A DNA stretch of 64,000 bases from Myxococcota bacterium (GCA_039809465.1 JBDHVB010000001.1:10465-74464); one strand, 5' to 3'. Counted from the first letter of the stretch, positions 1 through 64,000 are shown. The notes: generated by a model from the sequence alone, not told the origin. Translations and numbers: made by a program.

Positions 1-1335
1 GGCTTCGGTCTCTACCCGACGCCCGAGTCGCTCGACCGCTTCGTCTTCGCGCCCTACAACGCCTACCTCGCGGGCATGTACGACGACGTGCCGAGCTTCG
101 ACGGCGTGCCGCTCAAGAGCCGGCACAACGGCACCATCTTCGCCTGGGAGCTCGAGGGCTTCTACGGGAACATCGCGCCGATCATCCAGGTCTTCTACGA
201 CCACGGCCGCACCGATCTGTTCGTCGACATCTTCGCGACGCTCCACAAGCACTACGGCAGCCGCGATAGCGACTTCACGCAGTCGACCCATCCCAGCGCC
301 GAGCTCTACGCGCCCAACACTGGTCTCGTGCGCTTCGAAGGGGCGATCTCCCAGGCGCTCGAGGCCAATCCGCTCGGCGGCGTCGGCCGCGCGCTCGCCA
401 CCTTGCGCGGCATCAACGTCGGCGGCGTCGATGGCCGCACCCGCGTCCTCGCGCTCTTGCGTCAGCTGGTCCTGCCCGAGCTGAACACCGGCCTCACCAC
501 CCGCGTGGGCCGCTCCTACACTGTCCGCAATGACGGCCAGGTCGTCGACAACATCACGCCCGTGCTGCTCGTCGTCGACGCCTTGCGTAACATCGACGCG
601 GCGCTCGACTCCGATCCCGAGCTCTCCGCCGCCGTCGGCGACGGCCTCAAGGGCCTGGTGGGTGGGCTGCTCGACAGCAACGGCACGCGCATGGCGAGCG
701 CCGACACCGCGCCGCTCGCCGCGCAGCTCCTGGGCTTCGTCGGCGCGCGCGTCCAGGAGCACACGGCGGCCGGCGACTTGAACGCTTGGGCGGACGGCCT
801 CGATGACCGCTTGCAGCAAGTGCTCGAGGAGCCGCTGGTGCAAACGCTGGTGCCGCTCGGGAGCCTCCTCATGCGGGAGCCCGAGGCACGGGCGCAGGTC
901 GATGCGCTGCTGCAGCACCTGGTGAGCGATGGCGCTTACACCAGCACCATCCAGGGTCTCGGCGATGCGTTGCAGCTCCTCGATGACGAAGTCGACCTGC
1001 GGCCCCTGGCCCGCTCGCTCGCTATCGCGGCCGATCCGAAGAACGGCATGATCCAACGCGGCATCGGTCTGATGCAGGCGATGGCCACGGTCGACGAAGG
1101 CAAGGCGCTCCCACAGTTGCTCACGCGCCTGGTCACCCACCCCGAGGACCGAAGCGCCGAGACTCCCGTCGAAGCGCTCATCGACATCATGCTCTCGGTG
1201 AACCGTGGCAAGCCCGGCGCCACGACCCCACGCACGCGCGCCGACTACGCCAAGTCGCTCAGCACGCTGCGCCTCTTCCTCGCCGACCCGGACCGCGGCC
1301 TCGAACGACTCTATGAAATCATTGCAAAACGTTAG
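1..1335 (+). CDS. hypothetical protein (5' partial, ORF runs off window start)
   Basis: Open frame continuous from nt 1. No recognisable motif. Lies upstream of a FadL-like OMP gene. Confidence 0.4.
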   Translation, partial: GFGLYPTPESLDRFVFAPYNAYLAGMYDDVPSFDGVPLKSRHNGTIFAWELEGFYGNIAPIIQVFYDHGRTDLFVDIFATLHKHYGSRDSDFTQSTHPSAELYAPNTGLVRFEGAISQALEANPLGGVGRALATLRGINVGGVDGRTRVLALLRQLVLPELNTGLTTRVGRSYTVRNDGQVVDNITPVLLVVDALRNIDAALDSDPELSAAVGDGLKGLVGGLLDSNGTRMASADTAPLAAQLLGFVGARVQEHTAAGDLNAWADGLDDRLQQVLEEPLVQTLVPLGSLLMREPEARAQVDALLQHLVSDGAYTSTIQGLGDALQLLDDEVDLRPLARSLAIAADPKNGMIQRGIGLMQAMATVDEGKALPQLLTRLVTHPEDRSAETPVEALIDIMLSVNRGKPGATTPRTRADYAKSLSTLRLFLADPDRGLERLYEIIAKR

Positions 1336-2782
1336 TTGCCGCTCGTCCCGCCTGCGGCGGCGTGGCCTGTCTGGTTCCGCAAAGGCAGCGTCGTCGCCCG
1401 CCCTCCGCTTGCTCATCCCGTTCGTTCTTCTGTGCGTGTCCGCCAACGCGTACGCAGGTGGGCTCTTCTTGGCGCCGCGTGGCGTGCGTCCCTTGGCGCG
1501 CGGCGGGGCGTTCGTCGCTGGCGCGGACGACGTGCACGCGCTCACGTACAACCCGGCCGGCCTCGCCTTCGCGGACAACCAGGTGCTCGTCGACGTGGCG
1601 ATGTCGTTCTACAAGGTCGACTACACGCGGCGCATCACGCCCGACGGCGAGCCCATGCCCATGGTCACCGGCGATGGCTTGCACCTGCCGCTGCCGAACA
1701 TCGGCATCGTGCACGACTTCGGCTTGGGCCCCATGTGGACCTTCGGCGCGAGCCTCGGCGCGGACACACCCAACTTGCAGAACTGGCCCAAGTCGCTCCC
1801 CGACGGCAGCCCCGCGCCGCAGCGCTACGCCATCGAGTCGTACGGCGGCACCGCAATCGTGCGCTTGGCGTTGGGCGGCGCCATCCGGCCCATCCCGCAG
1901 CTCGCCATCGGCATGTCGCTGCAGGCGATGCTCGGCACCTTCGCGGACGTGAAGTCCGTCTCGGCGTGCGACGGCGTCATCTGCACCCAAGCCGAGGACC
2001 CCGAGCACGACACGCGCATCCAGCTCGTCGCCAAGAACCTCGTCGCGCCCGGCATCCACTTCGGCGTCATCGCCAACCCCATCCATTGGCTGCGCCTGGG
2101 CGTCGCCTGGGAGAGCGGCTACAACGTGAGCCGCGTCGGTGAGCTCAACGTGCGCTTGCCGACCGCCGCCGAGTACGACGCCGCGGCCGTGGACCCCGAG
2201 CGCGCGAAGGCTCTGCTGAAGCTGCGGCTCCCCTGGTCGGCGCGCTTCGGCATCGAGGCGCGCAACGCGCTGGTGCGCGTCGAGCTCGCGGCGGTGCACG
2301 ATCACTGGTCGACGTTCGACCGCGTGAGGATCTCGCCGCAAGACGTGCGGATCAACGACGTGCTCGCCATCGGCGACTACCAGATCGCCGACATGTTCAT
2401 CGAGCCGCACTTCAAGAACATCTGGTCGTTCCGCCTGGGTACCGAGTGGACCCCTGAGATCGACGGCAAGCGCGACCTCGTGCTGCGCGCTGGCGCCTTC
2501 TACGAGCCGTCCGCGATTCCGGACGAGCGCTTGAGCCCCGAGTGGGTCGATCTCGACAAGCTCTTCATCACCGTCGGCGCCGGCTACCGCTGGCCCAAGG
2601 TCGCGCTCGATGGCACCTTCGCCTACGGCATCCTCGAGAGCCGCAGCATCCGTAACAGCGAGGTCCTGCAGCTGAACCCCCTGCGTCCGGCCTTCCCGGG
2701 CCGCACCGCGATCGGCAACGGCGATTACAGCGGAAGTGACTTCATTGTTGGCCTGTCGCTGCGCTATTTCCTCGGCGAATGA
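1313..2782 (+). CDS. FadL/TodX (OmpP1) family outer-membrane transporter for hydrophobic compounds
   Basis: Signal peptide (RRRG...LLIPFVLLCVSANAYA). N-terminal FadL-type motif GGLFLAPRGVRPLARGGAFVAGADDVHALTYNPAGLAF. Size (~490 aa) fits a beta-barrel. The start (ATG 1313 or TTG ~1409) is uncertain. Confidence 0.55.
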   Translation: MKSLQNVSCRSSRLRRRGLSGSAKAASSPALRLLIPFVLLCVSANAYAGGLFLAPRGVRPLARGGAFVAGADDVHALTYNPAGLAFADNQVLVDVAMSFYKVDYTRRITPDGEPMPMVTGDGLHLPLPNIGIVHDFGLGPMWTFGASLGADTPNLQNWPKSLPDGSPAPQRYAIESYGGTAIVRLALGGAIRPIPQLAIGMSLQAMLGTFADVKSVSACDGVICTQAEDPEHDTRIQLVAKNLVAPGIHFGVIANPIHWLRLGVAWESGYNVSRVGELNVRLPTAAEYDAAAVDPERAKALLKLRLPWSARFGIEARNALVRVELAAVHDHWSTFDRVRISPQDVRINDVLAIGDYQIADMFIEPHFKNIWSFRLGTEWTPEIDGKRDLVLRAGAFYEPSAIPDERLSPEWVDLDKLFITVGAGYRWPKVALDGTFAYGILESRSIRNSEVLQLNPLRPAFPGRTAIGNGDYSGSDFIVGLSLRYFLGE

Positions 2783-4278
2783 GACGCCTCCTCACCCCCG
2801 TCGTCTGCGCCGCGGCCATTGCCTGCGGCAGCGGTAAGAACCGCCCCGCCGTCACCCGCCTCTCGCAAGAGGCGACCGCCACCGATCCCAAGCTCGAGAG
2901 CTGCGACCTCGACCTCTCCGACGGCAAGCTCCCCTCGAGCTGCGGCACGCTCGTCGTGCCCGAGCTGCGCTCCGACAAGGAGAGCGCGACCCTGCGCATT
3001 CCGTTCCAGCGGTCAAAGCAAGGTGACGGCACACCGCTGCTCTACATCGGTGACGGCCCAGGCAGCTCCGCCTATCAGTTCATGCCGCCAACGGCGCTCG
3101 TGCAGGGCCGCGACCTCTTGCTCGTGGGCGCGCGCGGCATCGACGGTGGCCGCTCGCTCGATTGCCCCGAGGTCGGCATCGCGCTGAAGGGTCCTTCGAG
3201 CAGCTGGATCCCGGAGGTCCCCAAGGCGTTCGACAACTGCATGACGCGCTACAAGCAAGATGGCGTGCGCCTCGAAGGCTACGGCGTCCTGGAGCGCGTG
3301 GCGGATCTCGTCCAAGCGCTCGAGCTCAACGGCATCACCAAGGTGCATCTCGTCGCCGACGGCTTCGGCGCCGTCCTCGCGCTCACCTTCGCGCGCCTCC
3401 ACCCCGAGCAGGTCGAGCGCATCGTGCTCATCGCGCCGACTCCCGCCGAGCAACCGGTCGGCAGCAGCAAGGACGCCGAGCGCGTGCTGCGCAGCTATGA
3501 CGCGAGCGTGGCCGACGCCGTGCGCGACCTCCCGCTCCCGGCGCGCTGGATGATCTACGGCATCGACCGGGAGCGCGTGCGCCTCGCGACCAGCATGCAG
3601 CTCGCCTATCGCCGCGGCGCGCTCGCGAGCGTCGGCGCCTGGAGTGACGCGCTGCACGGCGACTACGCGGGCATTGCACAGGTGAGCTGGGGCGCGGAGG
3701 TCATGCTCGGGAGCAGCTTCGTCTGGGGCGAGGTCGTGCCCATGCTCGCGAGCCTCGATCCCGATGGCGTCGAGATGGTCGACGGCGATCCCACGCTGCC
3801 GTCCGCGACGCTGGTGACGGCGCTTGGGGGCCTTGGCCTCGTGGCGCGAGCGCTCCCCGAGTTTCCGCCGCTGCCGACGGGGATGGTCGACAAGCCCACG
3901 CTCGTCATTCACGGCGATCTCGATCCACGTTACTCCCCCGAGACCACGGCGGCGGCCATGCGTCGCGCCTTGAGCCAACCAACCTTCACCCGCATCGCAG
4001 GCTACGGCTCACCGAGCGAGCTCTGGGCCGTGGCCCCCGACCTGCTGACGCACACCATCACGAGCTTCCTCGACGGCGGCGCGGCGCCCAGCGACCTTGC
4101 ACCACCACTCTCGCCCCCCACCATACGTCTATCGACGCTGGCAAAGCTCATTTTGACCGCGATGGCGGCCTTCCCGCTCGCTGGCGGCGTGCTGGTCTTC
4201 CTGCTCTTCCGGCGCCTGCGCCGCACCATGGCCCGCGACGCAGCGCGGCAGTCGACGCCCCGAGCCCCGGTGCCTTGA
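2779..4278 (+). CDS. lipoprotein with alpha/beta-hydrolase fold and C-terminal TM anchor; nucleophile Ser apparently replaced by Gly
   Basis: Lipobox AIAC|GSG. HLVADGFGAV aligns with the HLVGHSMGG elbow. Hydrophobic C-terminus LILTAMAAFPLAGGVLVFLLF. ATGA overlap with the upstream gene. Confidence 0.45.
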   Translation: MRRLLTPVVCAAAIACGSGKNRPAVTRLSQEATATDPKLESCDLDLSDGKLPSSCGTLVVPELRSDKESATLRIPFQRSKQGDGTPLLYIGDGPGSSAYQFMPPTALVQGRDLLLVGARGIDGGRSLDCPEVGIALKGPSSSWIPEVPKAFDNCMTRYKQDGVRLEGYGVLERVADLVQALELNGITKVHLVADGFGAVLALTFARLHPEQVERIVLIAPTPAEQPVGSSKDAERVLRSYDASVADAVRDLPLPARWMIYGIDRERVRLATSMQLAYRRGALASVGAWSDALHGDYAGIAQVSWGAEVMLGSSFVWGEVVPMLASLDPDGVEMVDGDPTLPSATLVTALGGLGLVARALPEFPPLPTGMVDKPTLVIHGDLDPRYSPETTAAAMRRALSQPTFTRIAGYGSPSELWAVAPDLLTHTITSFLDGGAAPSDLAPPLSPPTIRLSTLAKLILTAMAAFPLAGGVLVFLLFRRLRRTMARDAARQSTPRAPVP

Positions 4279-4325
4279 TTAGCCGTGTCCCGTCGCGCAT
4301 AGTCTCCCGCAGGCGAGGTGTCGTT

Positions 4326-4514
4326 ATGTTCGGTCTCGGAACGTCTGAGCTTCTCATCATCCTGGTCATCGTCATGCTGGTCTTCGGCGCCTCGCGTCTC
4401 CCTCAGCTCGGCCGCGGCCTCGGCGAAGGCATGCGCAGCTTCAAGGACGCCATCAAAGGCGAAGACAAATCCGCCTCCAACAACCCGCAAGACCAGTCCA
4501 AGAAAGAGGCATGA
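4326..4514 (+). CDS. tatA: Sec-independent protein translocase TatA/E
   Basis: MFGLGTSELLIILVIVMLVFGASRLPQLGRGLGEGMRSFKDAIKGE is a canonical TatA TM plus amphipathic helix. An RBS-like aggcgagg lies upstream. Confidence 0.85.
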   Translation: MFGLGTSELLIILVIVMLVFGASRLPQLGRGLGEGMRSFKDAIKGEDKSASNNPQDQSKKEA

Positions 4515-4696
4515 GCAGCGGCGACGTCCGCGTTCAGTGCCCCTACTGCTTTCAGATCATCGACCTCTCGCTCGACCCCGAAACCCGCGGCGTGACCATC
4601 CAAGACTGCGAAGTCTGCTGCCGCCCGTGGCAGCTCACGGTGAAGAGGCGCAAGCGGGATGGGAAGCTGCTCGTGCGCTGCGAGCGGGCGCAGTGA
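4511..4696 (+). CDS. CPXCG-type cysteine-rich zinc-ribbon small protein
   Basis: CPYC...CEVCC pairs in 61 aa. Start overlaps the tatA stop (ATGA). Confidence 0.45.
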   Translation: MSSGDVRVQCPYCFQIIDLSLDPETRGVTIQDCEVCCRPWQLTVKRRKRDGKLLVRCERAQ

Positions 4697-4858
4697 TGAA
4701 AAAAGAGGAAGCCCGCCGCGCACCGTGCGTGACAGGCTTCCCCAATCACCCCGACGGACACCCGTAGTCAGTCCGTCAATTCTATCCACGTGCCGTTGCG
4801 TGCGGCGGCGGGCGAGGCTCTGCGCACAACTCGCAAGAGCGCTCGCCGCCTCCCGCCC

Positions 4859-5998
4859 TTACTTCTCCACCTTCAGATCTTCCTCGACCGCACGCACACC
4901 GGTTTGCGAACGGGCAATGGTCGCGGCGCGGACCTGATCGCTCAGCGAGGCGACCTCGCCGGTCAGGCGCACCACGCCATTCTTGGCGTCGACATCGACC
5001 TTCTCGAAGCCCTTCATGTTCTTGAAGGCAACCGAGACGTTCTTCTCGATGTCATCGTCCTTGGCGGCAACGACCTTGCGCTCCGAGCTCGGCACCACCT
5101 GCAGGTCGTTCTTCACCTTCACGACACCGCTGACCTTGCGGACGTCCGCTTCAGCGGCAGTCTTGGCCGCGGCGTTCGGCACGATGCCGAAGAGGGTCAC
5201 GACGCCGTCATCGGTGTCGACGTTGATGTCGAGCGCCGGCACGCGCGAGTCACCGATCATGCGGAGCTTCGCCGCCGAGGTGATCCGCGCGTCGCTGCTC
5301 GTGCTCACGGTCTTGTGGCCGGCGGCGCGGGTCTTGTGGGCCGCGTCGTCCATCTTGTCCTTCGCCTTGTCGGTGGCGGCGTTGGTCTTCGCGGTGATGT
5401 CGCGGCCAGTGGCGCGCGCGTCGTCCTTCACGGTGCCGACGGTGGTGCCGGTGGCGCGGGCGCTCGCGAGCGTCGCGTCGTCGTCCGTGGTGATCTCCGA
5501 GGCGACGCGCTTGACGCCCTTCGTCTTGGCGACGGTGCGTACCGCGCGCAGGTGCTGATCCATCGTGTCGGTCTCGCCACGCAGCAAGACGACACCGTCA
5601 TTCACCGACACCACGTTGATGTCGTCCAGCGACTTGTCGGCCTTCAAGGCCTTCTCGGCCGCCGTCTTGATGTTCGCGTCGGACTCCTTGACGGCCTTCT
5701 CCTGGCTCGCCGGGACGACTTGCAGCAGGTTCTTCACCGACTTCACGCCGTCGATGTTGCGGGTGAGCGCCTCGGCGCGCTGCTTCTCCATGTCGGTCGT
5801 GACTTTACCGTGGAGCACCACGACGCCGTCGTTGGTGTCGACGTTGATGTCGGTGCCGCTGACGCCGTCGGACGTGAGGAGCTGGAGCTTGGCCTTGGTG
5901 GTGATCCAGCCGTCCGCCGCGGCGTACGCCGGCGCGGCGAAGGTCACACCCGAAAGAAGAATGCCCGAGAGGGCGACGCTCTTGAGAACGGTCTGCAT
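4859..5998 (-). CDS. periplasmic BON-domain (OsmY-like) protein with about four BON repeats
   Basis: Signal peptide MQTVLKSVALSGILLSGVTFAAPAYA. Repeated units of the DGVV.L.G.V.....K-type BON consensus. GGAGG lies 8 nt upstream of ATG 5998. Confidence 0.7.
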   Translation of the reverse strand: MQTVLKSVALSGILLSGVTFAAPAYAAADGWITTKAKLQLLTSDGVSGTDINVDTNDGVVVLHGKVTTDMEKQRAEALTRNIDGVKSVKNLLQVVPASQEKAVKESDANIKTAAEKALKADKSLDDINVVSVNDGVVLLRGETDTMDQHLRAVRTVAKTKGVKRVASEITTDDDATLASARATGTTVGTVKDDARATGRDITAKTNAATDKAKDKMDDAAHKTRAAGHKTVSTSSDARITSAAKLRMIGDSRVPALDINVDTDDGVVTLFGIVPNAAAKTAAEADVRKVSGVVKVKNDLQVVPSSERKVVAAKDDDIEKNVSVAFKNMKGFEKVDVDAKNGVVRLTGEVASLSDQVRAATIARSQTGVRAVEEDLKVEK

Positions 5999-6237
5999 AC
6001 GAAGATGCCTCCATTGGGTACTGCTATTTGGTGGGCCAATCAGAGCAAGGCGCATGCCGCTTCGGAAAATCAGGTGGTTGCGGGGATCCGCGGCCGGAAG
6101 ATGTGGCTCGTTGCGCCACACTGTGGCCGATCAGTGCCAAGCGATCAGTCCGCTAAAAGAACCACCAACGCAAAACGCGCGTCGCAACCGAAGGGCTACG
6201 ACGCGCGTTCGCGGATGCGCGGATGTGACGCGTACGA

Positions 6238-7092
6238 CTACGGGCTCGTACGGCTCGCGCCCATCGTCGCGGGGTTGTTACCGACCACGATCTCGACGCG
6301 GCGGTTCATGGCCCGACCCTCGGCGGTGCGGTTGTCGGCGATCGGCGCCGACTCACCCATGCCTTGGACGCGGAGCTGGTCGCGGTTGACGCCGCGCTCC
6401 ACGAGGTAGTCGTGCACCGCCAGGGCGCGCGACTCGGAGAGCCGCTGGTTCAACGCGTCACTGCCGCGTGAGTCGGTGTAGCCCTCGATGGTCAGCTGGC
6501 GGTCAGGCATGCTCTGGAGCACCGACGCGACTTGATCGAGGCTTTGCCGGGCACCTGGCAACAAGTCCGACTTGCCGGTCTTGAAGAGCACGTTGCCCTG
6601 GAGCGTGATCACCTTGCCGCGCTCGGTCTCCTTCATGGCGCCTGCCTGCTGCAGCGCGAGCTCGGCCTCACGCGCGCGCCGTAGAGCATCGTCGCTCTCG
6701 GCGCGGGCGGCCGCGAGCTGGGCGCGTTGCGAATCCGAGATCTTGTCGCGGAGATCCGCGGCCTCGGCGTCGGCGACGCGCTGGTTCTCTTGCTGCATGG
6801 CGATGCCGCCCATGGTGGTGGCGACGCGCGCCTTGCGGTCGGCGACGTACGCGAGATCGTACGACTGCTGCGCGTCGTCGTCGTCCGCGAAAGCGGCTTC
6901 GGCGCGGTCGAGCGCTTCCTTGGCGTCGGCGAGCTCACCCGGCGCGTACTTCGCCGCCGGACCTTGCGCCGCCATTTGATACTCTTGGCGCGCTTGCGCC
7001 AGAGCGTCCGGCGTGTGCGCGCTGCATGCCGCGAAAGCGAGCGGCGAGACCGCAAGCCCCAGGACGGCGACGCTGTTGACGAGACGTTTCAT
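6238..7092 (-). CDS. OmpA-family lipoprotein (DUF4398-like N-terminus, coiled coil, OmpA C-terminal peptidoglycan-binding domain)
   Basis: Lipobox LAFAAC. C-terminal TIEGYTDSRGSDALNQRLSESRALAVHDYL...NRRVEI is the OmpA_C signature. Confidence 0.7.
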   Translation of the reverse strand: MKRLVNSVAVLGLAVSPLAFAACSAHTPDALAQARQEYQMAAQGPAAKYAPGELADAKEALDRAEAAFADDDDAQQSYDLAYVADRKARVATTMGGIAMQQENQRVADAEAADLRDKISDSQRAQLAAARAESDDALRRAREAELALQQAGAMKETERGKVITLQGNVLFKTGKSDLLPGARQSLDQVASVLQSMPDRQLTIEGYTDSRGSDALNQRLSESRALAVHDYLVERGVNRDQLRVQGMGESAPIADNRTAEGRAMNRRVEIVVGNNPATMGASRTSP

Positions 7093-7095
7093 GAC

Positions 7096-7491
7096 TTACT
7101 GCCCCTGGATGGTGCGGCCGCTGTCGACCGAGTTGGAGTTTTGACGCGACTGCAAGGTCTGCAAGCGCAGACGGGCCTGGTCGGCCTCCGTCGACGCGAC
7201 GCCATAATTGGCGATCGCCATGGCGAGCTCACCGTCGGCGGCCGAGCGCTTGAGCACGTAGGTCGCCTCGAGGTTTTCCTTGTCAGCGATCAGCTTCTGA
7301 CCCTGGTCGAGCTGCTCCTGGGCGAGGCGTAGGTGATAGGCCGCTTCGGTGTTGTCCGCGGCGCCCATTTGCTGGGCACGCGCCACGTTCGCCTGGGCGG
7401 CGGCCAGCTGGTCCGAAGGTACGGGCACCGAGGCGCAGGCAAAGGCCCCGAGTCCCAAGAGCAAGGCGGTTGCCGGTAATCTTAGCTTCAT
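7096..7491 (-). CDS. small DUF4398-like lipoprotein, co-operonic with the OmpA-family gene
   Basis: MKLRLPATALLLGLGAFAC lipobox. Helical Q/A-rich body. Ends 4 nt before the downstream gene start. Confidence 0.5.
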   Translation of the reverse strand: MKLRLPATALLLGLGAFACASVPVPSDQLAAAQANVARAQQMGAADNTEAAYHLRLAQEQLDQGQKLIADKENLEATYVLKRSAADGELAMAIANYGVASTEADQARLRLQTLQSRQNSNSVDSGRTIQGQ

Positions 7492-7634
7492 TGGATGTGT
7501 CCCCCGCCGCGACTCTTCGCAAGAGCTATGCCCATGCCGAAAGTCGCGGTTGTGCGCTGAGTTACGCGGCCACGTCGGGCCGTCCCTGCGGCAAAAGGCG
7601 CCCAGCGACGTCAAAGTGCCCCGGCGCTTCGGTG

Positions 7635-8555
7635 CTAGCCGCCGAGCTTCTGGCGCGCGTCCTTCTTCAAGGTCTCGAGGTCGTCGAGCGTCTTCGGCCA
7701 ATCGCGCTTCAAGAGCTGCGATAGCGAACGGTCGGCGAGGAGCTTGCCGGCGTTCTGGCACTTGGCGCAGTAGTTCGCCTCGTTGTCGGCGTAGCGGATG
7801 CGCTGCACGGCCGCGCCACAGCGGGGACAGGGTTTGCCATAGCGGCCATGCACCGCCATCTCCGGGTGGAAGGCCGTGACCTTGTCGGGGAAGGCGTCAC
7901 CGACCTCGGCGCGCAGGCGCGCGGTCCAGTCACGCAAGACCTCGCGCATCGAGGCGATGAGCGTCGCCATCTCGCCGTCCGAGAGTTTTTGGGTCTGCTT
8001 GAAGGGCGAGAGCTTGGCGTGATGCAGGATCTCGTCGGAGTAGGCGTTGCCAATGCCCGCGAGCACGGTGGGATCGGTGAGGGCGCGCTTGATGGTGTGG
8101 TTGCCGCGGCGCAGGGCCTCCGCGATGGCGGTGTCCGAGGAGGCAAAGACGTCGATGCCGCCGCGATCATGCTCGGCAAGACCGGCGCGGCCGGCGATGA
8201 GATGGATGGAGGCGCGCTTCTTGGGGCTCGCTTCGGTCAACAGGACAGTGCCGCGGTCGAGCTCGAGCAGCGCCAGGGCGAGCTTGTTGGCCGGCACCGG
8301 ACCGGGCTCACGCCAGCGCAGCCGGCCGGCGATCATCAGGTGGATGACGATGAACAGCTCACCCGACAGCGCGATGACGATGCGCTTGCCGATGGCTTGG
8401 ACGCCCACGATGGTGCGCCCTTCCACGGCGGTGACCGTCGGCTCGACCGTGCGTAGGACGAACGGCGACAGCAAGCGCAGCCGCGTGACCGTCGCACCTT
8501 CCGCCTTGGCGCGCAGGCGCTCGACGTAAACCGTGATGTCTGGCAGCTCGGGCAT
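7635..8555 (-). CDS. Fpg/Nei-family DNA glycosylase/AP lyase
   Basis: N-terminal MPELPD (catalytic Pro2/Glu3). H2TH region. C-terminal zinc finger CPRCG...CAKCQ. Confidence 0.8.
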   Translation of the reverse strand: MPELPDITVYVERLRAKAEGATVTRLRLLSPFVLRTVEPTVTAVEGRTIVGVQAIGKRIVIALSGELFIVIHLMIAGRLRWREPGPVPANKLALALLELDRGTVLLTEASPKKRASIHLIAGRAGLAEHDRGGIDVFASSDTAIAEALRRGNHTIKRALTDPTVLAGIGNAYSDEILHHAKLSPFKQTQKLSDGEMATLIASMREVLRDWTARLRAEVGDAFPDKVTAFHPEMAVHGRYGKPCPRCGAAVQRIRYADNEANYCAKCQNAGKLLADRSLSQLLKRDWPKTLDDLETLKKDARQKLGG

Positions 8556-8588
8556 GCGGCGCGCGACCTGAGGCGCGCCACCTTTATA

Positions 8589-8846
8589 TCAGGCCCGCTT
8601 CAGCAGGGCGCCAGACTTGCGCACCGCGCTCGTGAAGCTCGCCACCGTCGACTTGACCTTGGCAAGAGCGATCTCCGCCCAGCGGAACTGCTTGGCCAAG
8701 ACCGTGAGGCCGGCGACGATGAAGAGGACGCCCGGGCCGGGGAGGACCAGCATGACGACGCCCAAGGCCAAGAGGGAGAGGCCCGCGATGGTGACGCCGA
8801 TCTTACGTACTGATTTGATCGTGGCTTCCATCGCTAACGCTTCCAA
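8589..8846 (-). CDS. PGPGW-motif small transmembrane protein
   Basis: VMLVLPGPGVLFIVAGLTVLA with a PGPG motif and two TM helices. Confidence 0.4.
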   Translation of the reverse strand: MEALAMEATIKSVRKIGVTIAGLSLLALGVVMLVLPGPGVLFIVAGLTVLAKQFRWAEIALAKVKSTVASFTSAVRKSGALLKRA

Positions 8847-9079
8847 TCCCTTTCTAAATCATCGGCAAGCGTCGCGTATTCGTTGCGGCTTGCTCTCCAA
8901 GTTCATGAGCATCAACCGTGCCACCGCGCGGGAGGCTCAAGAACGCGGTTTTGCGCGGTTCTGGCGCGCATGTGTGTCCGCGTACTCTGACCGCTATGTC
9001 ATGGGCGGACACATGTTCGTGTCCGCGCGTTTGCGTCCCCATCTTGTGACCCCCAGCACGCGATGGCAGACAGCTCGCC

Positions 9080-9796
9080 ATGAGTCTCATCGCCATCGCC
9101 TCCGAGCTTCGCGACGCCGTGGATCGCCTGAAGTTCGCAAAGCCGATCACCCACGTTTACAACCCGCTCGCCTACGCCTGGGACGTCCACCGCAACTATC
9201 TGACGCGCTACGGCACAGCCGAGCAGCCGGTCATCTTGTTGGGGATGAACCCCGGTCCCTTCGGCATGGCTCAGACCGGCGTGCCCTTCGGGGAGGTGAG
9301 CATCGTGCGGGACTGGCTCCAGCTGAGCGGCGCGGTCACCAAGCCCAAGGTCGAGAACCCCAAGCGGCCGGTCGTTGGCCTTGCGTGTCCGAAGAGCGAG
9401 GTGAGCGGCGCCCGCCTCTGGGGTTGGGCACGTGACACCTTCAAGACCCCTACGGCCTTCTTCTCGCGCTTCTTCGTGGTGAACTACTGCCCGCTCGTCT
9501 TCATGGAAGAGAGCGGCAAGAACTTCACGCCCGACAAGCTCCCGGCCAAGGAGGCGAAGGCGCTCTACGACGTGTGCGACAAGGCGCTGCTCGCAACGGT
9601 GGAGCTGCTCCGCACGCCCATGGTCATCGGCGTGGGAGCGTTCGCGGAGGCGCGTGCCGCCGAGGCCCTGGAAGGCCGCGGGATACGCACCGGCCGCATC
9701 TTGCATCCGAGTCCGGCGAGCCCGCTCGCCAACCGTGGTTGGGCCGAAGCCGCTACTCGAGAGCTACGCGCATTGAATGTTCTGCCGCCGGATTGA
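9080..9796 (+). CDS. SMUG1-family single-strand-selective uracil-DNA glycosylase
   Basis: Diagnostic GMNPGPFGMAQTGVPF motif and C-terminal HPSPASP (HPSPRN-type) motif. The 3' end overlaps a convergent gene. Confidence 0.7.
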   Translation: MSLIAIASELRDAVDRLKFAKPITHVYNPLAYAWDVHRNYLTRYGTAEQPVILLGMNPGPFGMAQTGVPFGEVSIVRDWLQLSGAVTKPKVENPKRPVVGLACPKSEVSGARLWGWARDTFKTPTAFFSRFFVVNYCPLVFMEESGKNFTPDKLPAKEAKALYDVCDKALLATVELLRTPMVIGVGAFAEARAAEALEGRGIRTGRILHPSPASPLANRGWAEAATRELRALNVLPPD

Positions 9797-10190
9797 GCTC
9801 CTGCGTCAGGGTCGCGTCGAGCTCGTCTTCTTCGTGAAAACGGTCACCGGCGAGCACGCGATAGGCCGCGGCGCCAATGACCGCGCCGATGGCCAAGCTC
9901 AAGAACGTCTGGCCGCTGCGTGAGCCCGTGATGGCCCGGCCAATGACCACCGCCGCGCCCACTCCGACGAGCGTCATGGCTGCCGGGTGGCGGCGAACCT
10001 TGGTGACCAGCGACAGGGCGTGGTTACGCACCCCTTCCTTGGCCTCGGCGACGATGGCCTCGGGTTGCAGCTTGTTCTGAATGGCGACGAGCGTCTCGGT
10101 GAGCTCGGCCGTGGTCTCGCGGATGTCCTCGCGGATCTCCTCGGGGGCGCGGGTTTCACCGAAGAGAGGGTCGTTATTGGAGGAGCTCAT
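9753..10190 (-). CDS. DUF3618-like protein with C-terminal membrane anchor
   Basis: IREDIRETTAELTETLVAIQNKL coiled region followed by one TM helix. RBS gaagga. 4-nt overlap with the upstream partner. Confidence 0.4.
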   Translation of the reverse strand: MSSSNNDPLFGETRAPEEIREDIRETTAELTETLVAIQNKLQPEAIVAEAKEGVRNHALSLVTKVRRHPAAMTLVGVGAAVVIGRAITGSRSGQTFLSLAIGAVIGAAAYRVLAGDRFHEEDELDATLTQELNPAAEHSMRVALE

Positions 10191-10567
10191 GACAATTGTT
10201 CCTTCACTGTGGTTGCGGTTTCTTCGATCGACTTCTTGGTCTCGCTCTTGCCGTCTGGCACGCCGGCCTTGAGCAAGATGACGCCCGCCACGGCGGCGAT
10301 GACACCGACGATGAGCGCCGCGACCCACATGGGCATGCTCTGACCGAGACCGTAGACGGCGCCGAACAGCATGATGAGGACACCCGAGAAGAGCAGGGCC
10401 AAGCCGCTGAACGCCGCGAGCGCCGCCACCTTGAGGTCTTCCGCTTTGGCGGACAGCTCGGCGCGCGCTAGCTCGATCTCTTTTTTCACCAGCGATTTGG
10501 TCTCACCGGCGAGCTCGCTGAGGAGCTCGGGTAACGTGCGCTGATCCGGTTGAGTGCTCGATGCCAT
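10187..10567 (-). CDS. holin-X-like (Phage_holin_3_6-type) small membrane protein, non-phage context
   Basis: Charged helix KKEIELARAELSAKAEDLK followed by two TM helices. Architecture matches actinobacterial 'holin-X' proteins that pair with DUF3618. Confidence 0.4.
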   Translation of the reverse strand: MASSTQPDQRTLPELLSELAGETKSLVKKEIELARAELSAKAEDLKVAALAAFSGLALLFSGVLIMLFGAVYGLGQSMPMWVAALIVGVIAAVAGVILLKAGVPDGKSETKKSIEETATTVKEQLS

Positions 10568-10629
10568 TGGATTCCCCCCATGCGCCCCCCGCTCGATAGA
10601 GCAGGAAACGGGCCAAGCGCTAATTTCCC

Positions 10630-11427
10630 TTAGAAAGCCGTCATGAAGCCAAACATCGGGCCCGTGGAGCGGGAAGTGACGTCCGCGGATGGGGCACGTG
10701 GGGCATTTGGCGTCACTCGGTGCATCCAAGGCACGAGATAGCCAATGGCGACGCCCAAGGCGGCCCCGGCGATGACGTCGGTATAAAAGTGCCGGCCCGC
10801 CTGGGCGCGGGCGTAGCCGGTGAGGATGGTGAGGGCGGCGCCCAAGCCACCGACCGCGTAGCGCATGCCGCTGTCGGGGTGGCGCTCCGCGAAAGCAAAC
10901 GTGTACGCCGTGGCCGCCGCCGCCACCGACGAGGTGTGACCCGACGGGAACGAGAGCTGCTCCTCGACGAGCGTGATGTCGGTCTCGAGCACGTACTGCG
11001 AAGGGCGGGCGCGGCGCATCGAGTACTTGAGCAAGTTGGTGGCGAGCTGGCTGAGGAGCACGGTCTCCGTGAGCACGATGGCGTCCTTGCCCCAGCTGTC
11101 GAACGGACGGTCGTCGTTGGATGCATCGACGGCGGTCGCGCCCAGGATCAACGCGTAGGTGCCGTACTGAATGAAGTTGCTCGCCGTCCTCCAGCCGCTC
11201 GAGTGGTTGTCGAGCACTCTCTTGTCGAGCGCGTTGAGCTGCCCTGGGTCACACACGTCCTGTGTGACGACGCGGCAAGCGCGCACCCCGGTGATGCCCG
11301 GCTTCACCACTTGCTCGCCGATCAAATAGACGGTGGCCATGGCCCCGGTGGCCAGGCCGTCGGTTGTCCAGTCGACGTTGAACGGTGAGCCTTGGGCGAC
11401 GACGAGGGTGACGGCGAGTGCGATCAT
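10630..11427 (-). CDS. PAP2-superfamily phosphatase
   Basis: KYSMRRARP, PSGH and SR...HFYTDVIAG match PAP2 motifs I-III. Confidence 0.7.
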   Translation of the reverse strand: MIALAVTLVVAQGSPFNVDWTTDGLATGAMATVYLIGEQVVKPGITGVRACRVVTQDVCDPGQLNALDKRVLDNHSSGWRTASNFIQYGTYALILGATAVDASNDDRPFDSWGKDAIVLTETVLLSQLATNLLKYSMRRARPSQYVLETDITLVEEQLSFPSGHTSSVAAAATAYTFAFAERHPDSGMRYAVGGLGAALTILTGYARAQAGRHFYTDVIAGAALGVAIGYLVPWMHRVTPNAPRAPSADVTSRSTGPMFGFMTAF

Positions 11428-11519
11428 GACGGGGCACAATAACCCACGATGCGGCGGCGTGCGGAATGTTGCGCCTGGTTCGGGGCACACAAAATCGATG
11501 CCAGCCTGATTGTCGGTGT

Positions 11520-11535
11520 TGGCCCGGCACTTGCT
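11520..11535 (+). promoter_or_regulatory. candidate sigma54 (-24/-12) promoter TGGCCC-N5-TTGCT
   Basis: TGGCCCGGCACTTGCT fits TGGCAC-N5-TTGC with exact spacing, about 40 nt upstream of ATG 11574. GGAGGAG RBS at 11561. Confidence 0.45.
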
Positions 11536-11573
11536 CCACTGGGGACCTCGCTACGTCTCTGGAGGAGAATCGA

Positions 11574-12020
11574 ATGCTCGCCCGCGAAACCATGTCGAAC
11601 GGCTCCCACGCCGCGCCCGACCAAGAGAGCACGGCTGTGCTGGCGCAGCCATTGGTGCTCGTCGCTGACGACGATCCCGACTTTCGCGCGACGCTGGTCA
11701 GCGCGTTGTCACGCCTCAACCTGCGCGTCGCCGAGGTCGAGAGCGGCAATGCGCTCATCGCGGCGCTGGGTGGCGTCAAGAGCGGCACGGCGATGCCCGA
11801 CCTCGTCATCACCGACAATCACATGCCGGGTTGCAGTGGGTTGACCGCTTTGGCGATCATGCAGGAGTCAGGGCTCACGACGCCGGTGATCCTGATGACA
11901 GGCTTCCGCGATAGCGTTACGCAGAGCCGCGCCGAGCGTTACGGCGCCATCGCCATGCTGCGCAAGCCGTTCGAGCTCGAGGAGCTGCGCGAGATCATCT
12001 CCCGCGCGCTCTTGCCGTGA
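11574..12020 (+). CDS. single-domain response regulator (CheY-like receiver)
   Basis: LVLVADDDPDFR...ITDNHMPG...KPF receiver motifs. No output domain. Confidence 0.7.
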   Translation: MLARETMSNGSHAAPDQESTAVLAQPLVLVADDDPDFRATLVSALSRLNLRVAEVESGNALIAALGGVKSGTAMPDLVITDNHMPGCSGLTALAIMQESGLTTPVILMTGFRDSVTQSRAERYGAIAMLRKPFELEELREIISRALLP

Positions 12021-12055
12021 CCGAGATGAGTTGGGGCGCCGCTCGGTGAGGCGCC

Positions 12056-13531
<1,476 letters not shown>

Positions 13532-13623
13532 ATCCCCCCACCTGACGGGCTCAACAATAAGGACCACTTCCACATGTGGCAACACTGACGTGATCACCGA
13601 GGTTTTGATAAACGCCCGATTCC

Positions 13624-15417
13624 ATGGACATCGCTGACGAAACCCGGGCTCATCGCGACCTGACACGTACGCAACTCGCGGCGCTCGGCCGCCGCTCTTG
13701 GCTGGTCGCAAACGCCCGTCTGGTGGTGTTCCTTGGCGCCGCGGCGCTCGGCGTGGCGTTTGGCCTGGGCAAGGTCGGGCCATGGGCTCCGTATGGCGTT
13801 GGTGTGGGTGTTCTCGCTTATGTCGTATTGATCTTCGTGCATCGCGGGGTGGACGATCGCGAGCGGCGGGCGCGAGCCGGTATAGCGTACGACGATCGTC
13901 TGCTCGCCCGTCTGGCCGGCACTTGGCACGCCGCGCCGCGCGATGGAGCAGGATATGCGCCGGCTGGCCACCCGTACGCCAAGGACTTGGATGTCTTCGG
14001 CCGCGCGTCGTTGTTTCAGCTCTTGAACGAGACGCCGACCCGCTCGGGCGAGGAGCGGCTGGCGGGATGGCTCGCGGCTCCGGCTGATGCGCAGACCATC
14101 GCCGTCCGCCATGGCGCAGTGAGGTCGTTGGCGCCAAAGCTCGCGTTTCGCCGCGAGCTCTCCGTCGCGGCGGCGGCCGAGGGTGACGACAAGGTCGACC
14201 CGGCGGCGCTGGTGCGCTGGGCGGGAGACACGTCGTTGACCCTGGCGCCGGTGCGCTGGGCGCGCTTGGTGCCGTTCTTCTTGGTGCCGGCGACGCTGCT
14301 CACGTACCTCGCGTCACGCGAGGACATGCTGCCGCGGCTCGTGCCCATCGCCTTGCTGCTCGTGCAGATCGTCATCGCCGGCATGGTCCGGGGTCCCTTG
14401 TCGCACTTCTTCGTGGGCATCGCGATCGCGGACAGGAGCCTCGAGCGGCTACGCAAGACGCTCGCCCGCCTGGAGGCCGAGCCCTTCGACGAGCCGCACT
14501 TGGTTTCGCTGCGGCGCGGCGGCGGCGATACACCTGCCTCCGTGGCCTTGAAGAAGCTCGACTTCTGGTACGGCTTCGCCGAAGCGCGGCGCAGCCAACT
14601 CGGCCCCGTGTTGAACTTGCTGCTGCTCTGGGACCTGGTGATGCTCTGGCGCATCTCCGGCTGGCGCGACCGCTTCGGCGGACAAGTGGCGGCGTGGGTC
14701 TCGGGGCTCGCCGAGATCGAGGCTCTGTCGGCTCTCGCGGGGTTCGCGGCCGAGCACCCGCGCGCGGTCTATCCGGAGATCGTCGCCGGCGAGCCCACGC
14801 TGGAGGCGAAGGACCTCGCGCACCCCTTGCTGGACGCGCCCGTGCCCAACGACGTTAGTGTGTGCGGAAGCGGCCACGCGCTACTGCTCACCGGCTCGAA
14901 CATGTCCGGCAAGAGCACGCTGCTGCGCGCCGTCGGCGTGAACGTCGTGCTCGCTTTAGCGGGCGCCCCGGTCATCGCCTCGTCGATGCGCGTCTCGGTG
15001 CTACGCATGGCCACCAGCATGCGCGTCGAAGATTCCCTCGAGCGCGGCGTCTCGTTCTTCTACGCCGAAGTCCAACGCCTAAAGCTCGTCCTCGACATCG
15101 CCCGCGCCCACCCCGCCACCTGCCTCTGCCTACTCGACGAGCTCCTACTCGGCACCAACACCCGCGAACGCCAACTCGCCTCCCGCGAAATCGTCGGCCG
15201 CCTCCTCGAGACCGGCGCCATCGCCATGATCACGACCCACGACCTCGACCTCACGACCCTCGAAACAGAGACCCAGGGCCGCGTCGTGAACGCCCACTTC
15301 CGCGACCTGCTCGCGGAGGGAAAGATGGCCTTCGACTACAAGCTGCGGCCCGGCATCGTGGATACGACCAACGCATTGAAGGTGCTGGAGCTCGCGGGAA
15401 TTCCGGTGCGCGGCTGA
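13624..15417 (+). CDS. MutS-family ATPase (domain V only) with N-terminal transmembrane region
   Basis: GSNMSGKST Walker A. DELLLGTN..TTHD MutS ABC-ATPase motifs. Two or three N-terminal hydrophobic helices. No mismatch-binding domain. Confidence 0.65.
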   Translation: MDIADETRAHRDLTRTQLAALGRRSWLVANARLVVFLGAAALGVAFGLGKVGPWAPYGVGVGVLAYVVLIFVHRGVDDRERRARAGIAYDDRLLARLAGTWHAAPRDGAGYAPAGHPYAKDLDVFGRASLFQLLNETPTRSGEERLAGWLAAPADAQTIAVRHGAVRSLAPKLAFRRELSVAAAAEGDDKVDPAALVRWAGDTSLTLAPVRWARLVPFFLVPATLLTYLASREDMLPRLVPIALLLVQIVIAGMVRGPLSHFFVGIAIADRSLERLRKTLARLEAEPFDEPHLVSLRRGGGDTPASVALKKLDFWYGFAEARRSQLGPVLNLLLLWDLVMLWRISGWRDRFGGQVAAWVSGLAEIEALSALAGFAAEHPRAVYPEIVAGEPTLEAKDLAHPLLDAPVPNDVSVCGSGHALLLTGSNMSGKSTLLRAVGVNVVLALAGAPVIASSMRVSVLRMATSMRVEDSLERGVSFFYAEVQRLKLVLDIARAHPATCLCLLDELLLGTNTRERQLASREIVGRLLETGAIAMITTHDLDLTTLETETQGRVVNAHFRDLLAEGKMAFDYKLRPGIVDTTNALKVLELAGIPVRG

Positions 15418-15448
15418 TTGAACACCGAATGCCCGCCGCTACGCGCTT

Positions 15449-16327
15449 TCACGGAGCCGCGAAGTTCTCACGCATCCAAGCCACCAAACGGTCCATCAGG
15501 ACGCGGCGATCACGGATGAACGAATAGACGTGATCGGCGCGGTGGTAATACTCGCCGGTGACCGCTTTAGAAGACGCGAGGCGCGGGAACATCTCGAAGA
15601 GCTGCTCCTTGCCGTTGAAGCTGTGGTCGACCTCGCCGGTGTACGCGAAGAAGAGCTTCGTGCCCCGCTCCACCATGGCGTCGAATTGCTTGGCCAGCTC
15701 CTCGAGCGGCGGATACTCGCGCACGAAGATCTCGTCGACCTCACCGGTCTCGCGTACGCCCTTGGTGGCGGCTGCGTAGGTATAAATCCAGCGGCGGCGG
15801 ATGAAGCGCCGCCAGCGTGCCCACTGCAGCCAGCGGCTGGTCCAGTAGCGGCGCTTGTAGCCGCTGGTGCGGTAGGCGTAGCCGTCCAGGAAGACCGCGC
15901 CGACGACGTTCGGGTCGCGGACGCTCACGAGGTGCGCGGCATCGACGCCCGAGCACAACGACATCAGCACCAGGCGTTTCGCGCCCAAGCGCTCGTCCAC
16001 GAGCTTTGCCGCGTCCCCGAAGTCGAGCACGGCGCGCTCGATGTCGGAGACCGTCTCGCGGCGCGGCTCGCTGTCACCGAGCCCGGCGGTGTCGAAGCGC
16101 AAGGTCGCAAAGCCCGCCTCGGCGAGCTGGCGCGCGGTGTCGACCCACAGGCGGTACGGACCAACATGATGGTTGAGACCGACATTCGCGGCCAAGACCA
16201 CCGGCGCCCCAGCGATGGCCTTCTCGGGCGACGGCTCGGTGATGACGCCGACCAGTCCGCCGTGTGCGCCAAAACGGACAGCGCGCTCGCGGTATGCCGG
16301 TGCGGGCTTGATCTGGACGGCCGTCAT
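15449..16327 (-). CDS. alpha/beta-hydrolase-fold protein (paralogue 2), Cys at nucleophile-elbow position
   Basis: RFDTAGLGDSEP and LMSLCSGV (S-L-C-S-G elbow). 4-nt overlap with the upstream paralogue. Confidence 0.5.
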   Translation of the reverse strand: MTAVQIKPAPAYRERAVRFGAHGGLVGVITEPSPEKAIAGAPVVLAANVGLNHHVGPYRLWVDTARQLAEAGFATLRFDTAGLGDSEPRRETVSDIERAVLDFGDAAKLVDERLGAKRLVLMSLCSGVDAAHLVSVRDPNVVGAVFLDGYAYRTSGYKRRYWTSRWLQWARWRRFIRRRWIYTYAAATKGVRETGEVDEIFVREYPPLEELAKQFDAMVERGTKLFFAYTGEVDHSFNGKEQLFEMFPRLASSKAVTGEYYHRADHVYSFIRDRRVLMDRLVAWMRENFAAP

Positions 16328-17091
16328 TGTTCCTCGAGAGAACGCACGATGGTCTGCAGCGCCGCCATGGACAAGAGCGCCGCCTCCCGTTGCATGCCGC
16401 CCCCCGCGGCTTCGTCTCGCACTTCGACGCGCTTGGCGGCAAGCCCAGACGTGGTGAGGTGATCGACGAGCTGCTGGTGATCGGCGCGGCCCGTGCTCGA
16501 GACCACCACCGCCCGCTTGGCCTTCGGCGTCACGCTCAGCAGGTCGAGGCCGCGGGTGTCGCGGGCGAGCTGCTCGGGGAACGGGAAGCCGATGAGCTCA
16601 TCGGCCTGCTCGCCGTCGTGGTAGAGCAGGCGCGCGAACTTACGGACGGCGATGGCGGCGAGCTCGTCGACGTATGGGCCGCCCTTCACGACCGGCTCCC
16701 AACGTACGAGATCGCGGACGGCGAGGCCTTCGGCGGCTGCCTTGGCGGCGAGGGTCGCGCCCAGCCGCAGGCCCACCACCGAGACGTGATTCACGCCCGC
16801 CATGTCCTTGAGCTCGGCCGCGGCGATGCCGATGTCCTTGTTCCAGATGTCGAGCGCCGCCTCGTTGCTGTCGCCGGCCGAGTCCCCGGTGGCGTAATAG
16901 TCGAAGCGCAGGGCGTGGAAGCCACGCTGCGATAGCAGAGTCGCGAGCCTCCGCATCGCCCAGTGCGTGCGCATGTACTCCTGCGGCGCCGGGTAGCAGA
17001 GCAATACCCCGAGGTCGCGTGGGGCCGCGCGGGGTGGGTGGTAGACGCCGTAGAGCTGTCGTTCAGACGGCCCGAAGTAGACTGGATTCAT
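16324..17091 (-). CDS. alpha/beta-hydrolase-fold protein (paralogue 1), Arg at nucleophile-elbow position
   Basis: RFDYYATGDSAGD and VVGLRLGATLAA (G-L-R-L-G). Start lies 7 nt downstream of the NRPS stop. Confidence 0.5.
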   Translation of the reverse strand: MNPVYFGPSERQLYGVYHPPRAAPRDLGVLLCYPAPQEYMRTHWAMRRLATLLSQRGFHALRFDYYATGDSAGDSNEAALDIWNKDIGIAAAELKDMAGVNHVSVVGLRLGATLAAKAAAEGLAVRDLVRWEPVVKGGPYVDELAAIAVRKFARLLYHDGEQADELIGFPFPEQLARDTRGLDLLSVTPKAKRAVVVSSTGRADHQQLVDHLTTSGLAAKRVEVRDEAAGGGMQREAALLSMAALQTIVRSLEEQ

Positions 17092-17098
17092 GCTCTCG

Positions 17099-23418
<6,320 letters not shown>

Positions 23419-23422
<4 letters not shown>

Positions 23423-26400
23423 GCGTTCACCTGCATGTACTTGCCGGGCTCGTTGGGATTCGGGACGAACCACGCCGGCCGGCCGTCGCGGTCCTTGCCA
23501 AGGCGGGCGCCTGGCACCGGGGGGTTGCTCGCGTCTAGGGCCTGAGGCTCGCTCTCCGCTTTGCCCGGGAGGAGATCGCCGGCGATGAGCTCGCGGGTCG
23601 ACTCCTTGACGATGGCGATCATGCGGTCCACGTCGGCGTCGCTGTGCGCGAGCGTCATGAAGCACGGGAAGCCGTCGAGGATGTGCAGGCCCTTATCACG
23701 CATGGTGACGAACAAGAGGTCGCCGTAGGGCTGATCGGCCGTGAACATGATCTTCCAGAGCGAGGCGAAGCGCTTCACCTTGATGGGCGTGCCGATGTCC
23801 TCGAAGAACTTGTTGAGCTCGGCCTGGAATCGCTCCGCTTTGGCGGTCACGCCCTTCTGCACCGATGGGCCATGGGTCTTGAAGTACTCGCAGACCGCTT
23901 TGGCGGCCACCAGCGCGAACGGGTGGCGCACGAAGGTCCCGGCGAAGTACGTGACGCCGACCGGCGGCGTCGAGTCGTCGCCGAACTGCCAGAAGCCGCC
24001 GTCGAGGGCGTCGAGCCAGGCGCGCTTACCGGCGATGACGCCGATGGGCATGCCGCCGCCGATGACCTTGCCGTAGGTGCCGATGTCCGCTTTGACGCCG
24101 TAGTACTCCTGAGCCCCGCCGGGCCCCATGCGCAGACCGGTGATGACCTCGTCGAAGATGAGCGCGGCGCCCGCCTTCTCGGTGATCTCGCGCAGCGCCT
24201 GCACGAACTCGCGCGGCGCGAAGTCCGGCCGGCGGCTCTGGATGGGCTCGATCATGACGGCGGCGAGCTCGTGGGCGCGCTCGCGGATGATCTTCAATGA
24301 CTCGTCGGTGCCGTAGTCGAGCACCAGCACGTTGGCCACGCCCTCGGGCATGATGCCGGGCGCCGCGGGGAGCGAGCGCAGCGTCTTGGTACCACGCACC
24401 AACACCTCGTCGAAGATGCCGTGGTAGCTGCCGGTGAAGATGGCGATGGTCTTACGGCCGGTGACGGTGCGCGCGATGCGCATCGCGCCCATGACGGCCT
24501 CCGAGCCGGTGTTGCACCAGCCCGCGCGGTCGGCGCCGATGAGCTCGCAGAAGAGCTTGGCGACCTCGCCGGCGAGCACGTGCTGCGGCCCTAGCTCGTA
24601 ACCTTTGTCGAGCTGCTCGCGGATCGCCTTGGTGATGAAGTCGGGGCTGTTGCCGAAGAAGTTCGAGCCGAAGCCATTGAGCGCGTCGATGTACTCGTTG
24701 CCGTCGATGTCCCAGAGGCGGCAGCCCTTCGAGCGGTCGACGACGATTTGGTAGACCAGCTCCTTGGTGAGCGGCCTAAAGCCGGTGACGACGCGGGGGT
24801 CGGCCAAGTGTGGCCGGTGCTCGGTGGTGTACGCCTTCGACTTGGCGGTCTTTTGAGTATAGCGGCGGATGAGCGCGTCGAGGCGGGCTTGCTGCTTGGG
24901 GGTGAGGCTGCCGTCGCTGGTGGTGGTGATGCGGGCGATGGCGCCGAAGGCTTTTTTGACGTCGTACTTTTGGGTGGCTTTGATTTCGTCGTCGGCTTCA
25001 GCGGACTTGGGAGCGGTCGTCGGCGATCGGTGATCGGCAATCGGCGATCGGCCATCGGTCATCGGCAATCGGCTGTCGGCTATCGGCTGTCGGCCATCGG
25101 CGATCGGCAATCGGCCGTCGGCAATCGGCTGTCGGCCATCGGCAGCCATCGGCATCGCCATCATCGGCTGCCCCCCCATCAACGCCAACTGCTGCTGCAT
25201 CACCCTCAGCTGCGCATCGATGAGCTGCCGCAGCGGATCCCCCCCAGCCATCGGCGCGCTCATCATCATCGGCTGCTGCGCAAACATCATCGGCGCGGCC
25301 TGCTGCACTGGCATCTGCGCAGGAGCAGCGGAGGGCTGCGGTGCCGGCGCGGGAGCCGCGACCCCCGCCCCACTCGCCTCGAGGTGCTCGACCAGCGCCC
25401 CCAGCGAGCCAAAATTCTCCGTAAGCTGACGGAAAGTGACCTTCACCCCAAAGGTCTGCTGCACCTTGAGCGCGAGCTGCGTGAGCAGGAGCGAGTCGAC
25501 ACCAAGCTCGAAGAACGACGCGCCAGGATCCGCGCTCGCGAGATCGAGACCCGACACGTCTTCGAACGCGCGCTTCAACGCTTCGAGGGTTGCATCTGAC
25601 TTGGCCATCACTGGACTCTCCTGGACCGGTTGCACGGGGGGTTGTGCAATCACTTCAATAGGCGGCGCCGCGGCGGGTTGTGCTGCCGTCTGAGCAACGG
25701 CGGCATCGACCCAGTGGCGCTTGCGATCGAACGGATAGGTTGGGAGCGCGACGCGGCGCACGTCCTCGTCGGCGTAGACCCGCGACCAGTCGATGGGCGC
25801 GCCCCAGGTCCACATCTGGGCGAGCGCGTTCTGGAAGGCGCTGTCCTCGTCGTCCTCGACGAGACCCTCGGCGAGGCTCGCGACCACGCGGCCCCTGCCC
25901 TTCTCGGCTGGCTGCTGGCGCGCGAGCTGTGACAAGGCGTTGCGCGGCCCGCACTCGAGGAGCAGGCGCGCATCGTCGACAGCGATGGTCGCCATGGCGT
26001 CGACGAAGCGCACCGTGTTGCGCAAGTGGGTGGTCCAGTACTCGACGTCGCACGCGGTCTTGGCGTCGACCCAGGCGCCGTGCACCGTCGAGGCGAACGG
26101 GATGGTCGGCTCCGAGAGCTTGATGGTCTTGACGGTGTCGCGGAACGGCGGCAGCGCGGCGTCCATCATCGCGGAGTGGAAGGCGTGCGAGGTGTGCAGG
26201 GTCTTGGCGGCCACGCCCTTCGCCGCGAGCTTCTCGGCGAAGGCGTTGATGGCTTCGGTTGGGCCCGAGACCACCGAGAGCATCGGCGCGTTCACCGTGG
26301 CGATCGACACGCCGGGCGGCAGCTCCTTGGCGAGCTCGGCCTCGGTCATGCGCACCGACATCATGCTCCCCGGCTGCATCGAGGCCATGAGCCGGCCGCG

Positions 26401-29400
26401 CGTCGCGACCAAGCGCAGACCGTCGTCGAGCGAGAAGACGCCCGAGAGACAGGCGGCGACGAACTCACCGACGCTGTGACCCACCATCGCGGTGGGCTTC
26501 ACGCCGAAGTCCATCCAGAGCTTCGCGGTCGCGTACTCGATGGTGAAGAGGGCTGATTGGGCGATCGCGGTATCGCGCAGGGTCGCGGCGGCGGCATCCG
26601 CTGAAACGGATGAGGGGGGCCAGATGAGATCGCGCAAGTCCTTGCCGAGGTGGGGCTGGAGCTTGTCCGCGCACTCGTCGACGGCGGCGCGGAAGACGCT
26701 ATAGCGTTCGTAGAGCTTCTTGCCCATGCCGACGGTCTGCGAGCCTTGACCGGGGAACATGAAGACGACGTGCACGGCCTTCGGCGGGACGGTGCGGGTG
26801 ATGACTTTGCGGGGCTCGCCGGATTTGAGGGCGGCGATGGCTTCGTCGCGGGAGGTTGCGACGACGGCGCGGCGCTCGGCGAAGGAGCGGCGGCCGAGGG
26901 CGAGGGTGGTGGCGATGGAGGAGAGGGGGAGATTGTCGTTTGCTAAAGCGGAGAGGAAGCGGTCGGTGAGGGTGCCCAAGGTTTGGGGGTTGCGGGCGGA
27001 GAGGGGGAGGACGTAGGGCCGATCGCCGATGACCGATGGCCGATCGCCGATTGCCGATGACCGATTGCCGAAAGCCGATTGCCGATCGCCGATGACCGGC
27101 GCCTCCTGCATGATGACATGCGCATTCGTCCCCCCAACCCCGAACGAGCTCACTCCCGCCCGCCTGATCCTCTCCCCCCTCGGCCAGCTCTTGGCCTGGG
27201 TGACGACCTGGAACGGGCTCTTCGCGAAATCAATCGCCGGGTTCGGCGTGGTGTAATGCAGCGATGCCGGGATGAGCTGGTGGTGCAGCGCCAGCGCCGT
27301 CTTGATGACGCCAGCGACACCCGCCGCGGCCACGGTGTGGCCAATGTTGCTCTTCACGGAGCCGAGTCCGCAAAAGCCGACATCGCCGGTGTGCTTGCGA
27401 TAAGCCCTGGTGAGGCCTTCGACTTCGATGGGGTCGCCGATCGGCGTCGCGGTGCCATGAGCTTCGACGTAGTCGATGTCGCGGGCGCTGACGCCGGCGT
27501 CCTCGAGCGCCAACGCGATGACGGCGGATTGGCCGCTCGACGAAGGAGCCATGAAGCTCGCCTTGTCACCACCGTCGTTGTTCAACGCGGCGCCGGTGAG
27601 CAGGGCGTAGATGGTGTCGCCGTCGCGCTCGGCATCGGAGAGCCGCTTGAGGACGACCATGCCGCCGCCGTCCGAGAAGACGGTGCCGCTCCCCTGCGCG
27701 TCGAACGAGCGCGTGCTGCCGTCGCGCGACATGATGCCGCCGTCGGCGTACACATGACCCGCCTTCTGGGGCACGATCACCGAGGCGCCGCCCGCGAGCG
27801 CGACATCGCAGCGGCCGAGGTGCAGGCTGTCGATGGCTTGGGCGATGGCGACCAACGAGGTCGAGCAGGCGGTGTGGATGCTGATCGCCGGACCGGTCAG
27901 TGACAGGCGGTGCGCGACGCGCGTGGCGACGTAGTCCTTCTCGCTCGCCACCATGACGTTGAACGCGCCGATGCGCGCTTCGACTTCCGGTCGCTTGAAG
28001 AGATTATTCTGAAAATAAGTGTTGAGGTGGGTTCCGGCGAAGACGCCGACCGCGCCGTCGATGCGCTCCGGTACATGCCCCGCGTGCTCGAGCGCCTCCC
28101 AGGCCAGCTCGAGCAACAAGCGCTGCTGCGGGTCGAGCACCGAGGCCTCACCCGGCGTCACGCCAAAGAACGACGCGTCGAAGCTCTCGACATCCTCGAG
28201 CACGCCACGCGCCGCCACGTAGTCGGCGAGCCCGCGATGCGCCGCCGGCAGCTCCTCGGGCCGGAAGCGCCCAATGGTCTCGACGCCCTGCACGAGGTTC
28301 TTCCAGAGCGCGTCGAGATCTCGAGCACCCGGGTAACGCGCCGCCATCCCCACGATGGCGATGGGCTCCGCGGTGACCTTGCGGCTCTTGACTCTCGCGG
28401 GTGCCGCTGAAGCGGACGACTCCCCCGCCACCGCGCCCGCGAGGCCACGCACCGTGGGCTGCTCGTAGAGCTTGGTCACCGGCACGTCGACGCCCTGCGA
28501 CTCGCGCAGCTCGGCGATGGCGCGCACCGCGAGCAGCGAGTTGCCGCCCAAGTCGAAGAAGTTGTCGTCGCGGCCGACGTTGTCGATCTTGAGGATGTCC
28601 GCCCAGCGCTGCGCAATCGCGGTCTCGACGGGACCTTCGGGAGCGACCCACGGCGTCGCCAAATCCGGCCGCACGCGTGGCGGGTCCGGCAGCGATTTGC
28701 GATCGATCTTGCCGCTCGGCGTCTTGGGCAGCTCGGCCAGCATCACGAAGCTCGTGGGCACCATGTAGACCGGCAGCTTCTTGGTGAGCTGGTCACGCAC
28801 TTGCGCCACGAGCGAGCCGTCGTCGTCGCCGACGATGTACGCCACGAGTCTTCCATCGCGGACAGCGGCCGCGGCCTGACGGACCTTGGGATGCTCGGTG
28901 ACGGCGATCTCGACTTCACCCAGCTCGACTCGATGGCCACGGATCTTCACCTGACCATCGGCGCGGCCCAAGAAGTCGATGTCGCCATCGGGGCGCACCC
29001 GCGCGAGATCACCGGTCTTGTAGAGGCGCTCGCCGTTCACGGTCACGAAGCGCTCGGCGGTGAGCTCGGGGCGGTGCAAGTAACCGCGCGCCAGGTGCGC
29101 GCCGCCCAGATAGAGCTCCCCCACTTCGCCCTCGGGCACGGGCTTTTGCTTCTCGTCGAGGATCGGCGTCGTGACGTTCGGCAAAGCGCGGCCGATCGAC
29201 GGCAGCTTGGGCCACGACGACGGCGCGCCGGTGAGCGTCATCGCGGTCACCACGTGCGTCTCCGACGGGCCGTAGTGATTGGCGAGCGTGCACCCAGGGA
29301 TGGCCTCGAAGAAGCGCACGAGCTGCGGCGTCACCTGGAGCTGCTCACCCGCGGTGATCATCTCGCGCAGCGAGGTCGGCGTGAGCTCGGGGGACGGCGC

Positions 29401-30147
29401 GATCTCCGCGAGCGACTGCATGGCGATGAACGGCATGAAGACGCGCGCGATGCGCTCGTCCTTCATGAAGCGCAGCAAGCGCACCGTGTCGATGCGCAGA
29501 TCCTCGTCGACGAGCATGAGCTCGCCGCCAGCGCACCAGGTGCCGAAGAGCTCCTGGAACGAGACGTCGAAGGCGAGCGGCGAGAACTGCAGCGTGCGCT
29601 CACCAACGCCGATCTTCGAATCGCCGAGCTGCCATTGAATGAGGTTCGCGAGCGGCTTGTGGATCATCGCGACGCCCTTGGGGCGGCCGGTCGATCCCGA
29701 GGTGAAGATGACGTAGGCGAGGTGCGACGGACCCGCGACGATGGGCAAGCGCTCGCGACGCGGCAGTGGCGGATCCTTGTCCATCAGGATCGGATCGCGG
29801 CCCGCGACCAGCTCGGCCGTCAGGCTGTGCGCGACCACGTGCTGCACCCGCGCGTCGTCGAGCATCGCCGCGAGACGCTCGCGCGGATACGCTGGGTCGA
29901 GGGGCACGTAGGCGCCACCAGCCTTCAAGACCCCCAGGACGGCGACAGCCATCTCGAGCGAGCGCGGCAGACAGACCCCGACCACCACGTCGGGCCCCAC
30001 TCCGCGTTCGCGGAGCAACACGGCCAATCCGTTCGCGCGGGCATCGAGCTGGGCATAGCTCAGCGTCGCGCCTTGGAAGGTGGCGGCGGGGCTCTCTGGA
30101 GTACGATCGGCTTGGGATTCGAACCGAGAAATGACTGTCGGGATCAT
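23419..30147 (-). CDS. hybrid NRPS-PKS: A-PCP-KS-AT(malonyl)-ACP-aminotransferase (AMT)
   Basis: A domain (YVIFTSGSTGRPKGV, FDVS, NHYGPSETHV, YKTGDL). PCP (GGNSL). KS (TACSTSLVA, EAHGTATPIGDP, GSVKSNIGH). AT (GHSVGEF, HAFH, so malonyl). ACP (LGVDSL). C-terminal class-III aminotransferase (DEVITGLRMG, TYGKVIGGGMP). Start is ATG 30147, or TTG 30231. Confidence 0.9.
25018..25165. repeat. tandem ~21-nt (heptad PIADGRx) repeats inside the ACP-AMT linker
   Basis: atcggc-based periodic DNA. Protein reads ADGRQPIADGRLPIADGRQPIADSRLPMTDGRSPIADHRSP. Confidence 0.7.
27011..27100. repeat. second copy of the GDR heptad repeat, in the KS-AT linker
   Basis: cgatcgccgatgaccg periodicity. Protein reads VIGDRQSAFGNRSSAIGDRPSVIGDRP. 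Confidence 0.65.
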
Positions 30148-30322
30148 CGGCTTTCGCAAGCGGATTGTCCCTGTACCGACGTCTCCGCGCAACGTTTCGA
30201 ATGTATCAAAATGTGATCCGGGAGGGACCAAGCCAGAGTGGGCTGACAGGCGGCGTGACCCTTGTTACATCCCCGGAGTGACACCGATTCCTCACCCTGC
30301 GCAAGCCGAGCGCGCCCTGCCG

Positions 30323-32344
30323 ATGCTGGCTCGCCGGTTCGTCGTGTTTTCCCTGGCAGGCGTGTCGACCGTAGCCGCGGCCTTGCAGCTCCACGCCCTC
30401 TTCAAAGTCAAAGGAATCACGAACTTAGAGCTGGCGATGCTGGCTCTGTTCACCTTGAGCTTCGCCTGGGTCGTCCTCTCCTTCTGGAGCTCGGTCTTCG
30501 GCTTCTTCCAGCTGATGACCACGCCGCGCCTGCCTGGCTTGGTCCGGGCCGATCGCGCCGTCCCGCGGGCTCCCCTCGTCGGCCGCACCGCCGTGGTCAT
30601 GCCGGTCTACAACGAAGATCCCCTGGCGGTGACCATCAAGCTCCAGGCCATCTACGAGAGCGTCCGCAATAGCGGCACCCTCGAGAGCTTCGACTTCTTC
30701 ATGCTCAGCGACTCGACGCAGCCCGACGCCTGGGTCGCCGAGGAGCTCGCGTGGGCCGCGCTCTGTGACCGCGTCAACGGGCACGGCCGGATCTTCTACC
30801 GCAAGCGCCGCGACAACGTCGGCAAGAAGAGCGGCAACATCGAGTCGTTCTTGAAGCAGTTCGGCAAGAGCTACGCGTACATGCTGGTGCTCGACGCCGA
30901 CAGCATCATGTCGGGCGAGGCGCTCTCGGACCTCGTGCGCCTCATGGACGCAAACCCAGGCGCCGGCATCATCCAAGCCTCGCCCGCGGTCGTGAACCGC
31001 AACACCTGGTTCGCGCGCGTGCAGCAGTTCGCGAGCCGCGTCTACGGTCCGGTGAACTCGGCGGGCCTGTCGTGGTGGCTGTGCTCCGACTCCAACTACT
31101 GGGGCCACAACGCCATCATCCGCACCCAGCCGTTCATGGAGCACTGCGGCCTGCCGGTCCTCTCGGGCGAGCCACCCTTCGGCGGCCACATCTTGAGCCA
31201 CGACTTCGTCGAGGCCGCGCTCATGCGTCGCGCCGGCTTCACCGTCTGGCTCATCCCCGAGATGGGCGGCTCCTACGAGGAGATGCCGCCGAACATCATC
31301 GACTACGCGAAGCGCGATCAGCGCTGGTGCCAGGGCAATCTCCAGCACCTTCGCTTGGTGTTCGCGAGCCGCATGCGCGCCATGAGCCGCATGCACTTCA
31401 TCATGGGCATCATGTCGTACGTGGCCTCGCCGCTGTGGCTGTCGTTCCTCGCGGCGGGCGTGCTCGTCGCCCAGCAGGACAAGACCATCGAGCCGGTCTA
31501 CTTCCCCGCGCACCAGCGCACCCTCTTCCCCGACTGGCCCATCTTCGACGCGTCGACCGCTATCGCGTTGTTCTTCGTGTCGCTGGCCATGCTCTTCATT
31601 CCCAAGCTCTTCGGTCTGATCGTCATCTTGAAGGACAAGGACACGCGGCGGCAGGTCGGTGGCGTCTTCCCCGCCTTCATGAGCTTCGTGGTCGAGAGCA
31701 TCTACTCGGTGCTGCTCGCGCCGACGATGATGCTCTTCCAGACCTTCTTCGTGCTCTCGACGCTGCTCGGCGTGAGCGTGAGCTGGGGCACTCAGAATCG
31801 CGGCGAGGACAGCACGGGGTGGTGGGAGGCCATCCGCACGCATGGCTGGTTCACTCTGGTCGGCGCCGGCTTGGCCTACGTCACGTACATCATCGCGCCG
31901 GTGCTCATCGGCTGGGTCGTGCCGGTGCTCGCGGGCCTCGCGCTCACCGTGCCGATCTCGGTGTTCACCTCGCGCACCTCGTGGGGCCTGTTCGCCAAGC
32001 GCATGAAGCTCTTCCTCATCCCCGAGGAGACCGAGCCGCCGTGGGTCGTCGCCCGCGTCACCGAGCTCACCGAGCAGCTCACCTTGCCGACCCATCCAAC
32101 CGCTGGCCTCGAGCGCGTCATCACCGATCCATTGGCGCACGCCCTGCACCTGTCCGTGGTCACGCAGCACGAGCTCGACGGCGTGGCTCCTCCACCGCTC
32201 GCGACGGACGCGCGCCGCAAAGCCGTCGAGCAAGGCGTCGCGACCCTCACCCCGAAAGAGAAGATGGCGCTCCTTTGGGATCCGACGGCGCTCGCCGATC
32301 TGTTTGGCGGCGTCGACAAGGCCGCGTCAGACGTGGCCACCTGA
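30323..32344 (+). CDS. opgH: glucans biosynthesis glucosyltransferase H (OpgH/MdoH, GT2)
   Basis: VVMPVYNED, LVLDADSIM and QRWCQGNLQH GT2/MdoH motifs. Multiple TM segments. Confidence 0.8.
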   Translation: MLARRFVVFSLAGVSTVAAALQLHALFKVKGITNLELAMLALFTLSFAWVVLSFWSSVFGFFQLMTTPRLPGLVRADRAVPRAPLVGRTAVVMPVYNEDPLAVTIKLQAIYESVRNSGTLESFDFFMLSDSTQPDAWVAEELAWAALCDRVNGHGRIFYRKRRDNVGKKSGNIESFLKQFGKSYAYMLVLDADSIMSGEALSDLVRLMDANPGAGIIQASPAVVNRNTWFARVQQFASRVYGPVNSAGLSWWLCSDSNYWGHNAIIRTQPFMEHCGLPVLSGEPPFGGHILSHDFVEAALMRRAGFTVWLIPEMGGSYEEMPPNIIDYAKRDQRWCQGNLQHLRLVFASRMRAMSRMHFIMGIMSYVASPLWLSFLAAGVLVAQQDKTIEPVYFPAHQRTLFPDWPIFDASTAIALFFVSLAMLFIPKLFGLIVILKDKDTRRQVGGVFPAFMSFVVESIYSVLLAPTMMLFQTFFVLSTLLGVSVSWGTQNRGEDSTGWWEAIRTHGWFTLVGAGLAYVTYIIAPVLIGWVVPVLAGLALTVPISVFTSRTSWGLFAKRMKLFLIPEETEPPWVVARVTELTEQLTLPTHPTAGLERVITDPLAHALHLSVVTQHELDGVAPPPLATDARRKAVEQGVATLTPKEKMALLWDPTALADLFGGVDKAASDVAT

Positions 32345-32392
32345 CGGGGCGACATCTCGATTTGCGTCGAGATCGACGCTCAGAGGTCCGCT

Positions 32393-32785
32393 TTAGCGTG
32401 CAGCGCGGAGCGGCAGCACCGAGCGGAGCACGTCGTCGACGACGGGGAGCATGCGCACGTCTTGCGGCGCCATCGCGCCCAAGGTCAGGGCGGGCAGCAC
32501 CAAGGGCCGCTTGGTGAAGGCGGCGCGCACCTCTTCGGAGACGTCATCGGCGAGGAAGGCATGCGGGAAACGCGTGGCCATCTCGGCGCGAACGAACGCC
32601 ACGCGCGCCGCCGCGAAGCCCGCCGAGCAGGACGCCGAGGCGCCGGTGGCCTTGGCGAGCCAGGCGCTCGCCGCGTCCTGGGCGCGCCGCAGGGGCTCGG
32701 CTTCGCTCGCGAAGCGCTGCGCGAGGGCATCCGCCGCTCCCGCGTCGAAGCCGAAGGATCGAAAGAACGCCGCGACCCGAATCAT
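32393..32785 (-). CDS. hypothetical protein downstream of opgG
   Basis: ORF with a 4-nt overlap to the opgG stop. No motif recognised. Confidence 0.3.
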   Translation of the reverse strand: MIRVAAFFRSFGFDAGAADALAQRFASEAEPLRRAQDAASAWLAKATGASASCSAGFAAARVAFVRAEMATRFPHAFLADDVSEEVRAAFTKRPLVLPALTLGAMAPQDVRMLPVVDDVLRSVLPLRAAR

Positions 32786-34302
32786 GGGCTCCACAGGTAA
32801 CTCCAAGTTTCAGTGAGGCTCTTCTGGCCGTTACGTAGATAGGCGCGCATCTCGACGGGCTGATCGTCCGCCGGCTTGAACTCGAAGAAGGCTCGCCAGC
32901 CGCCCGTCACGTCGTTGCGCTGCGCGACCGGACGGATGACCTGGCCGCTCGAGACCGTGATGATCGGCTCAGCGGACCTGATACCGTCGTCGCCCTTGTC
33001 GGCGGTCGGCATGAAGTCGATGACGAAGCGGCGCGTGCCGGCCTCGGTGCCAGCCGCGATACGCGTCGCGACGGTGTGCTGACCCGACTGCCAGTTCGGC
33101 GGGCCGTCGCCCCACCACAAGCGATACGAGAGCGACATCGGCTCGCCCGGAGCCGGCACCTTGTCGGGCGTCCAGAAGGCGACGATGTTGTCGTGATACT
33201 CCTCGGTCGCCGGGATCTCGACGACCTGCACCGAGCCCCGGCCCCACTTGGAGAGCGGCTCGACCCACAAGCTCGGGCGCTTCTCGTAACGCGACTCGAG
33301 ATCTTCGTAGCTCGTGAAGGCGCGGTCACGCTGCAAGAGACCGAAGCCACGCGGATCCTCGACCGTGAAAGCGGACACACGCAGGCGCGCCGGGTTGGTC
33401 AGCGGACGCCAGATCTGCTCTCCCTGGCCGGTCCACACGAACAGGCCATCGGAGTCGTGCACTTCCGGACGGAAGTCATCGAAGCCCGCGTGATCGTTTT
33501 CACCAAAGAGATACATGCTGGTGAGCGGCGCGATGCCGAGCTTTTCGACATTGCGCCGCGCGAAGAGTGTAGCACTCACTTCCATCGCCGTCGCGTTGCC
33601 GGGGCGGATCACGAAGCGGTAGGCGCCGGTGTAGGACTTGCTGTCGAGCAGCGCGTAGATGACCAGCTCTTTCGCCTGTGGGCCGGGTTTCTCGATCCAG
33701 TACTCACGGAACGAGGGGAACTCCTCGCCCTGCGGCAACGCCGTATCGATCGCGAGACCACGCGCCGACAGACCATAGAGCTGGCCCTTGCCGAGGGCGC
33801 GGAAGTAGCTCGCGCCGAGGAAGACGACGAGCTCGTCCATGTAGTCGGGGGTGTTGAGCTTGTAGTGGACGCGGAAGCCCGCGAAGCCGAGGTCGGACGG
33901 GAGGTTGCCGAGATCGTTCTTGCCGTAGTCGAACATCGAGGTGTTGAAGTCGATGTTCTGGGTGCGGCCGCCGTTCACGACGTGAACGTAGATGGGCTCT
34001 TTGTAGAAGAAGCCCATGTGGAAGAAGTGGAGCTGGAACGGCAGGTTCTCTTTCTTGAAGACCGCCTGCTCGTGACGGAAGCGGATGTCGCGGAACTGAT
34101 CGTAGGTGAGGTTCTGCAGCGAGTCCGGCAGGTTGACTTGAGGGGACTCGTAGCTCTTCTGCGAGAGCGTCTTCGCCTGCTGCTTCAGCCAGTCGAAGCT
34201 GAAGCTCTTGCCGTTACCGCCGAGCGCGCGTGAGCCAGCTTGGACGGGGACCGCGGTGGCCACACAGGAGGCCAAAACCAATGGAATTAGACGTAATGAC
34301 AT
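32782..34302 (-). CDS. opgG: periplasmic glucan biosynthesis protein OpgG/OpgD family
   Basis: Signal peptide MSLRLIPLVLASCVATAVPVQA. MdoG-like core (YRFVIRPG, WVEPLSKWG). Confidence 0.75.
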   Translation of the reverse strand: MSLRLIPLVLASCVATAVPVQAGSRALGGNGKSFSFDWLKQQAKTLSQKSYESPQVNLPDSLQNLTYDQFRDIRFRHEQAVFKKENLPFQLHFFHMGFFYKEPIYVHVVNGGRTQNIDFNTSMFDYGKNDLGNLPSDLGFAGFRVHYKLNTPDYMDELVVFLGASYFRALGKGQLYGLSARGLAIDTALPQGEEFPSFREYWIEKPGPQAKELVIYALLDSKSYTGAYRFVIRPGNATAMEVSATLFARRNVEKLGIAPLTSMYLFGENDHAGFDDFRPEVHDSDGLFVWTGQGEQIWRPLTNPARLRVSAFTVEDPRGFGLLQRDRAFTSYEDLESRYEKRPSLWVEPLSKWGRGSVQVVEIPATEEYHDNIVAFWTPDKVPAPGEPMSLSYRLWWGDGPPNWQSGQHTVATRIAAGTEAGTRRFVIDFMPTADKGDDGIRSAEPIITVSSGQVIRPVAQRNDVTGGWRAFFEFKPADDQPVEMRAYLRNGQKSLTETWSYLWSP

Positions 34303-34440
34303 GGCGATGAAGAGCCGAAGCAATCCGTTGAACCGATCGAGTTTGTTGCGGGTTGGCAGCGAAATGACGAAAAGCGCGGCTGGGTGCAAGGATCTTAATT
34401 CTCGTTAATTTTTGCGTTTTGTTACGGGGACTTGCGTAGG

Positions 34441-34515
34441 GAGGGGGTTGGGTTGGGGTTTTTGGGGCATGGGGAGGGTAAGGCGGTGGGGGCAATGGGC
34501 AAGGTGAAGGGGCGT
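34441..34515 (+). other. G-tract block (9 runs of G3-5) on the + strand, C-rich/G-poor on the minus-strand transcript
   Basis: GAGGGGGTTGGGTTGGGGTTTTTGGGGCATGGGGAGGGTAAGGCGGTGGGGGCAATGGGCAAGGTGAAGGGG immediately 3' of the hisD stop and 5' of opgG, next to an AT-rich stretch 34386-34435. Confidence 0.5.
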
Positions 34516-34532
34516 CACCGATCACCGCTCAA

Positions 34533-35780
34533 CTACCTCCTCTTCTCCGCCGCCCGCGCATGAGCCTCCAACCCCTCGAGCCTCGCCAGCCTCGCCACAT
34601 CATCGATCAACTGCCCCGACGCCCCATCCATCGCAAGCCAGGTGCGCACCCGCAGGAATGTCAGCACCGACAACCCCCCAGTAAAGCGCGCGCTCCCGCC
34701 CGTCGGGAGGACATGATTCGGTCCCACTCCGTAATCACCAAAGACCTCCGCCGCGGCGCTACCAATGAACAGCGCGCCATAGGCATTGAGCTTCCCGCGC
34801 AGCCCATCGATATCGCGCACCTGAAGCTCCAAATGCTCAGGAGCAAGCACATCGGACGCCGCTGCCGCCTCGTCGAAATCACGCGCCAAAACACAAAAGC
34901 CGTTCTTCAGCGCCGCCGATGCCGTCGCCCGGGTGGGAAGCGTCGCAAGCTGCCTCTCCAAAGCCTGGTCGACCGCGTCGGCAAGCTCGACGCTCGTGGT
35001 GATGAGCACCGGCAGCGCGTCGTCGTCGTGCTCGGCTTGCGCGAGCAAGTCGGCGGCGATGATCTCCGCCTTGGCGCTATCGTCGGCGATGACCACGAGC
35101 TCCGAGGGGCCAGCGAGCATGTCGATGGCCACGACGCCCGCGACGAGCTGCTTCGCGGCGGTGACCCAGCGGTTGCCGGGGCCGGCAATGACGTCGCGCG
35201 GCGCGATGAGCCCCGCGCCGTACGTGAACGTAGCAATGGCCTGAGCTCCGCCGACCGCGAGCAACGCGTCCGCTCGAGCGACCGCGGCGGCGGCGAGCGT
35301 CACTTGCGTGGGCTTCGGCGAGGCGACGATGACGTCGGTGACGCCCGCGACGCGCGCGGTGACGGCGGTCATCAGTACCGAGGACGGGAGCGGGAAGCGG
35401 CCGCCGGGCGCGTAACAGCCGGCCGCGCGCATCGGGCGCACCTCGTGACCGGCCTTGCCGCCATCGACCGGCATCTCGACAGCGGTGAGCGACCGCTTCT
35501 GCAGCTCTGCGAAGCGTTGGATGCGCTCCGCGGTCCGCTCGAGCGTTGCGCGGTCGTCCTTTGGCAAGCTCGCCAAGGCGGCGGCGAGCGCATCGGGCCC
35601 GATGAGCAAGGGCTCACCCGCCTTCACGTCGCCCAAGCGCTCAGCGTGCTTGCGGACCGCGGCTTCTCCGCCGGAGCGGACATCGGCGAGGATGGCGGCG
35701 GCCCCGGCGCGGGTCGGCTCGTCGATGGGGTCGAAGCGGGTGCGGGCGATGTCGGCGGCGGCGATGCGGCGGAGAGTCAT
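34533..35780 (-). CDS. hisD: histidinol dehydrogenase
   Basis: Full-length HisD homology (GPSELVVIADDSA, AEHDDDA, GPNHVLPTGG). Confidence 0.85.
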   Translation of the reverse strand: MTLRRIAAADIARTRFDPIDEPTRAGAAAILADVRSGGEAAVRKHAERLGDVKAGEPLLIGPDALAAALASLPKDDRATLERTAERIQRFAELQKRSLTAVEMPVDGGKAGHEVRPMRAAGCYAPGGRFPLPSSVLMTAVTARVAGVTDVIVASPKPTQVTLAAAAVARADALLAVGGAQAIATFTYGAGLIAPRDVIAGPGNRWVTAAKQLVAGVVAIDMLAGPSELVVIADDSAKAEIIAADLLAQAEHDDDALPVLITTSVELADAVDQALERQLATLPTRATASAALKNGFCVLARDFDEAAAASDVLAPEHLELQVRDIDGLRGKLNAYGALFIGSAAAEVFGDYGVGPNHVLPTGGSARFTGGLSVLTFLRVRTWLAMDGASGQLIDDVARLARLEGLEAHARAAEKRR

Positions 35781-37030
35781 TTCTTGTTTCCAGGTCGGCG
35801 CGTGACCTTCAGGGCGCGCTGGTCGAGCACGCGCGCGACGTCGGCGAGGCTCACGCCCTCACGCGCCATGCGAACGAGCGTGAAGTAGAGGACGTCGGCG
35901 GCTTCGTGGGCCACCTCACTCGGCGTCGTGGCGCCCGCGAGCTCCCCTGCTTCCTCGGTGAGCTTCGCGGCGAGCAGCGACGGATCGTCGAAGAGCCGCT
36001 TGGTGTACGAGCCCGCGGGGGCGGTGCGCATGCGCTCGGCGATGAGCTTCGCGGTGGCGGCGATGCCGGTGGTGTTGCCCCAGCAGGTGTCGGTGGCGAG
36101 ATGGCAATAACCGGGAGGAGCCTGCGTGACGGTGAAGCGCAGCGCGTCGGCATCGCAATCGACGTCGACCGCGAGCAGCTTCTGGGTCGCGCCCGAGCTC
36201 TCGCCCTTCACCCACAAGCCGCGCTTGCGCGAATGATAGGCGCCGACCCCGCGCTCGAGCGCGGCCGAGAGGCTCTCCTTGTCGGAGTAAGCAAGGCCCA
36301 GCGCCTGTCCAAGCGCGTCGACGACCACGGTCGGCCACAGCCCGTCGGCACGATCCGACGTCATGAGCGCGGCCAGCGCGTCCGCTAAAGTAAACCGGCC
36401 GGTGTAGAGCGCCATGCCGACCTGCGCATCGGCGCCAATGCGGTGCAGCTCGGCGACGTCCTCGGGCGTGGTCACGCCGCCCGCGATGGTGAGGCGTGCG
36501 TGACCCGCGGCCTTCACCAGCTCGGCGACCTCGCCCATGTTGGTGCCCTGCATGCGCCCTTCGCGCTCGACGAAGGTCACGAGGAAGCCGCTCACGTAGT
36601 CACGCAGCTCGAGCATGCGCTCGGCGATGCCGCGGCCCGTGCCCTGCACCCAGCCGTGGGTGACGACCTCGCCGTGCTTGGCGTCGAGCGCCGCGATGAC
36701 GCGCTCCTTCGGCAGCTCCGCGAGGATCTCGGGCTTCGCGGCGGTGCCGAGCACGACCTTCACCGCGCCGGCATCGAGCCACTCGACGGCGGTCTTCACG
36801 TCGCGGATGCCGCCCCCCACCCGGCAGCGCGCGAGCGGCAGCAGGTCACGGATCAACGCGGCGTTCGAGCCGGTGCCGAGCGCGGCGTCGAGGTCGACGA
36901 CGGCGATCTCACCGACGCGGCCGAACTTCTCGGCGATGGGGCGAGGATCACCGGCGTCGAGCGCCTTCTTCTCGCCGCCGACGAGCTGAACCGTCGAGCC
37001 CCCCTGCAAGTCGATGGACGGAATGATCAC
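35777..37030 (-). CDS. hisA-hisIE: fused ProFAR isomerase (HisA) and PR-AMP cyclohydrolase/PR-ATP pyrophosphatase (HisIE)
   Basis: N-terminal [11 protein letters not shown] HisA barrel. C-terminal VDVDCDADALRF...CHLATDTCWG (HisI). EAADVLYFTLVRMAREGVSLADV (HisE). Confidence 0.8.
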   Translation of the reverse strand: MIIPSIDLQGGSTVQLVGGEKKALDAGDPRPIAEKFGRVGEIAVVDLDAALGTGSNAALIRDLLPLARCRVGGGIRDVKTAVEWLDAGAVKVVLGTAAKPEILAELPKERVIAALDAKHGEVVTHGWVQGTGRGIAERMLELRDYVSGFLVTFVEREGRMQGTNMGEVAELVKAAGHARLTIAGGVTTPEDVAELHRIGADAQVGMALYTGRFTLADALAALMTSDRADGLWPTVVVDALGQALGLAYSDKESLSAALERGVGAYHSRKRGLWVKGESSGATQKLLAVDVDCDADALRFTVTQAPPGYCHLATDTCWGNTTGIAATAKLIAERMRTAPAGSYTKRLFDDPSLLAAKLTEEAGELAGATTPSEVAHEAADVLYFTLVRMAREGVSLADVARVLDQRALKVTRRPGNKK

Positions 37031-37779
37031 AGGCGCACCCGCGCGCCGTTGTCGGCGAGATAACGTTTCACGTCGGCGACCGTGAGGTCTCCGTCGTGGA
37101 AGATGCTGGCGGCGAGCACGTCGGTCGCGCCAGCGCGGAGGGCTTCGAGCAAGTGCGCCGCGTTGGCCGCGCCGCCCGACGCGATGATCGGCACCCGCAC
37201 GGCGTCGCTGACCGCCTTCAAGAGCTCGAGGTCGTAGCCCGAGCGCGTGCCGTCACGGTCGAAGCTCGTGAGCAGGACCTCGCCCGCGCCACGCTCACAG
37301 GCCTCTCGTGCCCAGGCGATGACGTCCTTGCCCGTGCGGTTCTTGCCGCTGTGCGTGACGACCTCCCAGCCCTCACCCTTGCGCGCGGCGTCGATGGCGA
37401 TGACCGCGCACTGTCTGCCATAGCGGCTGGCGATGGCCTCGATGATGCGCGGATCTTTGACGGCGGCGCTGTTGACGCTCACCTTGTCGGCGCCCGCGTC
37501 GAGCAAGACGCCGGCCTGCTCGGCGGAGTCCACGCCGCCACCGACGGTGAGCGGGATCGACAGCTCGCGGCGCACCGCCCGCACCGTGGCGAGCGCGGCG
37601 TTGCGGCCCTCGGTGGTCGCGGAGATGTCGAGCACGACGATCTCGTCGGCGCCCTGCTTCTCGTAGAGCGCCGCGAGCTCGGCGGGCGAGCCGGCGTCGC
37701 GCAGCTCCTGGAAGCGCACGCCTTTGACGACGCGGCCGTCCTTGCAATCAAGGCAAGGGATGATCCGGGTCTTCAGCAT
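37027..37779 (-). CDS. hisF: imidazole glycerol phosphate synthase cyclase subunit
   Basis: [20 protein letters not shown] and [21 protein letters not shown]. Confidence 0.85.
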
Positions 37780-37841
37780 GCGCAAGCGCTCCACCAGGAC
37801 GCAGCAATCGGGAGACAAGGGATGATGCGGGTCTTCAACAT
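37773..37841 (-). other. 22-codon uORF created by duplication of the hisF 5' end (MLKTRIIPC...); its stop overlaps the hisF ATG
   Basis: ATGTTGAAGACCCGCATCATCCCTTG (37813-37838, minus strand) is a near-copy of the hisF start ATGCTGAAGACCCGGATCATCCCTTG (37754-37779). The uORF ATG is 2 nt after the hisH TGA. GAGGG RBS. Confidence 0.35.
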
Positions 37842-37843
37842 CG

Positions 37844-38443
37844 TCAGGAGCCCTCGACCCAACGCGCCAGCAAAGCCGCGCCCCAGGCGCCCGAGAGCTC
37901 GGGATGGAACTGGCAGGCGAGCACGTTGCCGCGCTCGAGCGCCGCGACGAACTCACCGCCGTGGTTGGCGGTCGAAGCGGTCCACCCCGCAGAAGCCTCG
38001 GGCAAGCGATAGGAGTTCGCGAAGTACGCGACACCGCTCTGCACGAAGCGCGCATCCGGCGCGGCGCTCACGTCGTTCCAGCCGAGCTGCGGCACACGCA
38101 CCTGTCCGCCAAAGCGGCCAATCGAGCCATCGACGACACCGAGGCCGCGCACGCCTGGCGACTCGCTGCTCTCGCGGCAGAGGAGCTGCATCCCCACGCA
38201 GATGGCGAGCAAGGAGTGATTCTTCCGCACGCGCTCGATCAGGGCTGGCACGAGGCCCTTGTCGACGAGCTCCGCCATCGAAGCACCGAACGCGCCAACG
38301 CCAGGCAGCACCACGCGCTCCGCTTCAGCGACACGCTGTGGGTCCTGCGTGAGCTCGACGGCATGCCCCTGCCGCTCGAACGCGGCGCGCACCGACGCGA
38401 GGTTCGCGGTGCCAGTGCGGACGACGACGATGGCGCGGCTCAC
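37844..38443 (-). CDS. hisH: imidazole glycerol phosphate synthase glutaminase subunit
   Basis: Class-I GATase motifs (ICVGMQLL, FHPE). Confidence 0.85.
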   Translation of the reverse strand: MSRAIVVVRTGTANLASVRAAFERQGHAVELTQDPQRVAEAERVVLPGVGAFGASMAELVDKGLVPALIERVRKNHSLLAICVGMQLLCRESSESPGVRGLGVVDGSIGRFGGQVRVPQLGWNDVSAAPDARFVQSGVAYFANSYRLPEASAGWTASTANHGGEFVAALERGNVLACQFHPELSGAWGAALLARWVEGS

Positions 38444-39021
38444 AGGACGCCCTTGGTGGAGGGCACGCTGCTCGAGCCGTCGGAGGCCACGGCTTGACGC
38501 AGCGCCAGCGCGGTCGCCTTGAAGGCGGCTTCGACTTTGTGGTGGTCGTTCTCGCCCTTCAAGACGTCGACGTGCATCGAAGCGCGCATGGCGGTGCCGA
38601 GCGACATGAGCACATGCGTGAGCGCCTCGGTGGAGATCTCACCGATGCTGTCGCGGCGCAGGCCGAGCGAGACGTGCGGCGACGGCCGGCCCGACAAGTC
38701 CACGACGGCGCGGGCGAGGGCCTCGTCGAGCGGCGCGTGCGCTTCACCAAAACGGCGGACACCGCGGCGGTCACCCAGCGCCTTGTCGATCGCCGCGCCC
38801 AAGGCGAGCGCGCAATCCTCGGCGGTGTGGTGATCGTCGACGTGCAGGTCGCCAGCGCAGGTGAGCGTGATGTCGATGCGCGAGTGCTTCGAGAGCGCGG
38901 TCAGCATGTGGTCGAGGAAGCCAATCCCCGTGGTGATGGCCGACTTGCCCTCGCCATCGAGGTTCACGCTGCAGCGGATGTCGGTCTCACCGGTCTTACG
39001 CGCGACGTCGGCTTGCCTCAT
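38440..39021 (-). CDS. hisB: imidazoleglycerol-phosphate dehydratase (monofunctional)
   Basis: GIGFLDHML and DDHHTAEDCALALG motifs. Confidence 0.85.
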   Translation of the reverse strand: MRQADVARKTGETDIRCSVNLDGEGKSAITTGIGFLDHMLTALSKHSRIDITLTCAGDLHVDDHHTAEDCALALGAAIDKALGDRRGVRRFGEAHAPLDEALARAVVDLSGRPSPHVSLGLRRDSIGEISTEALTHVLMSLGTAMRASMHVDVLKGENDHHKVEAAFKATALALRQAVASDGSSSVPSTKGVL

Positions 39022-40043
39022 GCGAGCTCCGCGAAGGCTTCGAGCAACGCGCCTTCGAGTCTGCGGTACGTGGCGTCATCGGCGGGCATCACCATGCGCC
39101 GTGCCTCCGCGAGCCGCGGATCGTTAGGGAAAGCGCGCAGGCTGATGCCGCGCTTGGCCAATGCATCCGCCAAAGCGGGCACCTTGGGACCCATGAGCAT
39201 CACGAAGTTCGCCTGCGAGGGCGGCACCGTGACGCCGTGCTTGGTGAGGAGCAACGTCATGCGCTTCACTTCGTCGCGCGCTTTCGCCACGTAGGCGCGC
39301 ATCTCGTCCTCACCGCCGCGCAGGCGCTCGAGCGCGAGAGCCAGCGCCGGCCGCGCCACGGAGTATGGTCCGCCCGCGGTGCGCAGCGCCGTGATGACCT
39401 CCGCCGGGCCCAGCGCATACCCGACGCGCGCGCCCGGGATGCCCCACGCTTTCGAGAAGGTGCGCGTGACCACGACGTTGCCCTGCTTCATGAGCTCGCG
39501 CGTCGGATCGGTAGGAGCGAACTCGCCGTAGGCCATGTCCGCGATGACGAGCACGTCGGGCCGCCGCTTGGCGAGCTCGATCAGGGTCTCGGGCTCCACC
39601 GCGACACCCGTGGGATTGTTGGGCGTCGCGATGGCGCAGACGCCGCGCATGCCCTCGGTGGCATCGAGGAGCGCCGAGAGCTCGAGCTTGTGCTCGTACC
39701 AGGGCACTTCACGCAGCTGCGCGCCAGCGAGCCGCGCGTAGTGGCGGATCATCTCGAAGGTCGGCGCGGTGACCACGGCGACGCGCGCCGAGGAGAGATA
39801 AGCCCGGCAGATACGGTCGAGCGCCTCATCCGCTCCAGCGGTCACGAAAACGCGCCCTGCCGGCAAATCGAAGCGCTTGGCCAACTCGGCCTCGAGCTCG
39901 GCGGCCTTCGGATAATTCGCGGCCTCGCCCACCGGCAACGGCAATGGCCGCTCGGTGCCGTCCAGCCGCAAGTCGATGTTCGCGGGTAACCCTGGCGAGC
40001 TGTAGGCCGTGAGTGCCGCGACCTCCGGCACTGGCGTGATCAC
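39018..40043 (-). CDS. hisC: histidinol-phosphate aminotransferase
   Basis: Class-II aminotransferase fold. NNPTG. RTFSKAWGIPGARVGY (PLP lysine). Confidence 0.8.
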   Translation of the reverse strand: MITPVPEVAALTAYSSPGLPANIDLRLDGTERPLPLPVGEAANYPKAAELEAELAKRFDLPAGRVFVTAGADEALDRICRAYLSSARVAVVTAPTFEMIRHYARLAGAQLREVPWYEHKLELSALLDATEGMRGVCAIATPNNPTGVAVEPETLIELAKRRPDVLVIADMAYGEFAPTDPTRELMKQGNVVVTRTFSKAWGIPGARVGYALGPAEVITALRTAGGPYSVARPALALALERLRGGEDEMRAYVAKARDEVKRMTLLLTKHGVTVPPSQANFVMLMGPKVPALADALAKRGISLRAFPNDPRLAEARRMVMPADDATYRRLEGALLEAFAELA

Positions 40044-40936
40044 GGCACGATCTGCCCGAGGCCCGACACGACGATGTCGGTGCCCCCGTTCGCCTTGATG
40101 GCCGGGATGAGCTTGTGGAGCTCGTCACGCGGCACCGCGGCCTTCACCGCGTAGCCACGCGAGGCGTGCAGCGGCGACACCGTGGGCTCACGCATGCACG
40201 GCAAGATGGCGACGAGCTTCTCGAGATCCTGCGGCGAGACGTTCACTTCGAGCATGACGCGGCGACGCGCTTCCAGGACCGAGCGGATGAGCATCACCAA
40301 GCGCTCGATGGCGTCGCGCTTCTCGGTGTTCTCGAGCGCCCGCGGATTGGCGTAGAGGCGCGTCGACGAGCGCATGACGTCGGCGACGATCTCGAGGCCG
40401 TTGGCGGCGAGCGTCGAGCCCGTCGCGGTGTTGTCGATGATGCAATCGGCGTCCTCGGGCGGGAACACCTCGGTCGCGCCGTAGGAGCGGACGAAGCGCG
40501 CGTCGATGCCGTTCTTCGCGATCCAGTCCTGGGCCAGGCGCTGGTACTCGGAGGCAAGCACGAGGTGGCGCTTGGGGAGCTTACCGCCCTCGAGGAGGGC
40601 CACGGGCGCGGCGGCCACCAAGCGGACCGGGTCGAGCGTCGTGTCGAGGAGCTCGACCACGTGGGCGTTCAGCTCGGCGACCCAATCGGCGCCGGCAAAC
40701 CCGACGTCACGCGAGCCGGCCTCGAGCATCTCCACGATGTTCTGTGGCTTCAAGACCTTCACCTCGAAGCCGGTGAGGTTGATGCTGGGGCGATAGCCGC
40801 GGCTACCGGTGCGCAGCTGAATGCCGGCATCGGCAAGCAGCTTGTTGACGCCCTCTTGCATGCGGCCCTTGGGAAGGCCGAGCTTGACCGTCGTGCTAGT
40901 GCTCAAGAGCGCTCCGTTCGGCCGAAAGGCTAGCAC
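40040..40936 (-). CDS. hisG: ATP phosphoribosyltransferase, long form
   Basis: LGLPKGR N-terminus. C-terminal regulatory domain. GTG start. Confidence 0.8.
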   Translation of the reverse strand: MLAFRPNGALLSTSTTVKLGLPKGRMQEGVNKLLADAGIQLRTGSRGYRPSINLTGFEVKVLKPQNIVEMLEAGSRDVGFAGADWVAELNAHVVELLDTTLDPVRLVAAAPVALLEGGKLPKRHLVLASEYQRLAQDWIAKNGIDARFVRSYGATEVFPPEDADCIIDNTATGSTLAANGLEIVADVMRSSTRLYANPRALENTEKRDAIERLVMLIRSVLEARRRVMLEVNVSPQDLEKLVAILPCMREPTVSPLHASRGYAVKAAVPRDELHKLIPAIKANGGTDIVVSGLGQIVP

Positions 40937-41018
40937 GGAGCGAGCCTTTGCAGCCAGACAACCGTTGGGTACGACCCACGGTCATCTTCAAGCAAGGCGG
41001 CGGGCGGCACCTACGCTG

Positions 41019-41426
41019 CTAGCGGCGATAGCGCAAGCCGTCCCAAGTGAGCGAGCCGCCGCCATAGGTGCCTTCGAAGGTCTGACCGTTCATGTTGCCG
41101 ACGATCTTGCCCTTGCTGCAGGTGTACGTGCCCGAGCCGACGAACTGATAGGTGTCCCAGTAGAACTCGCCGAGGTCGAAGGTGATGGTCCAGACGCCGT
41201 AGAGCTCGGTGCACTGATAGTTCTGGTTGGCGTCGAACTCGCAGCGCTCCCCGAGGGGCTGGTCGTCGACGCTGGCGAAGGTGTCGCCGTCGAGCCCGTC
41301 ACAGGTGGGCTGGCCGCCGTTGACGCCGTTGTTGTTGTTGTCCGGGCCACCGGGGCTAGGAATTTCCAGATCGCCACAGGCGGCGACCCCGAGGGCCATG
41401 GCGGCGATGACGAGCGCCTTTTGCAT
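41019..41426 (-). CDS. small secreted lipoprotein, hypothetical
   Basis: MQKALVIAAMALGVAAC lipobox. Asn/Gly-rich linker. Confidence 0.4.
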   Translation of the reverse strand: MQKALVIAAMALGVAACGDLEIPSPGGPDNNNNGVNGGQPTCDGLDGDTFASVDDQPLGERCEFDANQNYQCTELYGVWTITFDLGEFYWDTYQFVGSGTYTCSKGKIVGNMNGQTFEGTYGGGSLTWDGLRYRR

Positions 41427-41506
41427 GCCGACGATATGGGGGGTGCCGTGCAAAATTGGCAAGCCTCTTTCGGTGTCTACGCGGCAAACGGTAGGGTGCG
41501 CGCCTG

Positions 41507-43207
41507 ATGTTCTATCTGGTGTCCGCATTGGCGTACGTGGTCTGTGCCCTCTGGGCGAGCCGGCCGCTGATGGCGCGGTTCTCGGACGCCATGCCCATGG
41601 GCACGACCACCTCTGGCGCCGACGTGGTCTTCCTATCGGGCGACCCGCATCAGCTCCTCTTCTATTGCTGGCTCTTCGCGAGGAACCTCGCGGAAGGTCG
41701 CTTCCCGTTCGCCAACGACCTCGAGCTCGCCGGCGTGAACGCGAGCGGCATCCACGTCATGGGCTCCTGGGGCTTTCCGATGCAGCCGCTCTGGTGGCTC
41801 GCGACCCATTGCGGCCTGTCCGCCGAAGCCGCTTACAACTTACTTTACCTCGCGAGCTTCCCCGCCACGGGCGTGGCGATGGCGTATTGCATGCGCAAGC
41901 TCGGCGCCTCGAAGGTCGCGGCGTTCGTCGCGGGGCTCGCCTACGCCTTCTGCGTCTTCCGTCAGGTGCAAGCCTCCTGTGGCCACGCGAACGGCTTCTT
42001 GCTCGGCAGCTTTCCCCTGGTGTGGCTCGCCCTCTGGAGCTGGCTCGGTGAGGCGAGACCCTGGCGGCGCGCCGGGATTTCACTGGGCCTTGGCGCCCTG
42101 CTCTTCTTGCTCGCCGCGGGCGAGTGGCACCTCTTTTACTACACCACCCTCTTGGTGGGGACTTTCGTCATCGTCGCGCTCATCCGCCATCGCGGAGCGG
42201 GCTGGCGCGCCACGCTGATCCGCGCCGTTACGATGGCCCCGGCGGGGTTGTGCGCCATCGGTGGTCTCCTCTGGGTGCGCTGGTTCCAGAAGGTCGGCCT
42301 CGACATGTCACCCTCGAAGGCCGGCCGCAGCGCGCAAGAGGCCGTGTCGTACACGCCCTTGCCCGGCGAGCTCTTCGTCCCGTGGGCGCGCTTCACCCGC
42401 GACGTCGTCTTCAGCCACGAGGTCGAGCGGCGCTCGCATTACCTGGGCTTGTCGCTGCTGGTGCTGATTGGCCTCGCGCTCTATCGCCGCAAGACCGGCG
42501 CGCCCACGCGGCTCGATGCGCAGACCCGGGCCCTCGGCTGGACGGCGCTGGTGGTGCTGGTGCTCATGTTCAGCCCGGTCATCCCACCGCTGTACGCCCT
42601 CCTGAAGACGCTCATCCCCTACTGGGGCTTCGTGCGCGTCAAGGGCCGGCTGTCGTTCATCCTCATGTTCGCTATCGCGGCCCTAGCGGCGTGGGCCATC
42701 GACCGTCTGCGCGTTCATGCGAGGCCCAAGATCGCCGCTATCGCGGTCACCGCGGCGTTGCTCGATTTCGTGATCGTCAGTCCGACGCTGCTGCTGACGC
42801 GGGGCCCCATCGCGCGCCTCACCGCGCCCGGCCCGGGCCCCTTCTTGCACCTGCCGTATGGCCCGCCCTACGACGCGGGTGGCTCCTCGGCGCATCGCTT
42901 CATGATGCTCTTGGACCGCCCCTTCCTGAACGGCTACGAGCCCGCGGCGCCACAAGCCGCCTTCGACGCGCAGGAAGCGCTGGCCGACTTGAACACGGGC
43001 GAGGTCACCGAGACCGTGCGCGCGGCGCTCGTCCGCTATGGCATTACGCACGTGCTGCACGACCGTGACGTTTTCTTCGGGAAGCACCGCACGCGGCTCG
43101 ATCTCGAGAGTCGCGACAAGCTCATCGCCAGCGGCTTCTTCGAGCTCGTCGCGGACGACGGCGACGTCAGCGTGCTCGCTTACCTGCCCGGCGGCGCGGC
43201 GCGCTGA
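41507..43207 (+). CDS. polytopic integral membrane protein, possibly a GT-C-type glycosyltransferase
   Basis: More than 10 predicted TM helices, aromatic-rich loops and a C-terminal soluble domain. Family not resolved. Confidence 0.35.
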   Translation: MFYLVSALAYVVCALWASRPLMARFSDAMPMGTTTSGADVVFLSGDPHQLLFYCWLFARNLAEGRFPFANDLELAGVNASGIHVMGSWGFPMQPLWWLATHCGLSAEAAYNLLYLASFPATGVAMAYCMRKLGASKVAAFVAGLAYAFCVFRQVQASCGHANGFLLGSFPLVWLALWSWLGEARPWRRAGISLGLGALLFLLAAGEWHLFYYTTLLVGTFVIVALIRHRGAGWRATLIRAVTMAPAGLCAIGGLLWVRWFQKVGLDMSPSKAGRSAQEAVSYTPLPGELFVPWARFTRDVVFSHEVERRSHYLGLSLLVLIGLALYRRKTGAPTRLDAQTRALGWTALVVLVLMFSPVIPPLYALLKTLIPYWGFVRVKGRLSFILMFAIAALAAWAIDRLRVHARPKIAAIAVTAALLDFVIVSPTLLLTRGPIARLTAPGPGPFLHLPYGPPYDAGGSSAHRFMMLLDRPFLNGYEPAAPQAAFDAQEALADLNTGEVTETVRAALVRYGITHVLHDRDVFFGKHRTRLDLESRDKLIASGFFELVADDGDVSVLAYLPGGAAR

Positions 43208-43255
43208 CTCTTTTGCGTGCATCGAGGCTTGGCGTCGTCTCGCGCACCGTGCGGC

Positions 43256-44392
43256 TCAGCCGAGCGCCTGACGCACGTCGGCCAGCAAATCCTCGAGCCC
43301 CTCGATGCCCACCGAGAAGCGCACCAAGCCATCGCCGATGCCGACCTGCGCGCGCGCCTCGGGAGTGAGGCCCGCGTGCGAGGATTGCGCCGGCATGGAG
43401 ACGAGCGAGTCGACTCCGCCCAGGCTCGGCGCGTCGATGGGAATGGTGAGGCGCTTCACGAAGCGCTTGGCCGCGGCGCCGCCACCCTTCACGTCGAAGC
43501 TCACCATGCCGCCGAAGCCGCCGGTGAGCGCCTTGGCCGCGTGCGCGTGCGAGCCGTGCGTCGCGAGGCCCGGATAGTAAACACGCTCGATGGCGGGGTG
43601 CTCGGCGAGGAGCCCGGCGATGGCGAGAGCGTTGGCGCTCTGGGCGCGCACGCGCAACGCCAGCGTCTTGATGCCGCGCTGCAAGAGGAAGCAAGCGTGC
43701 GGGTCGAGCGAGCCGCCCAGGTGATCGAGCTTGTGCTTCACCTTGGCCACGAGCTCGCGGCCACCGATGACCGCGCCGGCGACGATGTCGCTGTGGCCGT
43801 TCATGTACTTGGTGCACGAGTGCAGCGACAGATCGAAGCCGTGCGTGATGGGCTGGTAGAGCACCGGTGACGCGAAGGTGTTGTCGATAGCGGACACGAG
43901 GCCGTGGTCCTTCGCGAACTTCACGACCGCCGGGAGGTCCGGCACCGCGAGCAGCGGATTACCGATGGTCTCCACATAGACGAGCTTGGTGGTGGGCTTG
44001 AGCTTCGCCTTCCAGCTCGCGGGGTCGCTGCTGTCGATGAAGTCGTGGGTGATGCCGAGCTGCGGCAGATCCTTGGTGACGAAGTCGTGCGTGCCGCCAT
44101 AGAGGACACTCTGCGCGAGGATGTGATCACCGCTCTTCAAGAGCCCGAGCATCGTCGTGGTGATGGCCGCCATGCCGCTCGCCGTGACCACCGCGCTCTC
44201 GGCGCCCTCGAGCTGGCTCAGCTTGTCGTGGAGGGCGAGCTGCGTCGGCGTGTTGTTGAGCCGGAGGTAGCGCAGGTCGTGGTAGGCCGCGCCCTCGTCG
44301 TGAACGTAGGTGGCGCTCTGGAAAATCGGGGTGACGACCGAGCCCTCGAGGCGGCGCTCACCTGCATGGATGACCTTGGTGTCGATTTGCAT
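43256..44392 (-). CDS. Cys/Met-metabolism PLP enzyme (cystathionine gamma-synthase/lyase or Met gamma-lyase family)
   Basis: SCTKYMNGHSD (PLP-Lys) and GGTHDF. Length 378 aa. Confidence 0.75.
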   Translation of the reverse strand: MQIDTKVIHAGERRLEGSVVTPIFQSATYVHDEGAAYHDLRYLRLNNTPTQLALHDKLSQLEGAESAVVTASGMAAITTTMLGLLKSGDHILAQSVLYGGTHDFVTKDLPQLGITHDFIDSSDPASWKAKLKPTTKLVYVETIGNPLLAVPDLPAVVKFAKDHGLVSAIDNTFASPVLYQPITHGFDLSLHSCTKYMNGHSDIVAGAVIGGRELVAKVKHKLDHLGGSLDPHACFLLQRGIKTLALRVRAQSANALAIAGLLAEHPAIERVYYPGLATHGSHAHAAKALTGGFGGMVSFDVKGGGAAAKRFVKRLTIPIDAPSLGGVDSLVSMPAQSSHAGLTPEARAQVGIGDGLVRFSVGIEGLEDLLADVRQALG

Positions 44393-44520
44393 GCCGCCTG
44401 GCTAGCCCGGCGGGGCCGCACGAGCCAAGCCCTGGAAGCGCTGACGCGTCGAGTCATCACTGACTTGATTTATGATAAAATTGGGTCCAATAAAGGTTGT
44501 CCTTCTCCCAGGAACCTTAC

Positions 44521-45966
44521 ATGGCGCAAAATTTGAGCTCTGGCCTTCGCGACTTCCTTGAAATCCCGTATGACAAGCTCGAGGAGCAGAACCTCGCGAA
44601 CAAGCAGGCTCGCCTGGATCACACGCCCGCCGACAAGCTGCGTGAGTCTGCGGTCAAGGCGCTCAGCGATGAGAAGGGCATCAAGGCGGTCACCGTCTGC
44701 TTCACCGATCTCGAAGGTCGCCTGCAGATGCTCGACTACGACAAGAAGTTCCTGCTGAAGAGCGAGGACAACCTCACCTTCGACGGCTCGTCGGTCCGCG
44801 GCTTCTCGGCGCAGCACGAGTCCGACCTGCGTCTGCAAATCGACTGGGGCTCGCTCTATTGGGTCCCCGCCGACATCTTCGGCCCCGGCAAGGTCCTGGT
44901 CTTCTCGCAGGTCATGGGTCGTGACGGCGCCCCTTACGCCTCCGACATGCGCAGCATGCTCAAGCACTACTGCGAGGAGCTGTGGACCAAGGACAAGATG
45001 GTCTGCCACATCGCGCCCGAGATCGAAGGCTTCCTCTTCAAGGGTCGTGACGCCGAGCGCCACTACAACGAGACGGGCAAGTTCGAGTACGTCTCGACGG
45101 GCGGCTACTATCACTCGCTGCCAGGCGACGCGCTGCGCAACTTCATCGACGCGGCCGCCGAAGTGCAGCGCGCCATGGGCTTCGGGAACGAGAAGGATCA
45201 CCCCGAGGTCGCGCCCTCGCAGTTCGAGATGAACTTCACCTACAGCGAGGCGCTCATCACCGCCGACCAGGTGCAGCTCTACAAGCTGCTCTGCCGCCAG
45301 GTGGCGCAGAAGATGGACATGACGGCGTCGTTCCTGCCGAAGCCGGTCACCGGCGTGAACGGCAACGGCATGCACACCAACCTCTCGTTCTCGCGCGACA
45401 AGGTGAACTTGTACTGGGACGGCAAGGGCCAAGACGGCTTGTCGAAGACCGGCTGGAGCGCCATCGACCGCATCCTCGCCAGCGCCGACGACATCTGCCT
45501 CATCTTGAACCCGTCCGTTAACGCGTACCGCCGCCTCGATCCGCACTACGAGGCCCCGAATCAGATCAAGGCATCGCCGAACAACCGCGGCGCCATGGTC
45601 CGCATCCCGACGGGCAACGAGCGCTCGGCACGCATCGAGGTGCGCAGCGTCGCCCCCGACGCGAACCCGTACATGGTGTTCTACACCTTGATTCGCACGG
45701 CGCTCGAAGGCGTGGACGCTTCAACGGACGAGTCGAAGCGCAGCCGCACACGCTTCTTGCCGGACAACATTTACGACGCCATCCGTTTGTTCAAGTCGAG
45801 CAAGTTCATGAGCGAGGTGCTGGGCGAGTCGGTGCAAACCAAGTTCGCCGAGCTCAAGCAGGCGCAGGCCGATCGGTGTCCGAAGGCGTTGGGGTCACTC
45901 ATCAAGGTGCCGGAGATTCAGTTTCATCATGAAGTGACGAATCAGTATCTTTGGCATCAGTTCTAG
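44521..45966 (+). CDS. glutamine synthetase family protein (GlnA paralogue)
   Basis: HPEVAPSQFEMNF (GS catalytic signature), NGMHTNLS and NRGAMVRIP. Confidence 0.7.
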   Translation: MAQNLSSGLRDFLEIPYDKLEEQNLANKQARLDHTPADKLRESAVKALSDEKGIKAVTVCFTDLEGRLQMLDYDKKFLLKSEDNLTFDGSSVRGFSAQHESDLRLQIDWGSLYWVPADIFGPGKVLVFSQVMGRDGAPYASDMRSMLKHYCEELWTKDKMVCHIAPEIEGFLFKGRDAERHYNETGKFEYVSTGGYYHSLPGDALRNFIDAAAEVQRAMGFGNEKDHPEVAPSQFEMNFTYSEALITADQVQLYKLLCRQVAQKMDMTASFLPKPVTGVNGNGMHTNLSFSRDKVNLYWDGKGQDGLSKTGWSAIDRILASADDICLILNPSVNAYRRLDPHYEAPNQIKASPNNRGAMVRIPTGNERSARIEVRSVAPDANPYMVFYTLIRTALEGVDASTDESKRSRTRFLPDNIYDAIRLFKSSKFMSEVLGESVQTKFAELKQAQADRCPKALGSLIKVPEIQFHHEVTNQYLWHQF

Positions 45967-45979
45967 GAGCTCGAGGGGG

Positions 45980-46006
45980 GGCGATCGGTTCTTGGAGCCG
46001 ATCGCC
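45980..46006 (+). other. perfect 9-bp stem hairpin GGCGATCGG-N9-CCGATCGCC downstream of the GS gene
   Basis: Inverted repeat seen directly. No T-tract. The 18-mer CGATCGCCGATGACCGAC recurs at 27011. Confidence 0.4.
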
Positions 46007-46115
46007 GATGACCGACTTGCTGGTTCCATGACTCCCCGACCTGCGCACGGCGAGTCGCGTGATCTGCGTCACGTCGGAAAGTCGGTCGCGGGCGACAAAT
46101 TGACGTAGCGTTAAG

Positions 46116-46132
46116 CTTGACGAATCGTCAAG
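46116..46132 (+). promoter_or_regulatory. perfect 8-1-8 palindrome CTTGACGAATCGTCAAG, candidate operator of the toxin-antitoxin operon
   Basis: Lies 20 nt upstream of the toxin ATG, within an AT-richer stretch with a repeated TTGACG. Confidence 0.5.
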
Positions 46133-46151
46133 AAATGACGACAACTAACCC

Positions 46152-46409
46152 ATGAGCGCGACGGCCGCTGCCCGGCAGGTTCGTGAGCTAGCCAAGCAGG
46201 ATAAGATTTACATCACCAAGCATGCGTTGGAGCGCATGACCGAACGCAAGTTCACGTACGAGGGTATCAAGCGCGCTCTCTCGTTTGCCGTTCGAGCCGT
46301 CGCGTCGACCAACGACAGCTGGGAGATCTACGGCAAGGACGACGACGGCAGGGATTGCAAAGTCGTCGTCGCAATCAAGGACAGCATCATCGTCATTACG
46401 GTGATGTAA
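46152..46409 (+). CDS. DUF4258-type putative toxin
   Basis: 85 aa. YITKHALERMTERKFTYEGIKRAL pattern. Confidence 0.5.
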   Translation: MSATAAARQVRELAKQDKIYITKHALERMTERKFTYEGIKRALSFAVRAVASTNDSWEIYGKDDDGRDCKVVVAIKDSIIVITVM

Positions 46410-46423
46410 CCAGGGAGTAGGAC

Positions 46424-46870
46424 ATGAAGTGCATCGAATGCGGCTCGGCCATGAAGGCCGCCAAGGTGCCGCACAAGATTGTCGTCGCGATGAAGACCTA
46501 CTCAGGGCAGGTCGCTGCGATGGTGTGCTCGAAGGGTCACGAGCTGATCGACGGGAAGGACCTCGGTCGCTTTGAGGTCAGCGTCGCTGCGGCGGTCGCG
46601 AACAGCGGACAGGTCAACGGTGAGACGTTTCGCTTCATGCGCAAAGCGATCGGGCTTTCTGCGGTCGAGCTCGCGCCGTTGCTGGACACCACGCCGGAAA
46701 CCATTTCGCGATGGGAGAACGGCAAGATGACCGTCGACAGGCCATCATGGGTTACGCTTGGCGGACTGGCGGTCGAGCGCGACGAAGAGCGCGACGAGCT
46801 ATTCGACCGACTCACGCGCCTCGCCGCCGGCAAGGTGTCGCCGGCGAAGACTGTGAAGATCGCGTCATGA
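46424..46870 (+). CDS. MqsA-like antitoxin (N-terminal YgiT-type zinc finger plus C-terminal XRE HTH)
   Basis: MKCIECGSAMK...VCSKGHE zinc ribbon. FMRKAIGLSAVELAPLLDTTPETISRWENGK HTH. Confidence 0.6.
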   Translation: MKCIECGSAMKAAKVPHKIVVAMKTYSGQVAAMVCSKGHELIDGKDLGRFEVSVAAAVANSGQVNGETFRFMRKAIGLSAVELAPLLDTTPETISRWENGKMTVDRPSWVTLGGLAVERDEERDELFDRLTRLAAGKVSPAKTVKIAS

Positions 46871-47058
46871 ACGGGACTTGGCGACCACCGAGCTCTACCT
46901 GTCGACGACCTACGTGCGCGCGTCTGCAATCGCTGGCGCGGCCGCCGACGCCTACGGGCTCGTCTTACCCGGACCACCTCACCCGGACCACCCACCCACC
47001 GAGCAGAACACCACCGTCATCGATGCAGCGGAGAAGCTTGAGATGATTGAGCAAATCA

Positions 47059-47134
47059 TGGAGCGGGCGACGAGGCTCGAACTCGCGACCCCAAGCTTGG
47101 GAAGCTTGTGCTCTACCAACTGAGCTACACCCGC
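47059..47134 (-). tRNA. tRNA-Gly (anticodon CCC)
   Basis: Cloverleaf folds by hand. Acceptor GCGGGTG/CGCCCGC. D-arm GCTC-AGTTGGTA-GAGC. Anticodon stem CAAGC/GCTTG with loop TTCCCAA. T-arm GCGAG-TTCGAGC-CTCGT. CCA encoded. Confidence 0.8.
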
Positions 47135-47186
47135 GCTCCGGGAGCGATGGGTATCCAGTCAGGGGGCGCGGTGTCAACGGCGTCCG

Positions 47187-47969
47187 TTAGTAAGGCGCCT
47201 TCGAGAGCAAACGGTAGCCGGTCTCGGTGACCACGAGGATGTCCTCGACGCGCACCCCGAAGCCTTCGCGCGACAGGTAGACGCCGGGCTCGACGGTGAT
47301 GACGTCGCCGACCTTCAGTTTGTAGCCCGCGCCCTGCTGGATGTAGGGCTGCTCGTGGACCTTGCGGCCGACGCCGTGGCCGACCGCGTGGGGGATCGAG
47401 AAGCCTTGCTGGCGCAGGTAGTCGCGGGAGGCCTTGTCGATGTCGCCGGCCGCGACGCCAGGCTTCACCATGGCGAGGCCGCGCTTCTGGGCTTCGTGGA
47501 CCATGGTCCAGACCTCACGCTGGCGGGCCGTCGGCTCGCCGATGAAGAACGTGCGGGTCACGTCGCTGCACCAGGGGCCGTCGGGACCTTCGTAGCGCGC
47601 GCCGATGTCGACCATGACGATGTCGTTGGCCTCGAGCTTGCGGTCGCTCGGGACGCCGTGGATGTCGGTCGTGCCCTTGCCGAAGACCGAGATGGTCGGG
47701 AACGACAGGCCCATGCCGTTCGCCTTGAAGTGAGCCTCGATGACGTCGCGCGCTTCCTTCTCGGTCATGCCTGGCTTCAGGACGGCCTTGAGCGCGGCGA
47801 AGGCGCCGTCGGTGACCTTGGTGGCCTGCTCGATGAGCTCGACGCGGTCGGCGGTTCTGGCGGACTGCGGGGCGAGAGGCGCGCGGGCGCCGGCTAGGAC
47901 GTTGACGCCGGTGGAGGCGCTCGCGTCATTGGCGACGCGGCTCGGACCCTGGATGCGATGGATGGACAT
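47187..47969 (-). CDS. M24-family metallopeptidase (catalytic pita-bread domain only)
   Basis: HAVGHGVGRKVHE and VEPGVY metal-ligand motifs. Short N-terminus. Confidence 0.7.
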   Translation of the reverse strand: MSIHRIQGPSRVANDASASTGVNVLAGARAPLAPQSARTADRVELIEQATKVTDGAFAALKAVLKPGMTEKEARDVIEAHFKANGMGLSFPTISVFGKGTTDIHGVPSDRKLEANDIVMVDIGARYEGPDGPWCSDVTRTFFIGEPTARQREVWTMVHEAQKRGLAMVKPGVAAGDIDKASRDYLRQQGFSIPHAVGHGVGRKVHEQPYIQQGAGYKLKVGDVITVEPGVYLSREGFGVRVEDILVVTETGYRLLSKAPY

Positions 47970-48091
47970 GGCTGATTCCTGTGGAGGGACCACCCAGTAT
48001 CGATGTGGGGCGCTGGCGGTTGCTAACGCCGTCTTGACGCGCAGCGCCGGCATCGCGATCCTAAGCCGCCCACCCCACGAGAGGAGCGACC

Positions 48092-48520
48092 ATGTTGCGC
48101 ACTTGCCGAGCTTGCGGTGCTCAGAACCGCGTGCCCGCGAAGTTCCTCGCCATGAAAGGTAAGTGCGGCAGCTGCAAGACCGAGCTCCCGCCGGTCGACT
48201 CCCCCATCGACGTCGATGCCGGCGCCTTCGACGAGCTGGTCGCGGAGGCCAAGGTGCCGGTGCTCGTCGACTTCTGGGCGAGCTGGTGTGGCCCCTGCAA
48301 GATGGCCGCCCCCGAGGTCTCGAAGGTCGCGCGCGAGAAGGCCGGCGCCGCCTTGGTCCTCAAGGTGGACACCGACCGCTACCCGGAGCTCGCTGCCCGT
48401 TATGGCGTACAGGGCATTCCCAACTTCGTGGTCTTCCGCGACGGCGCCAAGGTGTTCCAGCACGCGGGCCTCACGCGGTCGGCGGACATGAGCGGGTGGC
48501 TCGCGAAGCCGAAGGTCTGA
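48092..48520 (+). CDS. trxC: thioredoxin 2 with N-terminal zinc finger
   Basis: CRACG...CGSCK zinc finger plus WASWCGPCK active site. Confidence 0.8.
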   Translation: MLRTCRACGAQNRVPAKFLAMKGKCGSCKTELPPVDSPIDVDAGAFDELVAEAKVPVLVDFWASWCGPCKMAAPEVSKVAREKAGAALVLKVDTDRYPELAARYGVQGIPNFVVFRDGAKVFQHAGLTRSADMSGWLAKPKV

Positions 48521-48528
48521 TGGGCGCG

Positions 48529-50556
48529 TCAGCGCTTGGTCCACCTCTTCAGCCAGCTCTCCACGGTCTCATGCCACTGGACGCTGTTCTGCGGCTTCAT
48601 CACCCAGTGGTTCTCGTTGGGGAAGTAAAGCAGCTGTGAGGGGACGCCGCGGCTCTGCAGCGCCGTGAAGGTCGACAAGCCTTGCTCGAGCGGGACGCGG
48701 AAGTCGTTGCCGCCGTGCACGACGAGCATCGGGACCTTCCACTTGCCGACGTACTGCGCCGGGTTGAACTGCTCGTAGCTCTCGGGGTGCTCGTAGTACT
48801 TGCCGCCGTGCTCCCACTCCTCGAACCACTGCTCTTCCGTGCTGTACGCCATCGAGCGGCTGTCGAAGATCCCGTCGTGGTTCACCAGGCACTTCCACGG
48901 GTCCTGCCACTTGCCGGCGATCCAGTTGACCATGAAGCCGCCGTACGAGGCGCCGAGCGCGCAGGCGCGGGTGGCGTCGAGGAACTTGTACGTCTTGACG
49001 GCGTGGGCCCAGCCCTTCTGCAGATCCTCGAGTGGCTTGCCACCCCAGTCGTGGCTGATCGAATCGGTGAACGCTTGGCCGTAGCCCGTCGACCCGTGGA
49101 AATCGATGGCCACGGCGACGAAGCCCGCCGCGGCGTAGGTCTGCGGATTCCAGCGGTAGTGCCAGTGATTGCCGAAGCTGCCCTGCGGTCCGCCATGGAT
49201 GAGCATGACGGCGGGGTAGGTCTGGCCAGCCACGAAGCCCGCGGGCTTCACGACGTGCCCGTAGACCATCTCGCCGTTCCAGCCCTCGAAGCTGAACTGC
49301 TCGAACTCGCCTAGCGCGACCGACTCCATGCGCTCGTCGTTGTGGTGCGTGAGCTGTTCGCGCTGACCCTGGAGAGACACGCGGTAGAGCTGGCCGGGAG
49401 AGCGCAGGTCGTCGATGACCGCGATGACGGAGCTCGGGCCGACCGCGACGCCGCTGACGTAGCCCTTGTCGGTGAGACCCTTCACCGCGCCGCCCGCCGT
49501 GTCCATGGTGAAGATGCGCTTCTGGCCGACATCGTCCGCTGTAACGAACAGGGTCTTGCCGTCGGGCGACCAAGCGACGCTGTCCGCCGAGCGGTCCCAG
49601 CCGCCGTTCAGGTCACGCGCCGGGCCGCCGCTGGTCGAGGAGATCATGACGGCGTAGCGATCCGCCTCGAAGCCGGCGCGCTTCATCGAGCGCCAAACGA
49701 TCTGCTTGCCGTCGGGAGAGACCACGGGGCTCGTGTCGGTCGCGAGGTTGCCGCTCGTGAGGTTCACGGGCTTCGACGTGCCCTCCATCGTCACCTTGTA
49801 GACGTCGAGGTTCGTGCTCCACGGCTCGGTGCGGCCGGCGATGCGCGCCGTGAAGTAGAAGGTCTTGCCGTCTGGCGAGAAGGACCACTCCTCGTCGTCG
49901 CCGAAGGGCTTGGACGGCACGTCGCCGTCGATGCTGCGCGACAGACGCACCGGCTCGCCGGCCGCGCCCGGCGTCACCAGATACGCATGACTGCGCATGC
50001 CGTTCGCCCAGGTGTCCCAGTGACGCACGAACATGGCGTCATAGAGCTGGCCGGTCGTCTTGGTGGCTCTCTTCGCCTCGAGGCGCTGCTTGGTGCACGC
50101 GAGGGTCGGGCAATCCGGATACACCTCGAGCGCGACGACGAGGCGCTCCTTGCCTGGGGTGACCGCGAAAGCGTTCACGTCGAACGGCAGCGACGTGACG
50201 GCCTGGGGCTCGCCGCCGGTGACGGGCATCTTGAAGACTTGCTGCACGTCGTCCTTGGGCGACAGGAAGTAGATCGAGTTGCCGTCGTTCGAGAAGCGCG
50301 GTGAGGCGCTCTCGACGCCAGGCTTGCTCAGGCGGCGGGTCTCTTTACTCTCGAGCTCGAGGAGCCACACCGAGTGCACGCCCTTGTTCGCGTCCCAATC
50401 CGTTTCACGCAGCTCGTAGACCACGCGCTTACCGTCCGGCGACACGCGCGGCTTGGCGACGCGCTCGAGGCGCACCAGATCCTGGGCGGTGAAGGGCTTC
50501 TTGGCGGGTGAAGCGGGTGAGGCGATTGCCACGACCAGAGCGAGGATGACATGCAT
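48529..50556 (-). CDS. secreted S9-family serine peptidase (prolyl oligopeptidase / acylaminoacyl-peptidase type)
   Basis: Signal peptide. N-terminal beta-propeller. GASYGGFM nucleophile elbow. C-terminal D/H region. Confidence 0.8.
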   Translation of the reverse strand: MHVILALVVAIASPASPAKKPFTAQDLVRLERVAKPRVSPDGKRVVYELRETDWDANKGVHSVWLLELESKETRRLSKPGVESASPRFSNDGNSIYFLSPKDDVQQVFKMPVTGGEPQAVTSLPFDVNAFAVTPGKERLVVALEVYPDCPTLACTKQRLEAKRATKTTGQLYDAMFVRHWDTWANGMRSHAYLVTPGAAGEPVRLSRSIDGDVPSKPFGDDEEWSFSPDGKTFYFTARIAGRTEPWSTNLDVYKVTMEGTSKPVNLTSGNLATDTSPVVSPDGKQIVWRSMKRAGFEADRYAVMISSTSGGPARDLNGGWDRSADSVAWSPDGKTLFVTADDVGQKRIFTMDTAGGAVKGLTDKGYVSGVAVGPSSVIAVIDDLRSPGQLYRVSLQGQREQLTHHNDERMESVALGEFEQFSFEGWNGEMVYGHVVKPAGFVAGQTYPAVMLIHGGPQGSFGNHWHYRWNPQTYAAAGFVAVAIDFHGSTGYGQAFTDSISHDWGGKPLEDLQKGWAHAVKTYKFLDATRACALGASYGGFMVNWIAGKWQDPWKCLVNHDGIFDSRSMAYSTEEQWFEEWEHGGKYYEHPESYEQFNPAQYVGKWKVPMLVVHGGNDFRVPLEQGLSTFTALQSRGVPSQLLYFPNENHWVMKPQNSVQWHETVESWLKRWTKR

Positions 50557-50597
50557 GCCGGACGCGATAGCGCGTTCACAGCATCCAAGGGAAGCAC

Positions 50598-51473
50598 ATG
50601 CGCATCGGCATCGACCTGGGTGGGACCAAGACCGAAGGCGTCCTCTTGGCGCCCGATGGCAGCATCGTGCACCGCGAGCGCCGGCCGACCCCGGCGAGCG
50701 AGGGCTACGACGCCATCCTCGGCACCATCGTCAGCCTGATCTTGGAGCTCAAGAAGCGCGCGGGGCGCCCATGCTCGATCGGCATCGGCACGCCCGGCTC
50801 GATCTCGGTGAAGACGGGCATGCTCAAGAACTCGAACACCCAGTGCTTGAACGGCATGCCGCTCCAGCAAGACCTGCAAGCGACGTTGACCCAGGACGTG
50901 CGCATTCAGAACGACGCCAACTGCTTCGCCCTGGCCGAGGCCGTGAGCGGCGCGGGGCGCGGTCACCGCGTGGTCTTCGGGGTCATCTTGGGGACGGGCG
51001 TCGGCGGCGGCATCGTCGTCGACCGCGTGGTGCATGACGGACCGAATCACGTGGCGGGAGAGTGGGGCCACAACGTCCTCGACCCCGATGGACCCGACTG
51101 CTATTGCGGCAAGAAAGGCTGCGTCGAGACCTTGCTCTCGGGCCCCGCCATTGCCCGCGATGACGGACGCGGTCTCGACGGCCCCGAGGTCGTCGGGCGC
51201 GCCGAGGCGGGTGAGCCCCATGCGCTACGCACCATGGAGCGCTACGTGCAGCGGCTGGGCAAGGCGCTCTCGTATGTGGTCAACATCCTCGACCCGGACG
51301 TCATCGTGCTGGGCGGCGGTTTGTCGTCCATCCCACGGCTCACCCGCGACACCGTGCCCGCTATCGCGAGCGCCATCTTCAACGACACCTTCGCCACCCC
51401 TGTTCTGAAGAACGAGCTTGGCGACTCGGCTGGGGTCATTGGTGCAGCGTGGCTCTGGCCTGTCGGAGCGTAG
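50598..51473 (+). CDS. ROK-family sugar kinase
   Basis: IGIDLGGTK, and the zinc motif CYCGKKGCVE preceded by GEWGH. Confidence 0.75.
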   Translation: MRIGIDLGGTKTEGVLLAPDGSIVHRERRPTPASEGYDAILGTIVSLILELKKRAGRPCSIGIGTPGSISVKTGMLKNSNTQCLNGMPLQQDLQATLTQDVRIQNDANCFALAEAVSGAGRGHRVVFGVILGTGVGGGIVVDRVVHDGPNHVAGEWGHNVLDPDGPDCYCGKKGCVETLLSGPAIARDDGRGLDGPEVVGRAEAGEPHALRTMERYVQRLGKALSYVVNILDPDVIVLGGGLSSIPRLTRDTVPAIASAIFNDTFATPVLKNELGDSAGVIGAAWLWPVGA

Positions 51474-51492
51474 AGACTTGGGCTGAAATACG

Positions 51493-51561
51493 TAGCTCAG
51501 TTGGTAGAGCACAAGCTTCCCAAGCTGAGGGTCGCGGGTTCGAGCCCCGTTGCCCGCTCCA
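51493..51561 (+). pseudogene. degenerate partial copy of tRNA-Gly(CCC), D-arm to CCA
   Basis: About 88% identical to positions 8-76 of the 47059-47134 tRNA. Two substitutions break the anticodon stem. No complementary 5' acceptor strand upstream. Confidence 0.55.
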
Positions 51562-51719
51562 TCAAATCGACCACTTACGCGATCGGCGGCTCGCGAGTGG
51601 GAAACATCGGTGGGAAACAGGTTTCCCACTTGTCCCAGCGCGCACGATCGAACCCGGGACCCTCAACGATCGCGTCAACGTCGCGGAGCGTCGGCGCGTC
51701 GTGCTAGGCCAGAGGCGAG

Positions 51720-52517
51720 ATGGATGACTTCATCGACCCCTCGTGGCACTTCATCGAAGCGGTTGACGTGATCTCCTCCCGGCATCGACCGGGCGGCCAC
51801 GGCTCCGGCCCTCAGCGCAACTCCTTGATCGAAGCGTGGGCTCATATCGTCGGTAGGGACCGTGCGAGTCTCGAGCTTCAACAAACGCTTCAGCACTTTG
51901 GATCGTTCACGGCAGCGTGCAGAGCCCTGAGTATCACTCCGCCAACGATGAAGCGGTTCCTGCGCACCTTTGCATCCATGCCTTCGATCGGTAGCGGGGA
52001 GGGACTGGCGATCTACTTCGCGGCGCCCCTCGCACCCGTGGAGCGCTTTCTCGTTGAGGGCGTCATTGTTACGGTGCTCGGTCGTGAGACGACGTGTCGG
52101 CTAGTCGAACTACGCGACGTTGAGCACGGGGTTGTCATGCGCTTCTCGGGGGCGACTGTCGGCGACCTCTGCCGCGTTGGCGACGCACTTTGGCATTCGT
52201 TCTGGCGGCAAGACCGCTCATGGCTCCTCCGCCATGGCATCGATATCGATGCCATGCCCGATGAGTCGCTCAGGTCAAAGCTCGACGACATCCATAGGAA
52301 GATAGAGGCAATCGAGTTGCGGCAGCCCTCGAGTGATGCCGTCGAGATGCTCAACGATCAGGGCGCCAAGCATGTTCTGGAGAAGGACCGTCGTGTTGTT
52401 CAGACGTGGGGGCAACGCCTGCTGCCCGGCATTGCCAAGAAAGCTGTGCAATTCACACTTGGCGCAGCCGCAGAGGAAATGATCGGACAGGTAACCGATG
52501 CCGCCCTCGAGAAATGA
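51720..52517 (+). CDS. hypothetical protein (lower-GC, island-borne)
   Basis: ORF with no recognised motif, next to the tRNA fragment. Confidence 0.35.
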   Translation: MDDFIDPSWHFIEAVDVISSRHRPGGHGSGPQRNSLIEAWAHIVGRDRASLELQQTLQHFGSFTAACRALSITPPTMKRFLRTFASMPSIGSGEGLAIYFAAPLAPVERFLVEGVIVTVLGRETTCRLVELRDVEHGVVMRFSGATVGDLCRVGDALWHSFWRQDRSWLLRHGIDIDAMPDESLRSKLDDIHRKIEAIELRQPSSDAVEMLNDQGAKHVLEKDRRVVQTWGQRLLPGIAKKAVQFTLGAAAEEMIGQVTDAALEK

Positions 52518-52548
52518 AACCTGACCATCGAGATCCGGTCCTACTTCT

Positions 52549-52782
52549 TCACAGCACTCGGAGGCGCGGCAGCTGAGCGGTCAACGCGCTTCGGTCGGGC
52601 CAGCGCTCGTTTTGTAGTCGCGTGTGCCAGGTAGGCGCGCAAGTTAGGCCACCGCCCGTACTGAGACGTTTCCTCGCCATCGCGATAGAAGCGTCGCCGA
52701 TATCGCATCCGAGAAAAGACCGGCCGAGCTGAAGCGCCGCAACCCCAGCGCTCGCCGAGCCCATGAACGGGTCACAGACCAC
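52549..52782 (-). pseudogene. C-terminal fragment of a DNA methyltransferase
   Basis: DPFMGSASAGVAALQLGRSFLGCDI matches the AdoMet-binding motif of N4/N6 MTases. The upstream catalytic part is absent. Confidence 0.5.
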
Positions 52783-52790
52783 TTCGTTGG

Positions 52791-53000
52791 GTGACGAGCT
52801 TTGGTGTCCGCGATCGCGCAGCGGTGTACCTGCTCTTCCTCGGCCTTCGCGTGAGCGAAGTCGTGGGTCTCGACGTCAGTGACGTGCGGCTCGGGTCGCG
52901 CGTCACGTGCTCAGCTGTTGGCGCTCGTCTGAATCCGCAGAAATTTGAACCGCTCGCCGTCCCCCGATCCTCAAGGCTGCGAGTAATTTCGGCTCGTTGA
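52791..53000 (+). pseudogene. tyrosine recombinase/integrase fragment
   Basis: RDRAAVYLLFLGLRVSEVVGLDVSDV matches the box I region. The frame degenerates afterwards. Confidence 0.45.
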
Positions 53001-53649
53001 TCGCTTTGCGTAGCGTTCGGAGTGGCGAGGCGGAGTGAGGAGGCCGGGGTTAGCAGCCCGGCGTCTCCTCGAGTGTCGGTGGGCGGAGTTAGTGCCTTCG
53101 ACTTGGTCGTCGTCGCACGCCATCGCGCCGCCGTCCAATTTTGAGCTCCGCTTGCGCGAGCAAGCGTGTCCGATGCGGCGTCTCTTCGTTTGGTCGTTTG
53201 CGCATGGCCGAGTTGCCGTCGCGTGTTCTACCTATGCTCGCGCTGCGATCGCGGACAGCGTTACTACTCGGTGCCGTGTCGCCACGCGGCGCGTTGCCGC
53301 TCGGTTCGTGAAGCCGGCGCGCGCCACCAGCGCTCACGCGAGGGGACGCCGCGATCACGCCGAGCGCCAACGCCGCTACCGCAACAACGTGACGCATCAG
53401 GGTCGGCAGAAACTTGCAGGGTCTTTAGAACCGTCTCATGCCACACCTGCGGTCATCGTGTCCGTCGCTGTCGCGCTCAACGAGAGGTCGCTCGATGCTT
53501 TGCAAATTCACCGCCTGTCAGTCGTGCGGTGCGTCCGCTGCGGCCGGGGCGCCAGCTTTACACTCCATCATCTGTTGTCCGCATCCGCGCACACGCGACG
53601 CCGCTCCCGTCGGTCGCGCGGTCCACCCCGGCGCTAGTCAGCTCGCACC

Positions 53650-55161
53650 GTGATCGAGCACGAGCTCCACAACCGCATCCGCCGACTCTACTTCGGCGAG
53701 CACTGGCGCGTCGGCACCATCGCGAGCGAGCTGGGCATCCATCATGACGTCGTCCGCCGCGTCATCGGCAGCGCCGGCTTCAACGACTGGCGCACGGCGC
53801 GGCCAGTTCGGGCGACGCTGCTCGAGCCCTACCATGGGTTCATTGCCCAGACCCTGGAGGCTCATCCACGTCTTCGCGCGACACGGCTCTTCGAGATGGT
53901 CCGCTCACGCGGATATGCCGGGAGCGTCGTCCAGCTGCGCCGCTACGTGCGCTCGGTGCGACCGCGTCAGAAACACGAGGCGTTCTTGCAGCTCGTCACG
54001 CTCCCCGGCGAGCAGGCGCAGGTCGACTGGGGCGCCTTCGGCTCAGTCCGCGTCGGCTCCGCCAAGCGGTCGCTGTCGTGCTTCGTGCTGGTCTTGTCGT
54101 ACTCGCGCGCCATGGCCGCGCGCTTTGCCTTGGACCAAACCATGGAGAGCTTCGTGCGCGGCCACATCCACGCCTTCGAGACTTTGGGCGGTGTCCCGCG
54201 CTCCATCCTCTACGATAACCTAAAGAGCGCTGTCCTCGAGCGCGACGGTAACCACGTGCGCTTTCATCCGCACCTGCTCGAGCTCGCCGGGCACTACCAC
54301 TTCGCGCCCAAGCCCTGCGCGCCCTATCGCGCGAACGAGAAAGGAAAGGTCGAGCGAGCCATTCGCTACCTACGCGATGCCTTCTTCGCCGCGCGCTCAT
54401 TCACCTCGGTCGATGACTTGAACGCACAGCTCGCCGAGTGGTTGGGCCGCGTCGCACATCAACGCGTGCGGCCAACCGCCGCCGACCGCTCGAGCGTCGC
54501 GGAGGCGCGCACCGAGGAGCGACCTTGTCTGCTGCCCCTGCCAGAGCATCGCTTCGCCACCGAGCGCGTCGTCGTCGTGCGGATCGGCAAGCGCCCTTAC
54601 GCGCGCTTCGACTTGAATGATTACTCCGTGCCGCCGGCTCACGTCGGCACAACGCTCACGCTGCTCGCGAGCGAAACGCGCGTGCGCCTTGCTGATGGCG
54701 CAGGCCGCGTCGTCGCCGAGCATGCCCGCTCGTACGACCGAGGCTGTGTCGTCGAGGACGCAAGCCACGCCGCGGCTCTCACCGCGCAGAAGCAGGCGGC
54801 GCGTGAGCTGCGTGGCCGTGACGCTCTGCGCAGTCATGTCACAAACCTCGATGCTTTCCTCGAAGCGCTGCTCGCCCGCGATGAACCGCTCCGCCGAGCC
54901 GTGCGCACCCTCCACGGCCTCGTTGACCGCTATGGCGGCGCGCTTGTCACTCGCGCCATCACCGAGGCCCTCGAGCGCGGCACCGTCAGTGACGCCGCCG
55001 TCGAGCATATTTGCGACCGCATGCGGCGGGCGCGCGGTGTCCAGCCGGTCCTCACGCACGTCGGCTTCGCCGACCCGCGTGCCGCGGCCCTTCGCGTCAC
55101 AGCCCATAACCTCACGGACTACGATGCTCTGCTCGGCCGCAACGAGCCGGAGGAGTCATGA
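53650..55161 (+). CDS. istA: IS21 family transposase IstA
   Basis: N-terminal HTH and a DDE core (QVDWG...LVLSYSR...YDN...ERA). Confidence 0.85.
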   Translation: MIEHELHNRIRRLYFGEHWRVGTIASELGIHHDVVRRVIGSAGFNDWRTARPVRATLLEPYHGFIAQTLEAHPRLRATRLFEMVRSRGYAGSVVQLRRYVRSVRPRQKHEAFLQLVTLPGEQAQVDWGAFGSVRVGSAKRSLSCFVLVLSYSRAMAARFALDQTMESFVRGHIHAFETLGGVPRSILYDNLKSAVLERDGNHVRFHPHLLELAGHYHFAPKPCAPYRANEKGKVERAIRYLRDAFFAARSFTSVDDLNAQLAEWLGRVAHQRVRPTAADRSSVAEARTEERPCLLPLPEHRFATERVVVVRIGKRPYARFDLNDYSVPPAHVGTTLTLLASETRVRLADGAGRVVAEHARSYDRGCVVEDASHAAALTAQKQAARELRGRDALRSHVTNLDAFLEALLARDEPLRRAVRTLHGLVDRYGGALVTRAITEALERGTVSDAAVEHICDRMRRARGVQPVLTHVGFADPRAAALRVTAHNLTDYDALLGRNEPEES

Positions 55162-55910
55162 GCGCGCTCGCAGCAGACTTGAAGGCGATTGGACTCACCC
55201 ACACGGCGCAGGTGGTCAACGACCTCATCGCCGAAGCGACCCAGAAGCGGCTCGCCCCTGCGCAGCTGCTCGAGCGTATCGTACGCGCCGAGCTTGCAGA
55301 ACGGACGCGCCGGGGTTTCGAGCGCCGGTTCACGCGAAGCCGCATTGGCCGCTTCAAACCCGTTGCAGACTTCGATTGGGCCTGGCCCAAACGTATCGAC
55401 AAGGACGCCGTCGAGGCGGCGCTCACACTCGAGTTCATCACCGCCGCCAGAAACGTCGTCCTGGTCGCGCCGCAGGGGCTCGGAAAGACGATGCTCGCCA
55501 AGAACATCGCGCACGCGGCTCTCACTGCCGGCTACTCCGTTCTCTTTGTTTCTGCGTCGCAGATGCTTCTCGACCTTGCAGCCCAGGACTCGGCGCGCTC
55601 ACTCGAGCGACGCATCCGCCATTACGGACGGCCGGCGCTCTTGTGCATCGATGAAGTTGGGTATCTGTCCTACGACACGCGCAACGCGGACCTGCCTTTT
55701 CAGATCATCAGCCGCCACTACGAGCTCAAGAGCATCGTGCTCACGACGAACCTCGCCTTCAGCGACTGGCCGACGGTCTTTCCCAACGCTACGTCCGCCA
55801 CTGCCCTCATCGACCGCACCATTCATCACGCCGACATCATTGCCATCGAAGGCGACAGCTATCGACGCCGTGAAGCCCAGCTCGACAAAAAGGCCAAGAA
55901 GCGCGCCTGA
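55158..55910 (+). CDS. istB: IS21 helper ATPase IstB
   Basis: VLVAPQGLGKT Walker A and LLCIDEVGY Walker B. ATGA overlap with istA. Confidence 0.85.
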   Translation: MSALAADLKAIGLTHTAQVVNDLIAEATQKRLAPAQLLERIVRAELAERTRRGFERRFTRSRIGRFKPVADFDWAWPKRIDKDAVEAALTLEFITAARNVVLVAPQGLGKTMLAKNIAHAALTAGYSVLFVSASQMLLDLAAQDSARSLERRIRHYGRPALLCIDEVGYLSYDTRNADLPFQIISRHYELKSIVLTTNLAFSDWPTVFPNATSATALIDRTIHHADIIAIEGDSYRRREAQLDKKAKKRA

Positions 55911-55956
55911 CGGGCGGCGCTCGTCCAAATTTACGCGGTTTCAGGTGAGCGCCAAC

Positions 55957-56444
55957 ACTTCGGACGGGAGCTGCTCGCGCAGACCGCCGAGATGTTTCGA
56001 CTCTGGCATCGTGTCCGCGATGGCACACTCGATAGGCGGGACTTTCAGAAGGCGATGGAGCCAATCCAAATCGAGGTCACAACCATCCTCGAGAGCGCCG
56101 CGACCTGCCGCACGCCCGACCTCGTTGGGACTGCGCGAGAGATATTGAAGCTCAGCGATGGACTTTGGACCTTCGTCGATGTCGAAGGCGTCGAGCCAAC
56201 CAACAACTTCGGCGAGCGTCAAATCCGCCATGCCGTCATGTGGCGCAAGACGAGCTTCGGAACCGACAGCGACGCCGGCAGCCGCTTCGCCGAGCGCATG
56301 CTGACCGTGTGCGCAACACTCCGAGCCCAGCACCGCAACGTTCTCGACTTCCTCGCCGATGCCTGCGCCGCGCGCATCAAACACACAGCGCCGCCGTCGC
56401 TTCTGCCCAATCAAGCCGCTGCCCACGCCGCGTTGGCTGCGTAA
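55957..56444 (+). pseudogene. IS66-family transposase (TnpC) C-terminal fragment
   Basis: VEPTNNFGERQIRHAVMWRKTSFG is the IS66 C-terminal signature. Begins right after IS21. Confidence 0.6.
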
Positions 56445-56835
56445 GGGCGTGAACGGTTACGTTGTCAGTTCCATGACGTGACGGTAGAAAGCCGCCCAAT
56501 CCACGATGGCCGCAGCGATCGCGGCGAAACGCCTCGATTCGCCGGCCGTCACTCGCGAAGTTCTAGCTCGTTGCGCGCCACACGGGCATAGCGCACAACT
56601 CTACCGAGGGCCGGCGACGGCCATCGTACACATTGGGCGCCCGCACCCGCTCCGCCTGGCTCCTCAATCGCGAATCTTTGTTGTACAACCGGATTAGCAA
56701 TGCTGCACTTCTGCATAGCCTGCGCCCTCTTCGGCGGCGGGGTTGTGATTTCGAAGGTAACCGTCCGGTGATCGATCCCTGCCATCGCGCGGCGTAATCG
56801 GCGATCTGTTCTCGCATTCAAACTTTGGGAAGTGA

Positions 56836-57159
56836 ATGCGAGTACGTTGGTCGGAGCACGAAGCGCGTAGCGCTATCAGCGCGTGGCGCAAAAGCGGACT
56901 ATCGGTCGAGGACTTCGGCAAGGCGCAAGGGCTCGAGCCACAACGCATCTACTGGTGGCGCAAGCGCCTTGAGAGTTCTGCGGCGGTGTCGGCGCCAGCG
57001 GCCCCGCCTGTGAAGCTGCTGCCGGTTAACGTCGCGCCAACGCGCTCACGCGGCGAGCCAGTCGCCGTCTTCTTACGCACCGGCCACATCGTGAAAGTCG
57101 GGCGCGACTTCGATGAGGAAGCGTTCGCGCGCGTCGTCGCGCTTCTCGAGGGCGCGTGA
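56836..57159 (+). CDS. IS66 family accessory protein TnpA (Orf1)
   Basis: WSEHEARSAISAWRKSGLSVEDFGKAQGLEPQRIYWWRKRL HTH. Confidence 0.6.
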   Translation: MRVRWSEHEARSAISAWRKSGLSVEDFGKAQGLEPQRIYWWRKRLESSAAVSAPAAPPVKLLPVNVAPTRSRGEPVAVFLRTGHIVKVGRDFDEEAFARVVALLEGA

Positions 57160-57392
57160 TGCTGGGACTTCCGCCAAGCGTGAAGATCTACTTCGCGACT
57201 GGTCTGGTCGACATGCGCAACGGCATCGACGGTCTGCGCGCTATCGTGGACACCACGCTCAAGCTCAATCCCGACGAGGGGCATCTCTTCGTGTTCGTCG
57301 GCAAGAGCCGCGACAAGCTCAAGATCTTGTTCTGGGACCGCAACGGTTACGTCATCTACTTCAAGCGAGGAGGGCCGCTTCCAGCTGCCTGA
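57156..57392 (+). CDS. IS66 family TnpB (Orf2)
   Basis: YFATGLVDMRNGIDGLRAIV...KILFWDRNGYVIYFKR is the IS66 Orf2 signature. Confidence 0.75.
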   Translation: MMLGLPPSVKIYFATGLVDMRNGIDGLRAIVDTTLKLNPDEGHLFVFVGKSRDKLKILFWDRNGYVIYFKRGGPLPAA

Positions 57393-57414
57393 GCTCGACG
57401 CGAACCGCACGCGC

Positions 57415-58296
57415 GTGCTGCTCGAGCCCGCGCAGCTCGCGATGCTCCTCGACGTCATCGACCTGAACGCCAAGCGCCTCGTACGTTGGAAACCACCGGT
57501 TCAAAGTTTGGGGATCGACAACAAATCGCCGACGTGGTCGAAGCTTGGCGTGGTGCCGCCGATCGACCATGAGTGCGCGTTAACGGGCGTCGTAACCGAG
57601 CTGATGAACAAGCTCGCGAAGGTCGAGCATGAGCTTGCACGGCTGAAGAAATCGCAATTCGGCCCGAAGAGCGAGCGCACGAAGATGCCTGCGCCCGTGA
57701 GTGCCAAGCGCGCGACGCCAGCGGAGCGACAAGCAACCCGACGCGCCAACGCGACTGCGAAAGGTCTGATTCAAACTTTGAAAATCGAGCACACGGTGCC
57801 CGAGTCCGCGCGTACGTGCCCGGCCTGCGGCAACGACAAGCTCGGCGCCATCGGCGAGGGCCGGTCGAGCGTAGTTTACGAGTTCGTTCCGGCGCGCTTC
57901 GTGCGGCACGAGCACGTGCAGGAAGTCCTTCGCTGCGGTTGCGGTGACTACGTAGTCACTGCGCCTGGGGCGCCGAAAGTCATCGAGAAGGGCCGCTATG
58001 GCGCGAGCTTCCTCGCGCACCTCGCGGTGGCCAAGTGCGCTGACCACACGCCGCTCTATCGCATCGAGAAGGACTTTGCGCGCCAAGGCTTTCCGCTCAA
58101 GCGTTCAACGATGAACGAGCTGCTCCACCGCGCGTCGGAGATCACGCGTCCGCTATGGGTGCATAAGCAGCACAAAAGCGCCCAACGCGCGAGTTCACGT
58201 AAGCGATGTTATCAGCCAACGTGTCGGGTACTCCTCCCCGGTGGCGTCGAGGTTGGAGCTGCGCTTCTCGAACAAGCTGGTGCCAAGTTGGTCTGA
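57415..58296 (+). pseudogene. IS66 family transposase TnpC, N-terminal ~250 aa only
   Basis: Leucine zipper, CPACG...CGCG zinc finger and LYRIEKDFARQGFPLKRSTMNELL. Homology stops before the first DDE aspartate. Confidence 0.6.
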
Positions 58297-58301
58297 TTGG
58301 C

Positions 58302-59036
58302 TTACTGGTCGCCATCCATCAAGAGCATCAGTGCGTTGCCTTCTTGCGCTACGGCCAAGCCTTCGCTGGGTTCTGGGGCTCGTGCTTCGTTGATCCATCC
58401 GCGCAACATTCGGAGTCCTTGCCGCAGCTCTTCGCGGCACGGTTCGACGCCGTCTTCTTCGCGCGCCAACAGATTGGCAGGAATGAGCTCGAGATGGCTT
58501 TCAGGCACGCTCTTGAGCTCCGCTGCGAGTTCATCCAGGACCGCAGGATGGAAAAGCGTGAAGAGCGGCCAGTGAGTCCGGCCTGCGCCCGCAGCGCTTG
58601 ACCAAGGAAAGAAGACATTGTCGCTCGCCCAGGCTTTCGCCAGCGCGGAGAGCCCGCACGCTTCGAGAAGCGGGTTCCAGCACCCCGGGGCAGCCTTTGG
58701 CACGTGGTATGTCCGAGCAATTGAGATCGCCGCGCCTTTGCCCGCTCTTTTAGCGCTATGGTTCAACACAAGTTCGAGGACACGCCCGTAGTTATAGGCA
58801 TCGTCCGAATCGAGCCTGCCATCGAAAATGGCGGTCAGCGCGGCTTCCGGCATCGCGCGACCTTCGGCGACCTCCTCACGCTCGTCTCCCTCCCCCAACG
58901 TCATGAAAACGTCGCGTTTGAGTTTCGCGTTTGTCCTGCTCGCCAAAATTTCACGCGCGGTGAGCATTCGCGAGCCAACGAGCGCCTGGAGCTTTTCCGG
59001 ACTTACTTTCCAACCCCGTAAAAAGCGTTCTGACAT
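58302..59036 (-). CDS. hypothetical protein, low GC (~58%)
   Basis: GAAGGGGA RBS. Atypical codon use (AAA, TTA). No motif recognised. Confidence 0.4.
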   Translation of the reverse strand: MSERFLRGWKVSPEKLQALVGSRMLTAREILASRTNAKLKRDVFMTLGEGDEREEVAEGRAMPEAALTAIFDGRLDSDDAYNYGRVLELVLNHSAKRAGKGAAISIARTYHVPKAAPGCWNPLLEACGLSALAKAWASDNVFFPWSSAAGAGRTHWPLFTLFHPAVLDELAAELKSVPESHLELIPANLLAREEDGVEPCREELRQGLRMLRGWINEARAPEPSEGLAVAQEGNALMLLMDGDQ

Positions 59037-59313
59037 GCGCCATCCCCTTCTACCGAATCCGACTCGTGACTGAGCCGCAGGGAGCGCCAGCAACGTTCGC
59101 GCCAACTCACTAAGAGTTTTGAAACGGCGCCCCAGCAAGCGACTCCGCGGTTGCGCCACGGCCACGAGGCGCGAGGCAGTGAGGGTGGCGCACATCGATG
59201 GTGTGACGCGTCAGCCCAGTTGCAGCCCTGACGCGACGCCAAGGTTGGAGACACAATGCGATCGTTTGGCTCGGGCTGTGCAGACCAAGTGCCGAAGGAA
59301 GGAGGCTTTCCTC

Positions 59314-60483
59314 ATGGCAGAGGGCAATAGTTTCGTCGGCGCGTACTTGCTCCTCACGGCGTTCGCCTTGTCGCTCGCAACTGGCTGCGTCGGGTACATT
59401 GACGGCGATGTCCGCGATGATGGAAGCGACGAGGACTCGGACCAGCGCGACGCCAGCGATCGGGATGCCGAGAGTGACCCCCAACAGCAGGGCGACGACG
59501 GCGCTCCAGATGCCGGAGCTGACGACGGGCCGGACGAGCACGACGACGGCGATAGGGATGGTGGCGACTCCCACACGCTTGACCTCGATTGGCATGCGCC
59601 TAGCGGGCTCCTGACGCGCTATGTGGACAAGATCTTCGCTTACGAAGACATCGTTCATACTGCGCGCGTCACGTTCGCGCCAGGCGTACCGCTGACCCCA
59701 GACGGCGACATTGACCTCTACTTCGAGCTCTGGCAGCCCCCGCGTTCGGACCCCGAGACTCATCGGCCGTTGGTGATCTGGCTCCACGGCGGAGGTTGGA
59801 CCGCAGGCTCAACCGGTGGTCCGCCGGTCACCGACGAACTGTACGGCAAGATGCCTCAGTACGTTCAGCGCGGTTACGTCTTTGCGTCGATCGCGTATAG
59901 ACTGAATCGTGGCGCGGTGAGCGCTGTCGCGGACACGCTCGCCGCTGTTCGCTACTTTCGCGCTCACTCGGCAAACCATCGCATCGATCCCAACCGCATC
60001 ATTCTCGGTGGCTACTCCGCCGGCGCGATCAGCGCCCAGATGGCCGCCCTGGCGTCGGAGAAAGCAGAGGCTCTTGCGGCAGCGCACGGCAACGACTGCT
60101 GGCTCTCGCAACCGTCGTGGGTCACAGCAGCTATCACCTACGCTGGTAGCCTGGACTTCAATCCGAAGGTCGCGGCGTTCACGCGCGACGCTGCGGACCC
60201 GCTAGACACGCCTCTTTTTCTCGACATTCATGGCGAGAACGATGGCCTCGTCGGCTTCGACGAGGCGGAGGCGGCGATGGCTCGACTCGACCTCACGATC
60301 GACTTTGCCGAGGTCGCGGCCAGACCGGGAAAGACTCATACCTCAGTTTGGAACGAGCTCTCCGACACGGAGGGCGACTTCGCGACTGACATCATCCCCC
60401 TGTTGCTCGAGCGCGTGATTGTGGGTGACCAGTGCCCAGCCGCGTCGATGGGGCCGCGCGCGCAGAAAATATCTTGGGACTAG
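59314..60483 (+). CDS. secreted lipoprotein carboxylesterase/lipase (alpha/beta hydrolase) with acidic low-complexity linker
   Basis: AGGAGG RBS. Lipobox LATGC. D/E-rich ~60-aa linker. HGGGW oxyanion motif. GYSAGA nucleophile elbow. Confidence 0.7.
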   Translation: MAEGNSFVGAYLLLTAFALSLATGCVGYIDGDVRDDGSDEDSDQRDASDRDAESDPQQQGDDGAPDAGADDGPDEHDDGDRDGGDSHTLDLDWHAPSGLLTRYVDKIFAYEDIVHTARVTFAPGVPLTPDGDIDLYFELWQPPRSDPETHRPLVIWLHGGGWTAGSTGGPPVTDELYGKMPQYVQRGYVFASIAYRLNRGAVSAVADTLAAVRYFRAHSANHRIDPNRIILGGYSAGAISAQMAALASEKAEALAAAHGNDCWLSQPSWVTAAITYAGSLDFNPKVAAFTRDAADPLDTPLFLDIHGENDGLVGFDEAEAAMARLDLTIDFAEVAARPGKTHTSVWNELSDTEGDFATDIIPLLLERVIVGDQCPAASMGPRAQKISWD

Positions 60484-60660
60484 CGGCAACCCACTCACCG
60501 GCGGCTCCGCAAAAACAGACCTCACCGGTGTGACTGGCCGTCTCAGAAACCGTCGCGGGAGGCTGCTGCGAGGCGCTGGACACGCTCTAGCGAATTTGGT
60601 CGGGCGGCATCGGACTTGCTCCACCCTGAGCCTACAGCGACGATTCAGGAGGTTGGTTTC

Positions 60661-63594
60661 ATGGCTCCCTCGAACAGCACGATGTTCAAAACCTGGTTGT
60701 TCCCGTTACTAGCGTTGGGCTTCGCAGCCGCCTGCGGAGGCAGCGTCCAGATGGGCAGCTCCGAGCCCGATGCCGACACCGAGGCGCCGTCCGACGATGG
60801 CGACACTGACTCGTCCGACGATGGCGACACTGATTTCGACGGTGGCGACCTGAGAAGCGTCGAAAACTGCCAGGAGATATTCACCGACACGCCAGGAAAG
60901 CGAGGCTTCACCTTCTACCGCCTGGCTAGCTCGGGCGGTGGTCTGCTGGCGGGAGCCTATGACGGGCACGTGTGCGCATACTCGCATGGTGGCTCCCCGC
61001 AGTGGACTGCGTCGACCGGTGGCTTCGTCTTCGATGTCGACCGCTCAGCAGGTCTCGCCGTGGCCGCTAATGCGGACGGCAAGGTGTACGCTTTCGACGC
61101 GGACGACGGCGCATTGCGTTGGGAAGAGGACTTAGGAGGGCCGGTCTATCAAGCCCGCATCGCAACGTTGGGCGATCGTGTCGTCGTGCTTGCGGGCGGC
61201 GTCTCGCGGCAACTGAAGATGCTCGCAGGAAGTGATGGATCGGTGCTCGCGTCTCGCGATATTGGCGGCGTCATCACTCGCATTCGCGTCGGCAACGTCG
61301 CTGGCGACGCGGCGCCAGAGATCGTCGTGTTGAGCACCACCTATGACTCGAACCCACGCAAGATCTCGATCTTTGGGCTCGAACCCGGAGCGCCGGTCAC
61401 ACTAACCGTCAAAGTTAGCCCCTCCAACAACGAGATGCTCGACGGAGGCCTCTTTGACTTCCAGCTGGTCGACATGGACCAGCCGGCGGACGGGCGCGAC
61501 GAGCTGGTCACGCCGCGTGGCGCCTTCCGATTTCGCCCAGGGCTCGCGCCATCGGCGCTGGAGGTCAACCCCTACGTGACCTTTGCCAATCGTACGCCAA
61601 AGCAGACGTATGACTTCACCTACACGATGCAAATGGTTGCGGTAGGGAACTTCACTGCGGCGAGCGGACTGGAGGTCGCGGTGCTCGACGGTCCGGACCT
61701 CTCGCTGTATCGCCACGACGGGACGTTCATCGCGACCGAACGCGCGCCGCAGGGCTTCACCGACATCGTTGCGCTTCGCGCCGAAGATCGCGGGATGGCT
61801 CTGTCCCCAGTTGTCCTTGGCAGTGCGCCGAATGGCGACAATCAGCTCTACCTCTTCGATCTCTCCGCGGCGGATTGGCGGTCCACCTTCACGACGCTCC
61901 CTCGGCGAGGCCGCGCCGCGGAAATGGCGAACAACAATCTCGCGATGCTCGACGAGCTCAAGAAGCGGCCCAAGTCTCCAGAGACGCCACTTCGCGGACA
62001 GAAGGGTCCGTTCACCGTGACCCTCAACCACAACATCCTCAACGACCCGGACACCCTGACCGGCCAGCTGAGCAACTCCATTGATGTGACCCGGGCGTTT
62101 GCCAGCGCCCCCGAGCTAGTTGGCACCAATCTTCGGTTCGCGTCGGTGGTTTGGGCATTCGAAGCCGGCGGTCTCACGCGTCCCGACGGAGCGCTGTGGA
62201 AAGCCGACCGGCGCTACGATCCCTACCAGCTGTCGAAAGCCAACCTGTTTGCAATCGCGGACCGATTCAAAGCCGCGGACATTTTTTTCTTCGTCCAGGT
62301 GGGGCACGGATGTGATCCATACCTAGCGGCCAACACGGCGCTGGCGATGTGCGAGCGTGCGCCTGACCAGTGTATGGGCTTCGTGACCGCTGAAGACGAA
62401 GGGCAAGACGAAGATGTAGAGTACTACTTCGAGCACTTCCTTCGGCCGATCCTGAGCGGCATCGCCGGCATGACACGTGGGCCATCCCAGCCGCAGCCCG
62501 TGCTCATTCTCCGAGAGAAGGCGGCTTTCTGGGCGACTACGGCGGCGAGTCCCGCCGTGCGCGCGGTCCTCTTTCCGCCTGGCAATCCTTACAAGTCGAT
62601 CGTGGTTCCTTCGGTCGAAGACAGCAACTCGCGGAGCCCCGATCTCAACATGGCCGCTCGGCTCGGGCTGTGGCGCGACGGCCTGGTCGAACGATGGGCG
62701 AGTCGCATGACCGCGGACGACTTCTCCTTCAATCGGATGTTCGAGTGGGAATATCCGATGGCGGGGCACCCTCATCTGCGCTTTCTCAGCGCCCACGCGT
62801 CGCTCGGTGCGTCGATCTTCATGCTGTTCTTCGGGCAAGGCACGCCCGACGACCCGTCACGCGTCGGACGCGAGGGGGCACTTCCCTTCCTCCATCTGCT
62901 GGGTCGCGGAATCATCGAACCGCCGACCCGCGAACAACTCGTGTCGTTGCTGCCGGTTGGCGTCCGCATCACCACGCCGCTTGCCGCTAAGTATCGCGAC
63001 GACGCAAACACGGGGCACGTCGTCAACGGCTACGACGCGTCGGACCTCGCCCCCGGGGCTTTCACCCGACTCGCCTGCTACTGGGGCATGGCGCCGACGC
63101 CACCGACCGACCTGAGCTCCTACTTGTGGGGACGCACCAGGCAATTTGGCAACTTCATTCCGGCTACGCCCAACGGCGGCTTTGTGTCGGTGCTCCCGGC
63201 TCCGGTACGCGACGCAGCGGCTTGGGACCGCGTGTGGAGCACGAATGGGATAGCCATCGAGGACGCGGACGGGGACACGGTAGCTCCCGCGGCGGCGAAG
63301 ACCGCATTGCTCGCCGACGTCGCCACCGCGACTCGGGCGCTGCCGTTCAAGATTCAAGGCACCGTTTTCTCCGCCACCAACCACATCTCCACCACGCGCG
63401 TCGTGCTCACGCTCATCGACCCCGACTACCTCGACCCACGCGGCGCGGTTGTTCGGATCGCAGCGAACCCGGGCAGCGGGTCGGGCTGGGACGTTCGCGA
63501 CCGCGTAACCGACAAGGCCTTGGGGCGACTCGGTGACGGTTTGAGCATCACAGTGGATCCGGGTTCGCTTCGCGTGCTGGAGCTGACGCGCTGA
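60661..63594 (+). CDS. large lipoprotein: acidic linker, PQQ-like beta-propeller repeats, ~550-aa C-terminal domain of unknown function
   Basis: AGGAGG RBS. Lipobox LGFAAAC. Repeated DG..Y/W motifs (GKVYAFDADDGALRWEE). No catalytic motif recognised in the C-terminal half. Confidence 0.55.
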   Translation: MAPSNSTMFKTWLFPLLALGFAAACGGSVQMGSSEPDADTEAPSDDGDTDSSDDGDTDFDGGDLRSVENCQEIFTDTPGKRGFTFYRLASSGGGLLAGAYDGHVCAYSHGGSPQWTASTGGFVFDVDRSAGLAVAANADGKVYAFDADDGALRWEEDLGGPVYQARIATLGDRVVVLAGGVSRQLKMLAGSDGSVLASRDIGGVITRIRVGNVAGDAAPEIVVLSTTYDSNPRKISIFGLEPGAPVTLTVKVSPSNNEMLDGGLFDFQLVDMDQPADGRDELVTPRGAFRFRPGLAPSALEVNPYVTFANRTPKQTYDFTYTMQMVAVGNFTAASGLEVAVLDGPDLSLYRHDGTFIATERAPQGFTDIVALRAEDRGMALSPVVLGSAPNGDNQLYLFDLSAADWRSTFTTLPRRGRAAEMANNNLAMLDELKKRPKSPETPLRGQKGPFTVTLNHNILNDPDTLTGQLSNSIDVTRAFASAPELVGTNLRFASVVWAFEAGGLTRPDGALWKADRRYDPYQLSKANLFAIADRFKAADIFFFVQVGHGCDPYLAANTALAMCERAPDQCMGFVTAEDEGQDEDVEYYFEHFLRPILSGIAGMTRGPSQPQPVLILREKAAFWATTAASPAVRAVLFPPGNPYKSIVVPSVEDSNSRSPDLNMAARLGLWRDGLVERWASRMTADDFSFNRMFEWEYPMAGHPHLRFLSAHASLGASIFMLFFGQGTPDDPSRVGREGALPFLHLLGRGIIEPPTREQLVSLLPVGVRITTPLAAKYRDDANTGHVVNGYDASDLAPGAFTRLACYWGMAPTPPTDLSSYLWGRTRQFGNFIPATPNGGFVSVLPAPVRDAAAWDRVWSTNGIAIEDADGDTVAPAAAKTALLADVATATRALPFKIQGTVFSATNHISTTRVVLTLIDPDYLDPRGAVVRIAANPGSGSGWDVRDRVTDKALGRLGDGLSITVDPGSLRVLELTR

Positions 63595-63627
63595 GGGCCC
63601 GAGGCCACGCTGGTGTGACTGGCCGTC

Positions 63628-64000
63628 TCAGTCAACGAGGCCGTAGCGAACAAGCAGGCGCCGAAAGTAAGCGCGGTCCAGGCCCGCGCTACGCGCCGCG
63701 CTCGAAATGTTGCCAGCTGCTTTGAGGAAATGGTGAGTCAGATAGTCGCGCTCGAACGAGTCGATGACCTGCTGGCGCGCCAGGAGAAAAGGCGTGTCCT
63801 TGTCGGGCGCGACGAACCCCGACACCGCATCGCGCAGGGGAGTAACTGAGACTGTGAGCTGGTCACCCAGAGCGAGAGCCCGCGCGATTGTGTTGCGCAG
63901 CTCGCGCACGTTGCCTGGCCAGGCATACTCACCACCGAGAAGCGCGAGAGTCCCCGGCGACAACTCGAAGCTCTCGGCCTCGAGCTCGGCGAGCAACATG
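63628..64000 (-). CDS. sigma54-dependent activator, C-terminal part (gene continues beyond window)
   Basis: AWPGNVRELRN is the end of the sigma54 AAA+ domain. Fis-type HTH (AAGNISSAARSAGLDRAYFRRL). Confidence 0.6.
   Translation of the reverse strand, partial: MLLAELEAESFELSPGTLALLGGEYAWPGNVRELRNTIARALALGDQLTVSVTPLRDAVSGFVAPDKDTPFLLARQQVIDSFERDYLTHHFLKAAGNISSAARSAGLDRAYFRRLLVRYGLVD

Follow-up and report, generated by a model that had tools for sequence, protein, structure and literature searches.

The two genes encoding the heterodimeric HisH-HisF enzyme are held apart, in an uncultured Myxococcota-like bacterium of high GC content (66%), by an insert of ~62-64 nt that is best read as a tandem duplication of the hisH/hisF junction, since decayed. 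The insert creates a 22-codon mini-ORF between the two genes. Junction duplication combined with a termination-reinitiation relay that couples HisH and HisF through this mini-ORF offers the best explanation of the locus, and on balance a probable one; from the sequence, we infer that the mini-ORF is translated and contributes to hisF expression. The stretch of DNA analysed, referred to below as the window, is 64,000 nt long. An earlier note on it, made from the sequence alone, had described a duplicated hisF 5' end inserted between hisH and hisF, and comparison with outgroup and conspecific loci bears this out as a real, lineage-specific feature.

The his genes and the mini-ORF all lie on the minus strand of the window. 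The ORF list gives the order hisG (40936-40040), hisC (40043-39018), hisB (39021-38440), hisH (37844..38443), hisF (37027..37779), a hisA-hisI-hisE fusion (37030-35777) and hisD (35780-34533), in which every his junction is a 4-nt overlap (ATGA/GTGA) except that of hisH and hisF, which stand 64 nt apart. HisH, the glutamine amidotransferase subunit of imidazole glycerol phosphate synthase (199 aa), is 77-81% identical to its relatives by tblastn, and orthologous calls carry the Pfam GATase domain. The extent of hisF, encoding the cyclase subunit (250 aa), is supported additionally by alignment to homologues, all of which align with the window HisF from residue 1. Promoter-like and terminator-like sites were sought in 37400-38200, and none was found. 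The gene downstream of hisF (35777-37030, minus strand) encodes a 417-aa triple fusion of HisA-like (PF00977), HisI (PRA-CH) and HisE (PRA-PH) domains and shares 4 nt with hisF on one side and with hisD on the other; gene calls in the relatives L161-L163 and in the conspecific contig L165 show this fusion too. Elsewhere in the window, a 2270-aa NRPS/PKS-like ORF (23419-30231, minus strand) contains 7-nt/21-nt repeat arrays of ATCGGCN-type heptads at 25020-25144 and 27018-27098. Although each of the two arrays, ~1.9 kb apart, is the reverse complement of the other as DNA, both are in frame, encoding the repeated linkers 'PIADGRQ/L' (x ~6) and 'SAIGDRP/SVIGDRP'.

The mini-ORF (22 codons plus TGA; 37773..37841, minus strand) is defined by its sequence, its translation and its conservation in three conspecific assemblies. 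It nearly fills the 64-nt gap and is out of frame with both neighbouring genes. Its geometry is as the earlier note had described: the ATG (37841) lies 2 nt past the hisH stop codon (TGA, 37846-37844), a GAGGG motif at 37855-37851 precedes it, and the reading frame closes with a TGA laid over the hisF ATG (gcATGcTGA). A further in-frame TGA follows the hisH stop two codons on, within ATGTTGA. At the other end, the mini-ORF TGA (37775-37773) begins 1 nt past the hisF ATG (37779-37777), forming an ATGCTGA stop-start overlap (37773..37779, minus strand) of the same motif found at the hisH/hisF junction of 45 related loci. Each start is served by a Shine-Dalgarno (SD)-like motif placed 9 nt upstream of its ATG, GAGGG (37851..37855) within the hisH 3' end for the mini-ORF and GGAG (37789..37792) within the mini-ORF for hisF, both on the minus strand. 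The calculated anti-SD duplex of the mini-ORF (-6.4 kcal/mol) is the strongest among the eight starts of the operon, and that of hisF (-5.6 kcal/mol) ranks third, just behind hisB at -5.8. The translated peptide contains a Trp-Trp pair and four Cys in its 22 residues and is encoded with zero His codons.

The 5' half of the insert originated by duplication of the start of hisF. The 26-mer at the hisF start, ATGCTGAAGACCCGGATCATCCCTTG (37779-37754), recurs once, at 37841-37816, with two mismatches (24/26), and comparable 26-mer matches in dinucleotide-preserving shuffles of the window numbered zero. The earlier note had recognised this upstream recurrence but scored it at 23/26 and placed the copies 61 nt apart; the spacing measured here is 62 nt. 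In a repeat search, the match between the copies reaches 29 nt (26/29, 90% identity), again at 62-nt spacing, such that the 5' 29-30 nt of the insert correspond to hisF codons 1-10. On this identity to 37751-37779 and on the outgroup alignment, the segment at 37813..37841 (minus strand) is a vestigial hisF 5' end, designated copy 1. Recognition of a duplicated hisF start was thus correct as far as it went; the insert's 3' half, probably a hisH end that has since decayed, was overlooked, and would make the whole junction the duplicated unit.

Duplications of this kind can be fabricated during assembly, by a mis-joined overlap or a strain chimera, and the earlier note had flagged a duplication artefact as possible. 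One example occurs among the loci retrieved: L037 (2087-2330) has an exactly duplicated hisH-hisF junction around a run of N, a scaffolding artefact that mimics the mini-ORF finding and serves as a negative control. The window copies, by contrast, differ from each other (2/26 mismatches plus an indel), and the sequence between them is unique and contains no N. Conspecific contigs were retrieved by exact-protein look-up of HisB and HisH in NCBI MAG, ENA and Logan assemblies; the same look-up with the window HisF gave zero matches. Three further assemblies, generated from other samples and by different pipelines, carry the identical 64-nt gap: GCA_034286235.1 (NCBI MAG), ERZ25038564 (ENA) and SRR31850041 (Logan), at 99.1-99.7% identity to the window. 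An artefactual origin is therefore scarcely credible, and the window duplication is not a product of assembly. In the junction-spanning contigs (L165, L167 and L169), the mini-ORF is the same save for one synonymous CGC>CGA change in L165; this amounts to one SNP against 0.6 expected, among strains too alike to gauge constraint. The window and these contigs have one junction unit each, a copy number constant over four strains.

Comparison of the junction in related genomes, suggested in the earlier note, found the insert in conspecifics and not in closer outgroups, and the insert is therefore lineage-specific. The outgroup loci L001, L002, L161, L162 and L163/164, with HisF 82-92% identical to that of the window, all read hisH GGCTGATGCTC hisF with a 1-nt TGATG overlap, and the alignment shows a clean 62-nt gap in these five loci opposite the window insert. 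A sixth outgroup relative has the same 1-nt hisH/hisF overlap, from gene calls alone. In the outgroup alignment, it is the upstream ATG, that of the mini-ORF, that falls at the ancestral hisF ATG position. Both window copies share derived states absent from the outgroups (a codon 2 ending in G, and ATC CCT), and the duplication therefore arose within the window lineage. Relative to the outgroups, copy 1 has two private synonymous changes (CTG>TTG and TGC>TGT) and a 2-nt insertion past codon 10, and copy 2 has one fixed and one polymorphic change, both synonymous; these copy-specific counts are too few to demonstrate selection on the vestigial copy. A metagenome scan returned no relative with HisF identity above 69% and was of no help in dating the event. 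At 37844-37852 (minus strand), the hisH frame of the window reads TCC TGA CGA TGT TGA, with two in-frame stops, in place of AGC GGC TGA TG in L001/L002. The comparison suggests that the lineage shifted from a TGATG to an ATGYTGA junction, through TGA>CGA and a CTC>CTG change in hisF codon 2, and that the premature TGA was gained later.

The 3' half of the insert, GATTGCTGCGTCCTGGTGGAGCGCTTGCGC (37780..37809, minus strand), is probably a decayed hisH 3' end (..LLARWVE..). An anchored global alignment against the 34 nt preceding the mini-ORF ATG matches 20 positions (P ~0.02 versus mono- and dinucleotide shuffles, 0.007 versus random genomic 30-mers). When 100 hisH 3' ends of other genomes were compared, LLRRWLE-coding ends matched best (17/19 identical with two 1-nt gaps, P ~0.02). 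Unanchored local alignment to the hisH 3' end of the window itself is not significant (P = 0.37). Derivation from hisF nt 31-80 was considered and rejected, the alignment again being non-significant (P = 0.53), and a blastn-short search of the 64-nt insert against the 64-kb window and 170 fetched loci gave no match besides the insert and the hisF 5' end. Divergence is much greater in the 3' half than in the 5' half, a contrast for which duplication in one step and uniform drift thereafter do not account; it could reflect conversion of the 5' half by hisF, selective pressure on the initiation region, or filler DNA introduced at the event. Taken with these alignments, hisH ancestry of the 3' half, by duplication of the whole junction and later erosion through small indels, is the most parsimonious reading and is moderately supported.

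The duplicated unit would have joined approximately the last 11 codons of hisH, embedded SD motif included, to the initial 10 of hisF. Of the two copies, the downstream one would have remained attached as the working start of hisF, and the upstream copy of the hisF start would have stayed beside the hisH stop, opening a chimeric 22-codon mini-ORF in which a 2-nt frame slip separates hisF codons 1-10 from the decayed hisH tail. Gene-start duplications of the window type are rare in the material covered: a scan of ~1 Mb on both strands, for 24-mers recurring with no more than 4 mismatches 20-200 nt upstream, returned only the window locus, its conspecifics and the L037 artefact. This filter misses the related case of L005, described below. 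A search for N-terminally extended HisF proteins as in-frame junction duplications was unproductive, the 259-285-aa homologues being extended C-terminally with the exception of P0050 (269 aa), whose short N-terminal extension lacks a duplicated HisF start.

Related loci indicate how tightly this junction is ordinarily organised. In the fetched related loci, 107 pairs are adjacent and unfused, and in 101 of them no more than 3 nt lie between the hisH stop and the hisF start; ATGNTGA, usually ATGYTGA, occurs at 45 of these junctions and TGATG at 39. The mini-ORF ends on hisF as hisH does elsewhere, closing with ..A-C-* in the manner of ..P/A/S-C-*. Where the gap is larger, an unbroken stop-to-start chain is present only in the two duplication cases, the window and L005; it is lacking in L015 (16-nt gap), L017 (28 nt) and L016 (253 nt), from which it follows that uncoupled hisH-hisF junctions are tolerable. 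Terminal inverted repeats, GTGGTGTGATTCAGA ... TCTGAATCACACCAC, flank the L016 gap (2748-3000) and give it a MITE-like appearance. At ~33 loci among L111-L159, mostly from soil metagenomes (e.g. L112:2878-3060), a single reading frame spans both genes, joined by a linker of ~17 aa, LLERWLAGANGAPAPALTGSTPGLLPRVVPCLDV; the protein P0125, one of the long HisF homologues, is also a bacterial HisH-HisF fusion.

A literature search returned nothing specific on hisH/hisF coupling. Published reporter work shows that the final 15 nt of an upstream ORF are enough for termination-reinitiation coupling and that coupling is nearly lost by an intergenic spacer of ~20 nt; among short overlaps, genes for heteromeric complexes are over-represented (PMC10666635). 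With coupling nearly abolished at that distance, a bare 64-nt gap should uncouple hisF from hisH. Coupling should be regained in two steps where the spacer carries an ORF that opens 2 nt past the hisH stop and closes at ATGCTGA, each hand-over in the window being close, with +2 nt from the hisH stop to the mini-ORF ATG and an overlap of the mini-ORF stop with the hisF start. In the proposed relay, ribosomes terminating on hisH would reinitiate 2 nt further on at the mini-ORF, read its 22 codons, terminate atop the hisF start and reinitiate on hisF, keeping HisH and HisF translationally coupled over a gap otherwise too long. The frame of the final hand-over is set by the length of the duplicated unit: at 62 nt, or 2 mod 3, the mini-ORF stops at the TGA within ATGCTGA, 1 nt past the hisF ATG. 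The translational-coupling relay envisaged in the earlier note is thus consistent with the geometry, the SD-like motifs, the comparative data and the published distance limits (PMC10666635), and is retained here as the likeliest function.

An independent parallel case is provided by L005:2834-3007, in a Planctomycetota groundwater MAG (JACOTG010000061.1) whose HisF is 70% identical to that of the window. The hisH-hisF gap of this locus, 152 nt, consists of ~2.8 tandem copies of a 53-nt unit (76% matches), each of which opens with a hisF start (ATGYTGAARCG, MLKRR) and closes with a hisH-like tail (..W-V/L-A-C-*). The array encodes three 19-codon ORFs at 2842-2901 (MLKRRPNSRRVVRHQWVAC), 2895-2954 (MLKRRPNSRSVLGLWWLAC) and 2948-3007 (MLKRRTMSRRVLLRRRDAC), each stopping within the ATGYTGA at the start that follows, which for the third ORF is the hisF start. 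L170, an 83% relative of L005, has a plain junction, TGGCTCGCATGCTGA (ATGCTGA), and no array. An 18-nt stretch of this ancestral junction is kept verbatim inside the L005 array, which proves a junction-duplication origin for L005. The same heterodimer junction shows this pattern in two unrelated lineages, with one unit in the Myxococcota-like species and three in the Planctomycetota MAG. The unit lengths, 62 and 53 nt, are both 2 mod 3, the sole frame class in which the ORF closes on the start that follows.

The differences among the L005 units hint that the mini-ORFs are translated. Codons 1-5 are present in four copies whose four variable sites are all synonymous, and units A and B differ at five positions within their first 27 nt (nine codons), again all synonymous, with a simulated P of ~0.002 in what was a post-hoc test; unit C is without similar constraint. 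Self-duplication of the junction could be a recurrent route to chains of translated relay mini-ORFs, a home-grown counterpart of mycobacterial interspersed repetitive units (MIRUs) in which selection keeps in-frame unit lengths (2 mod 3 at ATGYTGA). This broader proposal is speculative and rather doubtful; if it holds, selection might conserve the N-terminal codons of the mini-ORFs because they are translated.

The main rival to the relay, and a serious one, is that the insert is a neutral duplication scar in which the mini-ORF is an unselected by-product, hisF initiates de novo from its GGAG motif and any translation of the mini-ORF is incidental. This account differs from the relay only in effect size, and it is a real though unlikely possibility. 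The SD-like motif of hisF is normally spaced, so that hisF may be able to do without the relay and rely on de novo initiation. Folding of 37880-37740 gives a stability no greater than that of shuffled sequences (z = 0.28), leaving the hisF start free of sequestration by significant RNA structure. The uncoupled gaps of L015, L016 and L017 and the absence of measurable constraint between strains are also in keeping with neutrality, as is chance alone: the correct frame arises one time in three per event, or ~1/9 for two lineages. Against this reading, the 3' half of the window insert is heavily decayed, yet the ATG, open frame, SD motif and terminal TGA are intact, and the three L005 units, despite their divergence, all retain ATG, open frame and TGA. 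The exclusively synonymous differences between L005 units A and B, with the same post-hoc caveat, and the near-invariable close spacing of hisH and hisF likewise argue for maintenance of the relay over a scar.

A regulatory function was also considered, in which the mini-ORF would sense an amino acid through its TGG TGG pair or four Cys codons, with ribosome stalling over the hisF start region modulating translation. The Trp-Trp pair and the four Cys in so short a peptide lend this idea some appeal, and one L005 unit likewise reads ..LWWLAC. The first TGG, at least, is most simply inherited from the conserved RW(V/L/I)E motif of the hisH C-terminus, however, and the ATGCTGA junction forces a terminal Cys. 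Furthermore, we know of no link between either Trp or Cys and HisF, which counts against a sensing role. The element is internal to the operon instead of at its head and is missing from all other lineages examined. No Rfam family matched the mini-ORF region; the Rfam matches to tRNA lie elsewhere in the window, at 47062-47134 (minus strand) and 51491-51552 (plus strand), the latter weak and partial (35.4 bits, model positions 6-65). An upstream ORF gating hisF, the alternative put forward in the earlier note, therefore finds neither an associated structure nor a sensing logic beyond chance-level Trp-Trp and Cys content, and is very unlikely.

The classical histidine attenuator was tried and rejected, failing on every defining feature: the element has no His run, no terminator-like site and an operon-internal position. 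The earlier note had already discounted such an attenuator on the lack of His codons, and the absence of a terminator or significant structure and the internal position point the same way. The likeness to hisL is confined to the association of a short ORF with a his operon; unlike hisL, the mini-ORF is without His codons or a terminator/antiterminator and lies between the fourth and fifth genes. As it ends on the hisF start, moreover, there is no room for attenuation.

Closer analogies are found among systems in which a short ORF delivers ribosomes to a neighbouring start. Leader-ORF-dependent translation is known from tap-repA of plasmid R1, repY-repZ of ColIb-P9 and uof-fur in E. coli, in which the leader ORFs are targets of antisense or small RNAs or open a sequestering structure. 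The mini-ORF resembles these leaders, and engineered bicistronic designs (cited in PMC12548453), in that a short, abutting ORF would bring ribosomes to the main start, but it lies between two genes and not in a 5' leader, and neither a sequestering structure (z = 0.28, as above) nor a regulator is evident. With ordinary coupling where two genes overlap (ATGA, TGATG; Huber et al. 2019, 2023) it has in common the proximity of stop and start, an SD motif within the upstream ORF and a product that is a heteromer; it differs in that ribosomes are predicted to reinitiate twice in succession, by way of a 22-codon spacer ORF that is itself non-functional, where ordinary pairs hand over once and directly. 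HisH-HisF fusions, of the eukaryotic HIS7 type and in bacteria, represent an alternative enforcement of 1:1 co-expression at the same junction, whereas the window genes stay separate.

The nearest known analogue is the mini-ORF of MIRUs, elements whose insertion sites are start codons and whose ORF is coupled to the gene that follows, limiting harm (Supply et al. 1997, per review PMC12548453). In the window as in MIRUs, a sequence of tens of nucleotides stands between co-directional operon genes with the stop of its mini-ORF coupled to the downstream start, and tandem arrays are possible, as in L005. This mode of insertion (PMC12548453) and a similar size class (46-100 nt) might suggest that the insert is a MIRU-like mobile intercistronic element that arrived with its own coupled mini-ORF, and not a local duplication. 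The homology of its 5' 29 nt to hisF itself, including the derived substitutions of the lineage, speaks against such an arrival, as do the lack of any other copy of the 64-nt insert or its 3' half in the 64-kb window or the 170 loci and the constant copy number in four strains; insertion of a mobile element is accordingly highly improbable. MIRUs are dispersed, multi-copy and apparently mobile, with strain-variable copy number, whereas the window unit is confined to a single locus, derives from its own junction and is present in one copy in each of the four strains. The coupling spacing differs as well, being -4 in MIRUs and -7 (ATGYTGA) in the window mini-ORF. Single-locus, self-derived and fixed in copy number, the window mini-ORF is outside the MIRU family.

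What is new in the window is a probable relay ORF made by duplication of the coupled junction itself; the principles of translational coupling were already known. On present evidence, the mini-ORF is a neat example of them and represents neither a new principle nor a new kind of regulation. HisH and HisF are needed in equal amounts, and the locus shows the outcome when a mutation separates their genes by 64 nt: a duplicated junction brings its own ribosome-binding site, start and stop, and can thereby rebuild the hand-over as a two-step relay. For annotation, the case advises caution, as a 60-70-nt "intergenic" gap in a tight operon may conceal a translated spacer ORF. If confirmed, the relay would provide a natural test of how far termination-reinitiation can be chained, and a test case both for the tolerance of intercistronic insertions and for the origin of MIRU-like coupled mini-ORFs.
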